Below, in pieces: positions 1 to 64,000 of a DNA stretch of 64,000 nucleotides; positions within the stretch are counted from its first letter, which is position 1, and every line of letters starts with the position of its first letter. The notes below the pieces were generated by a model that saw only the letters and a program-made list of their open reading frames with translations, ran no database searches and was not told where the DNA came from. The DNA comes from Leptolyngbyaceae cyanobacterium. GTDB lineage: Bacteria; Cyanobacteriota; Cyanobacteriia; Phormidesmidales; Phormidesmidaceae. Made by a program: the position numbers and the translations under genes. The DNA lies in the NCBI GenBank assembly GCA_965263355.1, contig CBDHHL010000032.1:1024001-1088000 (forward strand), written 5' to 3'.

Positions 1-116
1 TAGACGGCTTTGATGATAGATTCGAGGCCCTCACTATCAAGGCCAGGAACCCTCTCGACTGGAGGGGTCTCGTCGAAAAGGCTCACGCCCAATCGTGAAG
101 CTGGTCCAAAAGCCAT
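1..116 (-). CDS. cpeC: Phycoerythrin rod linker CpeC, 5' part (runs off window)
   Basis: Manual reverse-strand translation MAFGPASRLGVSLFDETPPVERVPGLDSEGLESIIKAV matches the CpeC N-terminus; absent from ORF track. Confidence 0.9.
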   Translation of the reverse strand, partial: MAFGPASRLGVSLFDETPPVERVPGLDSEGLESIIKAV

Positions 117-621
117 TAATGCTATCTCCTAGACGACAACAATGGTCTAAACAAATTAATTTATCTCGGAATGTTAAGAAGCTTTAGTTTTTCTTTGCCT
201 CCTCATGTATGGAGTTTGTCCATACATGAACATTTGAATTAGTAAAACCTAGATTACCAAACATTTTCAAAGGCAAAGCGACCCTTACAAAGTCGCACTG
301 AAGTTGACCATTAACACTTCCTGAGTCTCATATTCGTATATTAAAGCAGCCTCTAATCATCAAGAATTGTGAATTACTTGTGTACGAGGATATGGAAGAT
401 ACGCACCTGGGATTTTTTCAATATTGGCAAAATGATTACATCCCTTGTGAAGAAAGGATTTCTCCCTAAGTACAGCTGGTATTTGCACTGCCCTAAAATC
501 AGTCAATAAACCAATATCGAAGATACAAAACTATACATAAGACTGCACAAATCCTGCGAAAGTCTAGCAGGCATATACCTTCCCTAAGGCCATATCAAAT
601 GCATAGCAAAAAAGAGTAAAA

Positions 622-1197
622 CTAGTTACCCGATTGAAACTGGCTGAGGGCCTGAACGAGATGCTCGAAATATGGATCGAACTGGCTATCGTTAAAGGGT
701 AATTCCTGCTGTTTTAGCTGCTGCTTACTGGCCAATTGGAGAGCTTGCAGACCGTAGACCATGGCGTCCAGAGGTACCTGCAACTCTTGATAGAGTTGCT
801 CCATGTAGGACAATCCCTGAATACTGGTGTAGTCAATGCGCTGGGCCGCAATACCGTAAGTAATGCAGCGCAGAAAATGCCAGAAGTCCCGCCAGCAAGC
901 CTCAGCACGAATGGCGGGGTAAAGCTCACCCCCTGGCTCAGTGATACCGGGAAACTTTTGCAGGACTTGGGCTCGGGCCACATCGACCAGGACACTGGCT
1001 TGATCCCGCAATCTGCCAGCAATATCCCCAGCAGGCATGTCTACCAGAACATCATCATCCAGATAAACTCGCTCATCATCGGCGGTTTGGAGGCGTGCGA
1101 TCGCACTTTCTCCAAACTGCTCTTGCCAACCGTCAAAGCTAACAATTCTTGCCTTAATAATTAATTCTTTAACCCGAGGGCTGAGGGAAGATGCCAT
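622..1197 (-). CDS. aplA: Allophycocyanin-like phycobiliprotein AplA
   Basis: Phycobiliprotein globin fold with N-terminal extension KARIVSF and EACWRDFWHFLRCITYG motif. Confidence 0.8.
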   Translation of the reverse strand: MASSLSPRVKELIIKARIVSFDGWQEQFGESAIARLQTADDERVYLDDDVLVDMPAGDIAGRLRDQASVLVDVARAQVLQKFPGITEPGGELYPAIRAEACWRDFWHFLRCITYGIAAQRIDYTSIQGLSYMEQLYQELQVPLDAMVYGLQALQLASKQQLKQQELPFNDSQFDPYFEHLVQALSQFQSGN

Positions 1198-1223
1198 GGT
1201 TACTTCTACACTCTCTAATTATT

Positions 1224-1241
1224 GTTACACAGTGTTACAAT
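1224..1241. promoter_or_regulatory. HLR1-like direct repeat (RpaB/SrrA site) in divergent aplA / HEAT-gene spacer
   Basis: GTTACACA-GT-GTTACAAT fits (G/T)TTACA(T/A)(T/A)-N2-(G/T)TTACA(T/A)(T/A) with one mismatch. Confidence 0.6.
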
Positions 1242-1304
1242 TAAAGCCTGACTTTTATATATCAATGATGTTGCAGTGAACTATTGCTAGTCACTTACAT
1301 ATCC

Positions 1305-1964
1305 ATGGAACTTGCTGATATCAAAGCTATCCTCAAGCACTCTGACTCCCAGGAACGGTTGAAGGGCATTGTAGCGCTCAAGGAGTATGACGCTGACATT
1401 GCCAGCCCGCTACTGCTGAGCCAGAAAGATGACCCTGCGTTTTTAGTGCGTTCCTTTGTAGCCATGGGGTTAGGGCGTAAGCGTAGTGAGGCAGGTTTTG
1501 CGACGTTACTGGCCATGATCACCAAGGACCCCGATGCCAATGTGCAAGCAGAAGCGTCAAATTCCCTTGCCATGTATGGAGAATCATCCATACCTCATTT
1601 AGTCAAAACATTCCACACCAATAAAAATTGGTTAGTACGGCGCAGCATTTTGGCTGCAATGCTCGATCTTGAGAGCCCTGCTCATATGCTCGAAATCTGC
1701 TTGATCGCTATCGACGATCCAGACCTGACGGTCACGAATGCTGGCGTTGACCATCTCAGCACCTTAGCTAAAACAGACCAAGCAGACGCAGCATTGTCAG
1801 CCATTTTGTCCCTAAAGACATCGACAGACTGGTATACCCGTATGCATGTAGCCTATGCCCTGAAACGATTTGACGCCCCAGTAGCCCAAACCGCTTTAAT
1901 CGAACTGCGTCAGGACAAGCAACATAAGGTAGTGGCAGCGGCCTTGGAAGGGTTGGTTCCCTGA
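1305..1964 (+). CDS. PBS lyase HEAT-repeat protein (NblB-like)
   Basis: HEAT-PBS repeats (DPAFLVRSFVAMGLG, NWLVRRSILAAM); ATG at 1305 preferred over TTG 1284. Confidence 0.75.
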   Translation: MELADIKAILKHSDSQERLKGIVALKEYDADIASPLLLSQKDDPAFLVRSFVAMGLGRKRSEAGFATLLAMITKDPDANVQAEASNSLAMYGESSIPHLVKTFHTNKNWLVRRSILAAMLDLESPAHMLEICLIAIDDPDLTVTNAGVDHLSTLAKTDQADAALSAILSLKTSTDWYTRMHVAYALKRFDAPVAQTALIELRQDKQHKVVAAALEGLVP

Positions 1965-2260
1965 TATGCGTGCGGATATATGTGCGGAGAAAGCTACAGC
2001 CAACGTGTAGTTCTGCCCTAAGTCACTTCATATAGGGCTTAATCCAAACTGTAGAGGTGGCTACAACGAGAAATCTGAGACTTTGTTAGCTTCTTTGTCA
2101 ATTGAGGGATAACTGAGCCACTCCCTTCAGGAAGATGCCTTAACAAAGGTTTTATTGCCGTTTCTGAGGTTGTTCGCTATTGTAAACGTAAATAAATATA
2201 AACTTGTTTCGCTATAGCTTGATTTCAGGTGCATTTCTTAAATCTAAGGCCCTAAATTTT

Positions 2261-2794
2261 ATGTCATTATCTGTGCTTACTATTCCCACTGAAAACCTGG
2301 AAACATTGGCGACTGGATTTTTTGAACGATCTGTGGGGCAATGGACATCCCAGCGTCGTTACTACACGCTCAAAAATGGGGAAACCCAAGAAGTCGTCAG
2401 CCATCTAACCATTGAATTTCTGGAAAGCGGGCATCCTAACTTACTCGCTTTAGCAGAGGTCCATGGTTTAGATCAGGGATTGGTCTGTGGTGTTCAGTTT
2501 GCGTGGGAAAGTAATTACATTAGTCACAGCCGCAAGCAATCCACTGGTTCCACGGCATTTGGGATTCGCGATAATATGCTCTACCGTGATCGCGGGTTTG
2601 CTACCACCAAACCTGTCGTAGCCACTTATCAACTACGCGATCGCAACACCATGCAGTTGCACACCGAATACAACGGTTCTGCATTTGATGAGGAGCTCAA
2701 ACTCGTCGGCGCAAACCACCGCACCCGCCAAACTATAATCTCCCGCGCTGGACAGGAAATTATGATTGGTCAATACTTAGAGACACGGATCTAA
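2261..2794 (+). CDS. CpcS/CpeS-family phycobiliprotein lyase
   Basis: FF.RS.G.W.SQR..Y, RDRGF and RTR motifs of S/U lyases; ATG 2261 likely start. Confidence 0.85.
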   Translation: MSLSVLTIPTENLETLATGFFERSVGQWTSQRRYYTLKNGETQEVVSHLTIEFLESGHPNLLALAEVHGLDQGLVCGVQFAWESNYISHSRKQSTGSTAFGIRDNMLYRDRGFATTKPVVATYQLRDRNTMQLHTEYNGSAFDEELKLVGANHRTRQTIISRAGQEIMIGQYLETRI

Positions 2795-3001
2795 ACTCTA
2801 GTTTTAGATGGATCGAACTTTATTACGCATCGATGAAGTCCCTAATGCAGCGTCAATGCTAAAAATTAGGGCTCTGTATTGATGAAAAGTACTAGCGTCA
2901 GTCATGCCCCAGGGCTATAGGGTAAAGAGTCACTCTTCATCCTGTTTGACTCTTTACTCTTCATCAGTCTTCTTATCCAAAATCTTAAGCTTGACGGATC
3001 A

Positions 3002-3844
3002 CTAGCTTTCAGATAACTCACTTTCTAAACTGCGGCGGGTAGTGTTGCGAGTTAGACCATTCCACACATCCAATTCACCAGCACCACGACCGAGCAGTTG
3101 CCCCCTTGTGTTGGATGTCAATCCTTGAGCCATGGTGAAATCTGCGCCAGCAATATTGCCCACCATGTCAAACTCCACACCCGTTAAATCGGCTGCCCGC
3201 AGGTCAGCTTTTTGAAACTCAGTACCACTCACACGGGCATTGCGCAGGCTGGCACCGGTCAGAAACGCCTTTTGCAAGTTAGCACCACTTAAGCTGGCAT
3301 CATCCAAAATTGCACCGGTTAAGTCGGCACCACTCAGGTAAGCGCCCAACAACTTGGCCCGCCGCAAGTTGGCACCACGCAAATAGGCCGTATTCAGAAA
3401 CGCACCATTGAGTACAGCTTCTGGCCCCACAGCTCCGGAGCTTTGATAACGAAAGCCCTCTGGCCACTGGGTATGGTCATCGTAAAGGGCGATAGTTAAC
3501 TTAGCCTCGTCTAACACGGTGTTGATAAAATTAGCGCCCCTGACATCAGCCCGATGGATAAAGGCTCCGGTGAGATTGGCTCCGGTCAAGTTGGCCCCAC
3601 TCAGGTCTACACCACGCAAATCAGCTTTTTGTAATTGGGCCCCACTCAGGTTAGCGCCTGTAAGGTTAGCCCCAATCAAAGTAACGGCTTGCAAACGAGT
3701 GCCCGCCAAATTCGTCTCTGATAAGTTGACTCGATACAAATCAAACCCACGCAAATCTTTGCCTGAGAGATCGGCCCCCGATAAGTCCTGGTGGACCGAC
3801 AGGCGCTCTAGCAAAGATGCGCTCAGAGTTTCGAGATGACTCAT
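3002..3844 (-). CDS. Pentapeptide repeat protein
   Basis: Extensive A(D/N)LxG pentapeptide repeats in two blocks. Confidence 0.9.
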   Translation of the reverse strand: MSHLETLSASLLERLSVHQDLSGADLSGKDLRGFDLYRVNLSETNLAGTRLQAVTLIGANLTGANLSGAQLQKADLRGVDLSGANLTGANLTGAFIHRADVRGANFINTVLDEAKLTIALYDDHTQWPEGFRYQSSGAVGPEAVLNGAFLNTAYLRGANLRRAKLLGAYLSGADLTGAILDDASLSGANLQKAFLTGASLRNARVSGTEFQKADLRAADLTGVEFDMVGNIAGADFTMAQGLTSNTRGQLLGRGAGELDVWNGLTRNTTRRSLESELSES

Positions 3845-3947
3845 AGATGGCTAAACTTTGTAATTAAACCGTGTTCGTTAAGGTCAGTGTAACAGTGCCC
3901 TTGAACACCATCGTGAGCCAACCGCTATTTAATACGGACAATATCCC

Positions 3948-4538
3948 ATGTCATTTCAATCTCCCCTGACCATGATGGACTTCTTTCGCAAAAGTGAAGG
4001 CATCTGGTTTATTCAGAGAGCAGTACATCATTTTGACTCAGTGGCCGATGAGTCGGGAGAATCTAACCTAATTGTGGATGTTATCGAAGCTCACGATCCA
4101 CGAATTGTCGAAATTTGCCAGAGCCAAGGTGTAGATCCGTCTAAGGCCGCTGGCGGGGCTCAATTCTCCTGGCAGTCCAATACCAAAGAATTTACCTACA
4201 ATTCTGATTATGCCGCTATTCTAGTTGACCTACCCAATAACGACCAAGGGCGCACAGGTCAACTATTGCGCGACCGAGGCTACGTGGAAAATATGCCCGT
4301 TGTCGGACGATATGGCTTTGCCAACGATGGTGTTCTTACCATCGATAATGAATACGACAAAAACCAGGGACAAGAACGCTGCTGGTTCCTCTCCGACGAC
4401 TTTCGCGTACGGGTCAGCACAGCCCGTTTAGCCAATGGCATTAACCTGATGACCTATTGCTCAGAACGGCGATTTGTCACTGAAGATGACCTAACTGCCA
4501 TGGTAGAAACCAATGCTGCACGATTGCGTGCAGCATGA
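3948..4538 (+). CDS. cpeU: Phycobiliprotein lyase CpeU
   Basis: PLTMMDFFRKSEG.W..QRAVHH, RDRGYVE, GQERCWF motifs; directly upstream of pebAB. Confidence 0.8.
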   Translation: MSFQSPLTMMDFFRKSEGIWFIQRAVHHFDSVADESGESNLIVDVIEAHDPRIVEICQSQGVDPSKAAGGAQFSWQSNTKEFTYNSDYAAILVDLPNNDQGRTGQLLRDRGYVENMPVVGRYGFANDGVLTIDNEYDKNQGQERCWFLSDDFRVRVSTARLANGINLMTYCSERRFVTEDDLTAMVETNAARLRAA

Positions 4539-4652
4539 TGTAACGGAATATGTCTTTGTCTCTAAGATTGAAGACAGGCTCCTCTGATATCTCCTATGCT
4601 GCAAATGGCAGAAGGTATCTGTCGTAACCGTTATAAATTAAGGCGAAGACAA

Positions 4653-5381
4653 ATGTACCGCCCTTTTCTAGAGCATTTAGAAACCTCCTTAAAAGAGAGA
4701 TTTGAACTACAACCACGGGCTATTCCAAAGGGGCTAGAGTGCAACATTAGCGAACGAGGGCGGAATCCAGCATCGATTCAAAGCTGGTGTTATCAGTCCC
4801 CCGAGCTTAGAAAAATTCGCTATACCTATATTGACGCTGGTAAAGGGGCACAGATATTTAACAGTGTCCTTTATCCTAGCCATTGCTACGATGTACCCCT
4901 ACTGGGGATTGACTTTTTGTCCTTTGGTAAAGTCAAGAACTTAATTGTTCTAGATTTCCAACCCTTGTTTCAGGATGAGGCCTACGAAGCTAAGTACCTG
5001 ATGCCGCTCAAGGAGTTGCGCGACAACTATGCTGAACTGGCACAGGGGCTAGAAATGAAGTTCTACGATGCTAATCAGTACTTTTCAAAGTATTTGTTAT
5101 TTGCCAAAACAGATGCCGAAACCGTGTCAACCCGTGTTTTGGCTGCCTTCAAAGATTACCTAGATCTCTATTGGCAAATTTTGGCCGAGGCTGAACCGCT
5201 AACTGCTGATGAAGAAATTGCCAGGGTCAAGAAAGCTCAAATCGACTACGACCAGTACAGCGCTGAACGTGATCCGGCCCATGGCCTTTTTAGTAGTTAC
5301 TTTGGTTCAGAATGGGCTGATCGTTTCCTCTATGAGTTTTTATTTGAGGATGCAGTTCCCTTAGCTGTTCAAGCTCACTAG
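4653..5381 (+). CDS. pebA: 15,16-dihydrobiliverdin:ferredoxin oxidoreductase
   Basis: Ferredoxin-dependent bilin reductase motifs ([25 protein letters not shown]). Confidence 0.95.
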
Positions 5382-5439
5382 TCACACCATACTGTTGCAT
5401 GATGGGGCACCCATAAGGGGGCCGCTATTATTTTTGTAT

Positions 5440-6183
5440 ATGACCTTATATCAACCGTTTTTAGACTATGCGATCGCAACTCTTCAAGATCGCTTAGACC
5501 TATCTCCCTATCCGATTCCCACTGGCTTTGAGAGCAACACAGCCACGACTGGCAAAGGTAAACGTGAAGTCACTGTACTGACCACCAGTCATGGCTATTG
5601 CTCCCCAAAACTACGGCAAATTCGGGCTGCCCATGTGCAGGCTGGGGATAGTTTACAGGTCCTTAACTTTGTCATCTTTCCTCAGCTAGAGTATGACCTG
5701 CCGTTTTTTGGGGGAGACTTGGTGACATTGCCAGGTGGCCATCTGATTGCTATTGACATGCAGCCTCTATTTCGGGATAGCCAGGATTACCAAACTCGCT
5801 ATAGCGATCCGATCATGCCCATGTTTCAGCACTATCAACAGTACTTACCTTGGGGTGGCGACTTTCCAGAAGAAGCCCAACCCTTCTTTTCCCCTGCATT
5901 TTTGTGGACCCGTCCCCCTGAACTAGAGGACGTAACTACCCATGTATTCAATGCCTTCAAAGACTATCTCAATGCTTACATCGGCTTTGTAGAACAAGCC
6001 CAGCCCATCACCGACCCTGAACGCCTCAAAGCCATTGAAAAAGCCCAACTGAGCTATATTCGCTATCGAGCCGAGAAAGACCCGGCCCGAGGAATGCTAA
6101 CCCGCTACTACGGAGCCGAATGGACCGAAGAATATATCCATGGCTTTCTATTTGATTTAGAACGTCATCTACAAACTGCTTAG
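5440..6183 (+). CDS. pebB: Phycoerythrobilin:ferredoxin oxidoreductase
   Basis: [38 protein letters not shown]; follows pebA. Confidence 0.95.
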
Positions 6184-6934
6184 ATATGCCCAAAATGCTG
6201 TAAGGGCGCTCAGAAAAACTAGCAAAAGAGAGTAAGTGGACGAGAGCAACAACTTGCCCCCACCTGACTTTTCCTACTAAGTCCTAAAAGCCTCTGATAG
6301 CAAGGGTTTTAAAATTCAGGCCGATTCCTAATAAACTTGCGTTATTGAAAATTCATCACGAGGTTTTAGGGCTTCTAGCCCGCTAAAATCGAGCAGGTTT
6401 TTCTCTCAAAAAGATAATGGGAAAAGTCAGGCCCCCACTTACTCTTTTTTCTGACAACTGTTTTGATTGACAGAAAACAAATCCCGTGCTTTAGAGACTT
6501 TTTTAGCCTCAACACAGCATTAGTTATGACAATCAGAAAATCTAACGTATTTTTTAGGGGTTTGTCTGTTACCGGCTCCCCACAACCCTTATAATTCGTA
6601 ATATATTGCGCCCCCGTCGCAGTATATAAAATAGAAGAACGGCTTTGAACAGACAAGTTTGTAGCTGTTTTCTACGGATGCCAAAAACATCATCGAATTG
6701 CATTAGGTGAAGTTTCTTTAAGTTTCTTAGATTCGTACCCTATTCGCTTTAATCTTCAAGTTGGGGAGAGCGAAGTTTGCTGAGATGATTAATGGCTTCT
6801 GTGAAAGATGTTTCAGATTGTCTGCATTCGCCTATCTATGTTTGAAACTGTTTTTAATACAGTTACTTGACGGGTTCTCGTCCCCACTTTTTTGGAAACT
6901 TACTTCGACGAATCAAATTTAGGAGAGTCAATCT

Positions 6935-7453
6935 ATGTTTGATGCGTTTGCTAAGGTCGTCTCCCAGGCTGATGCAAGAGGCGAATATCTCAGCAGTGCT
7001 CAATTGGACGCTTTATCTGCAATGGTTGCTGACAGCAACAAGCGGATGGATGCGGTTAACCGTATCACTAGTAATGCGTCTGCCATCGTTACAAATTCCG
7101 CTCGTGCCCTATTTGCCGAGCAGCCTTCGTTGATTGCTCCTGGTGGTAATGCTTACACCAGTCGTCGTAATGCAGCTTGCTTGCGCGACATGGAAATCAT
7201 CTTGCGCTATGTAACTTACGCTATCTTCACTGGTGATGCTAGCGTCCTTGATGATCGTTGCTTAAACGGTCTACGTGAAACCTATATTGCTCTTGGTACT
7301 CCTGGTGCTTCTGTTGCCATCGGTGTTGAGAAGATGAAGGAAGCTGCCATTGCGATCGCTAGCGATTCCAACGGCATTACTCCTGGTGATTGCTCTAGCC
7401 TAATGGCTGAGATTTCTACTTACTTTGATCGTGCAGCAGCAGCTGTTGCCTAA
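6935..7453 (+). CDS. cpcB: Phycocyanin beta subunit
   Basis: 172 aa, MFDAFAKVV start, AACLRD (Cys82), GDCS (Cys153); RBS AGGAG. Confidence 0.97.
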
Positions 7454-7571
7454 GGCAACTCCCTAAATAACCTTTAGTGAGTTTGGTATTTGGCAGATAA
7501 AGAGAGTTCTCTGATCGCCTGCTTCCCTTTTCTGTCCGTATGTTTAGAAACTTTGGGAGATATCTCAAGCA

Positions 7572-8060
7572 ATGAAAACCCCTCTGACCGAAGCAGTATC
7601 CGCTGCTGATTCTCAAGGTCGTTTCCTAAGTTCCACTGAGGTCCAGTCTGCGTTTGGTCGTTTCCGTCAGGCTACTGCCGGATTGGAAGCTGCTAAAACT
7701 TTAACTGCTAAGGCTGATAGCCTATGCTCTGGTGCAGCCAACGCTGTTTACAGTAAGTTTCCCTACACCACTTCCACTCCCGGTCCAAGCTATGCTTCTG
7801 ATCAGCGTGGTAAGGAAAAGTGCGTGCGTGATGTCGGCTACTATCTACGCATGGTTACCTACTGCTTAATTGTTGGTGGTACTGGTCCTATGGACGATTA
7901 CCTAGTAGCTGGTTTAGATGAGATTAATCGTGCCTACGAATTGTCTCCTAGCTGGTACATTGAAGCGCTGAAGTATATCAAGGCTAACCATGGTTTAAGT
8001 GGTGATCCTGCTACTGAGGCTAATTCCTACATCGATTACGCTATTAACGCTCTAAGCTAA
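7572..8060 (+). CDS. cpcA: Phycocyanin alpha subunit
   Basis: 162 aa, MKTPLTEAV start, KCVRD (Cys84), YAINALS end. Confidence 0.97.
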
Positions 8061-8112
8061 TTGAATCTTTAGCCTATGGCAAGTTGCTATATCGGTTAAG
8101 TTTCAATTAATT

Positions 8113-8162
8113 ACCCAGAGGCATTTGTGATCGCTTACTAGCGTTTGCAACTACCTCTGGGT
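8113..8162 (+). terminator. Stem-loop after cpcA (stabiliser or partial terminator before cpcEF)
   Basis: ACCCAGAGG...CCTCTGGGT inverted repeat followed by T-rich sequence. Confidence 0.6.
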
Positions 8163-8198
8163 TTGTTCTATTTGAACGTTATAGATTCGAGGTAATTT

Positions 8199-9041
8199 GT
8201 GAGCGATATTCCCCACAATCCAGATGGTAAGCCCTTAACCGTTGATCAGGCGTTGACCAATATCAACCAAACTGCTGATCCAGGGTTACGTTATTACGCA
8301 GCCTGGTGGTTAGGTAAGATGCGTATTTGCCAGCCGGAAGCAATAGAGGCTCTGCTGATGGCACTGGAGGATCAAGATACTGGTCGTTCGCCAGATGGTG
8401 GTTATCCCCTGTGGCGTAATGCTGTTACAGCTCTGGGGAAAATTGGTCAAGGCGATGACAGGGTGGTGTCGGCGCTGATTCATTGTCTTCATTGCGATGA
8501 CTATTACGTGAGAGAAAAAGCTGCCCAGTCCCTTGAAAGTTTAGGTGAACCGGATGCTGTCCCTCATCTGGTAAATTTGCTGGATGGTGGTATCGAAACA
8601 GCAGTCCAGGTGCCCGACAAGCCCCACCTGGTGCAGCCTTACAACGCTATTTTAGAAGCGCTAGGAACCTTAGGAAATGCAGAATTGGCAACAATTATTG
8701 CGCCTTTTTTAGACCATGAAGTCCCCCAAGTGCGGAATGCAGCGGCCCGGGCAATGTATCAAGTTACTGGGAAAGCTGAATATGCCGAACAGTTGGTTAA
8801 AGTTCTAGACGATGACCAACTACAGCTGCGACGAGCAGCTCTAATGGACTTAGGAGACATAGGCTATTTAGGCGGGGCTGATGCGATCGCTAACACTCTG
8901 GCGGAAAATAGCATGAAGCTGATCGCTCTAAAGGGTGTGCTTGAACATCAAATCAATATTGAGAGAGAATCTGGACAAAACACCATACCCCTGTCTGCCG
9001 ATAGCCGTCGGGTAATGGAGTTAATGGATAGTTTGTTGTGA
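8199..9041 (+). CDS. cpcE: Phycocyanin alpha-84 bilin lyase subunit CpcE/RpcE
   Basis: RYYAAWWLG, GGYPL.RNA, DDYYVREKAA motifs. Confidence 0.9.
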   Translation: MSDIPHNPDGKPLTVDQALTNINQTADPGLRYYAAWWLGKMRICQPEAIEALLMALEDQDTGRSPDGGYPLWRNAVTALGKIGQGDDRVVSALIHCLHCDDYYVREKAAQSLESLGEPDAVPHLVNLLDGGIETAVQVPDKPHLVQPYNAILEALGTLGNAELATIIAPFLDHEVPQVRNAAARAMYQVTGKAEYAEQLVKVLDDDQLQLRRAALMDLGDIGYLGGADAIANTLAENSMKLIALKGVLEHQINIERESGQNTIPLSADSRRVMELMDSLL

Positions 9042-9673
9042 TGGTTGCCTCACGGAACACGTTTGACATCTGCTTGCAAGCCGTTAATGATGCGGAGTCT
9101 GCCCAAGGCTTACTAGATGCCGTAGAAGATTTAGCCCGTCTGACGGATGAGCGTTCAATTCCCACCTTGATTCAAGTATTGGGGTTTAATAACCCAGGCG
9201 CAGCGGTAGCCGCCGTCGAAGGGTTGATCCAAATTGGAATTCCAGCCGTATCCCTCCTTTTGGATCAATTGGACGGTTATAACTATGGTGCTAGAGCTTG
9301 GGCAATTCGCGCCCTGGCAGGTATTGGCGACCCCCGTGGACAGACTCTTTTACTAGATGCCGCTGTCAATGATTTTTCTCTGAGTGTACGCCGAGCCGCT
9401 GCCCGTGGGCTAGGCACAATTCGCTGGGTTGAGATACCAGACAATCAACGTGACTTGGCCATGATGCGATCGCAAACAGTACTGCTTCAGGTCACCCATG
9501 ACGAAGAGTGGGTCGTACGCTATGCAGCCGTCGTTGGGTTAGAAACCCTTGCCCTAAAATTGATTGAAACAACAGAGATTATTCAACATCTGCGTCAGCT
9601 ACAACAGCATGATGAAGCGCCTGTCATCCAGGCAAGGGCGCAATGGGCTTTAGAAAAATTAGACAAAAAGTAG
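9038..9673 (+). CDS. cpcF: Phycocyanin alpha-84 bilin lyase subunit CpcF/RpcF
   Basis: LGFNNPGAAVAAV, YNYGARAWA motifs; overlaps cpcE stop. Confidence 0.9.
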   Translation: MMVASRNTFDICLQAVNDAESAQGLLDAVEDLARLTDERSIPTLIQVLGFNNPGAAVAAVEGLIQIGIPAVSLLLDQLDGYNYGARAWAIRALAGIGDPRGQTLLLDAAVNDFSLSVRRAAARGLGTIRWVEIPDNQRDLAMMRSQTVLLQVTHDEEWVVRYAAVVGLETLALKLIETTEIIQHLRQLQQHDEAPVIQARAQWALEKLDKK

Positions 9674-9683
9674 ATTCAAATAA

Positions 9684-9718
9684 AAATGGGTAGGGCACAG
9701 ACTATGCCTTACCCATTT
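9684..9718. terminator. Bidirectional intrinsic terminator between cpcF and cysC
   Basis: AAATGGGTAGGGCA...TGCCTTACCCATTT hairpin flanked by A and T tracts. Confidence 0.7.
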
Positions 9719-9772
9719 GTTTATCCCAAAGAAGACAATTCGTTATGACAACAAAGAGCCATTCGCTGATAC

Positions 9773-10315
9773 TTAAACAGCAACAGGAGCTAAATAACCA
9801 AGCTCTTCAAGCTTTGCCATAACTTTGTTTACAGACTCGTCAAGAGTCTCGTTAACAGTCTCGCAATTAACTTCAGGGTTTAGAGGTTCCTCATAGGGAT
9901 CGCTGATGCCAGTGAAGTTCTTGATTTCACCAGCACGAGCTTTCTTGTACAAACCTTTAACATCGCGCTGTTCGCACACTTCAACCGGAGTGTTGGCAAA
10001 AACTTCAACAAAGTCACCGATGCGCTGACGCACCTGGTCCCGCACGTCACGATAGGGAGAGATCGCCGAAACCAGAACAATCACACCGTTTCGAGTCAGC
10101 AAGTTGGAAACAAAACCAATGCGACGAACATTTTCATCGCGATCTTCTTTGCTGAACCCCAACCCCTTGGTAAGGTTAGTCCGAACAATATCACCATCTA
10201 GAACTTCAAGTTTGGCACCAGCCGCCCGTAGTTTTTTCTCTAGGGCTTGACTAATGGTGGTTTTACCTGAACCACTTAAGCCAGTAAACCAAACGGTTAC
10301 TCCACGATGTTGCAT
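9773..10315 (-). CDS. cysC: Adenylyl-sulfate kinase
   Basis: WFTGLSGSGKTT, LDGD, RDVKGLYKKAR, FTGISDPYE. Confidence 0.97.
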   Translation of the reverse strand: MQHRGVTVWFTGLSGSGKTTISQALEKKLRAAGAKLEVLDGDIVRTNLTKGLGFSKEDRDENVRRIGFVSNLLTRNGVIVLVSAISPYRDVRDQVRQRIGDFVEVFANTPVEVCEQRDVKGLYKKARAGEIKNFTGISDPYEEPLNPEVNCETVNETLDESVNKVMAKLEELGYLAPVAV

Positions 10316-10518
10316 ATAAAGATACTCCTAAAAACTATATTTGAACGCTACCCATATTCACACGGCAGTATTATACGTTACTAATCTTTACAGATAGGTA
10401 GCACAAGTAACGTTCCACCCATTGCACATTTACAGTCAATTTACATAAGTTAATCCACTGTAGGATTTTAGCTTCAAATAACAAACTGTTTAACTAAAAT
10501 TGTAAACGGATTAGTTCC

Positions 10519-12318
10519 TTAAAGACCGTAAAGCCAGATTGCTAACGGAGGGGTCACCAAAGCCAATACTAGACTTAGTGGACCTCCAACCCTGACAAAA
10601 TCTAAAAAGCGATAGCCTCCTGCCGTATAAACCATAGTGTTTGTCTGATAGCCAATAGGGGTCATAAAACTGTTAGACGCCGCAAAGGTAATGACAAACA
10701 TCACCGTAAATGCATTTAAGCCTAACTCAGATGCCACCCTTAACCCCACTGGCAACAGCAAAATCACCGCAGCACTATTGGACAAGATGCTAGATAGCAC
10801 CGTTGTTAGCACATACAGAACGCTGAGCAACCCATACCCTGATAGACTCCCACCAATGGAAATAAGTTGCTGAGCCAGCAAAGCCGTCGCCCCTGAGCTT
10901 TCCATGGCAGTGCCCAGCGGAATTAAACAGGCCAGCAGGAAAATGACATCCCAGCGAACGGCTTGATACAGTTCTCCTGGCTTGAGACAGCCGGTCAGAA
11001 TCATTAGCATTACTCCGGCCAGGGCTGAGACCAAAATATTGATGGGAGTAAATGCTGCGATCGCAACCACCCCCACCCCAATACCCATAGCTAAATTAGC
11101 CCGATCCGACCGCAGGCTTTCCAGGTCTCGCTGTTCTAGAACGAGTAAGTCACGGCTCGTTTGCAAACCCAGCAAACTTTGCTTTGGCCCCTGCACTAAA
11201 AGCAAATCACCAAACTTAAGCCGAACTTTTCCCATGCGTTCACGCACCAGGTCTTGACCACGGCGAATCGCCAAAACCGTCACGTTATAGCGCTGTCGAA
11301 AGCGCAAATCCTTCAAGGTGGACCCCACCAAGTTAGAATTAGCAATCACCAACGCCTCGGCCACACCCTCCTGACCTGAACTCAAATCTGCCTGCCAGGA
11401 CTTTTGGCCAAACTGGACATCGGGCAAAATCTCAATGCCTTCGCCATCCCGGATTTTTAGCAAATCATCCCGTCTGCCCCGCACCAGTAAAATATCCCCC
11501 GCGCACAGGGATTTATCCCCCAGGGGTTGAGGGAAATGATTACCATTACGGATAATTTCCAGCACATCCAGGTCAAAGCGCCGCTGCAGCTGACTAGACT
11601 GCAAGGTTTGTCCCACCAGACTAGACCGTGGCGTTATCACCACCTCACTCACATATTCTTTGAGACCATATTCCTGACTGAGACTACTGTCAGACACATC
11701 TCGACTGGGTAATAACAGTGGGGCAATAAACGTGAGATAGAGCAATCCCACCACAAAGATGACAGCTCCCAGTTCAATAAACTGAAACAGGGAAAACGCC
11801 CCATAGCCCAGCTGATCGGATAGTCCACTGGCCAAGACGCTGGTGGAGGTACCGACCACCGTTAACATGCCACCCAAAATGGTGGCAAAGGACAGCGGCA
11901 TCAGAAGTTTCGATGGCGACAAACGGTGCTGCTGACAAAAGTCCTCAATGATGGGCAAAAACACCGACACCACTGCCGTGTTATTGATTAACCCTGAAAT
12001 TGGCCCCACAATCAGGCCTAGGGCAAAAATTTGACGGCGGCAGGTTTTCCCTCCCCACTGTAGCAACCAGTTACTAGCCTGCTGCAGTGCGCCTGTACGA
12101 GCAATGCCAGCACTCAGGATAAACATCGCCATCACCGTAATAGTGGCTGAGTTGCTAAACCCAGCAATCCCTTCCTGGGGCTCGACTAGCCCTAAAAGCA
12201 TTAGGGCAACCATCACCCCCAGGGCAGTAATATCCGCAGGTAGCCATTCGACAACAAATAGAATCAGGGCAACCAAGGTCACCCCTAGGGTCATAAGAAT
12301 TTGAATATCAATAGTCAT
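10519..12318 (-). CDS. SLC13-family permease with two TrkA-C domains (probable sulfate or dicarboxylate transporter)
   Basis: Many TM helices, NNTAVV, TPIGYQTN motifs, central RCK-C repeats; upstream of cysC on same strand. Confidence 0.85.
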   Translation of the reverse strand: MTIDIQILMTLGVTLVALILFVVEWLPADITALGVMVALMLLGLVEPQEGIAGFSNSATITVMAMFILSAGIARTGALQQASNWLLQWGGKTCRRQIFALGLIVGPISGLINNTAVVSVFLPIIEDFCQQHRLSPSKLLMPLSFATILGGMLTVVGTSTSVLASGLSDQLGYGAFSLFQFIELGAVIFVVGLLYLTFIAPLLLPSRDVSDSSLSQEYGLKEYVSEVVITPRSSLVGQTLQSSQLQRRFDLDVLEIIRNGNHFPQPLGDKSLCAGDILLVRGRRDDLLKIRDGEGIEILPDVQFGQKSWQADLSSGQEGVAEALVIANSNLVGSTLKDLRFRQRYNVTVLAIRRGQDLVRERMGKVRLKFGDLLLVQGPKQSLLGLQTSRDLLVLEQRDLESLRSDRANLAMGIGVGVVAIAAFTPINILVSALAGVMLMILTGCLKPGELYQAVRWDVIFLLACLIPLGTAMESSGATALLAQQLISIGGSLSGYGLLSVLYVLTTVLSSILSNSAAVILLLPVGLRVASELGLNAFTVMFVITFAASNSFMTPIGYQTNTMVYTAGGYRFLDFVRVGGPLSLVLALVTPPLAIWLYGL

Positions 12319-12730
12319 ACATCACTAGCCAGACCCATAAAAAGTAAGTCGTAGCGTGAGAAATTACGTAATTATAAAAAGTTGAGAATATATAGCAAAA
12401 ACCCTATGGATCCGGAAATCTACTAGACTTCCCTACCTCAGAGCTTGAGGAAATATATGTCCTACCTGGCCAAGCCATAGAAAGCCATAGTGCCAAATAA
12501 TCCACCCTAAGGGTAGGCTCTTTGGTTAACCTACAGCAAGGAAAGCAAACTATTACAGTCCACCTCCGGGCATCACGTTAACTTAACAAATTAGGGCATC
12601 GGTAGACGCAATAACACCCATAGGCTGAGGCTAGATTATAGCTTTGCACCCATAGGTCACCACATTAGAGCTTCACAGACTAGTTGCTCCAATGATGAAC
12701 GGCGTTCGACATTACTTACAGAGGGTTTAG

Positions 12731-13894
12731 TCAGTTATCCGTCTGAAACCCAGCTAATTCTGGTAAAGCGCCACTGCGCCGCTGCTGCCGTTCAGTGATA
12801 AGCTTTGGCCGTAAATAAAGGTTTTCCAGTAACACCGCCCCGCCAGCAATCCATGGGGGGACAATCAACGCCCCGATAATGCCTAACACTTGGGTTCCCC
12901 CCAAGACAGCCAATAGCTGATAAAGCGGATGCACACCCACTGAAGAGCCGACTAGCAGCGGATCTAGAATATAAGTTTCAAGGTTTTGGGCGATCACATA
13001 TAGCAAAAGCACCCACCAAAAGGTCCAACCGCCTTGGGGAATTGCGACTAATAAGGCCGGAATCGCCCCTAAAATTGGCCCTAGAAACGGGATTAGATTG
13101 GTCACACCTGCGATCGCACCCAGCCCCACCGCCAAGTCCTTCAGGCCAATAAAACTCAACCCAACAGTAGTGGCCACAGACAATAGGGCAGATACCACAA
13201 ACCGCCCCCGCAAATAGCCACCAATCCGCTGAGCCATGGGGGGCATCTGAGCCAAAATTCGTTCATCCCATGGACTTGGCAGTAACCGGGTCAAATTTTT
13301 TACCAGGGTCCGACTGTCAGCCACCATGTAGCCTGACACAAATAACGCCAGGACTAAACTCAGTACACTCCCTAAGATGCCAGCGGTCACACCATAGGAA
13401 CGCACTAGCAGCTGTTGACTTGAGCGGATGGTCCAGCTGATTAGACTCTGAACATCGATCAGTTGGGTAAAGAGTTCATTTGTCGTAAATGAGCGGGTAT
13501 CAGTAAACGCCGTCAACCAGGCATCTGCCTCATTCAGCAACCCACGAATAGCAACTGGCACACGACGGATTATCCGTTCTAGTTGTTCAAATACCGTCGG
13601 GCCAATCAAGACTCCCAACAATACCAGACCACCGATTAGCATCAGATAAACCAAAATCACGCTCAGCCAACGGGGTACCCGATACTGCTCAGCCCAATCC
13701 ACCACTGGCGCGATGGTACAGGCTAACACCACTGAAATCATTACCAGCAGCAACAAGCTTTTGAGCTGCCAAAGTATCACGAGAATAGGAATAGCGGCAA
13801 TCAACAGAACAATACTGCTGACCGATATCGTTAACCGCTGCGACGGGTTATTTGTCAAAGTTTCGGCCCAGGTTTCTTTGGCCATAAATGGCAA
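12731..13894 (-). CDS. AI-2E (PerM) family transporter
   Basis: NLIPFLGP, QNLETYILDP, VGVHP motifs. Confidence 0.9.
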   Translation of the reverse strand: MPFMAKETWAETLTNNPSQRLTISVSSIVLLIAAIPILVILWQLKSLLLLVMISVVLACTIAPVVDWAEQYRVPRWLSVILVYLMLIGGLVLLGVLIGPTVFEQLERIIRRVPVAIRGLLNEADAWLTAFTDTRSFTTNELFTQLIDVQSLISWTIRSSQQLLVRSYGVTAGILGSVLSLVLALFVSGYMVADSRTLVKNLTRLLPSPWDERILAQMPPMAQRIGGYLRGRFVVSALLSVATTVGLSFIGLKDLAVGLGAIAGVTNLIPFLGPILGAIPALLVAIPQGGWTFWWVLLLYVIAQNLETYILDPLLVGSSVGVHPLYQLLAVLGGTQVLGIIGALIVPPWIAGGAVLLENLYLRPKLITERQQRRSGALPELAGFQTDN

Positions 13895-13924
13895 TCGGGT
13901 TCAGTTTTATCAGTCTACTGGCCT

Positions 13925-15286
13925 TTATAGCGTATAAGTAAAGCCATCCACCAAAATACCAGGCACATAACTATCCCCAAGGCTACGTTGCTCATAGGTA
14001 TCAGTATTAGGAACCGTTGTTTGAAAATCAGTCAAATCCACTAGCCCCTCGCCAAAGCAATGGTAAAGACTTTCGTCAAACCGAAGATTTTCAATCGGCG
14101 CAATAATTTCCCCCCGCTCTACCCAAAAGCAGGCGTAGCGGGTCATACCAGTAACGCGACCATTAGGATGATCGCTCCAGTTCAGATAGTGCAAATTGGA
14201 CAGATATAACCCCGTATCTAAGCTAGCTAGGATTTGATCCGCCGCTAAGGTGCCTGACAAAATCTCAGGAGCCCGCAGATGCTCGCCCTGATTGGCATAG
14301 TTAGATGGAACCTGATATTCCTTAGCACTGCGAGAACTCACCAGACTATTGACCAACGTCCCATGCTCAATAATGGGCAACTGCAGCGGCGCAACTTCAC
14401 CATAGGTATTAAACCGGGGCATATTAGCCTGCTGAAAATTTTCTCGCAGGGTAAATTTGGTCGACAGTTGACGCTGCCCCTGACGCAATAGGCCAAAGGC
14501 ACTGTTACCCTGCTGCAGATCCGCTTCACCCACACCGCCCCAAGAAAACATATGGAGTAATTCGGCCACCGCCGCTGGCGCTAAATAGGTGCGGTATTGC
14601 CCTCGCGCAACCGTCTTAGCAGGACGGCTGATAATGGCCAACTGCTGTTTGGCCTGATCGATTTTTTCTAAAAATTTGGCCTGCTGCCATTGGGTCCCCG
14701 CAAACGTCCCCTTAACCGCTCGATTGTGGGCATTAAATAAGGAAAAATCCAAACTATAGCTCGTGCTTTCAAACCAGTGACGCTGTCCGGCTGAGTCCGC
14801 ATAGCCCCGGAATATTAATCCCCCAGCATAGATACCGGTAAAGTCAAGGGTTTGAACGGTGGGCAGCAGGGTGGATGCGATCGCATCTGCCCCTAAAATC
14901 TCCCCCTGGTGAATTGTCCGACTGGTGGCCGATCCCGTCGGCAACACCACAAATGGATCCACTGGCAACTGGGGCACCAACGTCTGTAATTCTTCGAGGG
15001 CTGTTTTCAGCAGGGGCCAGTCAGTCTCAAAGTCCCCTACAAAAGGCACCGTTGCCGCCGCCATCCGCTCATCCTGCATCAGCGTCAGGGTCAAATTGCC
15101 ATCGCTCACCTGCCCTGTCTGCCGCACCAGAGCACGGTTAAAGCGAGTAAACTGACTGTCCTCTCCTGCCAGGGTCAGGGTGAAATGGGTAGACAAGGCA
15201 GACACTATGGTATCTGCCAATTGGCCAAACACGTTTTCCTTACTCTTAATCCTCTCTGCCAGCATGTCCACTACAGCACCGCTCAT
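13925..15286 (-). CDS. TldD/PmbA family protein (TldE-like)
   Basis: TRFN, G.Y..YLAP.AV, TGMTR, NLRF motifs; overlaps tldD. Confidence 0.85.
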   Translation of the reverse strand: MSGAVVDMLAERIKSKENVFGQLADTIVSALSTHFTLTLAGEDSQFTRFNRALVRQTGQVSDGNLTLTLMQDERMAAATVPFVGDFETDWPLLKTALEELQTLVPQLPVDPFVVLPTGSATSRTIHQGEILGADAIASTLLPTVQTLDFTGIYAGGLIFRGYADSAGQRHWFESTSYSLDFSLFNAHNRAVKGTFAGTQWQQAKFLEKIDQAKQQLAIISRPAKTVARGQYRTYLAPAAVAELLHMFSWGGVGEADLQQGNSAFGLLRQGQRQLSTKFTLRENFQQANMPRFNTYGEVAPLQLPIIEHGTLVNSLVSSRSAKEYQVPSNYANQGEHLRAPEILSGTLAADQILASLDTGLYLSNLHYLNWSDHPNGRVTGMTRYACFWVERGEIIAPIENLRFDESLYHCFGEGLVDLTDFQTTVPNTDTYEQRSLGDSYVPGILVDGFTYTL

Positions 15287-16722
15287 ACCGCACCCCCAAA
15301 GACTTCAATATTATTGAACGCACAAACTGGCGAACCATGGCCAACCCGAATCAGCTGATTGGGTTCCCCCTTGCCACAGAAGGGCGTACCATACATCTCC
15401 CAAGTATTACGATCCCCCACCTGGGATAAACTTTGCCAAAACTGAGGCGTAATCGAACGATAGTTGGGATTCTTTAAAGTGCGCGTCAGCTTGCCATGTT
15501 CAATTAGCTTGCCGTACTCACAGCCAAACTGAAACTTGTGGCGCTGATCATCAATCGACCAGGAGCGATTAGTTTCCATATAGACCCCGTGCTCAATGTT
15601 GGCAACAATTTGCTCAAAGGTGCGATCGCCAGGTTCCAAATTTATGTTAGCCATGCGATCAATGGCCGGTCGATTCCACGACGACGCCCGCGAATTAGCC
15701 ACCCCTGGCACCTGGGATCGCTGCTGACTTTCTAACCCCCCCAGCCCTCGTTCCAATTTGCCCCCACGGATCAAATATTCGCGGGTGGCCGGGTTGCCCA
15801 CATCATCAAACCCATAGCTGGCCAACTCCCCCGGCACAGTTGGGTCAAAGGTAACATTCATTAGCTTAGAGCCATAGTCCAGGGAGCCAAAATCCTCCAG
15901 CTGAATAAAGCTACCCCCCGCATAGTTACGCTCATCCCCCAGAATGCGGTCCAGCTCCAGCGGATGCCCAATACTTTCATGGATTTGCAGCATCATTTGG
16001 TCCGGGGCCAGCACCAGTGTGGTCGTCAGATCAGGACAATTCTCGGCATAGAGTAACTCCACAGCCTGCTCACCCACCTGCTGCACCTGTTGCCACAGAT
16101 CCAAGCCAGGGAATAGCTCCCATCCCCCTTGATAGCTCTGAGCTAAATACCCATGATTGGTACGCAACTGTGTGGTAGCCCCCTCCTGAGCAATCGTGCC
16201 AAAGTGGGTCTCGATTAAATAGTCCCGTTGATAGATCTCCGAGCCATTACTACTGACAAACCAGGTCTCAATATCATGGCTTCTAGCGGAAGCCGTGGCC
16301 TGAGCAATTTTTTCAGACACCTTAAGCCGCTCGCATACTTGCAGCAGAATTTGATTTAACTCAGCCGGGGACAGCGCATCTAACGCTTTGCGATGGGGAG
16401 AAATATAGCGTCCTTTAGCCTGGGGTCTGGCAGCCGTAGTAAACCGATGCACCGACCAGGCACTAGCAGCGACCGCCTGGTCGTAGGCAGTCACAATAGC
16501 CTGAGCTAGGGCAGGGGCACTGAGATTATTCGTAGCACTATAGCCAAATTGACCTTGAGCCAGGACTTCCACCATGGCTCCACGACCAATTGTTTGGGTA
16601 TTGCGCTCTGGATGAGCATCTCGAATAGCACAGGCCTTAGTTGTGTCTTTAATCGCTCGAATACCTATCCAATCAGCAGATACAGTCGCAGCAGCAACGA
16701 CGTCAGAAAGAATTTTAAACAT
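15283..16722 (-). CDS. tldD: TldD metalloprotease
   Basis: HESIGHPLELDR zinc motif, DRMAN, CGKGEP. Confidence 0.9.
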   Translation of the reverse strand: MFKILSDVVAAATVSADWIGIRAIKDTTKACAIRDAHPERNTQTIGRGAMVEVLAQGQFGYSATNNLSAPALAQAIVTAYDQAVAASAWSVHRFTTAARPQAKGRYISPHRKALDALSPAELNQILLQVCERLKVSEKIAQATASARSHDIETWFVSSNGSEIYQRDYLIETHFGTIAQEGATTQLRTNHGYLAQSYQGGWELFPGLDLWQQVQQVGEQAVELLYAENCPDLTTTLVLAPDQMMLQIHESIGHPLELDRILGDERNYAGGSFIQLEDFGSLDYGSKLMNVTFDPTVPGELASYGFDDVGNPATREYLIRGGKLERGLGGLESQQRSQVPGVANSRASSWNRPAIDRMANINLEPGDRTFEQIVANIEHGVYMETNRSWSIDDQRHKFQFGCEYGKLIEHGKLTRTLKNPNYRSITPQFWQSLSQVGDRNTWEMYGTPFCGKGEPNQLIRVGHGSPVCAFNNIEVFGGAV

Positions 16723-16956
16723 AAATTTTGAGGTAGTGCAGACCAGGCGTGAAGCAATCCTGCGTACTACACCCTGTCTTGATAGTAGTAATTCTTACCG
16801 ATTAAGCCCCTCAATGGGGGGGAAGACCCTACATTAGCGACGAACATAATTTATATAAAAAACAAAAAACAGGTCCATGCACTTACATATAAGGTTAAAT
16901 CCGATCTAAACTTAAGAAAGCAAAGTATTAGCCGCCAAAAACTTAAAAATATTTTT

Positions 16957-17403
16957 ATGGATGAGTTGGATAGCAAAATTTTAGGGGCGCTGATGACCGA
17001 TGGTCGAGTGACGTGGTCGGACCTGGCCAGTCAATGTGATGTGTCATCTCCAGCCATTAGCGATCGCGTCCGTCGGTTAGAAAAACGCGGCATCATTCAG
17101 GGCTATCGAGTGGTGGTTGATCCCGTACAGCTGGGCTACGACATCACGGCGTTTGTGACGGTGGTGTTGGAGCACCCAAAATACCGCCAGGATTTTTTGG
17201 ACTATGTGCAAATGACGCCCGCCATCCAGGAATGTCACCACGTGGCCGGGGATGGAGATTATTTGCTGAAGCTACGGTGCGGCAAGATGGCGGATTTGGA
17301 GCGGATTCTGAGTGAGGAGATCAAAGGACTGCCGGGGATCTTACAGACAAAAACGTCGATAGCGCTATCGACGGTGAAGGAAACGACGGTGTTAAAAGTT
17401 TAA
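16957..17403 (+). CDS. Lrp/AsnC transcriptional regulator
   Basis: N-terminal HTH, RVRRLEKRGII.GY, ECHHVAGDGDYLLK. Confidence 0.95.
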   Translation: MDELDSKILGALMTDGRVTWSDLASQCDVSSPAISDRVRRLEKRGIIQGYRVVVDPVQLGYDITAFVTVVLEHPKYRQDFLDYVQMTPAIQECHHVAGDGDYLLKLRCGKMADLERILSEEIKGLPGILQTKTSIALSTVKETTVLKV

Positions 17404-17419
17404 AGACGGGTGTATTGCC

Positions 17420-18025
17420 ATGATTTTTTTGTTTTTTCGAGGGTTGGTTTTAGGGGTGGCCATTGCCGCACCGGTTGGTCCCATTGGGTTGTTATGTATT
17501 CGCAGAAGTCTTTCCTATGGATCAATGGCAGGCTTGCTATCGGGCTTGGGGGCAGCGACGGCGGATGGGGTGTATGGTGCGATCGCGGCCTTTGGCCTGG
17601 CGGTGGTTTCTAATTTCCTAACGGATCAGGCCAGGTGGTTGGGCATTATCGGCGGTCTATTTCTCTGTTATTTAGGTATCACTACATTTTTGAGTAAGCC
17701 TGCGGAGAAAGCAGCTGAGATTAATCGCACGGGTCTAGCTGGGGCCTATCTATCTACATTTGGTTTAACCCTGACAAACCCGGCGACGATTTTGTCGTTT
17801 GTGCTCTTGTTTGCTGGCTTTGCGCCTGCGGACCTGGGCTATGGTCAGGCGGTGGTAATGGTAAGTGGCGTGTTTTTGGGCTCGGCGCTGTGGTGGTTGA
17901 TGCTAAGTAGTGGGGTGTCACGGTTACGCCATTGGCTAACGCCTGGGCGATTGGTTTGGGTAAATCGTGCGTTTGGGGTATTGATTATGGGGTTTGGAAT
18001 CGTGGCGTTGACCTGGCGAGGATAA
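17420..18025 (+). CDS. LysE family amino-acid exporter
   Basis: APVGPIG, GLGAATAD, TLTNP motifs. Confidence 0.93.
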   Translation: MIFLFFRGLVLGVAIAAPVGPIGLLCIRRSLSYGSMAGLLSGLGAATADGVYGAIAAFGLAVVSNFLTDQARWLGIIGGLFLCYLGITTFLSKPAEKAAEINRTGLAGAYLSTFGLTLTNPATILSFVLLFAGFAPADLGYGQAVVMVSGVFLGSALWWLMLSSGVSRLRHWLTPGRLVWVNRAFGVLIMGFGIVALTWRG

Positions 18026-18437
18026 ATTTAGACGGTTTTCACACTTGAAACACTACTCACTACTCACGTTCATTTGTTAATTCAAGGGAAAACATTATGC
18101 AGCAAACGATAGGGTGAGTTCCTTCCTACAGATGACGTTTATGATTATCCTGACATTGGAACGCACCACCTTTGGGAAAACTGAAAAATCCCGTAAGCAG
18201 TACGTTGCAACACACCCTACCAGATGAAACAAATCACAGACTGCGGGATCTAGAGGTGAATCCGGAGTTGTTTTAAGCGGGTTGAACGAAGTCGAAGCCC
18301 AAAAGTACCTTTGGGGGTAATGGACAACCATTGAAAAAATACATAACGATCTTTAATTAAGCTACTGGAAATATTTTTTCTCCAGAGACTAGAGTAAATA
18401 CAGGCATCTGCCCCACGCCCCCAATTTGCCAAACACT

Positions 18438-20135
18438 ATGGCAGCAAAGACGATCCTGATCCTGACGGCGAATCCTTCGGATACTAGCCGTTTGCGTTTA
18501 GACGAAGAAGTTCGCGAAATCCAAGAAGGCTTAAATCTGTCGGCTGAGCGGGACAGCTTTAATGTGGTGTCCCAGTGGGCCACCCGCCCTGACGATTTAC
18601 GGCGGGCCCTGCTGAAGTACAAGCCGCAGATCGTGCATTTCTCCGGGCACGGTGCTGGGGCAAAGGGCCTGGTATTAGAAAGCGATACGGGTAAAGCCAA
18701 ACCAGTTAGTGGTGCTGCCCTATCGCGACTATTTGGTCTTTTTCCTAGTGTGGAATGTGTGCTGTTTAACGCTTGCTATTCTCAGGCGCAGGCGAACGCG
18801 GTGGTCAAGCATGTGGACTATGTGGTGGGCATGACCGATGCCATCGGCGACAGGGCTGCCATTGAATTTTCCGTCGGCTTTTATGATGCGTTGGGCTATG
18901 GTAATCCGGTGCCCTATGCCTATGAAGTAGGGCTATCGGCCATTGCTTTAGAAGGGTTGGAGGAAACCAACACCCCCATTCTAAAAATACGGAAAGGTCT
19001 TGAAAAGTCCGTTGACTCGCCGGAACCAGAACCGCCCAACACCGAACCTTTAGCCTCTGAAATTAGAGAAGCAAAGACTAACGAGACTACAACAGGTAAC
19101 TCGCGTTCGGCCAAACAACCTGTCATTCTGGAAGAACCTGAAGGGTTGGTGCCCTTAGACTCGCCCTTTTATATCGAGCGGCACCCGATTGAAACCGACT
19201 GCTATGAAACCGTTGTGCGGCCTGGGTCGCTGATTCGCATCAAAGCGCCGCGTCAGCTGGGTAAAACATCGCTGCTGGTGAGAAGTTTGGACCATGCCAG
19301 GTCGCAGGGATTTGAAACGGTACGGCTGAGCTTTCAAACCTCTGACAATGACACACTGAATGACCTGGATGAATTTCTCCAGTGGTTTTGCTGCAGCGTT
19401 ACCGAGGAGCTAGACCTGGAAGATCGGCTGGCGGACTATTGGAAAGGGGCACGGGGTATCGTTCGTCGCTGTCAGCGATATTTTGAGAAGTATCTGCTAC
19501 AAGAGTTGGAACAGCCCCTGGTCCTGGGTCTGGACGAAGTGGACCAGGTATTTGAGCATCCTAAAATCGCCACGGACTTTTTTGGCATGTTGCGGGTGTG
19601 GCATGAAGAGGGCAAAACCAATCCCATCTGGCGCAAGCTGAATCTGGTGATTGTTCATTCGAAAGAGGTTTATGTGCCTCTGAGCATCAACCGTTCGCCA
19701 TTTAATGTGGGACTGCCTATTGAGCTACGGGAGTTAAATTCAGACGAAATCGAAACCCTGATTGATCGCCATCAGCTAAGTTTGTCTGGCCATCAAAAGC
19801 AGCAGCTAGTGGAGCTGGTGGGTGGCCATCCCTATCTAATGCGGGCAGCGCTTTATCAGCTGGCGCGGGGCCGCATTAGTCTGACTCAGTTAATGGAGGA
19901 AGCGCCCACAGAGGGAGGTTTGTACAGCGATCATTTGCGACGGCATTTACTGAATCTGGAGGCGGATCCGGATTTACTGGATGCGTTTAAGCAAGTGATT
20001 CCCAGCTATCAGCCGGTACAGATTGGCTCGACGGAAGCGTTTAAGCTGCACAGTATGGGGCTGGTGAAGTATGACGGCAATGCGGTGGTGCCGTTGTGTG
20101 GCTTGTATCGGCAATATTTTCAGTCGCGTTTGTGA
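18438..20135 (+). CDS. CHAT (caspase-like) domain + AAA_35 P-loop NTPase
   Basis: ILILTANP, VHFSGHG and LFNAC dyad motifs; APRQLGKTS Walker A, LDEVD Walker B, SPFNVG, GGHPYL. Confidence 0.88.
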   Translation: MAAKTILILTANPSDTSRLRLDEEVREIQEGLNLSAERDSFNVVSQWATRPDDLRRALLKYKPQIVHFSGHGAGAKGLVLESDTGKAKPVSGAALSRLFGLFPSVECVLFNACYSQAQANAVVKHVDYVVGMTDAIGDRAAIEFSVGFYDALGYGNPVPYAYEVGLSAIALEGLEETNTPILKIRKGLEKSVDSPEPEPPNTEPLASEIREAKTNETTTGNSRSAKQPVILEEPEGLVPLDSPFYIERHPIETDCYETVVRPGSLIRIKAPRQLGKTSLLVRSLDHARSQGFETVRLSFQTSDNDTLNDLDEFLQWFCCSVTEELDLEDRLADYWKGARGIVRRCQRYFEKYLLQELEQPLVLGLDEVDQVFEHPKIATDFFGMLRVWHEEGKTNPIWRKLNLVIVHSKEVYVPLSINRSPFNVGLPIELRELNSDEIETLIDRHQLSLSGHQKQQLVELVGGHPYLMRAALYQLARGRISLTQLMEEAPTEGGLYSDHLRRHLLNLEADPDLLDAFKQVIPSYQPVQIGSTEAFKLHSMGLVKYDGNAVVPLCGLYRQYFQSRL

Positions 20136-20189
20136 GGTGAGGTAATTGAATATAAATAAAATCCTCAGCAAGAAACAGTTGAGCAACCT

Positions 20190-20291
20190 CCTCCCCTTTA
20201 GAAGGGGAGGGGCCGAAGGCGGAGGGGGCTTCGATCACTTGCGCACGTTATCCAGACCCCTCCCTGACGGTTCCCCTTCTAAAGGGGAACC
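20190..20291. repeat. REP/SDR-like double hairpin element
   Basis: CCTCCCCTTTAGAAGGGGAGG and GGTTCCCCTTCTAAAGGGGAACC hairpins, inverted relative to each other. Confidence 0.65.
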
Positions 20292-20366
20292 AGGTATCGC
20301 AATGTCTCACAACATAAATAGTTCGTTGTAAGTTGATTTGTATCTGATGCCCCCTCGGAAAAAATC

Positions 20367-23300
20367 ATGGCTGAGTATCGATATCAAGTGGGCGGTAGCC
20401 TGCCGCCAGATGCACAAACCTACGTTAAGCGTGCGGCAGACGAGGAGTTTTACCAGGCGCTTAAGGCTGGAGAGTTTTGCTATGTGCTGAACTCTCGGCA
20501 GATGGGTAAGTCTAGCTTGCGGGTGCGGACGTCTAATCGATTACAGGCGGAGGGAGTGGCCTGTGCATCGTTGGATGTGAGTGGGTTGGGGACTACCACT
20601 ATCGAACCAGCGGAGTGGTACTTCGGCATTATGGATAGCCTGGTAGATCGGTTTGGCGTCGACCGACTGGATCCAACCTTTGACCTGGATGATTGGTGGG
20701 AGGAGAATCACAATCTGCCTCCGGTACGCCGATTTGGTAAGTTTCTGAGCCATGTGTTGCTGCGGACGGTGGACCAGCCCATGGTGATCTTTCTCGATGA
20801 AATCGACAGTGTCCTCAGTTTGGAGTTTGAGGCGGATGATTTCTTTGCCGTTATTCGAGAGTGTTTTAACAATCGGGCGGAGAATGCTGACTATAAGCGG
20901 CTGACGTTTGCACTGATTGGGGTAGCAACGCCGACAAATTTGATCCAGGCAAAAGAAAGAACGCCGTTTAATATTGGTCGAGCAATTCAGCTGACGGGGT
21001 TTAGCTTTGAGGAAGCGACACCGTTGTTGCCGGGGTTAAGAGATTGTGTGAGCGATCCGGAGGCAGTGTTGCGGGCGGTACTGCACTGGACTGGGGGACA
21101 GCCTTTTTTGGCTCAGAAGGTCTGTCAGCTAGTGATTCAGGAGGTGGAGCGTGCGGGGGAACAGCCTGCAGCGGATGAGCTAGTGGCCCAGGTGGTGCAT
21201 ACCCATATTATTGATAACTGGGAGATGCAGGATGAGCCGCCCCATTTGAAAACAATTCGGGACCGGTTGCGGGAGAATGTGCGGGCGGGGCAGTTGTTGA
21301 GCCTGTATCAGGAGATTGTTGAAGAAGGATATATCCCAGTAGACGGTAGTGCTAAGCAGATGGCGCTGCGGTTGTCGGGGTTGGTGGTGGAACGGGACAG
21401 CAAGCTGCAGGTGTATAACCCAATTTACCAGACGGTGTTTACCCAGGACTGGATTCGGGAGTCGTTGGCGAGTATTCGGCCCTATGGAGAGAAGTTGGAT
21501 GCGTGGGTGGCGGACCCTCAGGATAGTTTGTTGTTACAGGGGGAGGAACTGACGGATGCGCTGGACTGGTCGGAGACTCGTAGTTTGGGGAAGCAAGACT
21601 ATGAGTATTTGGTGGAGAGTCAGAAGCTGGGGTTGCGGGCAGAACTGGCGGCAGTGCAGGCGACGGTAGCGCAGCAGACGCAGTTGTTGAATACGAAGAA
21701 TAAGGCGATTCAGCGGGCGGATGATGAGTTGGCGGATGCAAAAGATGAGCTACGGACGGTGCGGAAGCGGACGCGACTGTCTTCGCTGTTGGGTGTCGGG
21801 TTGGTAAGTTTGGCCGTATTTGGAGCAGTTTTAACAGGGGCTCGGGCTACTGAAGCGATTGGCAAAGCACAAGATGCAGAAGAACAGTTAGTAGATACCG
21901 AGAAACAGCTAGTTGATGCAGAAAAACAGTTAACTAGCACTGCAACTCAGTTAACACGCCTAGAGACTAAGAACATTAGATTAGATAAAAGCAATCAGAA
22001 TTTAGCAAAAGAGAACCAACAATTAGAAGAAGTCAATAAACAGTCTGCAGAAGAGGTAAAAGCCGCAAAAGCAGAAACCCAAACAGCAAAGCAACAGGCC
22101 GAGACTATTCGTGGCCAGGTGGCAGGACTGAATCAGGATTTAGCCACTAAAAATAACCAGTTGGGTGATGTACAAACTCAGTTAACCGGAGCTGAGTCTG
22201 AATTGGGTTTACTACAGCAGAATGTTGGGGCATTACAACAAAGTGTCAGTCAATTAGAGCAAGAACAACTCGTTAGAAAAGACGAATTATTAGAAGCAAC
22301 TAGATTACGGAATCGTGCTGTAGTGCGTCGAAATCAAGTGCAAGAAGCCTTACGATTCTCGATTGGCACGCTGGGATTACAGCGGTTTAGAAACACTTTT
22401 TATGAGCTGGGTGGGCTGAGGAACGCAGTTGGATACTTAGAAGAGGGGCGAGAAAAAACTGAAAAGACTCAAGATAAGCGAGGAGAAAGCTATAGCCACG
22501 GTAATATAGGCGAAGTTTATAACATTCTTGGGCAGTACCCCGCTGCGTTAGACGCCCATGAAAAACATCTAACCATTGCCAGACAAATTCAAGATCGACG
22601 AGGGGAAGGACAGGCCCTGGGCAATAAGGGTGAGGTGCTTTATAACCAGGGTAAATATCCAGATGCTTTGGAGTTTCATCAACAGCATTTAACCATTGCC
22701 CGTGAGACGAAAGATCGGCTAGGAGAAAGTCAGGCACTGATGAACCTGGCACGGGTTTACTTAGCCACAGGCAATCCGAAAAAAGCACTGAACACTCACC
22801 AGGAGAGTTTAGATATTGCCATAGCAATTAAGGATCGACTGGGGGAAGGGCAAATCCTTGGCTATATGGGGGATGTGTATGACTTTCAAGGAGAGACGGA
22901 TAAGGCTCTGGAGAAATATGGTGAGGCAGTAGAACTGGCTAAAACTATTGGCGATAGCTTTGGTATGGCAGATGCTATGAAGAAGATAGCGGATATCCAA
23001 CGGCGTCGAGGTGAGCATAAAACTGCCTTGGTCACATATGGTGAGACTAAAGCTATAGCTGAACAAATTCAGGATGATAAGGGTTTAGGAGAGAGTCTAA
23101 AGGGCATAGGTCAAATCTACGCCGATCAATATAAGTATGAAGATGCACGGCAAAACTATCGTCTAGCCATAGATGAGTTTTTTGAAGTGGGAGACAAGGC
23201 CGGTGTGGGAGATATGCGGCTGACTATTGGGAGGTTATATGAGATTCAGGGGCAGTATGGTGAGGCATTGAGGGAATATCAACAGGCGTTGGATATTCAT

Positions 23301-24246
23301 CAATCAATTGATAATCGACGCGGGGAGGCAGAAAGCTTCAATAAAATTGGGAATACCTATTGGCGACAATCTCAATATTCAGAAGCTCTGGACTACTACG
23401 AACGAGCATTGGCTATTGTTCAAGAAATAGGTAATCGTTCAGGTAAAGGGACCACCCTAAACAATATTGGCATAGTCTATGACAATCAAGGGAAGTATGG
23501 TGAGGCCTTGGGGTATTACGAACAGGCCTTAGCGATTCGTCGGGAGGTGGGCGATCGCGGGCGGGCAGGCGTCACTCTCAGCAACGATTCGTCGGGAGGT
23601 GGGTCGAGCGGGCGAAGGCTCCACTCTAAACAACATGTCTACAATCAAGGGAAGTATGGTGAGGCCTTGGGGTATTACGAACAGGCCTTAGCGATTCGTC
23701 GGGAGGTGGGCGATCGCGCGGGCGAAGGCTTAGTCCACTCTAAACAACATTGGCGATCGCGCGGGCGAAGTCTATGACAATCAAGGGAAGTATGGTGAGG
23801 CCTTGGGGTATTACGAACAGGCCTTAGCGATTCGTCGGGAGGTGGGCGATCGCGCGGGCGAAGGCGTCACTCTCAGCAACATTGGTGCAGTCTATGATGA
23901 ACAAGGAGAAGATGAAACAGCGATAACTTATTACCAACAAGCTCTTTCCATCGCACAGGAACTAAATCTTCCTGCGACAACAGCGTATAGAACCTATCTA
24001 ATCGGTACCGTCTATGTCGAACTCGCTCGATATTCAGAAGCCCTAGATACCCTTCAACAGGCATTTTTCATAATGCAGGAGTTGGGTCAAGAAGATCGTA
24101 TGCAACGGGCTCAGCATTGGATGACCGATGCGCTCAATGGCATTCGGGATACTTCTGTGGGTGAGTATCAACAACAATGTCAGACGGTTAGCCAAGCTAC
24201 AGGCATTCCCCTGGCTGAGCTTTGTCCAGTGGAGGAGATACCGTAG
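20367..24246 (+). CDS. AAA_35 NTPase - TM helix - coiled coil - TPR array; frame broken in scrambled TPR copies at about 23570-23800
   Basis: [34 protein letters not shown]; hydrophobic [16 protein letters not shown]; 40-aa TPR units; ORF 23803-24246 continues the array. Confidence 0.8.
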
Positions 24247-24428
24247 GTTGTGGTTGAGCCCGCGATACCCAACATCGCCAACATTTATCGCCCCACGGCA
24301 CGTTTATAACATTATTTTTTGGGGTGTGAATTTGGACATGGGTGTCGAAGATATCGGTATTGTTGGGTTTCGCGGTTGGGAGATGCGGGTATGGAGCAAC
24401 AATTTTGGCCGCTCAACCGCAACCTACG
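24242..24428. repeat. GTAGG-type REP/MITE-like element, copy 1
   Basis: CGTAGGTTG...CAACCTACG terminal inverted repeat, internal CCCAACA/TGTTGGG. Confidence 0.65.
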
Positions 24429-24660
24429 AGGGATCGGTTGGGGGTTCGGGTTCTTCGATTATTTCGACTAATTCTTCGATGGAAACACCTAATACTTCGG
24501 CAATACGCATGACGGCTGGAATGTCTGCTGTGGCCATACCAGAAGACGCTGCATAGGTAGAAACCGTGGAATACGGAACATTCGCCTGTCGAGATAGTGC
24601 CCTAATGCCAATTCCTTTCTGCTTGGCAAATTCTCGAATACGTAATTTAAACAGACCCAT
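24424..24660 (-). CDS. XRE/Cro-C1 HTH regulator
   Basis: LSRQANVPYSTVSTY HTH, IAEVLGVSIEEL. Confidence 0.85.
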   Translation of the reverse strand: MGLFKLRIREFAKQKGIGIRALSRQANVPYSTVSTYAASSGMATADIPAVMRIAEVLGVSIEELVEIIEEPEPPTDPS

Positions 24661-24819
24661 TGCAGGCTTGACAAAATCGCAGACACGTCAATATGCTATC
24701 GATAGTCGAGTGGCCGAGTAGTCGGTCACTCGACCATTTCCCAAAAACAATCGCCCCCCGGCCTCAGAAACTGAAGGGCGACTGTGAAATTCAACCGAAA
24801 CCAAGTCGGAGATACCCCA

Positions 24820-25077
24820 ATGATATCAGTCCAACCGCCGCCCAGCACGGCGACAGTTCAACCTGCTTGTTTACAGCCCGCCAGTCTCAACGGCTATCAA
24901 GCCAGACTTCACCCCTGGTGCATTGTGCGCCTGCTGCCCAAAATGCAGCGCATCGTCGTCGGGCGATTTCGTAAGGGCAATGACGCCGATGACCATGTCA
25001 GGTCACTGAGGCATTTGATTCCTCACGGGCAGTTTATCGTCATGTTTGACCCTGGCGATTTAGCGCCTAGCCAGTAA
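24820..25077 (+). CDS. Small hypothetical protein of a family I recall from cyanobacteria
   Basis: LHPWCIVRLLP.MQR.VV.RFR..NDA motif; divergent from XRE gene; start uncertain (24784 or 24820). Confidence 0.7.
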   Translation: MISVQPPPSTATVQPACLQPASLNGYQARLHPWCIVRLLPKMQRIVVGRFRKGNDADDHVRSLRHLIPHGQFIVMFDPGDLAPSQ

Positions 25078-25116
25078 CTGTTCCCTCCAGGGAGGGTCTG
25101 CGGGGTGGGTCAAGCC

Positions 25117-25689
25117 CTACTCACCCCAGACTTCCCATACATACCAATTTGGATAGGACCATACCCAATAACCAGACATTCCTCGCTCACCACACCAGGT
25201 GCCCCCATCCCAATAACCATAGTCATGGTAGTCACCATAAGTACCCACATCTTCAGGACAGGTTAATACTTGAACCAGGCTCGTATATTTTCCAGCATCC
25301 GCATGAACCGGAACCACATCTCCCCAAACATACCAATCGGGGGCAGACCAGACCCAATACCCCGCCCGTCCCTGCTGACCACACCAGGTGCCGCCATCCC
25401 AATAGCCATAATTGTAATAATCACCGTAGGCAGCCGCATCTTCAGGACAGGTCAACACCTGCAACAAGTCTTGATACTCGTTATAGGCCGACGCCTCATC
25501 GGGAATTCCCTGGGTAAGTAGCACACCATCAGGAACCTGGCTGTCATAAAGAGATAATGCTGAGTCTGACGGAGTGGCCGCTTGAACCGACTGAGATAAT
25601 CCAGTCAGACTAATACCAGTCAGTAAGCCTGCCAAATATAGCAAGGAGAAAAATTTACGCGATCGCAAGCGTTGAGTTAAAAATATCAT
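25117..25689 (-). CDS. Secreted protein with tandem Trp/Tyr/Gly-rich Cys-containing domain
   Basis: Signal peptide ending VQA; two copies of LTCPED..YGDY..YGYWDGGTWCG..G..GYWVWS.P.WYVW. Confidence 0.8.
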   Translation of the reverse strand: MIFLTQRLRSRKFFSLLYLAGLLTGISLTGLSQSVQAATPSDSALSLYDSQVPDGVLLTQGIPDEASAYNEYQDLLQVLTCPEDAAAYGDYYNYGYWDGGTWCGQQGRAGYWVWSAPDWYVWGDVVPVHADAGKYTSLVQVLTCPEDVGTYGDYHDYGYWDGGTWCGERGMSGYWVWSYPNWYVWEVWGE

Positions 25690-25856
25690 TGAACGTCTGA
25701 AATCCTTGAAGTCCCATCACGCATCCAAGACATTCCAAAGCAATCAACGCCGTCGCCCCGTTGCCCCATATCTCAAATATCTTGGATACATAGTGAACGT
25801 TCCCCAAAGACTACCCCTGCTCACGTCAGCAACAATCAAGCCTGGAAACCAACAAA

Positions 25857-26213
25857 TCAGTGCTGGTGCGATCGCAACTCCACTGGCAGCGTAAACACTC
25901 CCGCATCATCATAGGTATCCTCATACACCTTCTGTACTGACGCCCAGGGCACCCGCCCATAAATATGAGGATATAGCTCCGTCCCCCCCGACGTATTCTC
26001 CACTCGAATCTCACAATCCACCAATGCCGGATCAATACTAAACAGCACTAACCCTTGCTGCCCCGCATAGTGGCGACGGCTCACCCCCATCACCTGATGC
26101 AAAAACGAACAGTGAATAAACCCTTCTGCGGCCAGATCCGCCGACTCAAAATAACCCTGCGCCTCTGCTGTCTGCACATCCGCTGCCGGAGCAATACGAT
26201 ATAGCATTTCCAT
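25857..26213 (-). CDS. DUF952 family protein
   Basis: EGFIHCS and YPHIYG motifs. Confidence 0.9.
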   Translation of the reverse strand: MEMLYRIAPAADVQTAEAQGYFESADLAAEGFIHCSFLHQVMGVSRRHYAGQQGLVLFSIDPALVDCEIRVENTSGGTELYPHIYGRVPWASVQKVYEDTYDDAGVFTLPVELRSHQH

Positions 26214-26418
26214 ACGGTGAGCCTCCTCTAAAAATTCAGTACAATTGCCTTAGTCTATAGTCCTCAAGGGCCACCCCTATGACAGCCCTAGTTACCAAAC
26301 CCATTGGCCAAGGACTTTTGAGGAGACAGTTTTAACGACTGTATAAAACCCTGGCTTTGACTTCGCCCAGGGTACGCTCGACTCTTTTTAACTCAAAACT
26401 AAGCACTCAAAACTCTCT

Positions 26419-27075
26419 ATGTGCGGTCGCTACACCCAAACCCACTCCGGCGCAGACCTGGCCAAAGCATTCCAGCTCACTACAGAGCCTGCCCCACCAC
26501 CACGCTATAACATTGCTCCCGCCCAACCCATCTCTGCCATCATCGCCGGGCGCGACTATCGCATTTTCCAATGGGGGCTGGTACCCTCCTGGGCCAAGGA
26601 CTACAAAATTGGCTATAAGCTGATCAACGCCCGCGCAGAAACTGCCGCTGAGAAACCCTCATTTCGTGCTGCCTTCAAACGTCGCCGCTGTTTGATTCCT
26701 GCCGACGGCTTCTATGAATGGCAGCGCACCACCAGTAACAAAAAGAAACAGCCTTTCTATATTCACTTAAGAGACAAAACTCTCTTTGCTTTTGCTGGAC
26801 TATGGGAGCAATGGGAAAGTGGCGACGGCAGCTACCTGGAGACCTGTACGATTCTGACAACAGAACCGAATGACCTGATGGCACCAATTCATAACCGGAT
26901 GCCGGTGATTATTTCTGAGGCTGACTATGACCGCTGGCTGACAGCATCCCCTACCCAGGTAAAGGGATTAATGAAACCTTACAATGCTGACGATATGGAG
27001 GCTTACCCGGTCAGCACATTGGTGAATAGCCCCAAAAACGAAGTACCTGACTGTATTGCTCCTTTGGAGAGTTAA
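26419..27075 (+). CDS. SOS response-associated peptidase (SRAP, YedK/HMCES-like)
   Basis: MCGRY, YNIAP, INARAET, GFYEW, HNRMP. Confidence 0.95.
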   Translation: MCGRYTQTHSGADLAKAFQLTTEPAPPPRYNIAPAQPISAIIAGRDYRIFQWGLVPSWAKDYKIGYKLINARAETAAEKPSFRAAFKRRRCLIPADGFYEWQRTTSNKKKQPFYIHLRDKTLFAFAGLWEQWESGDGSYLETCTILTTEPNDLMAPIHNRMPVIISEADYDRWLTASPTQVKGLMKPYNADDMEAYPVSTLVNSPKNEVPDCIAPLES

Positions 27076-27278
27076 TTTGTAAACCCTTCATGGGAAAAGG
27101 TATACTCATTATCTTCATCGCATGGGCCGTGTCACCTTACATTTGAGGGGATTTGAGCACTCCAACCAACATCCTTACAGGGGAATTTCGTGTTTGAAAT
27201 TGCAAAGTCGGACTATTATGTGCTTCGTGTAAACCACGTCCAATTGGTGGTAATACTAGCGAACCTGTAACGAAGCGC

Positions 27279-28436
27279 ATGACTGGAAAGCGGACACAGC
27301 GATTTTTATCTATCTTTGCCAGTGTGGTAATTGGCATTTTGTTTTTAGTACCGGTTGCGTTGGGCCAAGCTAAGAACAACGTGCCGATCGAAAAACTTGA
27401 ACAACAGCAGGAAACGATCCAGCAACAGCAGAAAGACCTGGAAGCAGAACAAAATCGACTACAAAATTTAGAAAGAGAAGCGGCTGCGCAACTGGACGGA
27501 CTCCAGGACAGTATTACGGTTACTAACCTCAAAATTGAGGAAACTGAGTTTCAAATTTCTGAGGCTCAAAAGCGCCTTAAGCGATTAGAAAATGACCTCA
27601 CCACGGCGCAAGAGGAATACGAAACAGTGCGACTTGGGGCAGTAAAACGGCTGCAGTTTATGCAACGGCAAAAGGATGCAGAGGGCTGGGCAGTCCTGCT
27701 TAAAAGTGAGAATTTGAATGAGTTTCTAGAGCGACGTTATTTGCTTGGCAAGATATACCAGGCGGATAGTACCTTTCTGACAGAACTGCAGGAAAAGGCT
27801 GATCTGATTGTCAGACAGCAACAGGGGGTAGAAGCTCAGAAAAATTCGATTGCCCTGTTGCGGCAGCAATTGCTGGCCCGCCGCGATCAGTATGAGGCCC
27901 AGGCAGATCAACAAACTCAGCTAATTACTCGGCTAAAGGATAACAGCAACGCGTTGGAAGCAGCCCAGGCTCAGCTAGCACGGGATTCTGAAAGTTTAGC
28001 TAATCTGATTCGTCAGCGGATAGCTGCTGCTGCCAATAGCAGGGTATTGGGTTCGGGCCAAATGAGCTTCCCTACAATAGGACCGATTACGAGTGGCTTT
28101 GGCTCGCGCTTTCATCCTGTCTTGGGTTATCGACGGTTTCATGCGGGGGTGGATTTTGGTGCGCCCTACGGTACCGGCATTAGGGCAGCTGATTCAGGTA
28201 AGGTAATTTTTTCAGGTTGGTATGGTGGCTATGGTAATTCTGTAATTATTGACCATGGTGGTGGTTTGACTAGTTTATATGCCCATGCCAGTAGACTGAA
28301 TGTGCGTGAAGGCCAGGGGGTGACAAAAGGTCAGTCCATCGCAGCAGTGGGCTCAACGGGGCTTTCAACCGGGCCACATTTACACTTTGAGGTGCGTCGG
28401 AATGGTAATCCAGTGGACCCTATGGGATTTTTATAA
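27279..28436 (+). CDS. Coiled-coil + M23 peptidase (EnvC-like)
   Basis: Signal peptide, long coiled coil, HAGVD, YAH, TGPHLHFE. Confidence 0.93.
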   Translation: MTGKRTQRFLSIFASVVIGILFLVPVALGQAKNNVPIEKLEQQQETIQQQQKDLEAEQNRLQNLEREAAAQLDGLQDSITVTNLKIEETEFQISEAQKRLKRLENDLTTAQEEYETVRLGAVKRLQFMQRQKDAEGWAVLLKSENLNEFLERRYLLGKIYQADSTFLTELQEKADLIVRQQQGVEAQKNSIALLRQQLLARRDQYEAQADQQTQLITRLKDNSNALEAAQAQLARDSESLANLIRQRIAAAANSRVLGSGQMSFPTIGPITSGFGSRFHPVLGYRRFHAGVDFGAPYGTGIRAADSGKVIFSGWYGGYGNSVIIDHGGGLTSLYAHASRLNVREGQGVTKGQSIAAVGSTGLSTGPHLHFEVRRNGNPVDPMGFL

Positions 28437-28516
28437 AGGTTTACGGTTAGACGATAGGTTGCGGTTAGGCTGGTGAGTGGCAAAGCGAGAATAGGTAATG
28501 ATGGGTTGTATAAACA

Positions 28517-29242
28517 ATGGCTGATGTCTACAGCAAGCTCAGCCGCCTGATGCCTCTAGTCATTGTCATTATTGGATGCCTTGTCTCGATCGAGGCGGCT
28601 CTGGCAGACACCACACCAACAAATCAGCAATTGGATACTGAACTCGATCTAGAACCGGGGACGGTAGACAGCAGTCCAGTTTTGCAGGAATGGCTGCAGG
28701 AAACCCCCGATGTACTGAGTAACATCCGCCATGGGCCTAGCTTTCCTACACGGCTACAGTTGAGCTATGCCCTATTTCCATCTAGCCGCGATCAGCGTGG
28801 TCTGGCCATTGGCATTGAAGATGTGTTTGTCGGGGATTTACCTCTAACCATCAATGCTGACTATGCTGCTAATTTTGATGGCGAGGAGAATGATCGGGAA
28901 AGCTACGGGGCTCACCTGCGATATTATGTGCTGCCCTTGGGAGGCTATGTAAATGTGGCTCCGATTGTGGGGTATCGCCATGTGGAGGCGGTGGACTATA
29001 GCGAAAGTGGTGTACAGGCTGGGTTTCAGGTGAAGGTGATTCCTTCGCGGGGGGGCGGAGCTGATTTTGCCTATACGCAAACGTGGGTGAGTCCGACGGA
29101 GGATGACTCGGTGATGATTACCCAGTTGGAGTTTGGATATGGTTTGACGGAACACCTGCGGTTAGCGACGGATGTGGAGTGGCAGTTTGCCCCAGGGGCG
29201 ACGGATAGTCGATTGGGAATTGGTTTGGAATGGATGTTGTAG
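28517..29242 (+). CDS. Secreted hypothetical protein, probable outer-membrane beta-barrel
   Basis: Signal peptide, amphipathic beta strands, C-terminal LGIGLEWML. Confidence 0.65.
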   Translation: MADVYSKLSRLMPLVIVIIGCLVSIEAALADTTPTNQQLDTELDLEPGTVDSSPVLQEWLQETPDVLSNIRHGPSFPTRLQLSYALFPSSRDQRGLAIGIEDVFVGDLPLTINADYAANFDGEENDRESYGAHLRYYVLPLGGYVNVAPIVGYRHVEAVDYSESGVQAGFQVKVIPSRGGGADFAYTQTWVSPTEDDSVMITQLEFGYGLTEHLRLATDVEWQFAPGATDSRLGIGLEWML

Positions 29243-29253
29243 CCCCCCAATGT

Positions 29254-29280
29254 TAGAGACGTTCCATGGCACGTCTCTAC
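29254..29280. repeat. Short dispersed palindrome family (also about 30022-30048 and 62220-62247)
   Basis: TAGAGACGTTCCATGGCACGTCTCTA here; ATAGAGTCGTTCCATGGAACGACTCTAT at 62220. Confidence 0.7.
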
Positions 29281-29289
29281 TATTGGTTT

Positions 29290-29994
29290 TTATAATTTGG
29301 CGGATAATTTGACGGCGAGGAGGGCGGCCTGGGTGCGATCTCGCACCCCCAATCGGCCCAAAAGCCGCGTCACATGGTTCTTTACCGTGCCCTCTGACAA
29401 AAATAACGCCTCGGCAATCTCACGATTATTAGCCCCGGTGCCAATTAACCGCAGCACATCTTTTTCTCTGGGCGTTAGCTCATCAAACCCTTCCGGTACC
29501 TCCACCTCAGGCTGCTGCTGTCGGTCGAGCATCTTTTCTAAAATGCCAGGGCCAAACTGACTGTAGCCTTTGGCAACGGTACGAATGGCCTGGGCCAGTT
29601 CTTCTGAAGGGGTATCTTTGAGCAGATAGCCTTTGGCACCGACGGCCATGGCCTGGGCAATCAGGTCGTCGTCATCGAAAGTGGTGAGCACCAGGACCTG
29701 GATATGGGGGTATTGGGTTGCGATCGCACCCGTCGCCGCCACCCCATCCATCACGGGCATCCGCATATCCATCAAGACCACCGTCGGTAACTGGTTCGTC
29801 AGGGCTAGCTGGCCTAACAGGGTCAGAGCCGTTTCGCCATTGTCTGCATCCCCAACAATCGTAATATCCTCTTCCAAATCCAACAGTGTCTTCAATCCTT
29901 GGCGGATAATCTGCTGATCGTCCACCAGCATCACAGGAATAATGGCTGAATTGTTTTGTTGTTGAGAAGATTGATTCATTGGTCTATTATCCAC
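29290..29994 (-). CDS. NarL/LuxR family response regulator
   Basis: LVDD, MDMRMP, LTTF, GYLLKD, LTPRE, LSEGTVKNH. Confidence 0.95.
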   Translation of the reverse strand: MDNRPMNQSSQQQNNSAIIPVMLVDDQQIIRQGLKTLLDLEEDITIVGDADNGETALTLLGQLALTNQLPTVVLMDMRMPVMDGVAATGAIATQYPHIQVLVLTTFDDDDLIAQAMAVGAKGYLLKDTPSEELAQAIRTVAKGYSQFGPGILEKMLDRQQQPEVEVPEGFDELTPREKDVLRLIGTGANNREIAEALFLSEGTVKNHVTRLLGRLGVRDRTQAALLAVKLSAKL

Positions 29995-30059
29995 ACCTCA
30001 TCACCTATTTTCGTTCTTGTTGTAGTGTGTTCCATGGAACGCCCCCACAACAATATCCG

Positions 30060-31295
30060 CTATCTCGGAACGATTAATCGGATCTCACACCCTTCTCCTG
30101 GTCGGCTATTCACCGTCAAATTTCCACCAATTGCCTGGGCCCGTTCACGCATTCCTTGTAAACCAAATCCTGTGGACGTTTGACTCATATCAAAGCCACG
30201 CCCATTGTCCTTTAGCAATAGTCTCGTCCCCTGGTCATCCACAATTAAAGTAAGCTCCACAGCCGTTGCCTCAGCATGTTTAACAATATTAGTAATCCCT
30301 TCTTGCACCAGGCGATAAAGCGCCATACTGGTAGCCTCGGGCAATGGGGTTAAAAGCTGCAGATTAATATTGGGAGTAATATCAGTACTGGCTTTTAAGG
30401 TATCGATCAGGGTATTTAGTTGACTATGGAGAGAGTTTTGTCCAGACTCTTTCTCCCGGAGTGTGGCCACGGACTGCCGGACATCTTGAAGCGCAACTGA
30501 CCCCAAGCGTTTGGCTTCTGCTAGTAATGCCTGAGACTTTTGAGGATCCCGTTGTGAAAGCTTTATCGCCCCTTCCAGCTGAATATTAAGTGCCGTCAGC
30601 GAATGGCCCAAAGAATCATGAATTTCACGGGCTATGCGGCTACGCTCCTGAGCGGTTGCTAGCTGTTTTACCTGAGCTGCAGAACGCTGCAGGTCTTGAT
30701 TCGCCTTTTGCAACCGATTTTGTATTGTTCTTTCATTGAGCAAGGCATTAACTAATAACAGTGTAAACACCAGCGACAGACCAAAGAAAACAATCAAGTT
30801 CATCTGCAGGCTACCGATTAAGTGGCGAATCGGTCGAGGAAGACGTCCATCGAGCACTCTAAATTTCAGCCCCAGGGTGGTCATAAATAATAAAAAGGCT
30901 AAGGCCGTCACCGTCACTCGCCCCATCAGCCCCACCATTAAACAACTGCGAATGACCAACACCAGATAAATAAACGGAAACAACCGTGAGCCCCGCAGCA
31001 TCAGCCCCGATGTCACTAAAATTAAGACCACCTGTAGGGCAATATGGCCCAGTCGTTGCCAAAACCCCTTAGTCGGCAAATACAGACCCAACAAACCAAA
31101 CAACAGCAGACAACCTACCGTAAACAAAGGCCATTGGGTAAACACACGCACCGGTACATTGGGTCCCCCACGTCGCGCTAGCTCTCGCAGCGGTGGAGCG
31201 GTCAAAATACCGGTAATTGACACCGCCAGCAAGCCCCACTCTAGATAGAGCAAAAATCGAAACGGATGATTGTGGAACTGAATGGTGCGGGTCAT
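30060..31295 (-). CDS. HisKA_3 membrane sensor histidine kinase
   Basis: ERSRIAREIHDSLGH, QEGITNIVKHA, DNGRGF, GFGLQGMRER. Confidence 0.95.
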   Translation of the reverse strand: MTRTIQFHNHPFRFLLYLEWGLLAVSITGILTAPPLRELARRGGPNVPVRVFTQWPLFTVGCLLLFGLLGLYLPTKGFWQRLGHIALQVVLILVTSGLMLRGSRLFPFIYLVLVIRSCLMVGLMGRVTVTALAFLLFMTTLGLKFRVLDGRLPRPIRHLIGSLQMNLIVFFGLSLVFTLLLVNALLNERTIQNRLQKANQDLQRSAAQVKQLATAQERSRIAREIHDSLGHSLTALNIQLEGAIKLSQRDPQKSQALLAEAKRLGSVALQDVRQSVATLREKESGQNSLHSQLNTLIDTLKASTDITPNINLQLLTPLPEATSMALYRLVQEGITNIVKHAEATAVELTLIVDDQGTRLLLKDNGRGFDMSQTSTGFGLQGMRERAQAIGGNLTVNSRPGEGCEIRLIVPR

Positions 31296-31541
31296 GATCG
31301 GGAGTTGGGAAACGAGGGAATTTGGGCATCAACTTAAGCCGAAAAATCTCGACTAGGCCTGAATTCGGAAGTCAGAATAAGTCCTCTGAACGACCTAACG
31401 GTATGGCAGTCAGAAAGGGAGAGTATTCCGTAGAGCTTTGCTCTTCTCGCAGAGTACTCCGAATTCCGAACTCCACATTTTATAAGGGAAAGGCATGCCG
31501 AACTTCGAACTCCAACTTGCAATATAGCGCCCTATCCCACT

Positions 31542-31572
31542 AGTGACTAAAGTCATGTCCTTGCCATGACTT
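31542..31572. promoter_or_regulatory. Candidate operator for the adjacent NarL-type regulator
   Basis: TGAC-TAAA-GTCA palindrome plus CATGACTT half-site between divergent kinase and spy-like gene. Confidence 0.5.
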
Positions 31573-31663
31573 GCTTCCCGAGCAGTAATGACTCCCGTTA
31601 GACGCCACCCATCCTCCCCCCTGGCTAGGATAAGGCCATCGTTAAACACACAACAACACCTCA

Positions 31664-32374
31664 ATGAAATTTTCAACCATGAAACGATGCCTCGGCGGTG
31701 CACTTATGTTAACTGCGTTAGTAGCTACTCCAGCCCTTCTCAAAGCCGGTAGCGCCAAGGCATTACCCCCCGAAGTAGCAGCAGACCTCAATCTCACCCC
31801 CGAACAACAGACAGAGCTAGACGCCATCAAAGAGAACGCTCACACTCAGGTTGAAGCGATTTTGACCGATGACCAACTCGCTGCGCTAGAAGGGACAACA
31901 GGCCGAGAGCGCAGACAGGCCATGCGTAGCCTGGACCTAAATGAGGAACAACGGACCCAGCTACAGGAAGTTCGTGAGTCATCTCGCGCTGCTGCCGATC
32001 AGGTCTTTACCGACGAGCAACGAGCACAACTCCAGGCTATGCGCGCTGATGGTCGCAAAAATCGTCAAGCAGAGTTTGCCGAGGCCCTTAATCTTACACC
32101 AGAGCAACAGGCTGAACTAGACGCTATTAAGGAAAATGCCCGTGCTCAAGCTGCAGAGATCCTGACGGAGGAGCAGCTCGCTACTTTAGAAGGGACAACG
32201 GGTCGAGAGCGCGCACGAGCGATGCGTAACCTGGATCTAAGTGAGGAACAACGGACCCAGCTACAGGAAATTCGTGAGTCATCCCACGCTGCTGTAGATG
32301 AGGTATTGACTGACGAGCAGCTGGCCCAGCTTGAGGAAATGCGCGAAAACCGAGGTAATCGCCGTCGCCGTTAA
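31664..32374 (+). CDS. Spy/CpxP-family periplasmic chaperone, internally duplicated
   Basis: Signal peptide, repeated LTxEQ motifs, two similar halves. Confidence 0.85.
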   Translation: MKFSTMKRCLGGALMLTALVATPALLKAGSAKALPPEVAADLNLTPEQQTELDAIKENAHTQVEAILTDDQLAALEGTTGRERRQAMRSLDLNEEQRTQLQEVRESSRAAADQVFTDEQRAQLQAMRADGRKNRQAEFAEALNLTPEQQAELDAIKENARAQAAEILTEEQLATLEGTTGRERARAMRNLDLSEEQRTQLQEIRESSHAAVDEVLTDEQLAQLEEMRENRGNRRRR

Positions 32375-32437
32375 CGGTCTCAAAAGTTCCATAAAAGTTC
32401 CATCAGGGTAAATCACACAAACTTAGGAATACACCCG

Positions 32438-32466
32438 GCCCAGAGACAAGTATCTCTGGGCTTTTC
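32438..32466 (+). terminator. Intrinsic terminator
   Basis: GCCCAGAGA-CAAGTA-TCTCTGGGC followed by TTTT. Confidence 0.75.
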
Positions 32467-32612
32467 TTGTTTTTGTAGACATTTAGTATTGTGTCAAGCT
32501 CAAGATGTTAGGTAAGACGGTGAATAGTGATTGGTGAATAGTGAGTCGTATTTCGGCATTTTACAGATACCAGCTCCCGAAATGCGACCAGAATTGGTTG
32601 AATATAATTATT

Positions 32613-34739
32613 ATGAGTCACTCTACAATCCACATTTCGATTCAAATCGGCAGCTTAGTTTTACTGTCAGGAGCACCTGGAGCTGGTAAGTCTACGGCAT
32701 GTCAGCAATTACCGTCAGACTTGGTGCTGTCTAGTGATGCGTTGCGGCAAACTTTTTTTGGGACTGCCAAACGGTGGGTGGATGGGCAAGTGGCCGACCG
32801 GCCCCTAGCTACGGATGATCGCCTGATCTTTACCACCCTGGAACATGTGGTGCGGGCAAGGCTCAAGGCTGGTTTGACGACGATTGTGGATGCCACGCTG
32901 ATCAGCGATAAAGAACGTAAACCCTTTGCCACTATTGCTGAGGAGTTAGGGGTACCGGTACAGGTGGTGATTTTTAATCCACCGGTTGAACAGGTCCAAA
33001 AGCAGAATAAGCAACGACGTTGTGTGGTCCCTGAAGATGTGGTAACTAAGTTTTGCGATCGCATCCAACTTACCTCCCACTGGCCCTTTACCCTTACCAA
33101 TGGCAAAACCACTACCCTAGCCATTGACATTCCCACCATCCCAGACACCGCCAAACTAGACGTCATCGGCGATGTTCATGGCCTGCTAGAAACCCTGCAG
33201 ACCATGCTTGACAAACTTGGCTACGACTCCGACCTTAACCATCCCAACGGACGCCAGCTTTGTTTTCTCGGCGACCTGGTTGATCGCGGTCCCCAGTCGT
33301 TAGAAGTCATGGCCCTGATTATGCAAGCGGTTAACCAGGGCCACTATTGCGTACGCGGCAACCACGACAATAATCTGGCCCGAGGACTGCACGGGGACAC
33401 CATCAAAAGCAAATCCACTCGGCAAACGTTGCACAAAGTCCTACAGCGTGACCAAGGGTACCAAACCAGGTTAAAAACCTTTATCCAAGCCTTACCATCC
33501 TTTTATCGCTACCGTAACTATGTTCTGTGCCACGGCGATATCGAATGGTTTGACCCGGTACTACAACCTGCCAATGAGCGAGTATATGGCCGCTGTCGTA
33601 TCCATGAAAACCACGACACCGACGGCATTTTTCGCCATACCAGCGACTTAACTATCGTCCGGGGACATATTCCCCTCACCTCCCCAGGAGAACGCACCTA
33701 TTCTCTGGAAACCGGTGCTGGATTTGGCGGTCCCCTAACCGCCATGCGCCTACCTGAACAGGAGATTGTTAGCGTCCCCTGCGGATTTGACTATAGCCAG
33801 TGTCCCCCTAACTTTGCTAGACAGATGGACGAGCTGGTCTCCCAAAAGCTGGTCAAACGAGTAAACGAAGGCCCACTCACCCTATATAAGTACACCTCTA
33901 AAGCCTTTTTTACCCCCTCCGCCTGGGACAATTATCCCGAGCTAAGACTAGCCCGTGGCATCGTGGTGGGTCTGCATGGGAACCCCGTCAGCCAGCCCTT
34001 TCCCCGCACGTTTAACTATCTTGAAAGAGACACAAAATTACCCCATGACACTGACGTAATCGCGGTCGAAAAACTGAATGGATTTCTAGTCAGCACGTTT
34101 TTGCATCCCTATGATGCCAATCAGGTGGTTGTTACCTGTTCTGGATCGTTTCAGGGAGACTATGTCGAGTATGCTAAATCGTTGCTGTATAAAAATAGTC
34201 TCTATGGTCGAGTATTAGCGTGGCTAAAAGACCACCCAGATACCACCCTACTGTGGGAAGCCATTCACCCTGAGGATCCCCATATTATTCAATATGGGCC
34301 AGATGACTACGGCCTGCATTTGATTGGTGCGGGCATTTTGGGTAAAGGATTTGAACGTGAGGAGGGGTTGGATGCGATCGCAACCACCTTACAAACACCC
34401 CGACCCAGCTGGTTTCCCTGTACGTTTGGAGATGCCATCTCCAAATCCCACCACGTCGAACACGAAGGCTTCATGATCCGCCTCGCCACCGACGGCACCT
34501 TTGCCCTGAAATTAAAAAGCCCCTACTACCTGCGCACCAAGTTTCTCGCCCGAATGACTCCCAAAAAGGCCAAGTTTATGTACGCTCAGCCACAGAAATT
34601 TAAACAAGAACTCGACGAAGCCTTTTGGCCCCTGGTTGATACAGTTACCAGCCAAGTTACCCAAGACACCTGGCTTACCTGGACCGACATCGAACGCCGC
34701 GATTTCATCCAAAACTGGATGAAAGAATTCTATCAATAA
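32613..34739 (+). CDS. Polynucleotide kinase - metallophosphoesterase - Rnl1-type RNA ligase fusion
   Basis: GAPGAGKST/SDALR/DAT kinase; GDVHG, GDLVDRG, GNHD phosphoesterase; EKLNG, HEGFM, LKLKS ligase motifs. Confidence 0.88.
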   Translation: MSHSTIHISIQIGSLVLLSGAPGAGKSTACQQLPSDLVLSSDALRQTFFGTAKRWVDGQVADRPLATDDRLIFTTLEHVVRARLKAGLTTIVDATLISDKERKPFATIAEELGVPVQVVIFNPPVEQVQKQNKQRRCVVPEDVVTKFCDRIQLTSHWPFTLTNGKTTTLAIDIPTIPDTAKLDVIGDVHGLLETLQTMLDKLGYDSDLNHPNGRQLCFLGDLVDRGPQSLEVMALIMQAVNQGHYCVRGNHDNNLARGLHGDTIKSKSTRQTLHKVLQRDQGYQTRLKTFIQALPSFYRYRNYVLCHGDIEWFDPVLQPANERVYGRCRIHENHDTDGIFRHTSDLTIVRGHIPLTSPGERTYSLETGAGFGGPLTAMRLPEQEIVSVPCGFDYSQCPPNFARQMDELVSQKLVKRVNEGPLTLYKYTSKAFFTPSAWDNYPELRLARGIVVGLHGNPVSQPFPRTFNYLERDTKLPHDTDVIAVEKLNGFLVSTFLHPYDANQVVVTCSGSFQGDYVEYAKSLLYKNSLYGRVLAWLKDHPDTTLLWEAIHPEDPHIIQYGPDDYGLHLIGAGILGKGFEREEGLDAIATTLQTPRPSWFPCTFGDAISKSHHVEHEGFMIRLATDGTFALKLKSPYYLRTKFLARMTPKKAKFMYAQPQKFKQELDEAFWPLVDTVTSQVTQDTWLTWTDIERRDFIQNWMKEFYQ

Positions 34740-34770
34740 CCCTTGAAATCTCTAGGGCAAACTTAAACAT

Positions 34771-34834
34771 CTCCTAAGCTCCTAAGCTCCTAAGCTCCTA
34801 AGCTCCTAAGCTCCTAAGCTCCTAAGCTCCTAAG
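34771..34834. repeat. Perfect octamer tandem repeat (CTCCTAAG)x8
   Basis: Counted directly in the sequence. Confidence 0.95.
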
Positions 34835-35223
34835 CCTGTTCTAGCCCCGACAGGAAGCTTTGGAGATCAGTCCTGAAAACTTCCATGCATTCTCCTAGCT
34901 GACCAGACAGCTCTTTAACTCGATCATGTTCCAAATCAAATGAATAATGACTACGAACAACGTGACGAAGACGAGGCTCTAGCCCCAAACCGCTAAATCA
35001 ATATCCGAATGATCGGTCATGTGTTCTGGCTCTAGCAATGAACCAAATAAAACCACCTTTGTAACCGAAAACTCTTGCTTGAGACATATAGCCATTTGAC
35101 GAGCTACCTCTAGCCCTTCTTGCTAACGCTGCTTCATCGGCACCAACCTTCTGCCTTCATCGCACGGGCAGCCAAAACACGCTGTACAATCTGCTGTTGC
35201 CGTTGCGCAGAGACAGAAACCAT
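34830..35223 (-). pseudogene. Decayed MNT (nucleotidyltransferase) - HEPN toxin-antitoxin pair
   Basis: Manual translation: KVVLFGSLLEPEHMTDHSDIDLAVWG* (GS..DxD), preceded by a frameshift and a stop, then LRHVVRSHYSFDLEHDRVKEL...LEQA* (HEPN-like tail). Confidence 0.75.
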
Positions 35224-35384
35224 CGAACTATGAAAACAATCAACTTCCCCCTAGTCTAACTAACCTAATAGCCAGACAATACATTCACCAATGTAAGTTT
35301 AATTTTGCCCCAAGCTTTATGCACAAGGTATACAAGTAGTAAAAGCAACCTAGCAACTATGCAGTCCAAAGCCATAGGATAATC

Positions 35385-35891
35385 ATGACCAGCCCGAGTA
35401 ATCAAGTGCCTGGGACGCCCCCCCCCTCTACCAAAGTTGCTGCCGTCCCAGAGCCCATAGAGAAAGGAACGCTGTATGACAATGATTTTATGGCCTGGTG
35501 TGAATATCAGGCTGAGGCATTACGGGCAAAAGATTTCGGCAATCTAGATCTGGCAAACTTAATTGAGGAAATCAGTGACATGGGGCGCGAGCAGTTTAAC
35601 AAAACCGCCTCCTTAACCCGCCAAATCATTATCCATATCCTCAAATTACAGGCTTTCCCAAACGATCAAGCCACTGAACACTGGCGCGAAGAAATTGAAG
35701 CTTTTCAAGATACCCTTGACGACATTGTCAGCGGCTCCATCCGCTATCGCTTTCAACAACAAGAAACCTTTGCCACCCAACAAGCCAAAGCCCTAAAACG
35801 CCTCCAACGCAAATATCCTGATACTGATTTTCACCCCCTAGCCCCTATGACCCTCGATCAAATCATTACCTGGCCTGAAGCAAATAATTAG
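35385..35891 (+). CDS. DUF29 family protein
   Basis: LYDNDFMAW..QAEALR...LDLANLIEEI.DMG...HILKL. Confidence 0.88.
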   Translation: MTSPSNQVPGTPPPSTKVAAVPEPIEKGTLYDNDFMAWCEYQAEALRAKDFGNLDLANLIEEISDMGREQFNKTASLTRQIIIHILKLQAFPNDQATEHWREEIEAFQDTLDDIVSGSIRYRFQQQETFATQQAKALKRLQRKYPDTDFHPLAPMTLDQIITWPEANN

Positions 35892-36189
35892 ACCATAGCG
35901 TTGCTAAAGCTACCCAAAGTAAGTAGCAGCCAAAGAGCCCAGAAGTGTATATCTAAGCAATCAATACACTCCAAGGCATTAACTCCAAAAATTCCAGAAG
36001 GATATGCCTTTTTTTATCTCCTATTCCGTACACTAGAAATAGCTATAACTCGGGTATCCACTCAAGCCGGGAAATTCTGGTTAAGTAGGAATCTAGAATC
36101 CAGGAGCCAGAATTTAGAAGGGATATGGCTTCTGGCTCCTGACTTCTGACGTCTATCCTTAGGAAAACTTCCTGCTTTAAATTGGTACC

Positions 36190-37533
36190 CTATAACTCCT
36201 CCTTAAATCGTAGAAAGGATGAAAAAAATGTCGGATTAATATCTAAGTTCTTCATAACGATGATAACCAGCCATATGTTCCACAGTATGAGTGTTCCGGT
36301 CGTCGTTATTGCCGCCCCCACGGTTCCCCACAGTGGAATGAAAAGCGCATTTAAAGCTAGATTTGTGAGTGCCGTGATCCCAGAAACCTGCATAAGCTGC
36401 TTCTGATAGCCTGTAACCGACAGTAAGTTACCCACTGATCCGCTTAGCGCATTGGTCAAATGACCAAAAACTAAAATTCGGAGTTCCCAGGTTGCAGATT
36501 GAAAGTCTGGCCCAAATAACCCAAGAACTTGCCGGGGAAAGAGGAGAAGGCAAACTGAGATAACAACAGAAGAACAGAAAATCCAAAGCGTGACTTGAGA
36601 GATTAGATCCTGCAAGCCTTTGCGATCTCCTTGCACATGAAATATTGAAAAGGCAGGCGCAACCACAATATTGACACCTTGCAAGACAAAACTACTCCAG
36701 AGGGCTGTCTTTGCCGCAGGGCTATAAATGCCCACAGCACCTGCCCCTAGAAAAGCACCCAACATCAGGGCATCAGTTTGAGTCAAAAGTTCCCGGAAGG
36801 CCCGATACAGAAGTAGCGGTAGGGCAACGCTTAGCCAGTAGCGGCGCTCATAAGCGGGTAGAGCTGGTGGGGCGTTTTGATCCGAATTCCACCAAATTAA
36901 GCCTCCCTGAAGTGAAATCACGACAGCTAGTGTCGCTAGCGAAACCTCTACAGCCGGAAAACTAGAGAGGTGATACTGAAAATTCAATAAACCAAATCCT
37001 GCAGCTATAACAAGTAATGGCCACACGATTCGAGTCGGAATATAGGCCAGTAACAAATTGTCGATACCCCGCCCCATATCCTCTTGAATAAGAACAAGCG
37101 CCTGTAGTGGAACTAACCAAATACCAATCAAAAGTAAGTGAGCAGATGAGAACGGATGATAGTGGTCAATCTCTATAATCAGTCCTGTTCCAATCATGCA
37201 GATGAGTAGCCCTGCAGCTAGGGTAAATTGCCAACCGCTCAGCAACACACCACGTAGCAAACCCCACTCTTGTTTAACTCGGTATTCTGATATAAACCGA
37301 ACGGTAGCACGAGGTAAGCCCAAGCTAGCAGGCACTGCTAGAAATAATGACCATGTCAGCACATATTCATATAGCCCGTACTCAGTTCTTCCCATCCAGC
37401 GAGCCAAGAAGACCTGAAGCAGATAAGTCAATAAAAGCCCAAGGAGATGAATGGATAGAGCGACAATGCTCCCCTTTACTAAACTTGGTATGCTAGTGCT
37501 TTGTTGAGTATTTACTAATGATGGGGATGTCAT
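36190..37533 (-). CDS. Wzx/MATE-type polysaccharide flippase
   Basis: LARWMG..EYG, TDALMLG...VGIY, LNALFIP.WG..GAA motifs; many TM helices. Confidence 0.88.
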   Translation of the reverse strand: MTSPSLVNTQQSTSIPSLVKGSIVALSIHLLGLLLTYLLQVFLARWMGRTEYGLYEYVLTWSLFLAVPASLGLPRATVRFISEYRVKQEWGLLRGVLLSGWQFTLAAGLLICMIGTGLIIEIDHYHPFSSAHLLLIGIWLVPLQALVLIQEDMGRGIDNLLLAYIPTRIVWPLLVIAAGFGLLNFQYHLSSFPAVEVSLATLAVVISLQGGLIWWNSDQNAPPALPAYERRYWLSVALPLLLYRAFRELLTQTDALMLGAFLGAGAVGIYSPAAKTALWSSFVLQGVNIVVAPAFSIFHVQGDRKGLQDLISQVTLWIFCSSVVISVCLLLFPRQVLGLFGPDFQSATWELRILVFGHLTNALSGSVGNLLSVTGYQKQLMQVSGITALTNLALNALFIPLWGTVGAAITTTGTLILWNIWLVIIVMKNLDINPTFFSSFLRFKEEL

Positions 37534-37839
37534 GCGTTCTTAAAGGATGTTGAGTTCTGGTTATCTATGGATATCAATCACGTTAAACGTGGGAAGCGAT
37601 TTCAGGCCAGACCTCAAGGCTCTCGATTGTTGGAAACGAAGTAATTTTCTGAGGAACCCGAACGCAACAAAAGCTTAACTGCTTCCGTAAGGGATTCGAG
37701 CCAACTAATCAAGATCTAATAAACAACGTACCGTTTGGCATTGCTGCTAGACCATTGGAGTGAGCTTTTCTCAGCTCGTCTTCGTCCACATCAGCATCTT
37801 TCAGATTGGCATTTCCGAGTTTGATTGCTGAACAAATAA

Positions 37840-37915
37840 CTATGCTCTGCATTACTTAATATAAGCCATCGTTGCCTCAACTTGTTGTATGGCATCACCA
37901 TAACAGTAATCTGGA
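37840..37915 (-). pseudogene. Degenerate 3' remnant of a paralogue of the adjacent lyase
   Basis: PDYCYGDAIQQVEATMAYIK*CRA versus PEHYYGDAIEQVDATIAYIKQCRA at the end of 37975-39378. Confidence 0.75.
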
Positions 37916-37974
37916 GCCGATGGAGGATTGCACAGGCCAAAGTGGAATATCATCTGCTATTCATAGAGATGCTT

Positions 37975-39378
37975 TTATGGAATGGTAGCTCCAGCTGATG
38001 CTATTGCTGACTTGGCTCGGCATTGCTTGATGTAGGCAATTGTGGCATCCACTTGTTCTATTGCATCACCGTAATAATGCTCCGGATTTGTCATCTCATT
38101 AATTTCTGTTGGCGTCAAATACTGCTGCACCAACTCACTTTCTAATAGTACTTGCTGCAACGAAGATTGCTGCTTTAGTGCTTGCATGGATAGATCCCGC
38201 ACCAACTTATGAGCCGTTACTTTTTTGCCAGTCTTTTTCCACAGGCTTAACATGACGGCTTCTGCCATCGCTAAACCATGGGTTAAATTAAGGTTATGGC
38301 GCATTCTTTCTTCATTGACGCGCAAGTTGCTAAGGATGTAGTTGGCCTTCTCTAACCCAGCTGCCGTCAGCAAGAAATTATCTGCAATGCATTTGAATGA
38401 TGGTGCCATCCGTGTAGCGTCTCGCTCACCTAGAATTGTAATGCTAGATAGGGCAGATGCATTCCCTTGCGCAATCTTTGCTAAGCCATCCAACCACTCA
38501 CTCGCCTCAGGATTTCGCTTATTGGGCATTGTACTGGATGAATACTGCGAGGCTAAATCCCATGGTTCCTCAACTTCTCGAATTTCTTCGGCGTTGAGAT
38601 AGCGGATATTCAGCCCAATTTTGGCTAGGGATGTCATGATGTTGGCTAACACGTAGCCAATCTCTGCTAAACGATCTGTCCGAGTCTGAATATCGATGGG
38701 AGAATGGGCTAAACCCATTCTTTGACTCGCTTGTTTCACAAACTGCTGAGTCTTTTTGAAGCCAAATAGATAAATCCAGGAATTGCGAGTTCCTACCGCA
38801 GCTGTCAACTTGGCTCGAAATAAGCGAGGTGAAATCTCTTTTAGTCGGTCAATGTGGTCTCGAATCTCATAGGCCCAGCTAGCCAATGTGAACCCAAAGG
38901 TTAAAGGGACAGCGTGCTGAGCGTGAGTTCGCCCCATCATGACCGTTTGCTTATAACGTTCTGCCTGGATAATCAGCGTGAGTTCTAGGGCATCTAGCTG
39001 CCCCAGAATGACATCATAGGCTTCTCTCATTTGCAAGGTAAGACCTGTTAGCAAGATATCTTGTGTTGTTGCTCCCAGATGGTAATATTCTCCGGCTGGG
39101 CCACACATTTCTGCAAAGGCTTTAACGAGTGAAACACCTAAGTGTTTTGTTTGAGCAAATACTTCACCAATCATCTCAGGAGACAAATCATTTACGGAAG
39201 ACTTACTGGCAATTTCATCTCCAATTTCTGCAGGAATTAGACCCATCTCAGTCATTTCCATTACCATGGCTTTTTCGCAGTCTAGCCACTTCTGAACCAT
39301 GTTTTCTTCACTCCAGATCTGCCTCATCTCAGGAGTCCCATAGGAATTCTGGAAGAGGATATGGTTATGAATAGGCAT
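37975..39378 (-). CDS. Adenylosuccinate lyase / fumarase superfamily enzyme (divergent)
   Basis: HLGATTQD, GRTHAQHA, SSTMPNKRNP. Confidence 0.88.
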   Translation of the reverse strand: MPIHNHILFQNSYGTPEMRQIWSEENMVQKWLDCEKAMVMEMTEMGLIPAEIGDEIASKSSVNDLSPEMIGEVFAQTKHLGVSLVKAFAEMCGPAGEYYHLGATTQDILLTGLTLQMREAYDVILGQLDALELTLIIQAERYKQTVMMGRTHAQHAVPLTFGFTLASWAYEIRDHIDRLKEISPRLFRAKLTAAVGTRNSWIYLFGFKKTQQFVKQASQRMGLAHSPIDIQTRTDRLAEIGYVLANIMTSLAKIGLNIRYLNAEEIREVEEPWDLASQYSSSTMPNKRNPEASEWLDGLAKIAQGNASALSSITILGERDATRMAPSFKCIADNFLLTAAGLEKANYILSNLRVNEERMRHNLNLTHGLAMAEAVMLSLWKKTGKKVTAHKLVRDLSMQALKQQSSLQQVLLESELVQQYLTPTEINEMTNPEHYYGDAIEQVDATIAYIKQCRAKSAIASAGATIP

Positions 39379-39744
39379 ATGTAAAACACCGGTTATTAGC
39401 TCAGGGAAATACTAGGAGAGTGTAACAAAGAATTGTGTTTCATGGGTTACACACGATACAAAGAGAATATCAAAAAGTTTGGGAAAGCTGGAATCGCCTC
39501 GACAGCAAACTCAGAAGCATCTCCACTGGTACCTACATAGACCACTTCGTGATGGTGAACCACATAGCAAACAGAATTATTAAGTGTAATAATTGTGGCC
39601 GGTAATTCGTCACAGATCCTCAAATGTAGACAATAAAGGCAACAGACTCCCCCAACCTCGTACAAGGCTTAGCATAATGGATCGCACCGTAACCACTCTA
39701 TCGACCACCTAAATCCGCAAAAACCTAAGCCAATACGTAAGCCC

Positions 39745-40125
39745 TCAAGACATTACAGTAGTAAGCTGTTCCATCCATGTCTTAGAACCGTAAACACCAC
39801 AAAATAAATTATGAACACCGAAGTCTTCATCTAGTTTCGGCCAATGTAAATTAGTTCCCAATGGAGATAGTTCAATTTCTGATAAATCATCATCAGATGC
39901 TCCAGCAAGACCCTGTAAATTATCCACAGATATAATTAATTCAGCACCTAGAGTAGGTAGATATAATACGAAGCTTTTGTAATCCCCTTTTACCTCAAGC
40001 AATTTAAATGTGGTGGCATCTATCTTGAACTCAACGCTGTCCTTGAACACATGTACATGGATAGGCTCATAATCGTTCGTACGAACTATTTCCCTAAATC
40101 CATTTTCCCTAAATACCGTAGGCAT
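39745..40125 (-). pseudogene. In-frame DUF4160-DUF2442 chimera (collapsed TA-like pair)
   Basis: N-terminal MPTVFRENGF...EPIHVHV (DUF4160-like); C-terminal LQGLAGAS..DL.EIELSP.G..LHWP.LD.D (DUF2442-like). Confidence 0.65.
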
Positions 40126-40165
40126 TGTCTACCTCAGTGCCTTTTCCAATCGTAATCTGATAAAT

Positions 40166-41347
40166 ATGCCATACCAACCCGTTCCCTTTAAAACCCAAAA
40201 ACCCGTCCTTTCCTGGGCGAACCACGATCTCAGCTCCAAAGAGATCCAAATGGCCAAAAACGTCGCCTCCCTACCCTTCGTTTATAAGCACGTCGCCCTT
40301 ATGCCCGACGTGCATCTAGGCAAAGGAGCCCTCGTCGGCTCCGTCGTTGCCACCGAAGACGCCCTAGTTCCTGCTGCTGTCGGCGTCGACATCGGCTGCG
40401 GCATGTGCGCTATCCAAACTCCCTATAAGAGTAAAAAACTCGACGGCAAACTCAAAAAAATCCGCAAAGAAATCGAAGCTACCATTCCCACCGGCTTTGA
40501 AAGCAACAAGAAAGTGGGTAAATCCGTCTATAACTGGCAAGGCTGGCGCAGCTTTAAAGACCTGCATAAAGGTGTGCAGCATCTAGAAAACAAAGCCCTC
40601 AGCCAAATGGGTTCCCTCGGCGGCGGCAACCACTTTATCGAAGTGTGTATCGACACCGAAGACACTGTCTGGCTGATGCTCCATTCCGGTTCCCGCAACA
40701 TCGGCAATATGTTAGCCAAAAATCACATCAGCACTGCCAAAAACCTGCAAAAGCTAGCCAACCAAAAACTGCCGGACCCCGATCTCTCCTATTTTGTCGC
40801 CGGTACCGAAGAATTTCGTAGCTATTGGAACGACCTACAATGGGCCCAAGCCTACGCCCTACAAAACCGCGAAGAAATGATGGCTCGCTTTAAGCACATC
40901 ATCGAAAAACATCTCGGTGGTGGCAAACCCTTTAAACCAGTGCTGGCCGTCAACTGCCACCACAATTACGCCGAAAAAGAACAACACTTTGGCCGCGATC
41001 TCTACGTTACCCGCAAAGGAGCCGTCCGAGCCCGCACCACCGACTATGGCATCATCCCCGGTTCCATGGGCACCAAGTCCTATATCGTCAAAGGCAAAGG
41101 CAATCACGACAGCTATTGCTCCTGCAGCCACGGGGCTGGTCGCGTCATGTCCCGTAGCAAGGCGAAGGATACCTACACCCTAGATGACCTGATCGAACAG
41201 ACAGCAGGCGTAGAATGTCGCAAGGATAGAGGCGTCATCGACGAAATCCCAGCAGCCTATAAATCTATTGACGAGGTTATGGCTAATCAGCAGGATTTGG
41301 TGGAAGTGGTGGCTACGTTAAAACAAGTCATCTGCGTCAAGGGTTAA
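40166..41347 (+). CDS. rtcB: RtcB RNA 3'-phosphate/5'-OH ligase
   Basis: MPDVH, GVDIGCG, GGNHFIE, HSGSR, HHNY, IPGSMG, SHGAGR, DEIPAAYK. Confidence 0.96.
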   Translation: MPYQPVPFKTQKPVLSWANHDLSSKEIQMAKNVASLPFVYKHVALMPDVHLGKGALVGSVVATEDALVPAAVGVDIGCGMCAIQTPYKSKKLDGKLKKIRKEIEATIPTGFESNKKVGKSVYNWQGWRSFKDLHKGVQHLENKALSQMGSLGGGNHFIEVCIDTEDTVWLMLHSGSRNIGNMLAKNHISTAKNLQKLANQKLPDPDLSYFVAGTEEFRSYWNDLQWAQAYALQNREEMMARFKHIIEKHLGGGKPFKPVLAVNCHHNYAEKEQHFGRDLYVTRKGAVRARTTDYGIIPGSMGTKSYIVKGKGNHDSYCSCSHGAGRVMSRSKAKDTYTLDDLIEQTAGVECRKDRGVIDEIPAAYKSIDEVMANQQDLVEVVATLKQVICVKG

Positions 41348-41454
41348 GGCGCAACGTTACACTGTTTATTAATCGCGCCAGAAAATACAATGTCTATTTT
41401 TATATTGAGATTACAGAACATACCTACACTACCCAAGTAAACGCACTAGCCTCA

Positions 41455-41802
41455 GTGACTAAACAATTGCGTCAGGCAGGCCATAAAATTTCTATTGATG
41501 ACTTTGGAGTAGGATACTCATCCCTGACTAGCCTCATAGCATTTAATGCCGATGAAATTAAGCTAGATCGTAAATTGCTAGTACCACCAGAAGGTGAAGT
41601 GGAAAGAGGGCGAATACTCATAAAATCTAGCATTCATATGTGTCATGAGCTAGGATTTTCCGTAGTGGCAGAAGGTGTAGAAACGCGATCGCAACTAAGC
41701 TTTTTACAAAGCTGTCAAGTAGACTGCATCCAAGGGCACTACTTAGGAAAACCGATGCCCCAGCGCAGATTGCTAATCTGTTTGTTCATACTGCCTAAGT
41801 AG
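41455..41802 (+). pseudogene. C-terminal EAL-domain fragment
   Basis: IDDFGVGYSSL, IKLDR, VAEGVE, QGHY present; N-terminal ExL part absent. Confidence 0.75.
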
Positions 41803-41833
41803 GCGTTTAAGAGGCGTTTAAGAAGAATAGGGC

Positions 41834-42364
41834 TTAGATTGTATCTAAATCACCAGGGTTCTGTCGTTGACGCAAGCCAAAATTAAGCTCATTACTAGAG
41901 TAAGACGTCCCAAAGGTTTCAGCTAAGCTCACCACCTGACGCAAGGCTGAGCGAAAATTATTCGCCTGTAATGTCCCCAAAGGATGCACATATACAGCAA
42001 CGACCGCTCCATCCGTTACAGCGTAGCGAGCATCTAGGGCCGTATGAAAGTTAGCTGCCAGCATCGCCTGCACCTGCTGTGCCGTCAGCTCATCCACAGG
42101 CACCACCGGACTAAACACACGCATCCGATCATTTTGGGCATCAGCCAACACAATCACAGCCCTGCCACCGACGCTAAATTGCCACTGCCCCCTCTCCCCA
42201 TCAACGTTATCTACTTCTGAGCGCAAAATGTTGTCTAGCTGTTCAATGGTCATCGGCTGCAACCGTTCCGTTGTCTGAGCACAGGCAGCCGTAGTCATTA
42301 ACGGCATGGATGCAGCTATCAAACCAGCCACCGTGAATGCAGCTGTACGCGATAAAAAAGTCAT
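41834..42364 (-). CDS. Secreted hypothetical protein, YbjN/T3SS-chaperone-like fold
   Basis: Signal peptide; RMR..P, ANFHTALDARYA motif. Confidence 0.65.
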   Translation of the reverse strand: MTFLSRTAAFTVAGLIAASMPLMTTAACAQTTERLQPMTIEQLDNILRSEVDNVDGERGQWQFSVGGRAVIVLADAQNDRMRVFSPVVPVDELTAQQVQAMLAANFHTALDARYAVTDGAVVAVYVHPLGTLQANNFRSALRQVVSLAETFGTSYSSNELNFGLRQRQNPGDLDTI

Positions 42365-42547
42365 GGATTCAAGTAGTGAGGGTTAGAACCATCTTAAACA
42401 CTCAACATGAGCCGCCCCTGAGAGTTCCTTAAGAGTTGAAGAACTTGGGCTCTAATGATTTATGTGAACGCTAGGATATTCTCGTCCTTGCTCCAAGCTC
42501 ATCCAATCTGCCCGATCTACCCTCTTTATGCCCCAGCAGCAATAAAT

Positions 42548-45085
42548 ATGAAAATAGATATAACGGTTATATTACTACTCTTGCTAGTCTTTGGTGGTCT
42601 CATAGTCTATGTTGCCTACACTGCCACCGTAGCTAACAGCCAAAACAGGCCAGCGTCAACACCACCCACGATCACCCCCAAAAACTGGCCCACAACCAAT
42701 GGAGGTGCAGCCCTATCACCTGACATTGAGGCTCGTATTAATACGCTGATGGCGTCGATGACATTAGAGGAAATGGTAGGTCAGACCATTCAAGCAGACA
42801 TTAATGAAATTACCCCAGAGGATATTCGCAAGCATCGTCTGGGGTCGATTCTCAATGGTGGTAATTCTGCCCCCGGTGAAAATGTTCGTGCCCCAGCAGA
42901 GGATTGGTTACCTCTAGCAGATCAATTTTATGAAGCCTCCATGGATACCAGCAATGGTGGCAAGGCAATTCCCATTTTATGGGGAACTGATGCGGTGCAT
43001 GGCCACAATAATATTGTTGGAGCCACAATATTTCCTCACAATATTGGCCTCGGGGCAGCTCGCAACCCAGACCTGGTAGAACAAATTGGAGCAATCACAG
43101 CCAGAGAAGTGATTGTTACTGGTATGGATTGGACATTTGCACCAACCCTTGCAGTGGTTCGTAATACCTGCTGGGGACGAACCTATGAAAGTTATTCCGA
43201 AGATCCGGAGATTGTTGCTCAGTATGCTACAGCCATGGTAAGAGGATTACAAGGAGAACTGGGTACGGATAGTTTTCTCAGCAATCAACATATCTTGGCT
43301 ACAGCCAAACATTTTATCGGCGATGGCGGCACTCAAGGCGGTAAAGACCAGGGCGACAATATTGATAGTGAAACTAAGCTGCGAGACTATCATGGCGCAG
43401 GCTATCCCCCGGCGATTGAAGCTGGGGTACAAACCGTCATGGCGTCATTTTCTGCCTGGCATGGCCAACGTCTGCATGGCCACAAAACACTGTTAACCGA
43501 TGTGCTCAAGCACCATATGGGCTTTAACGGCTTTATCGTCGGCGACTGGAACGGTCATGCTCAAGTGCCAGGTTGCTCCCCAGAGAGCTGCCCCACTGCA
43601 TTTAATGCGGGCATCGATATGTTTATGGCCCCCGATGGCTGGCATCAGCTTTATCAAAACACCGTAGCCCAGGTGAAGTCGGGGGAAATTCCCCGCAGTC
43701 GGTTGGAAGATGCTGTGCGTCGAATTTTACGGGTCAAATTTCGCTTAGGTTTATTTGAGAAACCTAAGCCGTCAGAACGTCCCTTAGCGGGTAATTATGC
43801 TCTCCTGGGTCATCCTAATCACCGGGCAATTGCTCGTCAGGCCGTCCGTGAGTCCTTAGTTCTCCTTAAAAACCAGGAAAATCTTTTGCCCTTAAAAACC
43901 AACCAAACCATTCTGGTTACCGGTGATGGGGCCCATGATATCGGTAAACAAACCGGTGGTTGGACCCTCTCCTGGCAAGGGACTGGCAACAGCAATGAGC
44001 ATTTTCCCAACGGTACCTCTATTTGGGAGGGATTACGTAATGCGATCGCAGCCGGTGGCGGCCATGCTGTGTTCAGTGAAGACGGCAGCTATGACCAAAC
44101 ACCTGATGTCGCAATTGTTGTCTTTGGCGAACAGCCCTATGCCGAATTCAAGGGCGATTTGCCACATCTAAAATATTCATCGGATCAAGCACTACAGCTG
44201 CTCCAATCATTCCAGGCCAAAGGAATTTCCACAGTTGCTATTTTTCTATCAGGTCGTCCCCTATGGGTTACTCCCGAGGTCAATGCTGCCGATGCCTTTG
44301 TGACCGCTTGGTTGCCAGGAATTGCGGGCGAAGGGCTCGCTGATGTACTAATCCGCAAACCCAATGGTGTCATTAACGCTGACTTTAAGGGTAAACTCTC
44401 TTTCTCCTGGCCTCGCACGGCTACACAAACCAATTTAGATCGCGGCGATAACAACTATGATCCGTTATTTCCATACGGGTATGGTCTTACCTACAAAGAC
44501 AACGGCAATGTGGCCGAACTACCAGAGACATCTGGATTAGACGGTAGTGAAGCCACCAAGAGTAATGCCTTTTTTGCCCTTGGTAAACCCATGGCACCCT
44601 GGAGTCTCCAGGCCGCTATGGGAGAGACAACCAATCCAATAGTGGATGCCCGCACTACCCTTGGAGATGCCTTGGTAATTCGTGCTACCGACCGAGTTGC
44701 CCAAGAAGATGCCCAGCAGTTTGTATGGAGTGGCAAGGAAACAGCGTCAATAGCCATCACAGGCCCCGCCACAGACTACACAGCCGCTTCCCACTACAAC
44801 GATATTCTTGTTATCCAATACCGAATAGACGCCCCACCAGCAGGCCCAGTCACACTATTTGCCGAATGCGGTGGTGACTGTCGCGCTGATCTAGATATTA
44901 CCCAACGGCTGACCAATGCACCCTTAGGAGAATGGACCCAGACAGAAATCACGTTAAGCCGCTTGGTAGACGCCGGAGCAGACATGTCTAAGCTGGCAGC
45001 GCTAGGCTTAGAAACCTCAGAGGCCCTATCGCTGAGCCTATCTGACATACGGCTAGTAGCCAGTGACGAATCCCCCGGTTCATGA
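42548..45085 (+). CDS. GH3 beta-glucosidase / exo-glucanase with N-terminal TM anchor and C-terminal accessory domain
   Basis: GSILNGG, DAVHGH, WGRTYES, KHFIGDG, VGDW nucleophile, GEQPYAE, YDPLFPYGYGL. Confidence 0.92.
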   Translation: MKIDITVILLLLLVFGGLIVYVAYTATVANSQNRPASTPPTITPKNWPTTNGGAALSPDIEARINTLMASMTLEEMVGQTIQADINEITPEDIRKHRLGSILNGGNSAPGENVRAPAEDWLPLADQFYEASMDTSNGGKAIPILWGTDAVHGHNNIVGATIFPHNIGLGAARNPDLVEQIGAITAREVIVTGMDWTFAPTLAVVRNTCWGRTYESYSEDPEIVAQYATAMVRGLQGELGTDSFLSNQHILATAKHFIGDGGTQGGKDQGDNIDSETKLRDYHGAGYPPAIEAGVQTVMASFSAWHGQRLHGHKTLLTDVLKHHMGFNGFIVGDWNGHAQVPGCSPESCPTAFNAGIDMFMAPDGWHQLYQNTVAQVKSGEIPRSRLEDAVRRILRVKFRLGLFEKPKPSERPLAGNYALLGHPNHRAIARQAVRESLVLLKNQENLLPLKTNQTILVTGDGAHDIGKQTGGWTLSWQGTGNSNEHFPNGTSIWEGLRNAIAAGGGHAVFSEDGSYDQTPDVAIVVFGEQPYAEFKGDLPHLKYSSDQALQLLQSFQAKGISTVAIFLSGRPLWVTPEVNAADAFVTAWLPGIAGEGLADVLIRKPNGVINADFKGKLSFSWPRTATQTNLDRGDNNYDPLFPYGYGLTYKDNGNVAELPETSGLDGSEATKSNAFFALGKPMAPWSLQAAMGETTNPIVDARTTLGDALVIRATDRVAQEDAQQFVWSGKETASIAITGPATDYTAASHYNDILVIQYRIDAPPAGPVTLFAECGGDCRADLDITQRLTNAPLGEWTQTEITLSRLVDAGADMSKLAALGLETSEALSLSLSDIRLVASDESPGS

Positions 45086-45338
45086 TAGACATAAGTAACC
45101 TATTTCAGCGGGTAGCATTGTAAATGGGGATTTTTATCAAGCCAACCGTAGGTGGCTGGTAGAATACTAAGATGAGGCGTTGCCAATCTTTAGGAAAGAA
45201 TATTTAATCTGCAAGAGTTTGCTCTATGGCATTTTTAACAGATTGAATTATCCTCCAAACCTGCAATGGCCCAATAGATACATGGCATTATAGTTGTTTA
45301 TTCGTAATATAACTCTTTATTCTGAGTTTAGTCTGAGT

Positions 45339-45776
45339 ATGGTATCCGATATTCGATCACAAGCGGTTCAATTGGTCGAAACCTTGCCAGAAAAACAACT
45401 GGCCGATGCCGTGAGATTTTTAGAATTATTATCTAAACTGGAAATGTATGTTCCTAAGACAGAGCGGGAGACTGAGTTGGTTTCGACCATCCAACGTCGC
45501 CTATCTTCTGAAGAGCAGCAGCGGTTGGATCACTTACGCGATCGCAACCAGCAGGGTGACTGCCTTACGGAATCTGACTATCAAGAACTGATTCGATTAG
45601 AAGACGAACTAGAAAAGTTCGCCGTCGACAGATTAAACGCGTTGATCCAGCTAGCTGATCTGACTAATATCGGATTGGCAACCCTTAACCAAAGATTTAA
45701 GGCAATGCCGCCAAACTCCCATGCCATCGAACCGGGAGCGTCTCACATCCCTGACCAAACGAACCGTTCAGACTAG
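45339..45776 (+). CDS. Hypothetical helical protein overlapping HNH gene
   Basis: ORF track; ATG 45339 likely start; overlaps HNH start. Confidence 0.65.
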   Translation: MVSDIRSQAVQLVETLPEKQLADAVRFLELLSKLEMYVPKTERETELVSTIQRRLSSEEQQRLDHLRDRNQQGDCLTESDYQELIRLEDELEKFAVDRLNALIQLADLTNIGLATLNQRFKAMPPNSHAIEPGASHIPDQTNRSD

Positions 45777-46155
45777 AGCTAAAAATTATTGCGAGTATTG
45801 CCATTGTCCTGGAGACTATGCAACTGATAGTTTCACCGTGGATCACATACTGCCCCGATTAAAGGGCGGTTCCAATCAGCTAAACAACTTGGCCTGGGCC
45901 TGCTTTGGCTGTAATGGACGCAAACAAGCCCGGACCCAAGCCATCGATCCAGAAACTGGCAAACTGGCTAATTTTTACAACCCACGCACTCAACGCTGGG
46001 CTGACCATTTCCGCTGGAACAAAGACACAACCGTGATGGTGGGCAAAACCCCTGAAGGCCGCGCCACCATTGAAGCTCTCAACATTAACCGCCCCAATAT
46101 CGTGAACCTACGCCGCTTGCTGATCGCAGTCGGCCTACATCCCCCCTATCTCTGA
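45721..46155 (+). CDS. HNH endonuclease
   Basis: CEYC, DHILP..GG...NLAWAC..CN, NPR...W.DHF.W. Confidence 0.92.
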   Translation: MPSNRERLTSLTKRTVQTRAKNYCEYCHCPGDYATDSFTVDHILPRLKGGSNQLNNLAWACFGCNGRKQARTQAIDPETGKLANFYNPRTQRWADHFRWNKDTTVMVGKTPEGRATIEALNINRPNIVNLRRLLIAVGLHPPYL

Positions 46156-46207
46156 ATTTGAGGCTCACACCCAAAAAGGTTTATAACAACTAGCCCAGAA
46201 TATATAT

Positions 46208-46362
46208 AATCGTTCCCGCCGTACCCCCAACTTATGCCATTGGGAATAACCCAGTACGGCGGGTTGTAGAGCGGCGTTCCGGCTCTGCCCACGGGAAATC
46301 CCAGTTTGCCTAAAAGAGATAGCTTAAGTGCATCCGGAAAGGGAACACGGAGGGCTCCCAAG
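46208..46362 (-). ncRNA. Structured RNA, probable 6S RNA (SsrS/SsaA)-like
   Basis: On minus strand CCCUCCGUGUUCCC pairs with GGGGGUACGGCGGG using GU pairs; GGGAG, GCACUUAA, CUCUUUU, CCGGAAC blocks resemble cyanobacterial 6S from memory; ends approximate. Confidence 0.55.
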
Positions 46363-46503
46363 CAACACATTTAGCCTCCCTCCAGAATATGGACAACCAA
46401 TGTTTTCGTAACGTCAGACCTATGACATTAGCAATTACCCAACACATTTAGTTTTAGAACAGCGTTAAATTTGTTATCCCTACCAAGTTCACACACTGCA
46501 AAC

Positions 46504-46554
46504 AAGTGACAAAAGTCATATTGCAATTATCTCACACCATGACTTTTGTCACTT
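46504..46554. promoter_or_regulatory. 16-bp perfect inverted repeat, each arm a TGAC-N4-GTCA palindrome (operator or terminator)
   Basis: AAGTGACAAAAGTCAT-N19-ATGACTTTTGTCACTT. Confidence 0.55.
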
Positions 46555-46578
46555 TATAAACTCTCTCTCATAAAAAAA

Positions 46579-47211
46579 TCACTCTTCCCCAAGCAAATTA
46601 TTCGCCCCATACAAAAATATGCCTGCCCCCAGCCAGATGCTCCCTGCAAAAAAGCTAGGATCTGGACTAAAGTAGTAAGCCAATCCATCGGAACAAATTA
46701 GGCCCAAACCAATGGCCATCTTCCGCACATCATTGCTTAAATGGCGAACTTTCTCCTGATTGGCTTGGTTAGAAATCTCATCGGTCAATTCACCTAAGCT
46801 CCGCCGAAAGACTAATATTTGATTCAACAAATCATCGGTGGACCTCAATTCAACCGGCTGTTCCTTACAATCTTCTACAATCTGGAGTGCAGAATCATCC
46901 ACCCGACTCAGCCAACCCTGTTCAGATTCTGACATTTCAGGCTCCATCGTACCGCCCTGCCATTCATGATCCACCTCTAGCAGCAAGCCGTCCTTAGGAT
47001 TTAAATACTTCTTCAGGGTTTTAGAACATTTATCGACCAGCCAAATTAACTCCTCAGAATACCGCTGCAGTTCCTCTGGGTCCCCCTTCAGCGCCTCTAA
47101 CTTTAGCTCCAGCCGACGAGCCTGTCTGATAAATTTTTCGGCATTTAGCAAAAGGTTTTTGCGATCATTGGCAACCATTTTTTGCGATCGCACTTTCTTC
47201 TTATTAGCCAT
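46579..47211 (-). CDS. Hypothetical helical protein with C-terminal hydrophobic segments
   Basis: 210-aa ORF; no family recognised. Confidence 0.6.
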   Translation of the reverse strand: MANKKKVRSQKMVANDRKNLLLNAEKFIRQARRLELKLEALKGDPEELQRYSEELIWLVDKCSKTLKKYLNPKDGLLLEVDHEWQGGTMEPEMSESEQGWLSRVDDSALQIVEDCKEQPVELRSTDDLLNQILVFRRSLGELTDEISNQANQEKVRHLSNDVRKMAIGLGLICSDGLAYYFSPDPSFFAGSIWLGAGIFLYGANNLLGEE

Positions 47212-47376
47212 TAATCTGCGTAGAGCACTCCCATGGATTATTACCCCTCTTTATTCATACTAAAGCCAGAAAAATCGGGGCAACTCCAGAAAGTCTAAGT
47301 TATCCCCACCGCCGATGATGGCCAATTATTTGAGGGAAGTATAATGGAGCTATTCCCATGTTTGCCTGAGGTTGAC

Positions 47377-47700
47377 ATGACCGACAATTCTGAGTCCCGT
47401 CTAGATCGCCTGGAATCTCTGATGACTCAATCAGGGGAAATTATTTTACGAACGACTGAACTGGCCCAGCAAAACTCGGAGCAGATAGGTCGTCTAGGGA
47501 CACTCGTACAGCAAAACTCGGAGCAGACCAATCGTCTGGAGCAGCTCGTACAGCGAAGTTGGGAACAGGGCACCTACTTCAGCAAACGATGGCCCAGCTA
47601 GCTTTGCAGGCTGCTAGCGATCTCGCCGAATTTGAGCAACATAGGCGTACCACCGAGGCTGCATTATCCAAGATAGATCGCGTGCTTGACTATAAAACAA
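47377..47700 (+). pseudogene. Frameshifted coiled-coil hypothetical
   Basis: SRLDRLE start, duplicated QQNSEQ; LLQQTMAQLAL...LSKIDRVLDY continues in another frame. Confidence 0.5.
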
Positions 47701-47901
47701 GCTTATCAGCTTTGATAGAGGTATCTTTAGATTGAGGGGTGTAGACAATGGCCATAGATACTGCTCGATAATCTGTCTTGGGTCAGCACCCAATTGAGCT
47801 TTATAAGCAAATTAAACTTTAAACCGCTAGAGCAGCGTATCTCAGCCCAGGCTAGCTTACCATGAGTAATTTGCAGGCTTTTCGTAAGAATGCGATAGAC
47901 A

Positions 47902-48306
47902 ATGAAATTTCGAAATATAGCGTTATCTGCTCTAATAACAGTATTGCCCCTTATCACCTTGGGTCAACGACCTGCCAAAGCACAGAAATATTGTGAGACT
48001 GTTGATCTTAGCTATGATGGCGGACCAGTTTTTAATATCTACGCAGGCGACACATTTGACGATCCATTCGGGCCAGCAACTATTATAGGCGAAGCTGATG
48101 GTTCTCGCGTAAATGTTCGTCGTACCCCTGGTGGTTACCATGATGGTACCTATGGTCTTGTTGGTGAAACAGTCGATGTACTCGGCTTTGGGTATGGCAC
48201 TAATTGCGATTTCTGGTTGAAAACACGTTTTCCAGACTCAGGTTATGTCGGTTGGATTCATTCTGATTATATCCAAACGCATGATGGGCGAGGACTTTGG
48301 GGTTAG
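47902..48306 (+). CDS. Secreted protein with bacterial SH3 domain
   Basis: Signal peptide (AKA), SRVNVR..P, W.K.RF...G..GWIHSDYI. Confidence 0.8.
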   Translation: MKFRNIALSALITVLPLITLGQRPAKAQKYCETVDLSYDGGPVFNIYAGDTFDDPFGPATIIGEADGSRVNVRRTPGGYHDGTYGLVGETVDVLGFGYGTNCDFWLKTRFPDSGYVGWIHSDYIQTHDGRGLWG

Positions 48307-48408
48307 CTACTGGATGACTCTAGGGGATTTACATTAGTTGAGTAGCGATGCAAACGCTTACTGACGGATCAGTGACGTTTTAAACACTTGACGACTTCCT
48401 GAAATTTG

Positions 48409-48422
48409 GTAACAATAGATAC
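48409..48422. promoter_or_regulatory. NtcA binding site over the probable -10 region
   Basis: GTA-ACAATAGA-TAC (GTA-N8-TAC), 15 nt downstream of TTGACG at 48388-48393. Confidence 0.75.
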
Positions 48423-48430
48423 AGAAGTAA

Positions 48431-48527
48431 AACGTTCGTGATCAATTCATTTATACTCTTATTGAATGAGCTGGCTCATGGAAGTAGGCAACAGCGCTCT
48501 CAAGCACTGTAATCCGAAGGAACGCAC
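48431..48527 (+). promoter_or_regulatory. Glutamine riboswitch class I (glnA RNA motif)
   Basis: P1 CGUUC/GAACG, P2 hairpin, GGAAGUAGG, P3 ACAG/CUGU, CCGAAGGAACGC. Confidence 0.85.
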
Positions 48528-48571
48528 CTCAATTTCTAGACACATCACATTTTATTGAGGAGGATAATCCT

Positions 48572-48715
48572 ATGAACTTGCATTCCGTAAATCCCTTAAT
48601 CACTGTTACAAGCAAAGAGCGATTCCTGAAGCATGCAAATCGTCAACAGGCGCGCAATCGTCAGCGCTCTGTTTTGATGCGTACGATTCAGCAAATTGCT
48701 CCCGACCAAGTTTAG
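48572..48715 (+). CDS. 47-aa glutamine synthetase inactivating factor-like (IF7/IF17-like) microprotein
   Basis: MNLHSVNPLITVTSKERFLKHANRQQARNRQRSVLMRTIQQIAPDQV*; RBS GAGGAGG; NRQRSVLMR resembles IF7 NRQQSMLSR. Confidence 0.75.
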   Translation: MNLHSVNPLITVTSKERFLKHANRQQARNRQRSVLMRTIQQIAPDQV

Positions 48716-48743
48716 TCACTGTTATCTCTACTTTTTGAATTTT

Positions 48744-48777
48744 AGGGGGCCTGATCGATGGATCAGCCCCCTTTTTT
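48744..48777 (+). terminator. Intrinsic terminator after the microprotein
   Basis: AGGGGGCCTGATC-GATG-GATCAGCCCCCTTTTTT. Confidence 0.85.
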
Positions 48778-49093
48778 GTGGATAAGCCTCTAACGCACGA
48801 CAGAGATATGCGCCTCAAATCATCTGGCCCGAGGGCACGCAGGTGAGCCGTCGGGCGATACATAAAGCGGTATTTGAATCGCCCTGGCATCGGGAACCCT
48901 GATGTGCCGTCATCGGGAGTTGATGACTCCGCAGTATCGAGGGCGTGGACGAGCGGAGATTAGTCTGGATTGGACCTATTCGTATCATCCGTAGTCGCAG
49001 ATCTTCCGAAGGGCAGTATCCTCAAGCCGATTATGCCTTCGACCAGGGAGTTTTGCCCCGTCCGTTAACTGAAGTGATTGAAGCCAAGGGTAA

Positions 49094-49390
49094 ACAGAAG
49101 CATCATGGGGAAATCTTTGTAAAGTAGGCAGCCTAGAAAATCAAGCCCAAGCTGTTCTGTTTGCCTGCGAAGAAGCGATTAAACGGGCTCCTTTTAGACC
49201 TGTCGATAACCGTGGTCTGGCCTATGCCCTTACAGGCAAGACTCAAGAGGCCGTTACCGACTTCAACGCCTTTATCGACCGAACAACGGATGAAGAAGCA
49301 AAAGCCCAACGTCAGCAATGGGTTGATGCCCTAGAAAAAGGAGAAAATCCATTTACACCCGAGGTACTTAAGTCTCTCCGCGAAGAATAG
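49094..49390 (+). pseudogene. Orphan C-terminal TPR-like tail of a large repeat protein
   Basis: WGNLCKVGSL..QAQAVLFACEEAI...DNRGLAYALTG...QRQQWVDALEKGENPFTPE; no ATG/GTG/TTG start in frame, in-frame stop upstream. Confidence 0.65.
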
Positions 49391-49499
49391 CGTGCTCCTC
49401 CATGTGGATTGGACAGTAACAGCACTTTATAGCCATCCCAGCAACTATGCTCCTCAAGCTAAAATTATAGAGAAACGCTGACCTTGCAACCCTTAGCCT

Positions 49500-50156
49500 A
49501 TGTCCGACCCAGTCACCCTCGAAGACATCTACGCCCTCTTCCAACGCTCACAGGAAGAAGCCGATCGACGCTTTGCCGAAGCCGATCATCAAGCTACCAA
49601 ATTCAGAGCTGATTTTGAGCCCAGTCTGGCCGAGTCTCGAGCTGACTTTGATCGGCGTATGGCTGAGTCTAAAGTCGAGGCTGACAAACGATTAGCTAAA
49701 GCTGAAGCAATTGCAGCTCAAGCTAACCAAGCCGTTAATAACCTGAGTAGTCGCTGGGGGCGGTTTGTCGAAAATATAGTTGCACCCGCTGCATTACGTT
49801 TATTTCAAGACCAGGGCATGGCAGTGCAAGAAATCTATCAGCGAGTCCGCTCAGCTCGAGGTAACCTAAACCTAGAAATCGACATTCTCCTAGTCGATGA
49901 TGATGTAGCGGTAGCCATCGAAGTAAAATCCCGACTTAACCAAGACAGTGTTCGCCAGGTCTTACGTAGTTTAGAACAATTTAAGGTAGCCTTTCCACGC
50001 TATGCTAGCTACCGACTTTATGGAGCAGTGGCTGCTATCGAAATTGATAAAGATGTGGATACCTATGCCTACAATCAGGGTCTGTTTGTTATTCAACAAT
50101 CAGGCAACAGTGTAGAAATTAGCAACAAGTCAGGTTTTGTTCCCCACGCATGGTGA
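49500..50156 (+). CDS. Coiled-coil + PD-(D/E)XK-like protein (DUF3782-like)
   Basis: RWGRFVE, EIDILL, AIEVKSRL. Confidence 0.8.
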   Translation: MSDPVTLEDIYALFQRSQEEADRRFAEADHQATKFRADFEPSLAESRADFDRRMAESKVEADKRLAKAEAIAAQANQAVNNLSSRWGRFVENIVAPAALRLFQDQGMAVQEIYQRVRSARGNLNLEIDILLVDDDVAVAIEVKSRLNQDSVRQVLRSLEQFKVAFPRYASYRLYGAVAAIEIDKDVDTYAYNQGLFVIQQSGNSVEISNKSGFVPHAW

Positions 50157-50165
50157 TTCCCCCCA

Positions 50166-50341
50166 CGTAGGTTGGGTTGCACCCCACCCAACTCTCTCTC
50201 CTTTACCAAACCCTTCGCAAACCCAACATTGCCGATCCCCCAAAGACCGATTATTGGTTGATACCGTTGATGGGTATTGGGTATCGGCGGTGAACCGTTA
50301 TGGATTGGCATGTTGGGTTTCGTGCCTCAACCCAACCTACG
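50166..50341. repeat. GTAGG-type REP/MITE-like element, copy 2
   Basis: CGTAGGTTGGGTT...AACCCAACCTACG terminal inverted repeat; degenerate relative near 52861-53008. Confidence 0.7.
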
Positions 50342-50400
50342 ATCTACGATTGCTAAAATAATTGGACCTTATCCTGTCACCGTTCATATACCGTTATGTT

Positions 50401-51039
50401 ATGGTCCGCATCGCCCCGATTATTTCACAGCCACCACCACCGCCTGTTGGCGAAAAACGATTTCTGTTTCGTTCTCTCGACTGGCAGCGTTACCAAACCC
50501 TACGCAAAACGCTGAGTCGCGATCGCAACGTCCGTTTCACCTACATGAACGGGATATTGGAAGTTACCATACCACTTGAAATTCATGAATTCTCGGCTCG
50601 AATGATTGAGCTGTTTATCCGTATTTTGGTCGTAGAACTAGGCATGAAGGTAAAAACCATGGGCTCAACTACCCTGGATCGGGAGATATTAGATAAATCC
50701 GCTGAACCTGACAATGCTTACTACATCCAGAACCAGCCCCTGGTCGCTGGTCGGGATGTCAATCTAGAGCAAGATCCACCACCAGATTTAGTCGTAGAAG
50801 TCGATATCACCCACACCGATATCAACAAATTATGCCATGGGAGTGCCAGAGTTTTGGCGCTATAACGGCGAAGTCTGGCGCATTTATGCTCTGCGTGATG
50901 GAGTGTATGAGGAAGTAGAGGCGAGTCCTACGTTCCCATCGGTACCGAAGGTGAAACTGTATGAGTTTTAGCAACGGCTAGACAAGATGAGGTAGACGCT
51001 GAATTAGCGTTAAGAAAATGGGTTCGGTCTATTGGATGA
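50401..51039 (+). pseudogene. Uma2-family endonuclease, two frameshifts
   Basis: GSTT, EPD..YY, PPPDLVVEVD; MGVPEFWRYNG and ARQDEVDAE continue in other frames. Confidence 0.8.
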
Positions 51040-51187
51040 AGTAATTGCTAATTTTCGGCCATCCAAGCTAAAAAGGCCAAAATTAAGGCTGCTCCCTACC
51101 CCAGGCTACAGCCTTAATTTAAAGTTAATCGTGATGTACTATTTATTACAGAATATTAACTGTATTCTAATGTCAAGCCTCTAACCA

Positions 51188-52192
51188 ATGGTAGAAGCAA
51201 CGATTAACGATTCCGAGATACGAGAACTCTTAAAGCCTTATAGTAAAGCCATCACACGTTCAGCCTGGCTAAATATCCTAAACTCCTTTATCCCCTTTCT
51301 ATTCAGCTACAGCTTAATGGTTTGGAGTCTTAAATATTCTTATTTTTTAACAATTTTACTGGTATTGCCCACAGCCGGATTCCTATTTCGAATTTTTGAA
51401 ATCCAACATAACTGTGGCCATAACGCTTACTTTAACGCCCCTTGGGCCAATGAGACTTTAGGGTGTATCTGCAGTATTTTTACCCTGACCCCCTACCATT
51501 GGTGGCTACGTTCCCACGCCTATCACCACGCCAACATTGCTAACTTAGACTGTCAAGAAACAGGCTATTTAACAACATTAACCGTACGAGAATATCTCCA
51601 ACTCGATTTCTGGCAACGCTTGAAATATCGCCTCTATCGCCATCCCTTAATTCTCTTTTTGGTAGGCCCAATTCTTAAGTTTGTCATCTTGCAACGGTTA
51701 CCCTATCAAGTCTCTCCAGATTGGAAAAAAGAACGCTGGGGGATTTACATAACAAACTGCGCGTTAGTCACCTTTGCCATAGGATTAGCCAAAATCATCG
51801 GCTGGAAAGCGTTGCTTACAGTTCACATTACTCTGATTATGGTGGCCGCTTCATGGGGTATCTGGCTATTTACTGTCCAGCATACATTTGACGATGCTTA
51901 CATGGCCAGGGGAGACGCCTGGAACTATGTGGACGCTATTTTGCAGGGCAGTTCCCACTACGATCTACCAAAGATATTACAGTGGTTTATCTTTGATGCC
52001 AGTTATCACCATATTCACCATCTCAACAGCCGGATTCCGAGCTATCGTCTGGCCGAATGTTTTCGGGAAATACCAGTCTTTCGGTCCGTACGTAAACTGT
52101 CATTACAAGACAGTGGTCTCTGTATGAATTTAGCCCTATGGGATGAGGATAAACGACGCTTAGTCAGTTTTCAGGATATTCAGTGTCTGTAG
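51188..52192 (+). CDS. Membrane fatty-acid desaturase (Bacillus Des-like)
   Basis: His boxes HNCGH, HAYHH, HHIHH; IPSYRL. Confidence 0.9.
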   Translation: MVEATINDSEIRELLKPYSKAITRSAWLNILNSFIPFLFSYSLMVWSLKYSYFLTILLVLPTAGFLFRIFEIQHNCGHNAYFNAPWANETLGCICSIFTLTPYHWWLRSHAYHHANIANLDCQETGYLTTLTVREYLQLDFWQRLKYRLYRHPLILFLVGPILKFVILQRLPYQVSPDWKKERWGIYITNCALVTFAIGLAKIIGWKALLTVHITLIMVAASWGIWLFTVQHTFDDAYMARGDAWNYVDAILQGSSHYDLPKILQWFIFDASYHHIHHLNSRIPSYRLAECFREIPVFRSVRKLSLQDSGLCMNLALWDEDKRRLVSFQDIQCL

Positions 52193-52217
52193 TCCCCTAA
52201 AAAACAGCCTATAGCCA

Positions 52218-52763
52218 TTAAAATGGCCCAAACATTGAGTTTGCGACTGACTTTGAATCATCACCACAGAAAAAATCATCAATCAAGATTAGAATTTCAT
52301 CCTTGCTAAGAACGCCATCGTCATTCATATCTAACTGCTCAAATGCCAGAGGGGCATAGGCGGGATGAATGTTATATACCTGAAAAAGCTCGGTCCATTC
52401 CTCTTTGCAAAGCTGCCCATCACCGTCAGCATCAAATACGTCAAAAATTAGCTTCATTAAGGACTGCACTTCCTTAAAGTAGCGTTCCTGATTTTCTAAA
52501 ACTTCATCGTAGTAAGCCAGCCACTCCTGCAGGCTGATTTTTTTATCACTATTGACATCAGCCTTGCTTACTAAAGATTTCCAGGCCTGCTTAAACCGCT
52601 CCTTTAATGCCAATACCTTGGGGGAACGAGCACCTAAGTTTTTAACCTCTGCTAGCCGGGTGGCGATGTTTTCGAAATCCTTGCCGACTAAAATTCCATC
52701 GCGATCGCAATCATACATACAGAACAGCTTAAGGAGTTTTCGATTTTGCAGTTCCGTTAGCAT
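52218..52763 (-). CDS. Four-EF-hand calcium-binding protein (calerythrin/SCP-like)
   Basis: DCDRDG, DVNSDK, DADGDG, DMNDDG loops. Confidence 0.9.
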   Translation of the reverse strand: MLTELQNRKLLKLFCMYDCDRDGILVGKDFENIATRLAEVKNLGARSPKVLALKERFKQAWKSLVSKADVNSDKKISLQEWLAYYDEVLENQERYFKEVQSLMKLIFDVFDADGDGQLCKEEWTELFQVYNIHPAYAPLAFEQLDMNDDGVLSKDEILILIDDFFCGDDSKSVANSMFGPF

Positions 52764-53087
52764 GGCGTCATTAATCTCCTATGGGATGCACTAAGAAAGC
52801 AGGGTGACTGGGCCTGCACGTAGTACGAGAATCATAAATCATTCATACTCCTAAATATAGGGGGCTACAGAATGATTTACGTACGGTTTGGTTCTAAACG
52901 CCCCATGGAGGTTAGGGGATGCGCGCATGGGCATTCGGTAAGCTTGGTTTCATGGAATGTGGGAAAGTGCGAACGGGTATTTTAGGCTATGCTCAACCCA
53001 AGCTACGGGGGATGGGCTGTATATTTTTTACAGGATATGTAATCCAAAACACCTTCTGCTACCTTCCCCTTCCTTCTCCTTTCGCCC

Positions 53088-54599
53088 ATGCACGCTGATT
53101 ACCTGAAACGCATTCTCAACGCCCGTGTCTATGACGTTGCCCAAGAAACGGCCCTGGAAATTGCCCCTAATCTATCCAAACGTCTAGGCAATCAGCTGCT
53201 ACTCAAGCGGGAAGACATGCAGTCTGTGTTTTCCTTCAAACTGCGCGGAGCTTACAACAAAATGGCCCAGCTCCCCCCTGATAAGTTGGCTCGTGGTGTG
53301 ATCGCAGCTTCGGCGGGTAACCATGCCCAGGGTGTGGCTTTAGGGGCACGACGGCTGTGCACCTTTGCCGTTATCGTCATGCCCGAAACCACCCCAGAGG
53401 TAAAAGTCAACGCGGTAAAAGCCCGTGGTGGTGAAGTGGTGCTTTATGGGGAAACCTTTGACGATGCCTATGCCCATGCCCGACAGCTAGAGACCGAAAA
53501 AGGGATGACGTTTGTCCATCCCTTTGACGACCCGGATGTGATTGCTGGTCAAGGCACCATTGGGATGGAAATCCTACGCCAGTATCAGCAGCCTATCCAT
53601 GCAATTTTTGTCGCTATTGGTGGTGGCGGTCTGATTTCTGGTATTGCTGCCTATGTTAAACGCCTACGGCCTGAGATTAAAATCATTGGCGTAGAGCCGA
53701 AGGATGCTGATGCCATGTATCAGTCCCTGAAGCTAGGGCATCGGGTAAAACTTTCCCAGGTAGGGCTGTTTGCCGATGGCGTAGCGGTTAGTCAGGTAGG
53801 TGAAGAAACTTTTTGGCTATGTCAACAGTATGTGGATGACATCGTCCGTGTGGGCACCGACGATACCTGTGCGGCAATCAAGGATGTCTTTGAAGATACG
53901 CGCTCTATTGTAGAACCGGCGGGGGCTTTAGCGATTGCTGGGGCGAAAGCTTATGTAAAGCAAACGGGTATTCGGGACGAAACTCTGGTCGCTGTGGCCT
54001 GTGGTGCCAATATGAACTTTGACCGGCTAAGGTTTGTGGCGGAGCGGGCCGAGCTAGGAGAACAGCGAGAAGCCATTTTTGCGGTGACAATTCCAGAACA
54101 ACCAGGCAGTCTTAAGCGTTTTTGCGACCAGATTGGCAAGCGCAATTTGACGGAGTTTAACTATCGGATTGCGGATCAGACCGAAGCTCATATTTTTGTT
54201 GGGTTAGAAATTTGTGATCGCGATGATGCCATTGCCATGAAAGACCAGTTTGAAGAAAATGGCTTTCAAACCCTGGACCTGACCGATGATGAATTAACTA
54301 AAATGCATCTGCGCCACATGGTCGGTGGCCATTCTGCCCTGGCTAAAAATGAACGTCTATACCGGTTTGAATTTCCCGAGCGCCCCGGTGCGTTGATGAA
54401 GTTTGTCAGCTCCATCAGTCCCAATTGGAATATCAGCCTGTTCCACTACCGCAATAACGGCTCTGACTATGGCCGTATTGTTGTTGGTATGCAGGTACCC
54501 CCCGAAGAAATGGATGAATGGCAGGCGTTTTTAGAAACCCTTGGCTATCGCTACTGGGAAGAAAATAACAATCCTGCCTATCAGCTCTTTTTGGGATAA
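53088..54599 (+). CDS. ilvA: Threonine ammonia-lyase, biosynthetic
   Basis: SFKLRGA, ASAGNHAQG, GANMNFDRLRF, two ACT-like domains. Confidence 0.97.
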   Translation: MHADYLKRILNARVYDVAQETALEIAPNLSKRLGNQLLLKREDMQSVFSFKLRGAYNKMAQLPPDKLARGVIAASAGNHAQGVALGARRLCTFAVIVMPETTPEVKVNAVKARGGEVVLYGETFDDAYAHARQLETEKGMTFVHPFDDPDVIAGQGTIGMEILRQYQQPIHAIFVAIGGGGLISGIAAYVKRLRPEIKIIGVEPKDADAMYQSLKLGHRVKLSQVGLFADGVAVSQVGEETFWLCQQYVDDIVRVGTDDTCAAIKDVFEDTRSIVEPAGALAIAGAKAYVKQTGIRDETLVAVACGANMNFDRLRFVAERAELGEQREAIFAVTIPEQPGSLKRFCDQIGKRNLTEFNYRIADQTEAHIFVGLEICDRDDAIAMKDQFEENGFQTLDLTDDELTKMHLRHMVGGHSALAKNERLYRFEFPERPGALMKFVSSISPNWNISLFHYRNNGSDYGRIVVGMQVPPEEMDEWQAFLETLGYRYWEENNNPAYQLFLG

Positions 54600-55366
54600 C
54601 GGCGATAGAGCAACAACCCTACTAAAACGAATACCATGCTCAATGCGGGTATCCAGATCATGGGTAACGTTTGGTGACGCTGGGCAATGGCCACGTCTGC
54701 CCAGATAAACACAAGGGCGAAAAGCAGATCACGGCGTTGCCAGATAGCCAGGCCAGCAATCAGATTCGCTATTACAAGCATGATGGCAGTCCAATCGGTA
54801 CCGGACAGCCATAACGTTTGGATACCAGATGCATAGAGAGCTGAGGCAATATTGACGACAGTGGCTACTGAGATCCAGGCAAGATAAATACTGATAGGGG
54901 CATCAACCCAAAGACTACGCCGATTATTGAGATGGTGCTGTCTGCCAATAAGTTCGCTATAAGCGGCAATCAGTGCTAACAAAATCACTATCATCGCTAG
55001 CACTGACAGCCAATAGAGCTGCAGCGTAAACAGATAAATCCATGCTATCTGGGCGACACAGGCCAGCAGTAAACAGCAATTAATCCGTTTGATAATTCGC
55101 TGTCCCCGATGCTTTGGTTGCGACTGGTACCAGGCATAGGCAATCAGGCCAACATAAATGACACCCCAAATGATAAAAGCGTAGTTAGCTGGAGTAATTA
55201 GCACACCACCGAGGGGACCATTCGCCAAATCAGCGACAGTGTTCCCATCAATGGGAAAGAAGTTTGACAGGGTATTGACGACCAAAGTTCCAAGAATTGC
55301 CAGCCAGGTTGCGATCGCCAGTCCCCTATCTCCAATTAACCTGATCATGTCATCGCTGGATTTCAT
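54581..55366 (-). CDS. Tryptophan-rich membrane protein (TspO-like)
   Basis: TPANYAFIIWGVIY, SIYLAWISVAT..N. Confidence 0.75.
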   Translation of the reverse strand: MKSSDDMIRLIGDRGLAIATWLAILGTLVVNTLSNFFPIDGNTVADLANGPLGGVLITPANYAFIIWGVIYVGLIAYAWYQSQPKHRGQRIIKRINCCLLLACVAQIAWIYLFTLQLYWLSVLAMIVILLALIAAYSELIGRQHHLNNRRSLWVDAPISIYLAWISVATVVNIASALYASGIQTLWLSGTDWTAIMLVIANLIAGLAIWQRRDLLFALVFIWADVAIAQRHQTLPMIWIPALSMVFVLVGLLLYRRYPKKS

Positions 55367-55443
55367 TGGGCCTACTCAGTCATTGTGACCGCAAGCGTCA
55401 ATGTTTACCAGGTGGATTTGTGGCTATCAAGCTCTCTTAGCAA

Positions 55444-56649
55444 TTAATGCTCACGTTCGGTGCGTACCCAACTATTTTCAGGGCCTGACAAAAATTTAAA
55501 GTACAGTGGAATTTTCCACAGAACATAGAAAGGAATCGAGATTAATTTATTGGCTGGTATATCTTTACGGGCAAAACCATACCAGGCTAAGAAAATCGCT
55601 AACAACAAACTTAGGCCAGCACCGTAAATCATGACTAGCGGTAGCCATGTACTCCCTGAGACTAGTGTAAGCATTGTCACCAATGTTGCAGTGACTGCCC
55701 ACAGTGTGACTAATAAAGAGAGTGGAGGCACGCTCATATCTAACGCTAAGGCTACCAGCTCTAAACGGCCTTGTTTTAGGCCTTCTTGTATTAAAAGGGG
55801 AACAGACGTTAACAAAGTTTGTAAATGGCCATGTTCCCAGCGTGTCCGTTGAGTCATCGCCACAGATGCTTGTTGAGGTTGTTCACCAATCACCAGTGCA
55901 TCGGGACACATTAAGGGCAAATGCCCTGCTACTGCCAGGTCTAACCCGAGCTTCATATCCTCAACAATGTTGCCATTAGCCAAATCCGCTTGCTCAATAA
56001 TGGACCAGGGGAATGCCATTCCTGTTCCTGTTAACAAACAGGGCTGCCCCAATCCTTGCATACCCAGAGGTCGGACAAGATTTTTTACCTTAAACGCAAA
56101 GGTGGATACCATCTCGTTAGCTGCAGGGTCTGGACCCTGGTTCAGAAGATAGGTCGCTTGCACAGGACGATCGGTCTTAAGTGCCAAATCAGCCACCGCA
56201 TCAATGGCTCCAGGCTGTACTTGGCAATCAGCATCCACCATGATGACCACATCAGGCGAGTCTTTACTCAAGTAACGCAGACCAAAATCTAGTGCATACC
56301 CTTTACCACGCTGTTGAATATTATGGCGTTCAATTACCGTGGCACCAGCCTGTTGCGCGATGGTAGCTGTTGCGTCAGTGCAATTATCAGCAACGACAAC
56401 CAACCGGTCCGTTGCTTGTATCTGTGACGTGAGGGTTGATAAGGTGCCCTGAATCACAGCAGCTTCATTATGAGCTGGCATTAAAATGGCACGCTTTTTC
56501 TTGGTTTCAAAAGACGTTGCCTTTTTACGGGCACCTCTATTTCGCCTAAAAAAAGCGATTAAAACTTCTAAAGAAAAGACAGCACAGGGCAGTATTAGAA
56601 CTGCAGCCAGCATTATCTCCACAATCTGAATAATTACAGTTGCAGACAT
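55444..56649 (-). CDS. GT2 membrane glycosyltransferase
   Basis: PAHNE, DNCTD, DAD, VED, QRTRW; ATG 56649 has a GGAGG RBS. Confidence 0.9.
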   Translation of the reverse strand: MSATVIIQIVEIMLAAVLILPCAVFSLEVLIAFFRRNRGARKKATSFETKKKRAILMPAHNEAAVIQGTLSTLTSQIQATDRLVVVADNCTDATATIAQQAGATVIERHNIQQRGKGYALDFGLRYLSKDSPDVVIMVDADCQVQPGAIDAVADLALKTDRPVQATYLLNQGPDPAANEMVSTFAFKVKNLVRPLGMQGLGQPCLLTGTGMAFPWSIIEQADLANGNIVEDMKLGLDLAVAGHLPLMCPDALVIGEQPQQASVAMTQRTRWEHGHLQTLLTSVPLLIQEGLKQGRLELVALALDMSVPPLSLLVTLWAVTATLVTMLTLVSGSTWLPLVMIYGAGLSLLLAIFLAWYGFARKDIPANKLISIPFYVLWKIPLYFKFLSGPENSWVRTEREH

Positions 56650-57351
56650 ACCCACAAAAATTCCTCCAAAATTGTTCGGAGCTACTTTTTCAAGTAGTCC
56701 AAGACACACTGATGTAAATAACGTAAGTAAAAAGGATTCATTGCTGGAAGAATGCACTGTTGATGGATTTAACTATCTATAAATTTTTGAAAGGACATTT
56801 CTCAAAAAGGATAGATACATTGGGAATAATTGGACTTAGTATTTTCATAACAAAGTCCTGGCACAATTCGTCTGCTCACTATAACTGTGACTGCTGCAGA
56901 ACAGCTGAGTTCCAGTTTTATTGAAATTTATAGCGATTTGCTGAATAAACTCGCTAGAGCAGGCCCTACACAGCGTTTGCTATCTAAAGCTTTTAGCAAT
57001 CACCGATATGATGCCCTATGGGCGCAAAACTATGCTAATATGTTCAAAACGAATTCATTCAAATTGATTAGCTGTTTCTGCGTCAAGCCACAACGAGTGC
57101 GAACATCATTCCTCTTGTGTTGACTTGGTTGATATATTAATTGTTCCCAATTAATGCGTGACCCTAATTAAGAATGCCCTTGTTACCCCTTGGTTGGAGA
57201 GATTGAGCAACAATATATCAAGCCATTTTAAGGCTGTGCGTGCTTGATCAAACAAGTTCTCTTTCAATAAAGTCGGTATCGTATGTTGCAACAGCTTAAA
57301 CTAGTCAAGTACCGAAAGAGACTTAACTGTTTACTTATCCATGTCAACTAG

Positions 57352-57391
57352 AGTTAAGCCAAATTCACATGGCTATAAATTTGGCTTAACT
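57352..57391. terminator. 14-bp inverted repeat downstream of acetyltransferase gene
   Basis: AGTTAAGCCAAATT...AATTTGGCTTAACT. Confidence 0.5.
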
Positions 57392-57450
57392 TTAGTAATT
57401 CTGAACGTCATTCACGATACTTAAAGGATGGGAACTCTTTTTCAGAAATA

Positions 57451-58086
57451 TCATGTAGATGTTATCACTCTAATTTTTTGAGGCTGGCAGGGTGAGCCTA
57501 CGCATATATGCTGAGCTGGCATGTCTTTAAACACATTACTGCGCGCTCCAATTAAAGCATTGGCTCCAATCCTTACCCCTGGTGCAATAAAGCAATCTGT
57601 GGCTACCCAAACACCATTTTCAATCACAATTGGCGCGGTTATCAGGGCAAACCGTGGATCGTTAGGGGCATGACTACCTGTACACAGGTAGGATTTTTGG
57701 GAAACAACACAGTGCTGACCTAACCGAATTGGAGCCAGACTGTAAAATGTGACGTTTTCTCCTACCCAGCTGCAATCGCCTATTTCGACTTTCCAAGGAT
57801 AGGTAAATCGAGCAGATGGACGAATGATCACATCTTTGCCAATTTTGGCACCGAAAAATCGAAGTAGGGCACAACGTGGGCCATGGGCCGTATGCAAGGT
57901 TAACGGAAATATAACAGCTTGTACAAGCCACCACACCATGACGTACCATTTCGGTCGACCAACTTCAAAGCCCGGCTGATGATACTGGCGTAAATCCACC
58001 AAAGAAGGTGGCCCAAAGTCAGATTTTTCCTGTATCTCTAAAGAATTGGCTGCGTTGATAGATACCTCAGACGTGCCATTACTCAT
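57451..58086 (-). CDS. WcaF/HpsU-like hexapeptide acetyltransferase
   Basis: LLRFFGAKIG, YPW, SQKSYLCTGSH. Confidence 0.9.
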   Translation of the reverse strand: MSNGTSEVSINAANSLEIQEKSDFGPPSLVDLRQYHQPGFEVGRPKWYVMVWWLVQAVIFPLTLHTAHGPRCALLRFFGAKIGKDVIIRPSARFTYPWKVEIGDCSWVGENVTFYSLAPIRLGQHCVVSQKSYLCTGSHAPNDPRFALITAPIVIENGVWVATDCFIAPGVRIGANALIGARSNVFKDMPAQHICVGSPCQPQKIRVITST

Positions 58087-59027
58087 TAAACATCACCCAC
58101 TAAAGCTGCTTGGGGGTTTTCGTCAGTTTCTGGTTCATCTGCTAGGTTTAGACTGCCACCAAACTGCAGCTCATAGAGTTTGACTCCAATTTGATACTCA
58201 TACTGGCTGAGTAAGCGAGCGTAAATATAGCCTGGATAGCCATCTAGAAAACCAAGGCGAATAAAGTAAAACAGAACAAATCGCAACAAGGGTTTGAAGG
58301 GTAGGCGAACCCAAATCTTTTTAAGAAATCGCTTACGCTGGACAGAATCACCAAATAGATTAGCTCCAATAGTGCCATCGTCCCCCATACCAGTTAGCAG
58401 GTTGTAATAAACTCGTGCCTCCCAGTTGGAATAGCGGTTATGGCGAGCTAGCCAGTGGAATAAATCACGAAAGTCGATATGGAGCATATCGTTTTGGAGA
58501 TAGCCTACGTTGCCACCTTCTATAACGACATGTTCATGCACTTCGTTATCACCAGTATTTTGAATTTCTTCGGTATTTAGATTTTCATAGCGGCCTTTAG
58601 CATGACGGAAGAAGCGCATATTCCAGTCAGGATATTTGCCACCGTGGCGGATCCATTTGCCTAGAAAATAAACCCGTCGATTTAGATAGCAACCGTCTAG
58701 CTCATTAGCTGCGATCACATCTGCCATTTCTGCCCAGAGTTCTGGGGTAATGCGCTCGTCACAATCGACGATCAATACCCATTCGTTACGAAAGGGGAGG
58801 TTATCTAACGACCAATTTTTTTTCTTAGGCCAGCGGCCATTGAAATCAAATTGAATTACTTGGGCACCGTAGGATTCTGCAATTTCTACTGAACGATCTT
58901 CGCTGTGGGAGTCCACCACGAAAACTTCGTCTGCCTGGGCAACACTTTCTAAGCAAGCCGGTAGATTTGCTTCTTCATTTTTTGCAGGAATCAGTACGGA
59001 AACCGGAACTTTGGTGGCAGCACTCAT
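58086..59027 (-). CDS. GT2 glycosyltransferase (hps-type)
   Basis: IPAKNEE, DSHSED, DCDE, EVHEH. Confidence 0.9.
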   Translation of the reverse strand: MSAATKVPVSVLIPAKNEEANLPACLESVAQADEVFVVDSHSEDRSVEIAESYGAQVIQFDFNGRWPKKKNWSLDNLPFRNEWVLIVDCDERITPELWAEMADVIAANELDGCYLNRRVYFLGKWIRHGGKYPDWNMRFFRHAKGRYENLNTEEIQNTGDNEVHEHVVIEGGNVGYLQNDMLHIDFRDLFHWLARHNRYSNWEARVYYNLLTGMGDDGTIGANLFGDSVQRKRFLKKIWVRLPFKPLLRFVLFYFIRLGFLDGYPGYIYARLLSQYEYQIGVKLYELQFGGSLNLADEPETDENPQAALVGDV

Positions 59028-59158
59028 GGGTTAATAGAACGCTAATAAACGGTAGATAACTGGTTTGAACGCAGGCTGTGGGCATCATTTACGCTACGTA
59101 TTGCCCAAGCTTTAGCAATATAATGAATTTTGATTACTCACCTAATTATGACGTCACA

Positions 59159-60115
59159 CTAGGCGGATGACTTAGCTGATTTATAAGTTGGCTTATGGGG
59201 TTTGACCAGGTATCGTAAAACACTACCCAGGTAACCCAGTTGACCGTAGGCATAGGTCAAATTTTCAAACCGCTGTGCTGGGTCCTTGACATATTTGACG
59301 GTTTTGTAAACACCTCTAATAAGACGCTCCCCTCCCCATCGCAGTTGGGCAACGCCAGCGCGCCCCGAAACTTGTTCACGGTAACATTCACTAATGCCTT
59401 GCCACCAACTGCGGCTTAGAAACCAGCCTGGTTTAAGTCTGGCAGGAGCAACATTATGGGCGGCTAAGGCGTTGGGGACGTACACCACATGCCAGCCATT
59501 TTTTAGGGCTAGTTGGGTCATATGTAGCTCTTCATTGGAGAGCAGATTTTTGCCAACACGTCCTAGGTTAACGTCAAATCCGCCAACTGAGTCTAGGAAG
59601 GTTTTGCGCAGAGAATAATTAAGACCTCGGGGGGTGAGACTAGGATTTTTGATATACTGCATCCGCTCACCGAGATCATAGGCCCCTAAACCACTGGCTA
59701 AATCGTCCGATAGCCAGGCTGGTGGGCGAACAACGCCTGGTGGCCACAGGAGGGTAACTTTGCCACCTGCGATCGCAACCCTACTATTATTTTCGTATAC
59801 CTCTAAAAGCGAAGCTAACCACTGAGGGCTAGCGACCGCGTCATCATCGAGATAAGCAAGAATATCGCCTTTGGCTGTCTTGGCACCTGTGTTACGTGCT
59901 GTCGATAGACCAAGTGTAGGCTCGTAGACATAGCGTAATCGAGAGTCCGACAGACGTGGCTGGACAACTTCTGCTGTCGAATCGGTTGAGCCATTATCTA
60001 CTACGATGATTTCAATATCGTGGAGAGTTTGGGCCAACAAACTATCGATGGCAGCTCCTAGATATTGATCGCGATTATGGGTGCAAATAATGGCAGAAAT
60101 TGATAGCTCAGCCAT
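59159..60115 (-). CDS. GT2 glycosyltransferase (hps-type)
   Basis: ICTHNR, DNGSTD, GLSTARN, LDDDA. Confidence 0.9.
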   Translation of the reverse strand: MAELSISAIICTHNRDQYLGAAIDSLLAQTLHDIEIIVVDNGSTDSTAEVVQPRLSDSRLRYVYEPTLGLSTARNTGAKTAKGDILAYLDDDAVASPQWLASLLEVYENNSRVAIAGGKVTLLWPPGVVRPPAWLSDDLASGLGAYDLGERMQYIKNPSLTPRGLNYSLRKTFLDSVGGFDVNLGRVGKNLLSNEELHMTQLALKNGWHVVYVPNALAAHNVAPARLKPGWFLSRSWWQGISECYREQVSGRAGVAQLRWGGERLIRGVYKTVKYVKDPAQRFENLTYAYGQLGYLGSVLRYLVKPHKPTYKSAKSSA

Positions 60116-60445
60116 AAAAACCTTGAAGAAAAAAAGAGGGTTACTAAAAAACGATGCTTGCTATGGCAGGAACAAAAGTCAAACTAAATTGGATGAGCAA
60201 TAAATTATAAATTTACTTGGTGATAAGTTATACGGTCAGCGGTATGGACTACCAAATTTGACACATTTGATAGATGGGCTACGTTGCCCTGCTCAAAATT
60301 CCCGCTTAACAATGAATGTACTCATTAAACTTTACTGAAATTACGCAATTGAGTCCTAGTTATCAAGTTCTGTTTATATACTCTTCAAACGTATAAAGTC
60401 TCCTCTAGTTGGTGATACCCCATTGTTCAATTTTTGCTTAGCCCC

Positions 60446-61135
60446 ATGAACTCTACTGCTGATATTGATCTTGCCCCTTATATCGACCATTCTCTACTAT
60501 TGCCGACAGCGACGTTGGACCAGGTCGATCACTGGTGTGCGGAGGCGCAACGCTATGGTTTTGCCAGTGTCTGTATTTATCCGACCCATGTCCAACGGGC
60601 GGTTGAGAACTTACATGACAGTAGAACGGCTGTCGGCACAGTGATTGGCTTTCCTACTGGCGCAGATACCTCAGCCAGTAAGCTTTTCGCTGCTCAAGAA
60701 GCCATGGAAAACGGAGCGACAGAACTCGATGTGGTGATTAACCTGGGCTGGGTTAAATTGGGGCAAATGGAGCAGGTGCATACAGAATTGGCCCAAATTG
60801 TAGAAGCGACGGGGCAGAAGGTAAAGGCTATTTTAGAAATGGCATTGCTTGAGGATGGTGAGAAACGCTTGGCAGCTGACGTTTGTATGGATGCAGGGGT
60901 AAGTTTTCTAAAAACGAGTACGGGTTGGCATGGCGGTGCCACGGTAGCAGACATTCGCTTACTAAAAGAACTGTCCCGTGGCCGTGTGGGCATTAAGGCA
61001 TCTGGTGGTATTCGAACGCCTACCCAAGCTCTGGCATTGATTGAGGCAGGGGCTACGCGCCTGGGTACTTCACGGGGACCCGATATTTTGCGGCAGCGGG
61101 CGGCTGAGTCTCAAATCATTGATGAACGTCACTAG
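60446..61135 (+). CDS. deoC: Deoxyribose-phosphate aldolase
   Basis: IDHSLL, VIGFPTG, KTSTG, KASGGIR, RLGTS. Confidence 0.96.
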
Positions 61136-61424
61136 CTGTCTGTCAAGTTCTAATTTTTGGTAAGAGAGGCTATCAACAAAACGACTGTTACCTCTGAAAT
61201 ACAACTCAACTATCCCACTACAAAGGCTCAAGGCCATGCGCTTACGCGTACCACTACTCACCGTCTGAGCCAAAATTTTGAACTTGACACGATATTGATA
61301 GCCTGATCTACGGATATCAAAAAAGCCAAAGGATTAAGAAAACTACATATTTTTTCTAGCAATCTGCCCCGAATGGGAACTATGTCGGGCAATATTAATA
61401 TGATGTAGCACTTTGTAACCGTAA

Positions 61425-62207
61425 ATGACTCCCTCTGCTCAATCGACGGGTAATGCGCCATCCCCCATTGCTGCTCTGGCTCTTAAGTTAGTGGGTGGTA
61501 TTACTATTTTGGCTGCCTTGGTGGATTTTCTGGTGCTACTCTTACCGCCAGATTTACTTAACCGCACCTGGCAAATCAGTATAACTACACAGCTGGTTGA
61601 CCGTGGCATTGTTCCTTTGGTCGGTATTGCTTTGCTCTTTACTGGTTTTTGGATTGATAGCTATGTTGCAGGTAAGCGTGGTCGGCCTAACTTGATCCTG
61701 GATGCCCGTTTTTGGACATGTATTTTGGCTTGTATTTTAGGATTGCTCTTTGCTGTGCTCACACCTGTACATATGAATAATGTGCGGTTACAGAGTAAGG
61801 ATGCACTTACCCAGGTGTCTGAAGAGGCATCTGAAGCAACTAATCAGTTAGAACAGCGTCTGAATCAAGAAGTGACTCAGCAACGCGATCGCATCAGTAG
61901 CTTATTAAGCAATCCCGATCAAATTGAGCAACTGGTGGCTAGCGGTAACGTAACCGAAGAGCAAGCGGCCCAAATTCGACAGTTCGAAAGCAATCCAGAT
62001 TCCTTGAATGATTTTCTTGAGGGGCAAGCGTCTCAATTGCGGACACGTCTGGAAACAGAGATCGGCTCTCGTCGTGAGGAAGCGACCAAACGAGTACGTT
62101 CTGAGGCGACCAAGGTCAGTATTCGGATTTCGTTGAGTAGTATTCTCCTGGCCATTGGTTATATCGGCATTGGCATCAGCGGTGTTAGACGCTTGCTGGC
62201 GATTTAA
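61425..62207 (+). CDS. hpsJ: HpsJ-family membrane protein
   Basis: WQ....QLVDRGIVPLVG motif, 3 TM + coiled coil + TM. Confidence 0.8.
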   Translation: MTPSAQSTGNAPSPIAALALKLVGGITILAALVDFLVLLLPPDLLNRTWQISITTQLVDRGIVPLVGIALLFTGFWIDSYVAGKRGRPNLILDARFWTCILACILGLLFAVLTPVHMNNVRLQSKDALTQVSEEASEATNQLEQRLNQEVTQQRDRISSLLSNPDQIEQLVASGNVTEEQAAQIRQFESNPDSLNDFLEGQASQLRTRLETEIGSRREEATKRVRSEATKVSIRISLSSILLAIGYIGIGISGVRRLLAI

Positions 62208-62243
62208 CCCGTGTTTTTTATAGAGTCGTTCCATGGAACGACT

Positions 62244-63683
62244 CTATAAAAACGGGTTTTGAATTTTGGTCACTAAATCGTAAAACGGCTGCCAGTTATC
62301 CTCCGCTACAATCGGTTCCCAAATAGCTTCAATTTCGGGACGTAGCAAAACAATGGTGGGATTATTCTGGCGTAAACATTGACCTACCTGTGCTATCTCA
62401 GGTGCTGACAGGGTGGTTAAACAATGGTGATAGTGAGATCGCCAGACCTCTAATAGTGTGGTTGCATCCTCATCAGAATTATTAACCGTGGCCGGAAGAA
62501 TTTTATCCGGGCCATCACACCATTTTTCTGAAAACTGTCCCGTTAATCCCGTAAAAAAGTCGTGATAGCTGATACGGGTCTTTTCTAAAAATTCTAGGGT
62601 CAATCGCAAGAGTTCATCCCCCAGGGCTGGGAGTAACTCCTGGAACCCTAGCTTTGCTAACATCCGTTGTTTATAGGCTGCATAGTAATGGTCGCGATAG
62701 CTAGACAAGCCAGTTTCCAGGTCCTTGGCTGACATAATTTGTCCCAGTGGTTTTTGTAGCATCCACAAATTCCACTCACAAACCCGAGGTTGGTTTCCGT
62801 AGCTATAGCGCCCCATATAATCAAAATAGGCTGCCGTAAATCGAGGATTAAACTCATCCATAAAGGCATAGGGACCATAGTCAAAACTTTCCCCTGTAAT
62901 TGACATATTGTCGGTATTTAAAACAGCATGGCAAAACCCTACCGACATCCACTGAGCTGCTAACAGCGCTATCCGCTGTACAAGTTCGGCATAAAACTGG
63001 GCATAGCGTTCTTTAGGGTCCTGTATGGCTAACCAGTGGCTGTAGTAAACCTCGATTACATGGTCGAGTAGTGGCAGCATCAAGTCAGGGCGACCTAGGT
63101 AATGCAGACGCTCAAAGGTACCAAACCGAATATGAGATTTGCTAAAGCGGACCATGACCGATGAACGTGTTGGTGACGGTTCATCTCCACGCCAAAGCTT
63201 TTCACCAGTTTCTACCAGGCTGATGCAGCGGGAGGTATTGACGCCGAGAGCATGTAGCGTTTCTGAAGCTAGGATTTCTCGAACACCCCCCTTCAGAGTC
63301 AGTCGTCCATCACCATGGCGAGAGTAGGGTGTGGTGCCGGAGCCTTTGGTACCAAAGTCATAGAGCATGCCGTCAGTTCCCCTGACCTGGCCATAGAGGA
63401 AGCCACGACCATCCCCTAACATGGTGTTGTAGTCACCAAACTGATAGCCGTGGTAGCGCAGAGCTAGCAGTGGTGCTCGTTGTTGAAACTGGCCAAAGGC
63501 TTCAATAAAGTCAAAGTCACTGACCCTATCTGACTGTAGATCTAATCTGGACAGTAAGTCATCATTGCGAAATCGCAGAATGTGTTGGGGAAAGTCGGCA
63601 GCTGCAACAATGTCATAGTAGTCATCGCCTAGGGCCTCTAAGGCAGGCTCATAGATCAGGTTTAGAAACGGATTGTCGGTCAC
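62244..63683 (-). CDS. selO: Protein adenylyltransferase SelO (YdiU)
   Basis: [35 protein letters not shown]. Confidence 0.95.
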
Positions 63684-63704
63684 AGAGAGCGCAAAGAAGA
63701 AGCT

Positions 63705-64000
63705 TTATTTAGTATCTCTCAAAGCTAAGATTTGCTGGTTAAACCATTGAGCTGCAGTTATATTGCTATCGTTTTCTAACTTGGCAATAGTTTGCTCTAA
63801 AAGGTTTATCGGTAATTCTTTTAAGGTCTGAGAGGTCCTAGTCAGCTGATATTTACCATCACTGTCGAGCAGAAATGCAAAGACACGACTGCCGCGTACA
63901 TCAATTACCCAATATTCAGGGATTTTAAGAGCCGCATACAGCTGCTTCTTTTCGTCTAAATCACTGGCTAATGTGGTGTCTGATATTTCTCCCACCAAGT
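63705..64000 (-). CDS. Uma2-family endonuclease, 3' part
   Basis: LVGEISDTTLASDLDEKK..Y....IPEYWVIDV. Confidence 0.85.
   Translation of the reverse strand, partial: LVGEISDTTLASDLDEKKQLYAALKIPEYWVIDVRGSRVFAFLLDSDGKYQLTRTSQTLKELPINLLEQTIAKLENDSNITAAQWFNQQILALRDTK

Follow-up and report, generated by a model that had tools for sequence, protein, structure and literature searches.

The kinase-phosphoesterase-ligase fusion gene

The window, which is the whole 64,000-nucleotide stretch of a Leptolyngbyaceae cyanobacterium contig analyzed here, encodes an intact open reading frame on its forward strand that ends with a stop at position 34739. The longest version begins at a GTG at 32541 and gives 732 amino acids. 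The ATG at 32613, giving 708 amino acids, is the better start: close relatives have an ATG at the aligned position, and most of the closest homologues have 703-708 amino acids. The named homologues are about 80-83% identical, and the same gene order is found in Leptolyngbya sp. PCC 7375, which makes the host a Leptolyngbya/Leptothoe-like cyanobacterium. The features discussed below are the following.

32613..34739, + strand: kinase-phosphoesterase-Rnl1-type ligase fusion gene, 708 aa (ORF, Pfam, PHROG, AlphaFold model)
32655..33065, + strand: P-loop polynucleotide 5'-kinase domain, aa 15-151 (AAA_33, E 8e-23; likeness to the CthPnkp kinase)
33153..33782, + strand: binuclear calcineurin-like phosphoesterase, aa 181-390 (Metallophos at aa 181-358, E 1e-15; CthPnkp 4j6o)
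33810..34736, + strand: predicted compact Rnl1-type ATP-dependent RNA ligase, aa 400-708 (PHROG 562; T4 Rnl1 fold match)
32577..32604, + strand: bipartite upstream element CCGAAAT-N14-YTGAATA, ending 8 nt before the ATG and conserved in relatives
40166..41347, + strand: rtcB RNA ligase gene (Pfam RtcB, E 4e-126), 5.4 kb downstream of the fusion

The initial annotation had placed a P-loop kinase, a calcineurin-like phosphoesterase and a ligase in this one reading frame, and Pfam finds the three domains in that order. The ligase motifs it quoted are all present (YKY at 425-427, RGIV at 448-451, EKLNG at 486-490, HEGFM at 617-621 and LKLKS at 632-636). The AlphaFold model of the 708-residue protein has a mean pLDDT of 94.9. 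TIGR04075, the model for bacterial Pnkp, scores 180 against the whole fusion, where the cut-off is 750. The GC content of the gene is 0.51 and its GC3 is 0.55, both inside the range of the neighboring genes.

The healing domains

Among solved structures, CthPnkp is the closest to both the kinase and the phosphoesterase, by sequence and by model fold. The kinase matches CthPnkp kinase chains with an E of 2e-9 by sequence and a target-normalised TM of 0.81 by fold. Its active-site residues are GAPGAGKS with K26, followed by D42, R45, D93 and R135. D42, R45 and R135 are invariant in all 73 aligned full-length homologues, and K26 is found in 70, the other three being gaps.

The phosphoesterase aligns residue by residue with the CthPnkp phosphatase 4j6o (E 5e-25), which is also its top Foldseek match. 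Its active site comprises D187, H189, D221, R225, N250, H251, H307, H352 and E366. Eight of the nine residues of the CthPnkp phosphoesterase site are identical in the fusion; the ninth, Asp392, is replaced by Glu (E366), as it is in 66 of the 73 homologues. D187, H189, D221, R225, N250, H251 and H352 are invariant in the 73 and H307 is present in 72, and the metal ligands are kept in 72-73 of 73. CthPnkp with the D392E change depends on Mn2+ and acts as both diesterase and monoesterase, its cyclic phosphodiesterase activity standing at 160% (PMC2190708). Removal of the 2'-phosphate by CthPnkp depends on His189, which decides the route that T4 Rnl1 can seal, and CthPnkp healing followed by T4 Rnl1 sealing mends broken tRNA in vitro (PMC1920235). 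The fusion would thus join two activities that are compatible in vitro.

The ligase domain

The initial annotation had judged the ligase to be T4 Rnl1-like and not PNKP_ligase, a distinction that holds by profile, by sequence and by model fold. When the C-terminal part was compared with the two Pfam profiles, as had been proposed, it came out as Rnl1 type with no PNKP_ligase. RNA_lig_T4_1 matches residues 447-639 (E 3e-6) with 27.8 bits, slightly below the cut-off of 28.3. PHROG 562, the family labelled with the functions of T4 gp63, matches with an E of 2e-35. PNKP_ligase (PF16542) gave no match in the fusion at E<=0.1 in the Pfam scan, no NCBIfam model matched the ligase domain alone, and direct blastp against a cyanobacterial PNKP_ligase domain gave an E of 8.7. 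The ligase was also modelled separately as residues 400-708 (pLDDT 86). T4 Rnl1 holds Foldseek ranks 1-3 and VIA-align rank 1 (Z 23.5, rmsd 3.2, 260 aligned), and the Trl1 ligase is the second-best VIA-align match (Z 20.4). The Hen1-dependent ligases score far lower in VIA-align: Pnkp-C/Hen1-N (4drf) has a Z of 7.6 and the Rnl of Pnkp1-Rnl-Hen1 (4xrp) a Z of 6.1. Broadly defined, the Rnl1 type includes this ligase, and the fusion is not a member of the Pnkp-Hen1 family.

The nucleotidyltransferase motifs I, III, IV and V correspond to T4 K99, E159, E227 and K240/K242. By residue mapping, T4 R54, F77, K99, G102, E159, E227, K240, K242 and Y246 fall on identical residues in the ligase, whose catalytic residues are the motif I lysine K487 with R448, R465, E549, E618, K633, K635 and Y639. 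T4 K75 maps to R465, D101 to N489 and K119 to S510. Lys119 is essential in T4 Rnl1. Of the relatives among the best 150 of 394 profile matches, 72 of the 79 fused and all 59 stand-alone proteins have T, S or Q at this site, so its replacement is a trait of the subclass and not decay of this gene. Judging by conservation, K426, H557, K643 and R647 are candidates for the residue that takes over from Lys119. Two further positions set the cyanobacterial clade apart: R465 is R in the clade and K in 48 of 48 non-cyanobacterial members, and the clade has G574 where the 48 other members have R. T4 Rnl1 cannot do without Arg54 and Lys75, both of which contact the gamma phosphate of ATP (PMC6379707). 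Within the close cyanobacterial clade, the ligase domains show 77-85% identity to the query and retain motifs I, III, IV and V. In the homologue P0044, ligase catalytic residues have been replaced (K487Q, E549T, K633Q).

The C-domain of the ligase is helical and spans residues about 637-708. At about 70 amino acids it is shorter than that of T4 Rnl1, and the structural alignment stops at model residue 279 of 309, T4 residue 291. The T4 C-domain sets tRNA specificity (PMC6379707); because the C-domain of the fusion is shorter, a tRNA preference is a candidate property only.

A ligase profile search of 1.84 billion representatives returned 394 matches at 1e-30. The best 150 of these include 79 three-domain proteins of 647-874 aa and 59 that have the ligase alone (280-345 aa), a group that may contain fragments. 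E549, E618, K633 and K635 occur in all 79 three-domain relatives and K487 in 78, and the catalytic set is kept in the fused and the ligase-only groups alike. About 80 divergent full-length relatives keep the predicted catalytic residues.

Hen1 in the window and in carrier genomes

The ligase of canonical Pnkp is locked until Hen1 binds (PMC4411300). No hen1 gene is present in the window, as the initial annotation had stated: the best match to a cyanobacterial Hen1_L query has an E of 0.051 over 22 amino acids, and the same query recovers Hen1 in 58 of 75 canonical-Pnkp-like control loci among the matches listed. A genome scan by full-length alignment, which is not a census, gave at least 75 canonical-Pnkp-like loci and at least five true relatives of the fusion.

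Hen1 was counted in 150 genomes from the family of PCC 7375, the closest relative, standing in for the genome of the window. A strong match to the fusion's ligase is found in 22 of them. Hen1_L is above cut-off in 23 and PNKP_ligase is present in 25, and neither occurs in any of the 22 carriers. The fusion and Hen1_L co-occur in none of the 150 genomes, where 3.4 would be expected (p 0.019, uncorrected, with kinship ignored and many genomes incomplete). The only reading drawn from this is that fusion carriers do not need Hen1. Four of five named carriers, PCC 7375 included, have neither Hen1_L nor PNKP_ligase. Carrier G001, from outside the 150-genome sample, encodes Hen1_L and PNKP_ligase side by side as its own canonical Pnkp operon in addition to the fusion. 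Across 401 genomes of the phylum, three have a close full-length match to the fusion and four a weaker one, and none of these seven is among the 31 with Hen1_L.

Chromosomal setting

In the close clade, the fusion gene sits at one fixed chromosomal site. Its upstream neighbors there are genes for a SRAP protein, an M23 peptidase, a two-component pair and an LTXXQ protein. Downstream are DUF29, rtcB, a YbjN-like gene and a large gene judged by eye to be glycoside hydrolase-like. No small partner gene is conserved beside the fusion in these neighborhoods. A prophage or recent island at this site is ruled out by the conserved neighbors and the ordinary GC content.

Of 27 close loci (ligase identity >=77%, window included), 19 have a co-oriented rtcB gene downstream of the fusion; the 27 loci are kin, and some may be duplicates. 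Of the eight close loci without rtcB, four hold less than 1.4 kb of downstream sequence. The fusion stop overlaps the rtcB start at one locus (L179), and the two are offset by 16 nt at another (L172). The pairing is local to the close cyanobacterial clade, since no rtcB was found near 29 more distant loci or near L229 and L230. Likely, rtcB is the ancestral operon partner of the fusion, parted from it here by inserted genes. In the 150 family genomes, rtcB is present in 40. Anabaena rtcB is repressed by TrcR and relieved under translation stress (PMC10272220), which serves as a lead only; upstream of the fusion, no clear match was seen by eye to the TrcR sites quoted in that paper.

Both halves of the upstream element, CCGAAAT and YTGAATA, match exactly in 23 of the 26 upstream regions compared, while the spacer between them varies; the element is likely a promoter or operator. 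In PCC 7375 and one close relative, its sole exact genome-wide match is this site, and one-mismatch counts in these two genomes, similar to those of a reversed control, do not show a regulon. A sigma-70 scan found no site upstream of the fusion gene.

Phage relatives and origin

The closest phage matches to the ligase (658 records) are RNA ligases of ~300 amino acids from phi92, PAK_P4, Vequintavirus and Pseudomonas syringae phages. Those of phi92, PAK_P4, Vequintavirus and phiK7A1 (PHROG 562) are about 30-36% identical over nearly the whole ligase domain and share with the fusion a T or S at the Lys119 site and a DPHI motif. Unlike the fusion, these phage systems usually have the phosphoesterase and kinase as separate small genes flanking the ligase gene. 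No biochemical study of these phage ligases was found in the papers searched.

The three-domain order in one reading frame also occurs in Twort/Sepunavirus, SPbeta-like, Lactobacillus, Alicyclobacillus and Fusobacterium phages at about 25% identity, and 27 such phage records cover >=80% of the query. The PHROG 8238 fusions (Twort/Sepunavirus, SPbeta-like, Lb338-1 and Fusobacterium phages) are 720-778 aa long and annotated only as 'RNA ligase', 'polynucleotide kinase' or 'hypothetical'. They form a separate clade in both trees described here and keep Lys119, unlike the fusion family.

The ligase tree has 31 rows, including 12 of 73 family members, a subset chosen by hand. In it, the fusion family forms a clade with support 97/98 whose sister group is the compact phage ligases (91/89, not starred), and the Firmicute-phage fusions fall outside. 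Forcing the bacterial and Firmicute-phage fusion ligases into one clade is weakly rejected (p-AU 0.038). The N-terminal tree (46 rows, 27 of 73 family members, likewise chosen by hand) is unrooted and places the fusion family, canonical Pnkp and the phage fusions in three clades, an arrangement compatible with a single or an independent origin of the fusions. The phosphoesterase scores 98-117 bits against canonical Pnkp-like proteins and 20-38 bits against the phage fusions. The simplest reading of these comparisons would be a ligase swap onto a Pnkp-type healing module; fission in phage lineages is possible as an alternative origin. The gene had been called possibly phage-derived. This stands for its ancestry, as the closest stand-alone ligases are phage proteins, but not for its present status, which is that of a settled chromosomal resident with conserved neighbors and ordinary GC.

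Distant members of the family include four on Variovorax megaplasmids, and megaplasmids of this type are known for tRNA arrays (PMC7313664). One locus (L083) has 23 tRNA genes and a Novimethylophilus contig with a fusion relative has ten. Arrays adjoin the gene in L004, L083 and L112; 22 of 25 loci scanned have no tRNA gene at all. The neighbors at L004 and L106 include PTH2, release-factor-like, TROVE, tRNA synthetase and NADAR genes, and AT-rich contigs among the distant members encode PTH2, TROVE, NADAR or NAD-salvage genes. A scan of viral contigs returned one stand-alone ligase and no fusion.

Comparison with known repair systems

The fusion is a rearrangement of known repair chemistry, and the chemistry itself is not new. 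It resembles the Pnkp-Hen1 system (CthPnkp; TIGR04075, PF16542, Rnl4 ligase) in its kinase-calcineurin-like phosphoesterase-ligase order and in its matching kinase and phosphoesterase active sites. It differs by an Rnl1-type ligase of about 310 amino acids with no detectable match to the Pnkp ligase, by its length (708 aa vs about 850 aa), by the lack of a nearby hen1 with no methylation immunity predicted, and by the Glu at the phosphoesterase Asp392 position. With phage T4 Pnkp and Rnl1 it shares the ligase fold, most catalytic residues and the predicted 3'-OH/5'-phosphate route, though the T4 system has two chains and a DxDxT phosphatase, whereas the fusion is one chain with a calcineurin-like domain. 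Its ligase departs from T4 Rnl1 in a KxNG motif I, the missing Lys119 and the shorter C-domain. The comparison supports the prediction that the fusion works like T4 Pnkp and Rnl1 in one chain.

Single-chain heal-and-seal enzymes with Rnl1-related ligases are known. Baculovirus Rnl1 is one, with the ligase at its N-terminus. Fungal and plant Trl1 is another (PMC3400036), but its order is ligase-kinase-2H phosphodiesterase, with the ligase N-terminal, and it leaves a 2'-phosphate (PMC3400036, PMC1920235). A survey of jumbo phages describes calcineurin-like phosphatases acting with Rnl1 and, in its available part, names no such fusion (PMC7824862); the available parts of PMC3675462 and PMC13716836 hold nothing on a kinase-phosphoesterase-Rnl1-type fusion. 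No study of this fusion was found in a search that left most subscription papers and supplements outside, and Burroughs and Aravind 2016 may describe the architecture. Apparently, neither the family nor its ligase subclass nor its pairing with rtcB has been studied, while annotated phage genomes already contain the architecture.

Proposed function

We consider the protein to be, with good probability, a Hen1-free, one-chain heal-and-seal enzyme that mends cut RNAs, tRNA being a likely example; the reading given in the initial annotation is supported. Going by its homologues, the P-loop domain would phosphorylate the 5'-OH end. The binuclear phosphoesterase would open the cyclic phosphate and then strip the remaining 2'-phosphate, a step proposed because H189 is kept; E366 corresponds to the CthPnkp D392E change and would match a Mn2+-dependent enzyme. 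K487 would then be adenylylated, AMP passed to the 5'-phosphate and the junction closed by attack of the 3'-OH. The repaired junction would stay unmethylated and open to renewed cleavage, as there is no methyltransferase. We infer that the fusion would ligate alone and that it would defend against ribotoxins rather than carry out general translation-stress repair. In the cyanobacterial clade, it likely stands in for Pnkp-Hen1 and acts beside RtcB, which would join the same breaks by a different chemistry. Where megaplasmids or phages carry it, its likely use is against defences that cut tRNA.

The same three chemistries could also serve a broad housekeeping role, in which single-stranded RNA of any kind (fragments of rRNA or mRNA, circles) would be joined once healed, as would DNA ends, under translation or damage stress and with no special link to tRNA-cutting toxins. 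The short, non-T4 C-domain, the fixed site among non-defence genes and the derepression of TrcR-controlled Anabaena rtcB in translation stress are in keeping with such a role, as is the use of both DNA and RNA by the CthPnkp kinase (PMC1920235). The spread of the gene is patchy, however, with a close full-length match in only three of 401 phylum genomes, and some distant members have tRNA arrays and ribosome-rescue genes around them, on DNA that resembles plasmids or phages. We regard a housekeeping role as unlikely.

Less likely still, the ligase of the cyanobacterial clade is weak or dependent on a partner, such that the protein mainly heals and another ligase seals. The missing Lys119 equivalent, the clade's K75R and G574, the ligase-dead homologue and the frequent adjoining rtcB would fit this. 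Yet the clade ligases, at 77-85% identity to the query, keep their motifs, the Lys119 loss is common to all 59 stand-alone relatives among the best 150 of 394 matches, and no small partner gene is conserved alongside. Moreover, healed 3'-OH/5'-phosphate ends are not substrates of RtcB, which takes a 3'-phosphate or cyclic phosphate (PMC7824862). A last alternative, that the fusion is a canonical Pnkp that has diverged and is switched on by a Hen1 from another part of the genome, is largely refuted and very improbable: the phosphoesterase does score well against canonical Pnkp-like proteins and the Hen1 search covered the window and relatives' genomes rather than the whole genome of the window, but profile, sequence and fold all set the ligase apart from PNKP_ligase, Hen1_L is absent from all 22 carriers, and the Hen1 gene of G001 adjoins that genome's own canonical Pnkp.

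Beyond the Hen1-free repair enzyme itself, a broader account is put forward tentatively, and we lean slightly away from it. By this account, the fusion represents a widespread, unstudied and self-sufficient family (about 80 clusters at 50% identity), in which a Pnkp-type healing module exchanged the ligase that Hen1 locks for a compact one from phages, apart from the Firmicute-phage fusion. It would act in counter-defence on tRNA-array megaplasmids, and in one marine cyanobacterial clade it would have taken over from Pnkp-Hen1 and come to share a two-ligase operon with rtcB. The ligase of the family would be a structurally uncharacterised Rnl1 subclass without Lys119, with its own C-domain and perhaps its own substrate range.

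If the proposed function is true, the fusion would be a natural counterpart of CthPnkp healing and T4 Rnl1 sealing, a combination so far shown by mixing proteins in vitro. As a single-enzyme reagent, it might join RNA ends that carry a cyclic phosphate and a 5'-OH. A testable function would be assigned to many genes of phages and megaplasmids whose present label is 'AAA ATPase' or 'RNA ligase'. The family would also allow a direct approach to two questions: why a ligase locked by Hen1 persists in bacteria although a free one exists, and why a cell holds two ligation chemistries in one operon.

Genomic context of the fusion gene

The fusion gene encodes a 708-aa protein that joins a kinase, a phosphoesterase and an Rnl1-type ligase. 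Two features of the window lie near it.

Window 32577-32604, directly 5' of the fusion-gene ATG: bipartite conserved element with a variable spacer (14 nt)
Window 40166-41347, + strand: rtcB, downstream of the fusion gene

Including the window, 19 of the 27 loci with at least 77% ligase identity to the fusion have rtcB downstream on the same strand. The fusion-gene stop overlaps the rtcB start in one locus (L179), and the two genes are offset by 16 nt in another (L172). In the window, genes encoding DUF29, flippase, adenylosuccinate-lyase-like and DUF2442 proteins lie between them. The bipartite element is exact in the upstream regions of 23 of 26 relatives, and genome-wide matching in Leptolyngbya sp. 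PCC 7375 and one close relative found no regulon for it. Shortly past the fusion stop codon, at 34771-34834, are eight perfect tandem copies of the 8-mer CTCCTAAG. Elsewhere in the window (20367-24246), a long AAA/TPR gene is seemingly broken near 23777, and TPR coding continues in a different frame. At another locus (L186), the region downstream of the fusion homologue holds, at a distance of several kb, a long CRISPR-like array composed of a repeated ~35-nt unit and spacers.

Fusion homologues are also found within arrays of tRNA genes, 10 on a 225 kb Novimethylophilus contig (L004) and 23 on an 839 kb Variovorax plasmid (L083). Release-factor-like and HNH genes are near the fusion in both, and PTH2 and YqeY genes are near it on the Novimethylophilus contig, which looks like a megaplasmid or a piece of a large phage.

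Variation in the ligase module

P0044 is a 706-aa homologue with 54% identity to the fusion. Its kinase and phosphoesterase motifs are intact, and its ligase site is decayed (the equivalents of K487Q, E549T and K633Q). This protein is possibly a healing-only or RNA-binding derivative.

Seven of the 150 family genomes encode a 360-aa stand-alone Rnl1-like ligase with the motif KLDG (L159-L165). The fusion is absent from all seven, and three of them also have Pnkp-Hen1. A 676-aa cyanobacterial protein (L231:7519-9549) has an Rnl1-like ligase at its N-terminus. On a Rhizobium plasmid, an Rnl1-like "RNA ligase" (L197:2908-5940) adjoins rtcR, which suggests an Rtc operon neighbourhood containing a 5'-3' ligase.

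Related ligases also occur in a two-gene form, represented by L115.

L115:503-1993: 497-aa protein with a P-loop motif at its N-terminus, joined to a related ligase
L115:2076-2672: 199-aa metallophosphoesterase-like protein, a separate gene after that of the 497-aa protein

A Pfam search at 1e-5 returned no match for proteins of this type. The same P-loop-ligase and metallophosphoesterase-like arrangement occurs in L116-L133 and L135, and this gene pair is the toolkit of the fusion divided between two genes.
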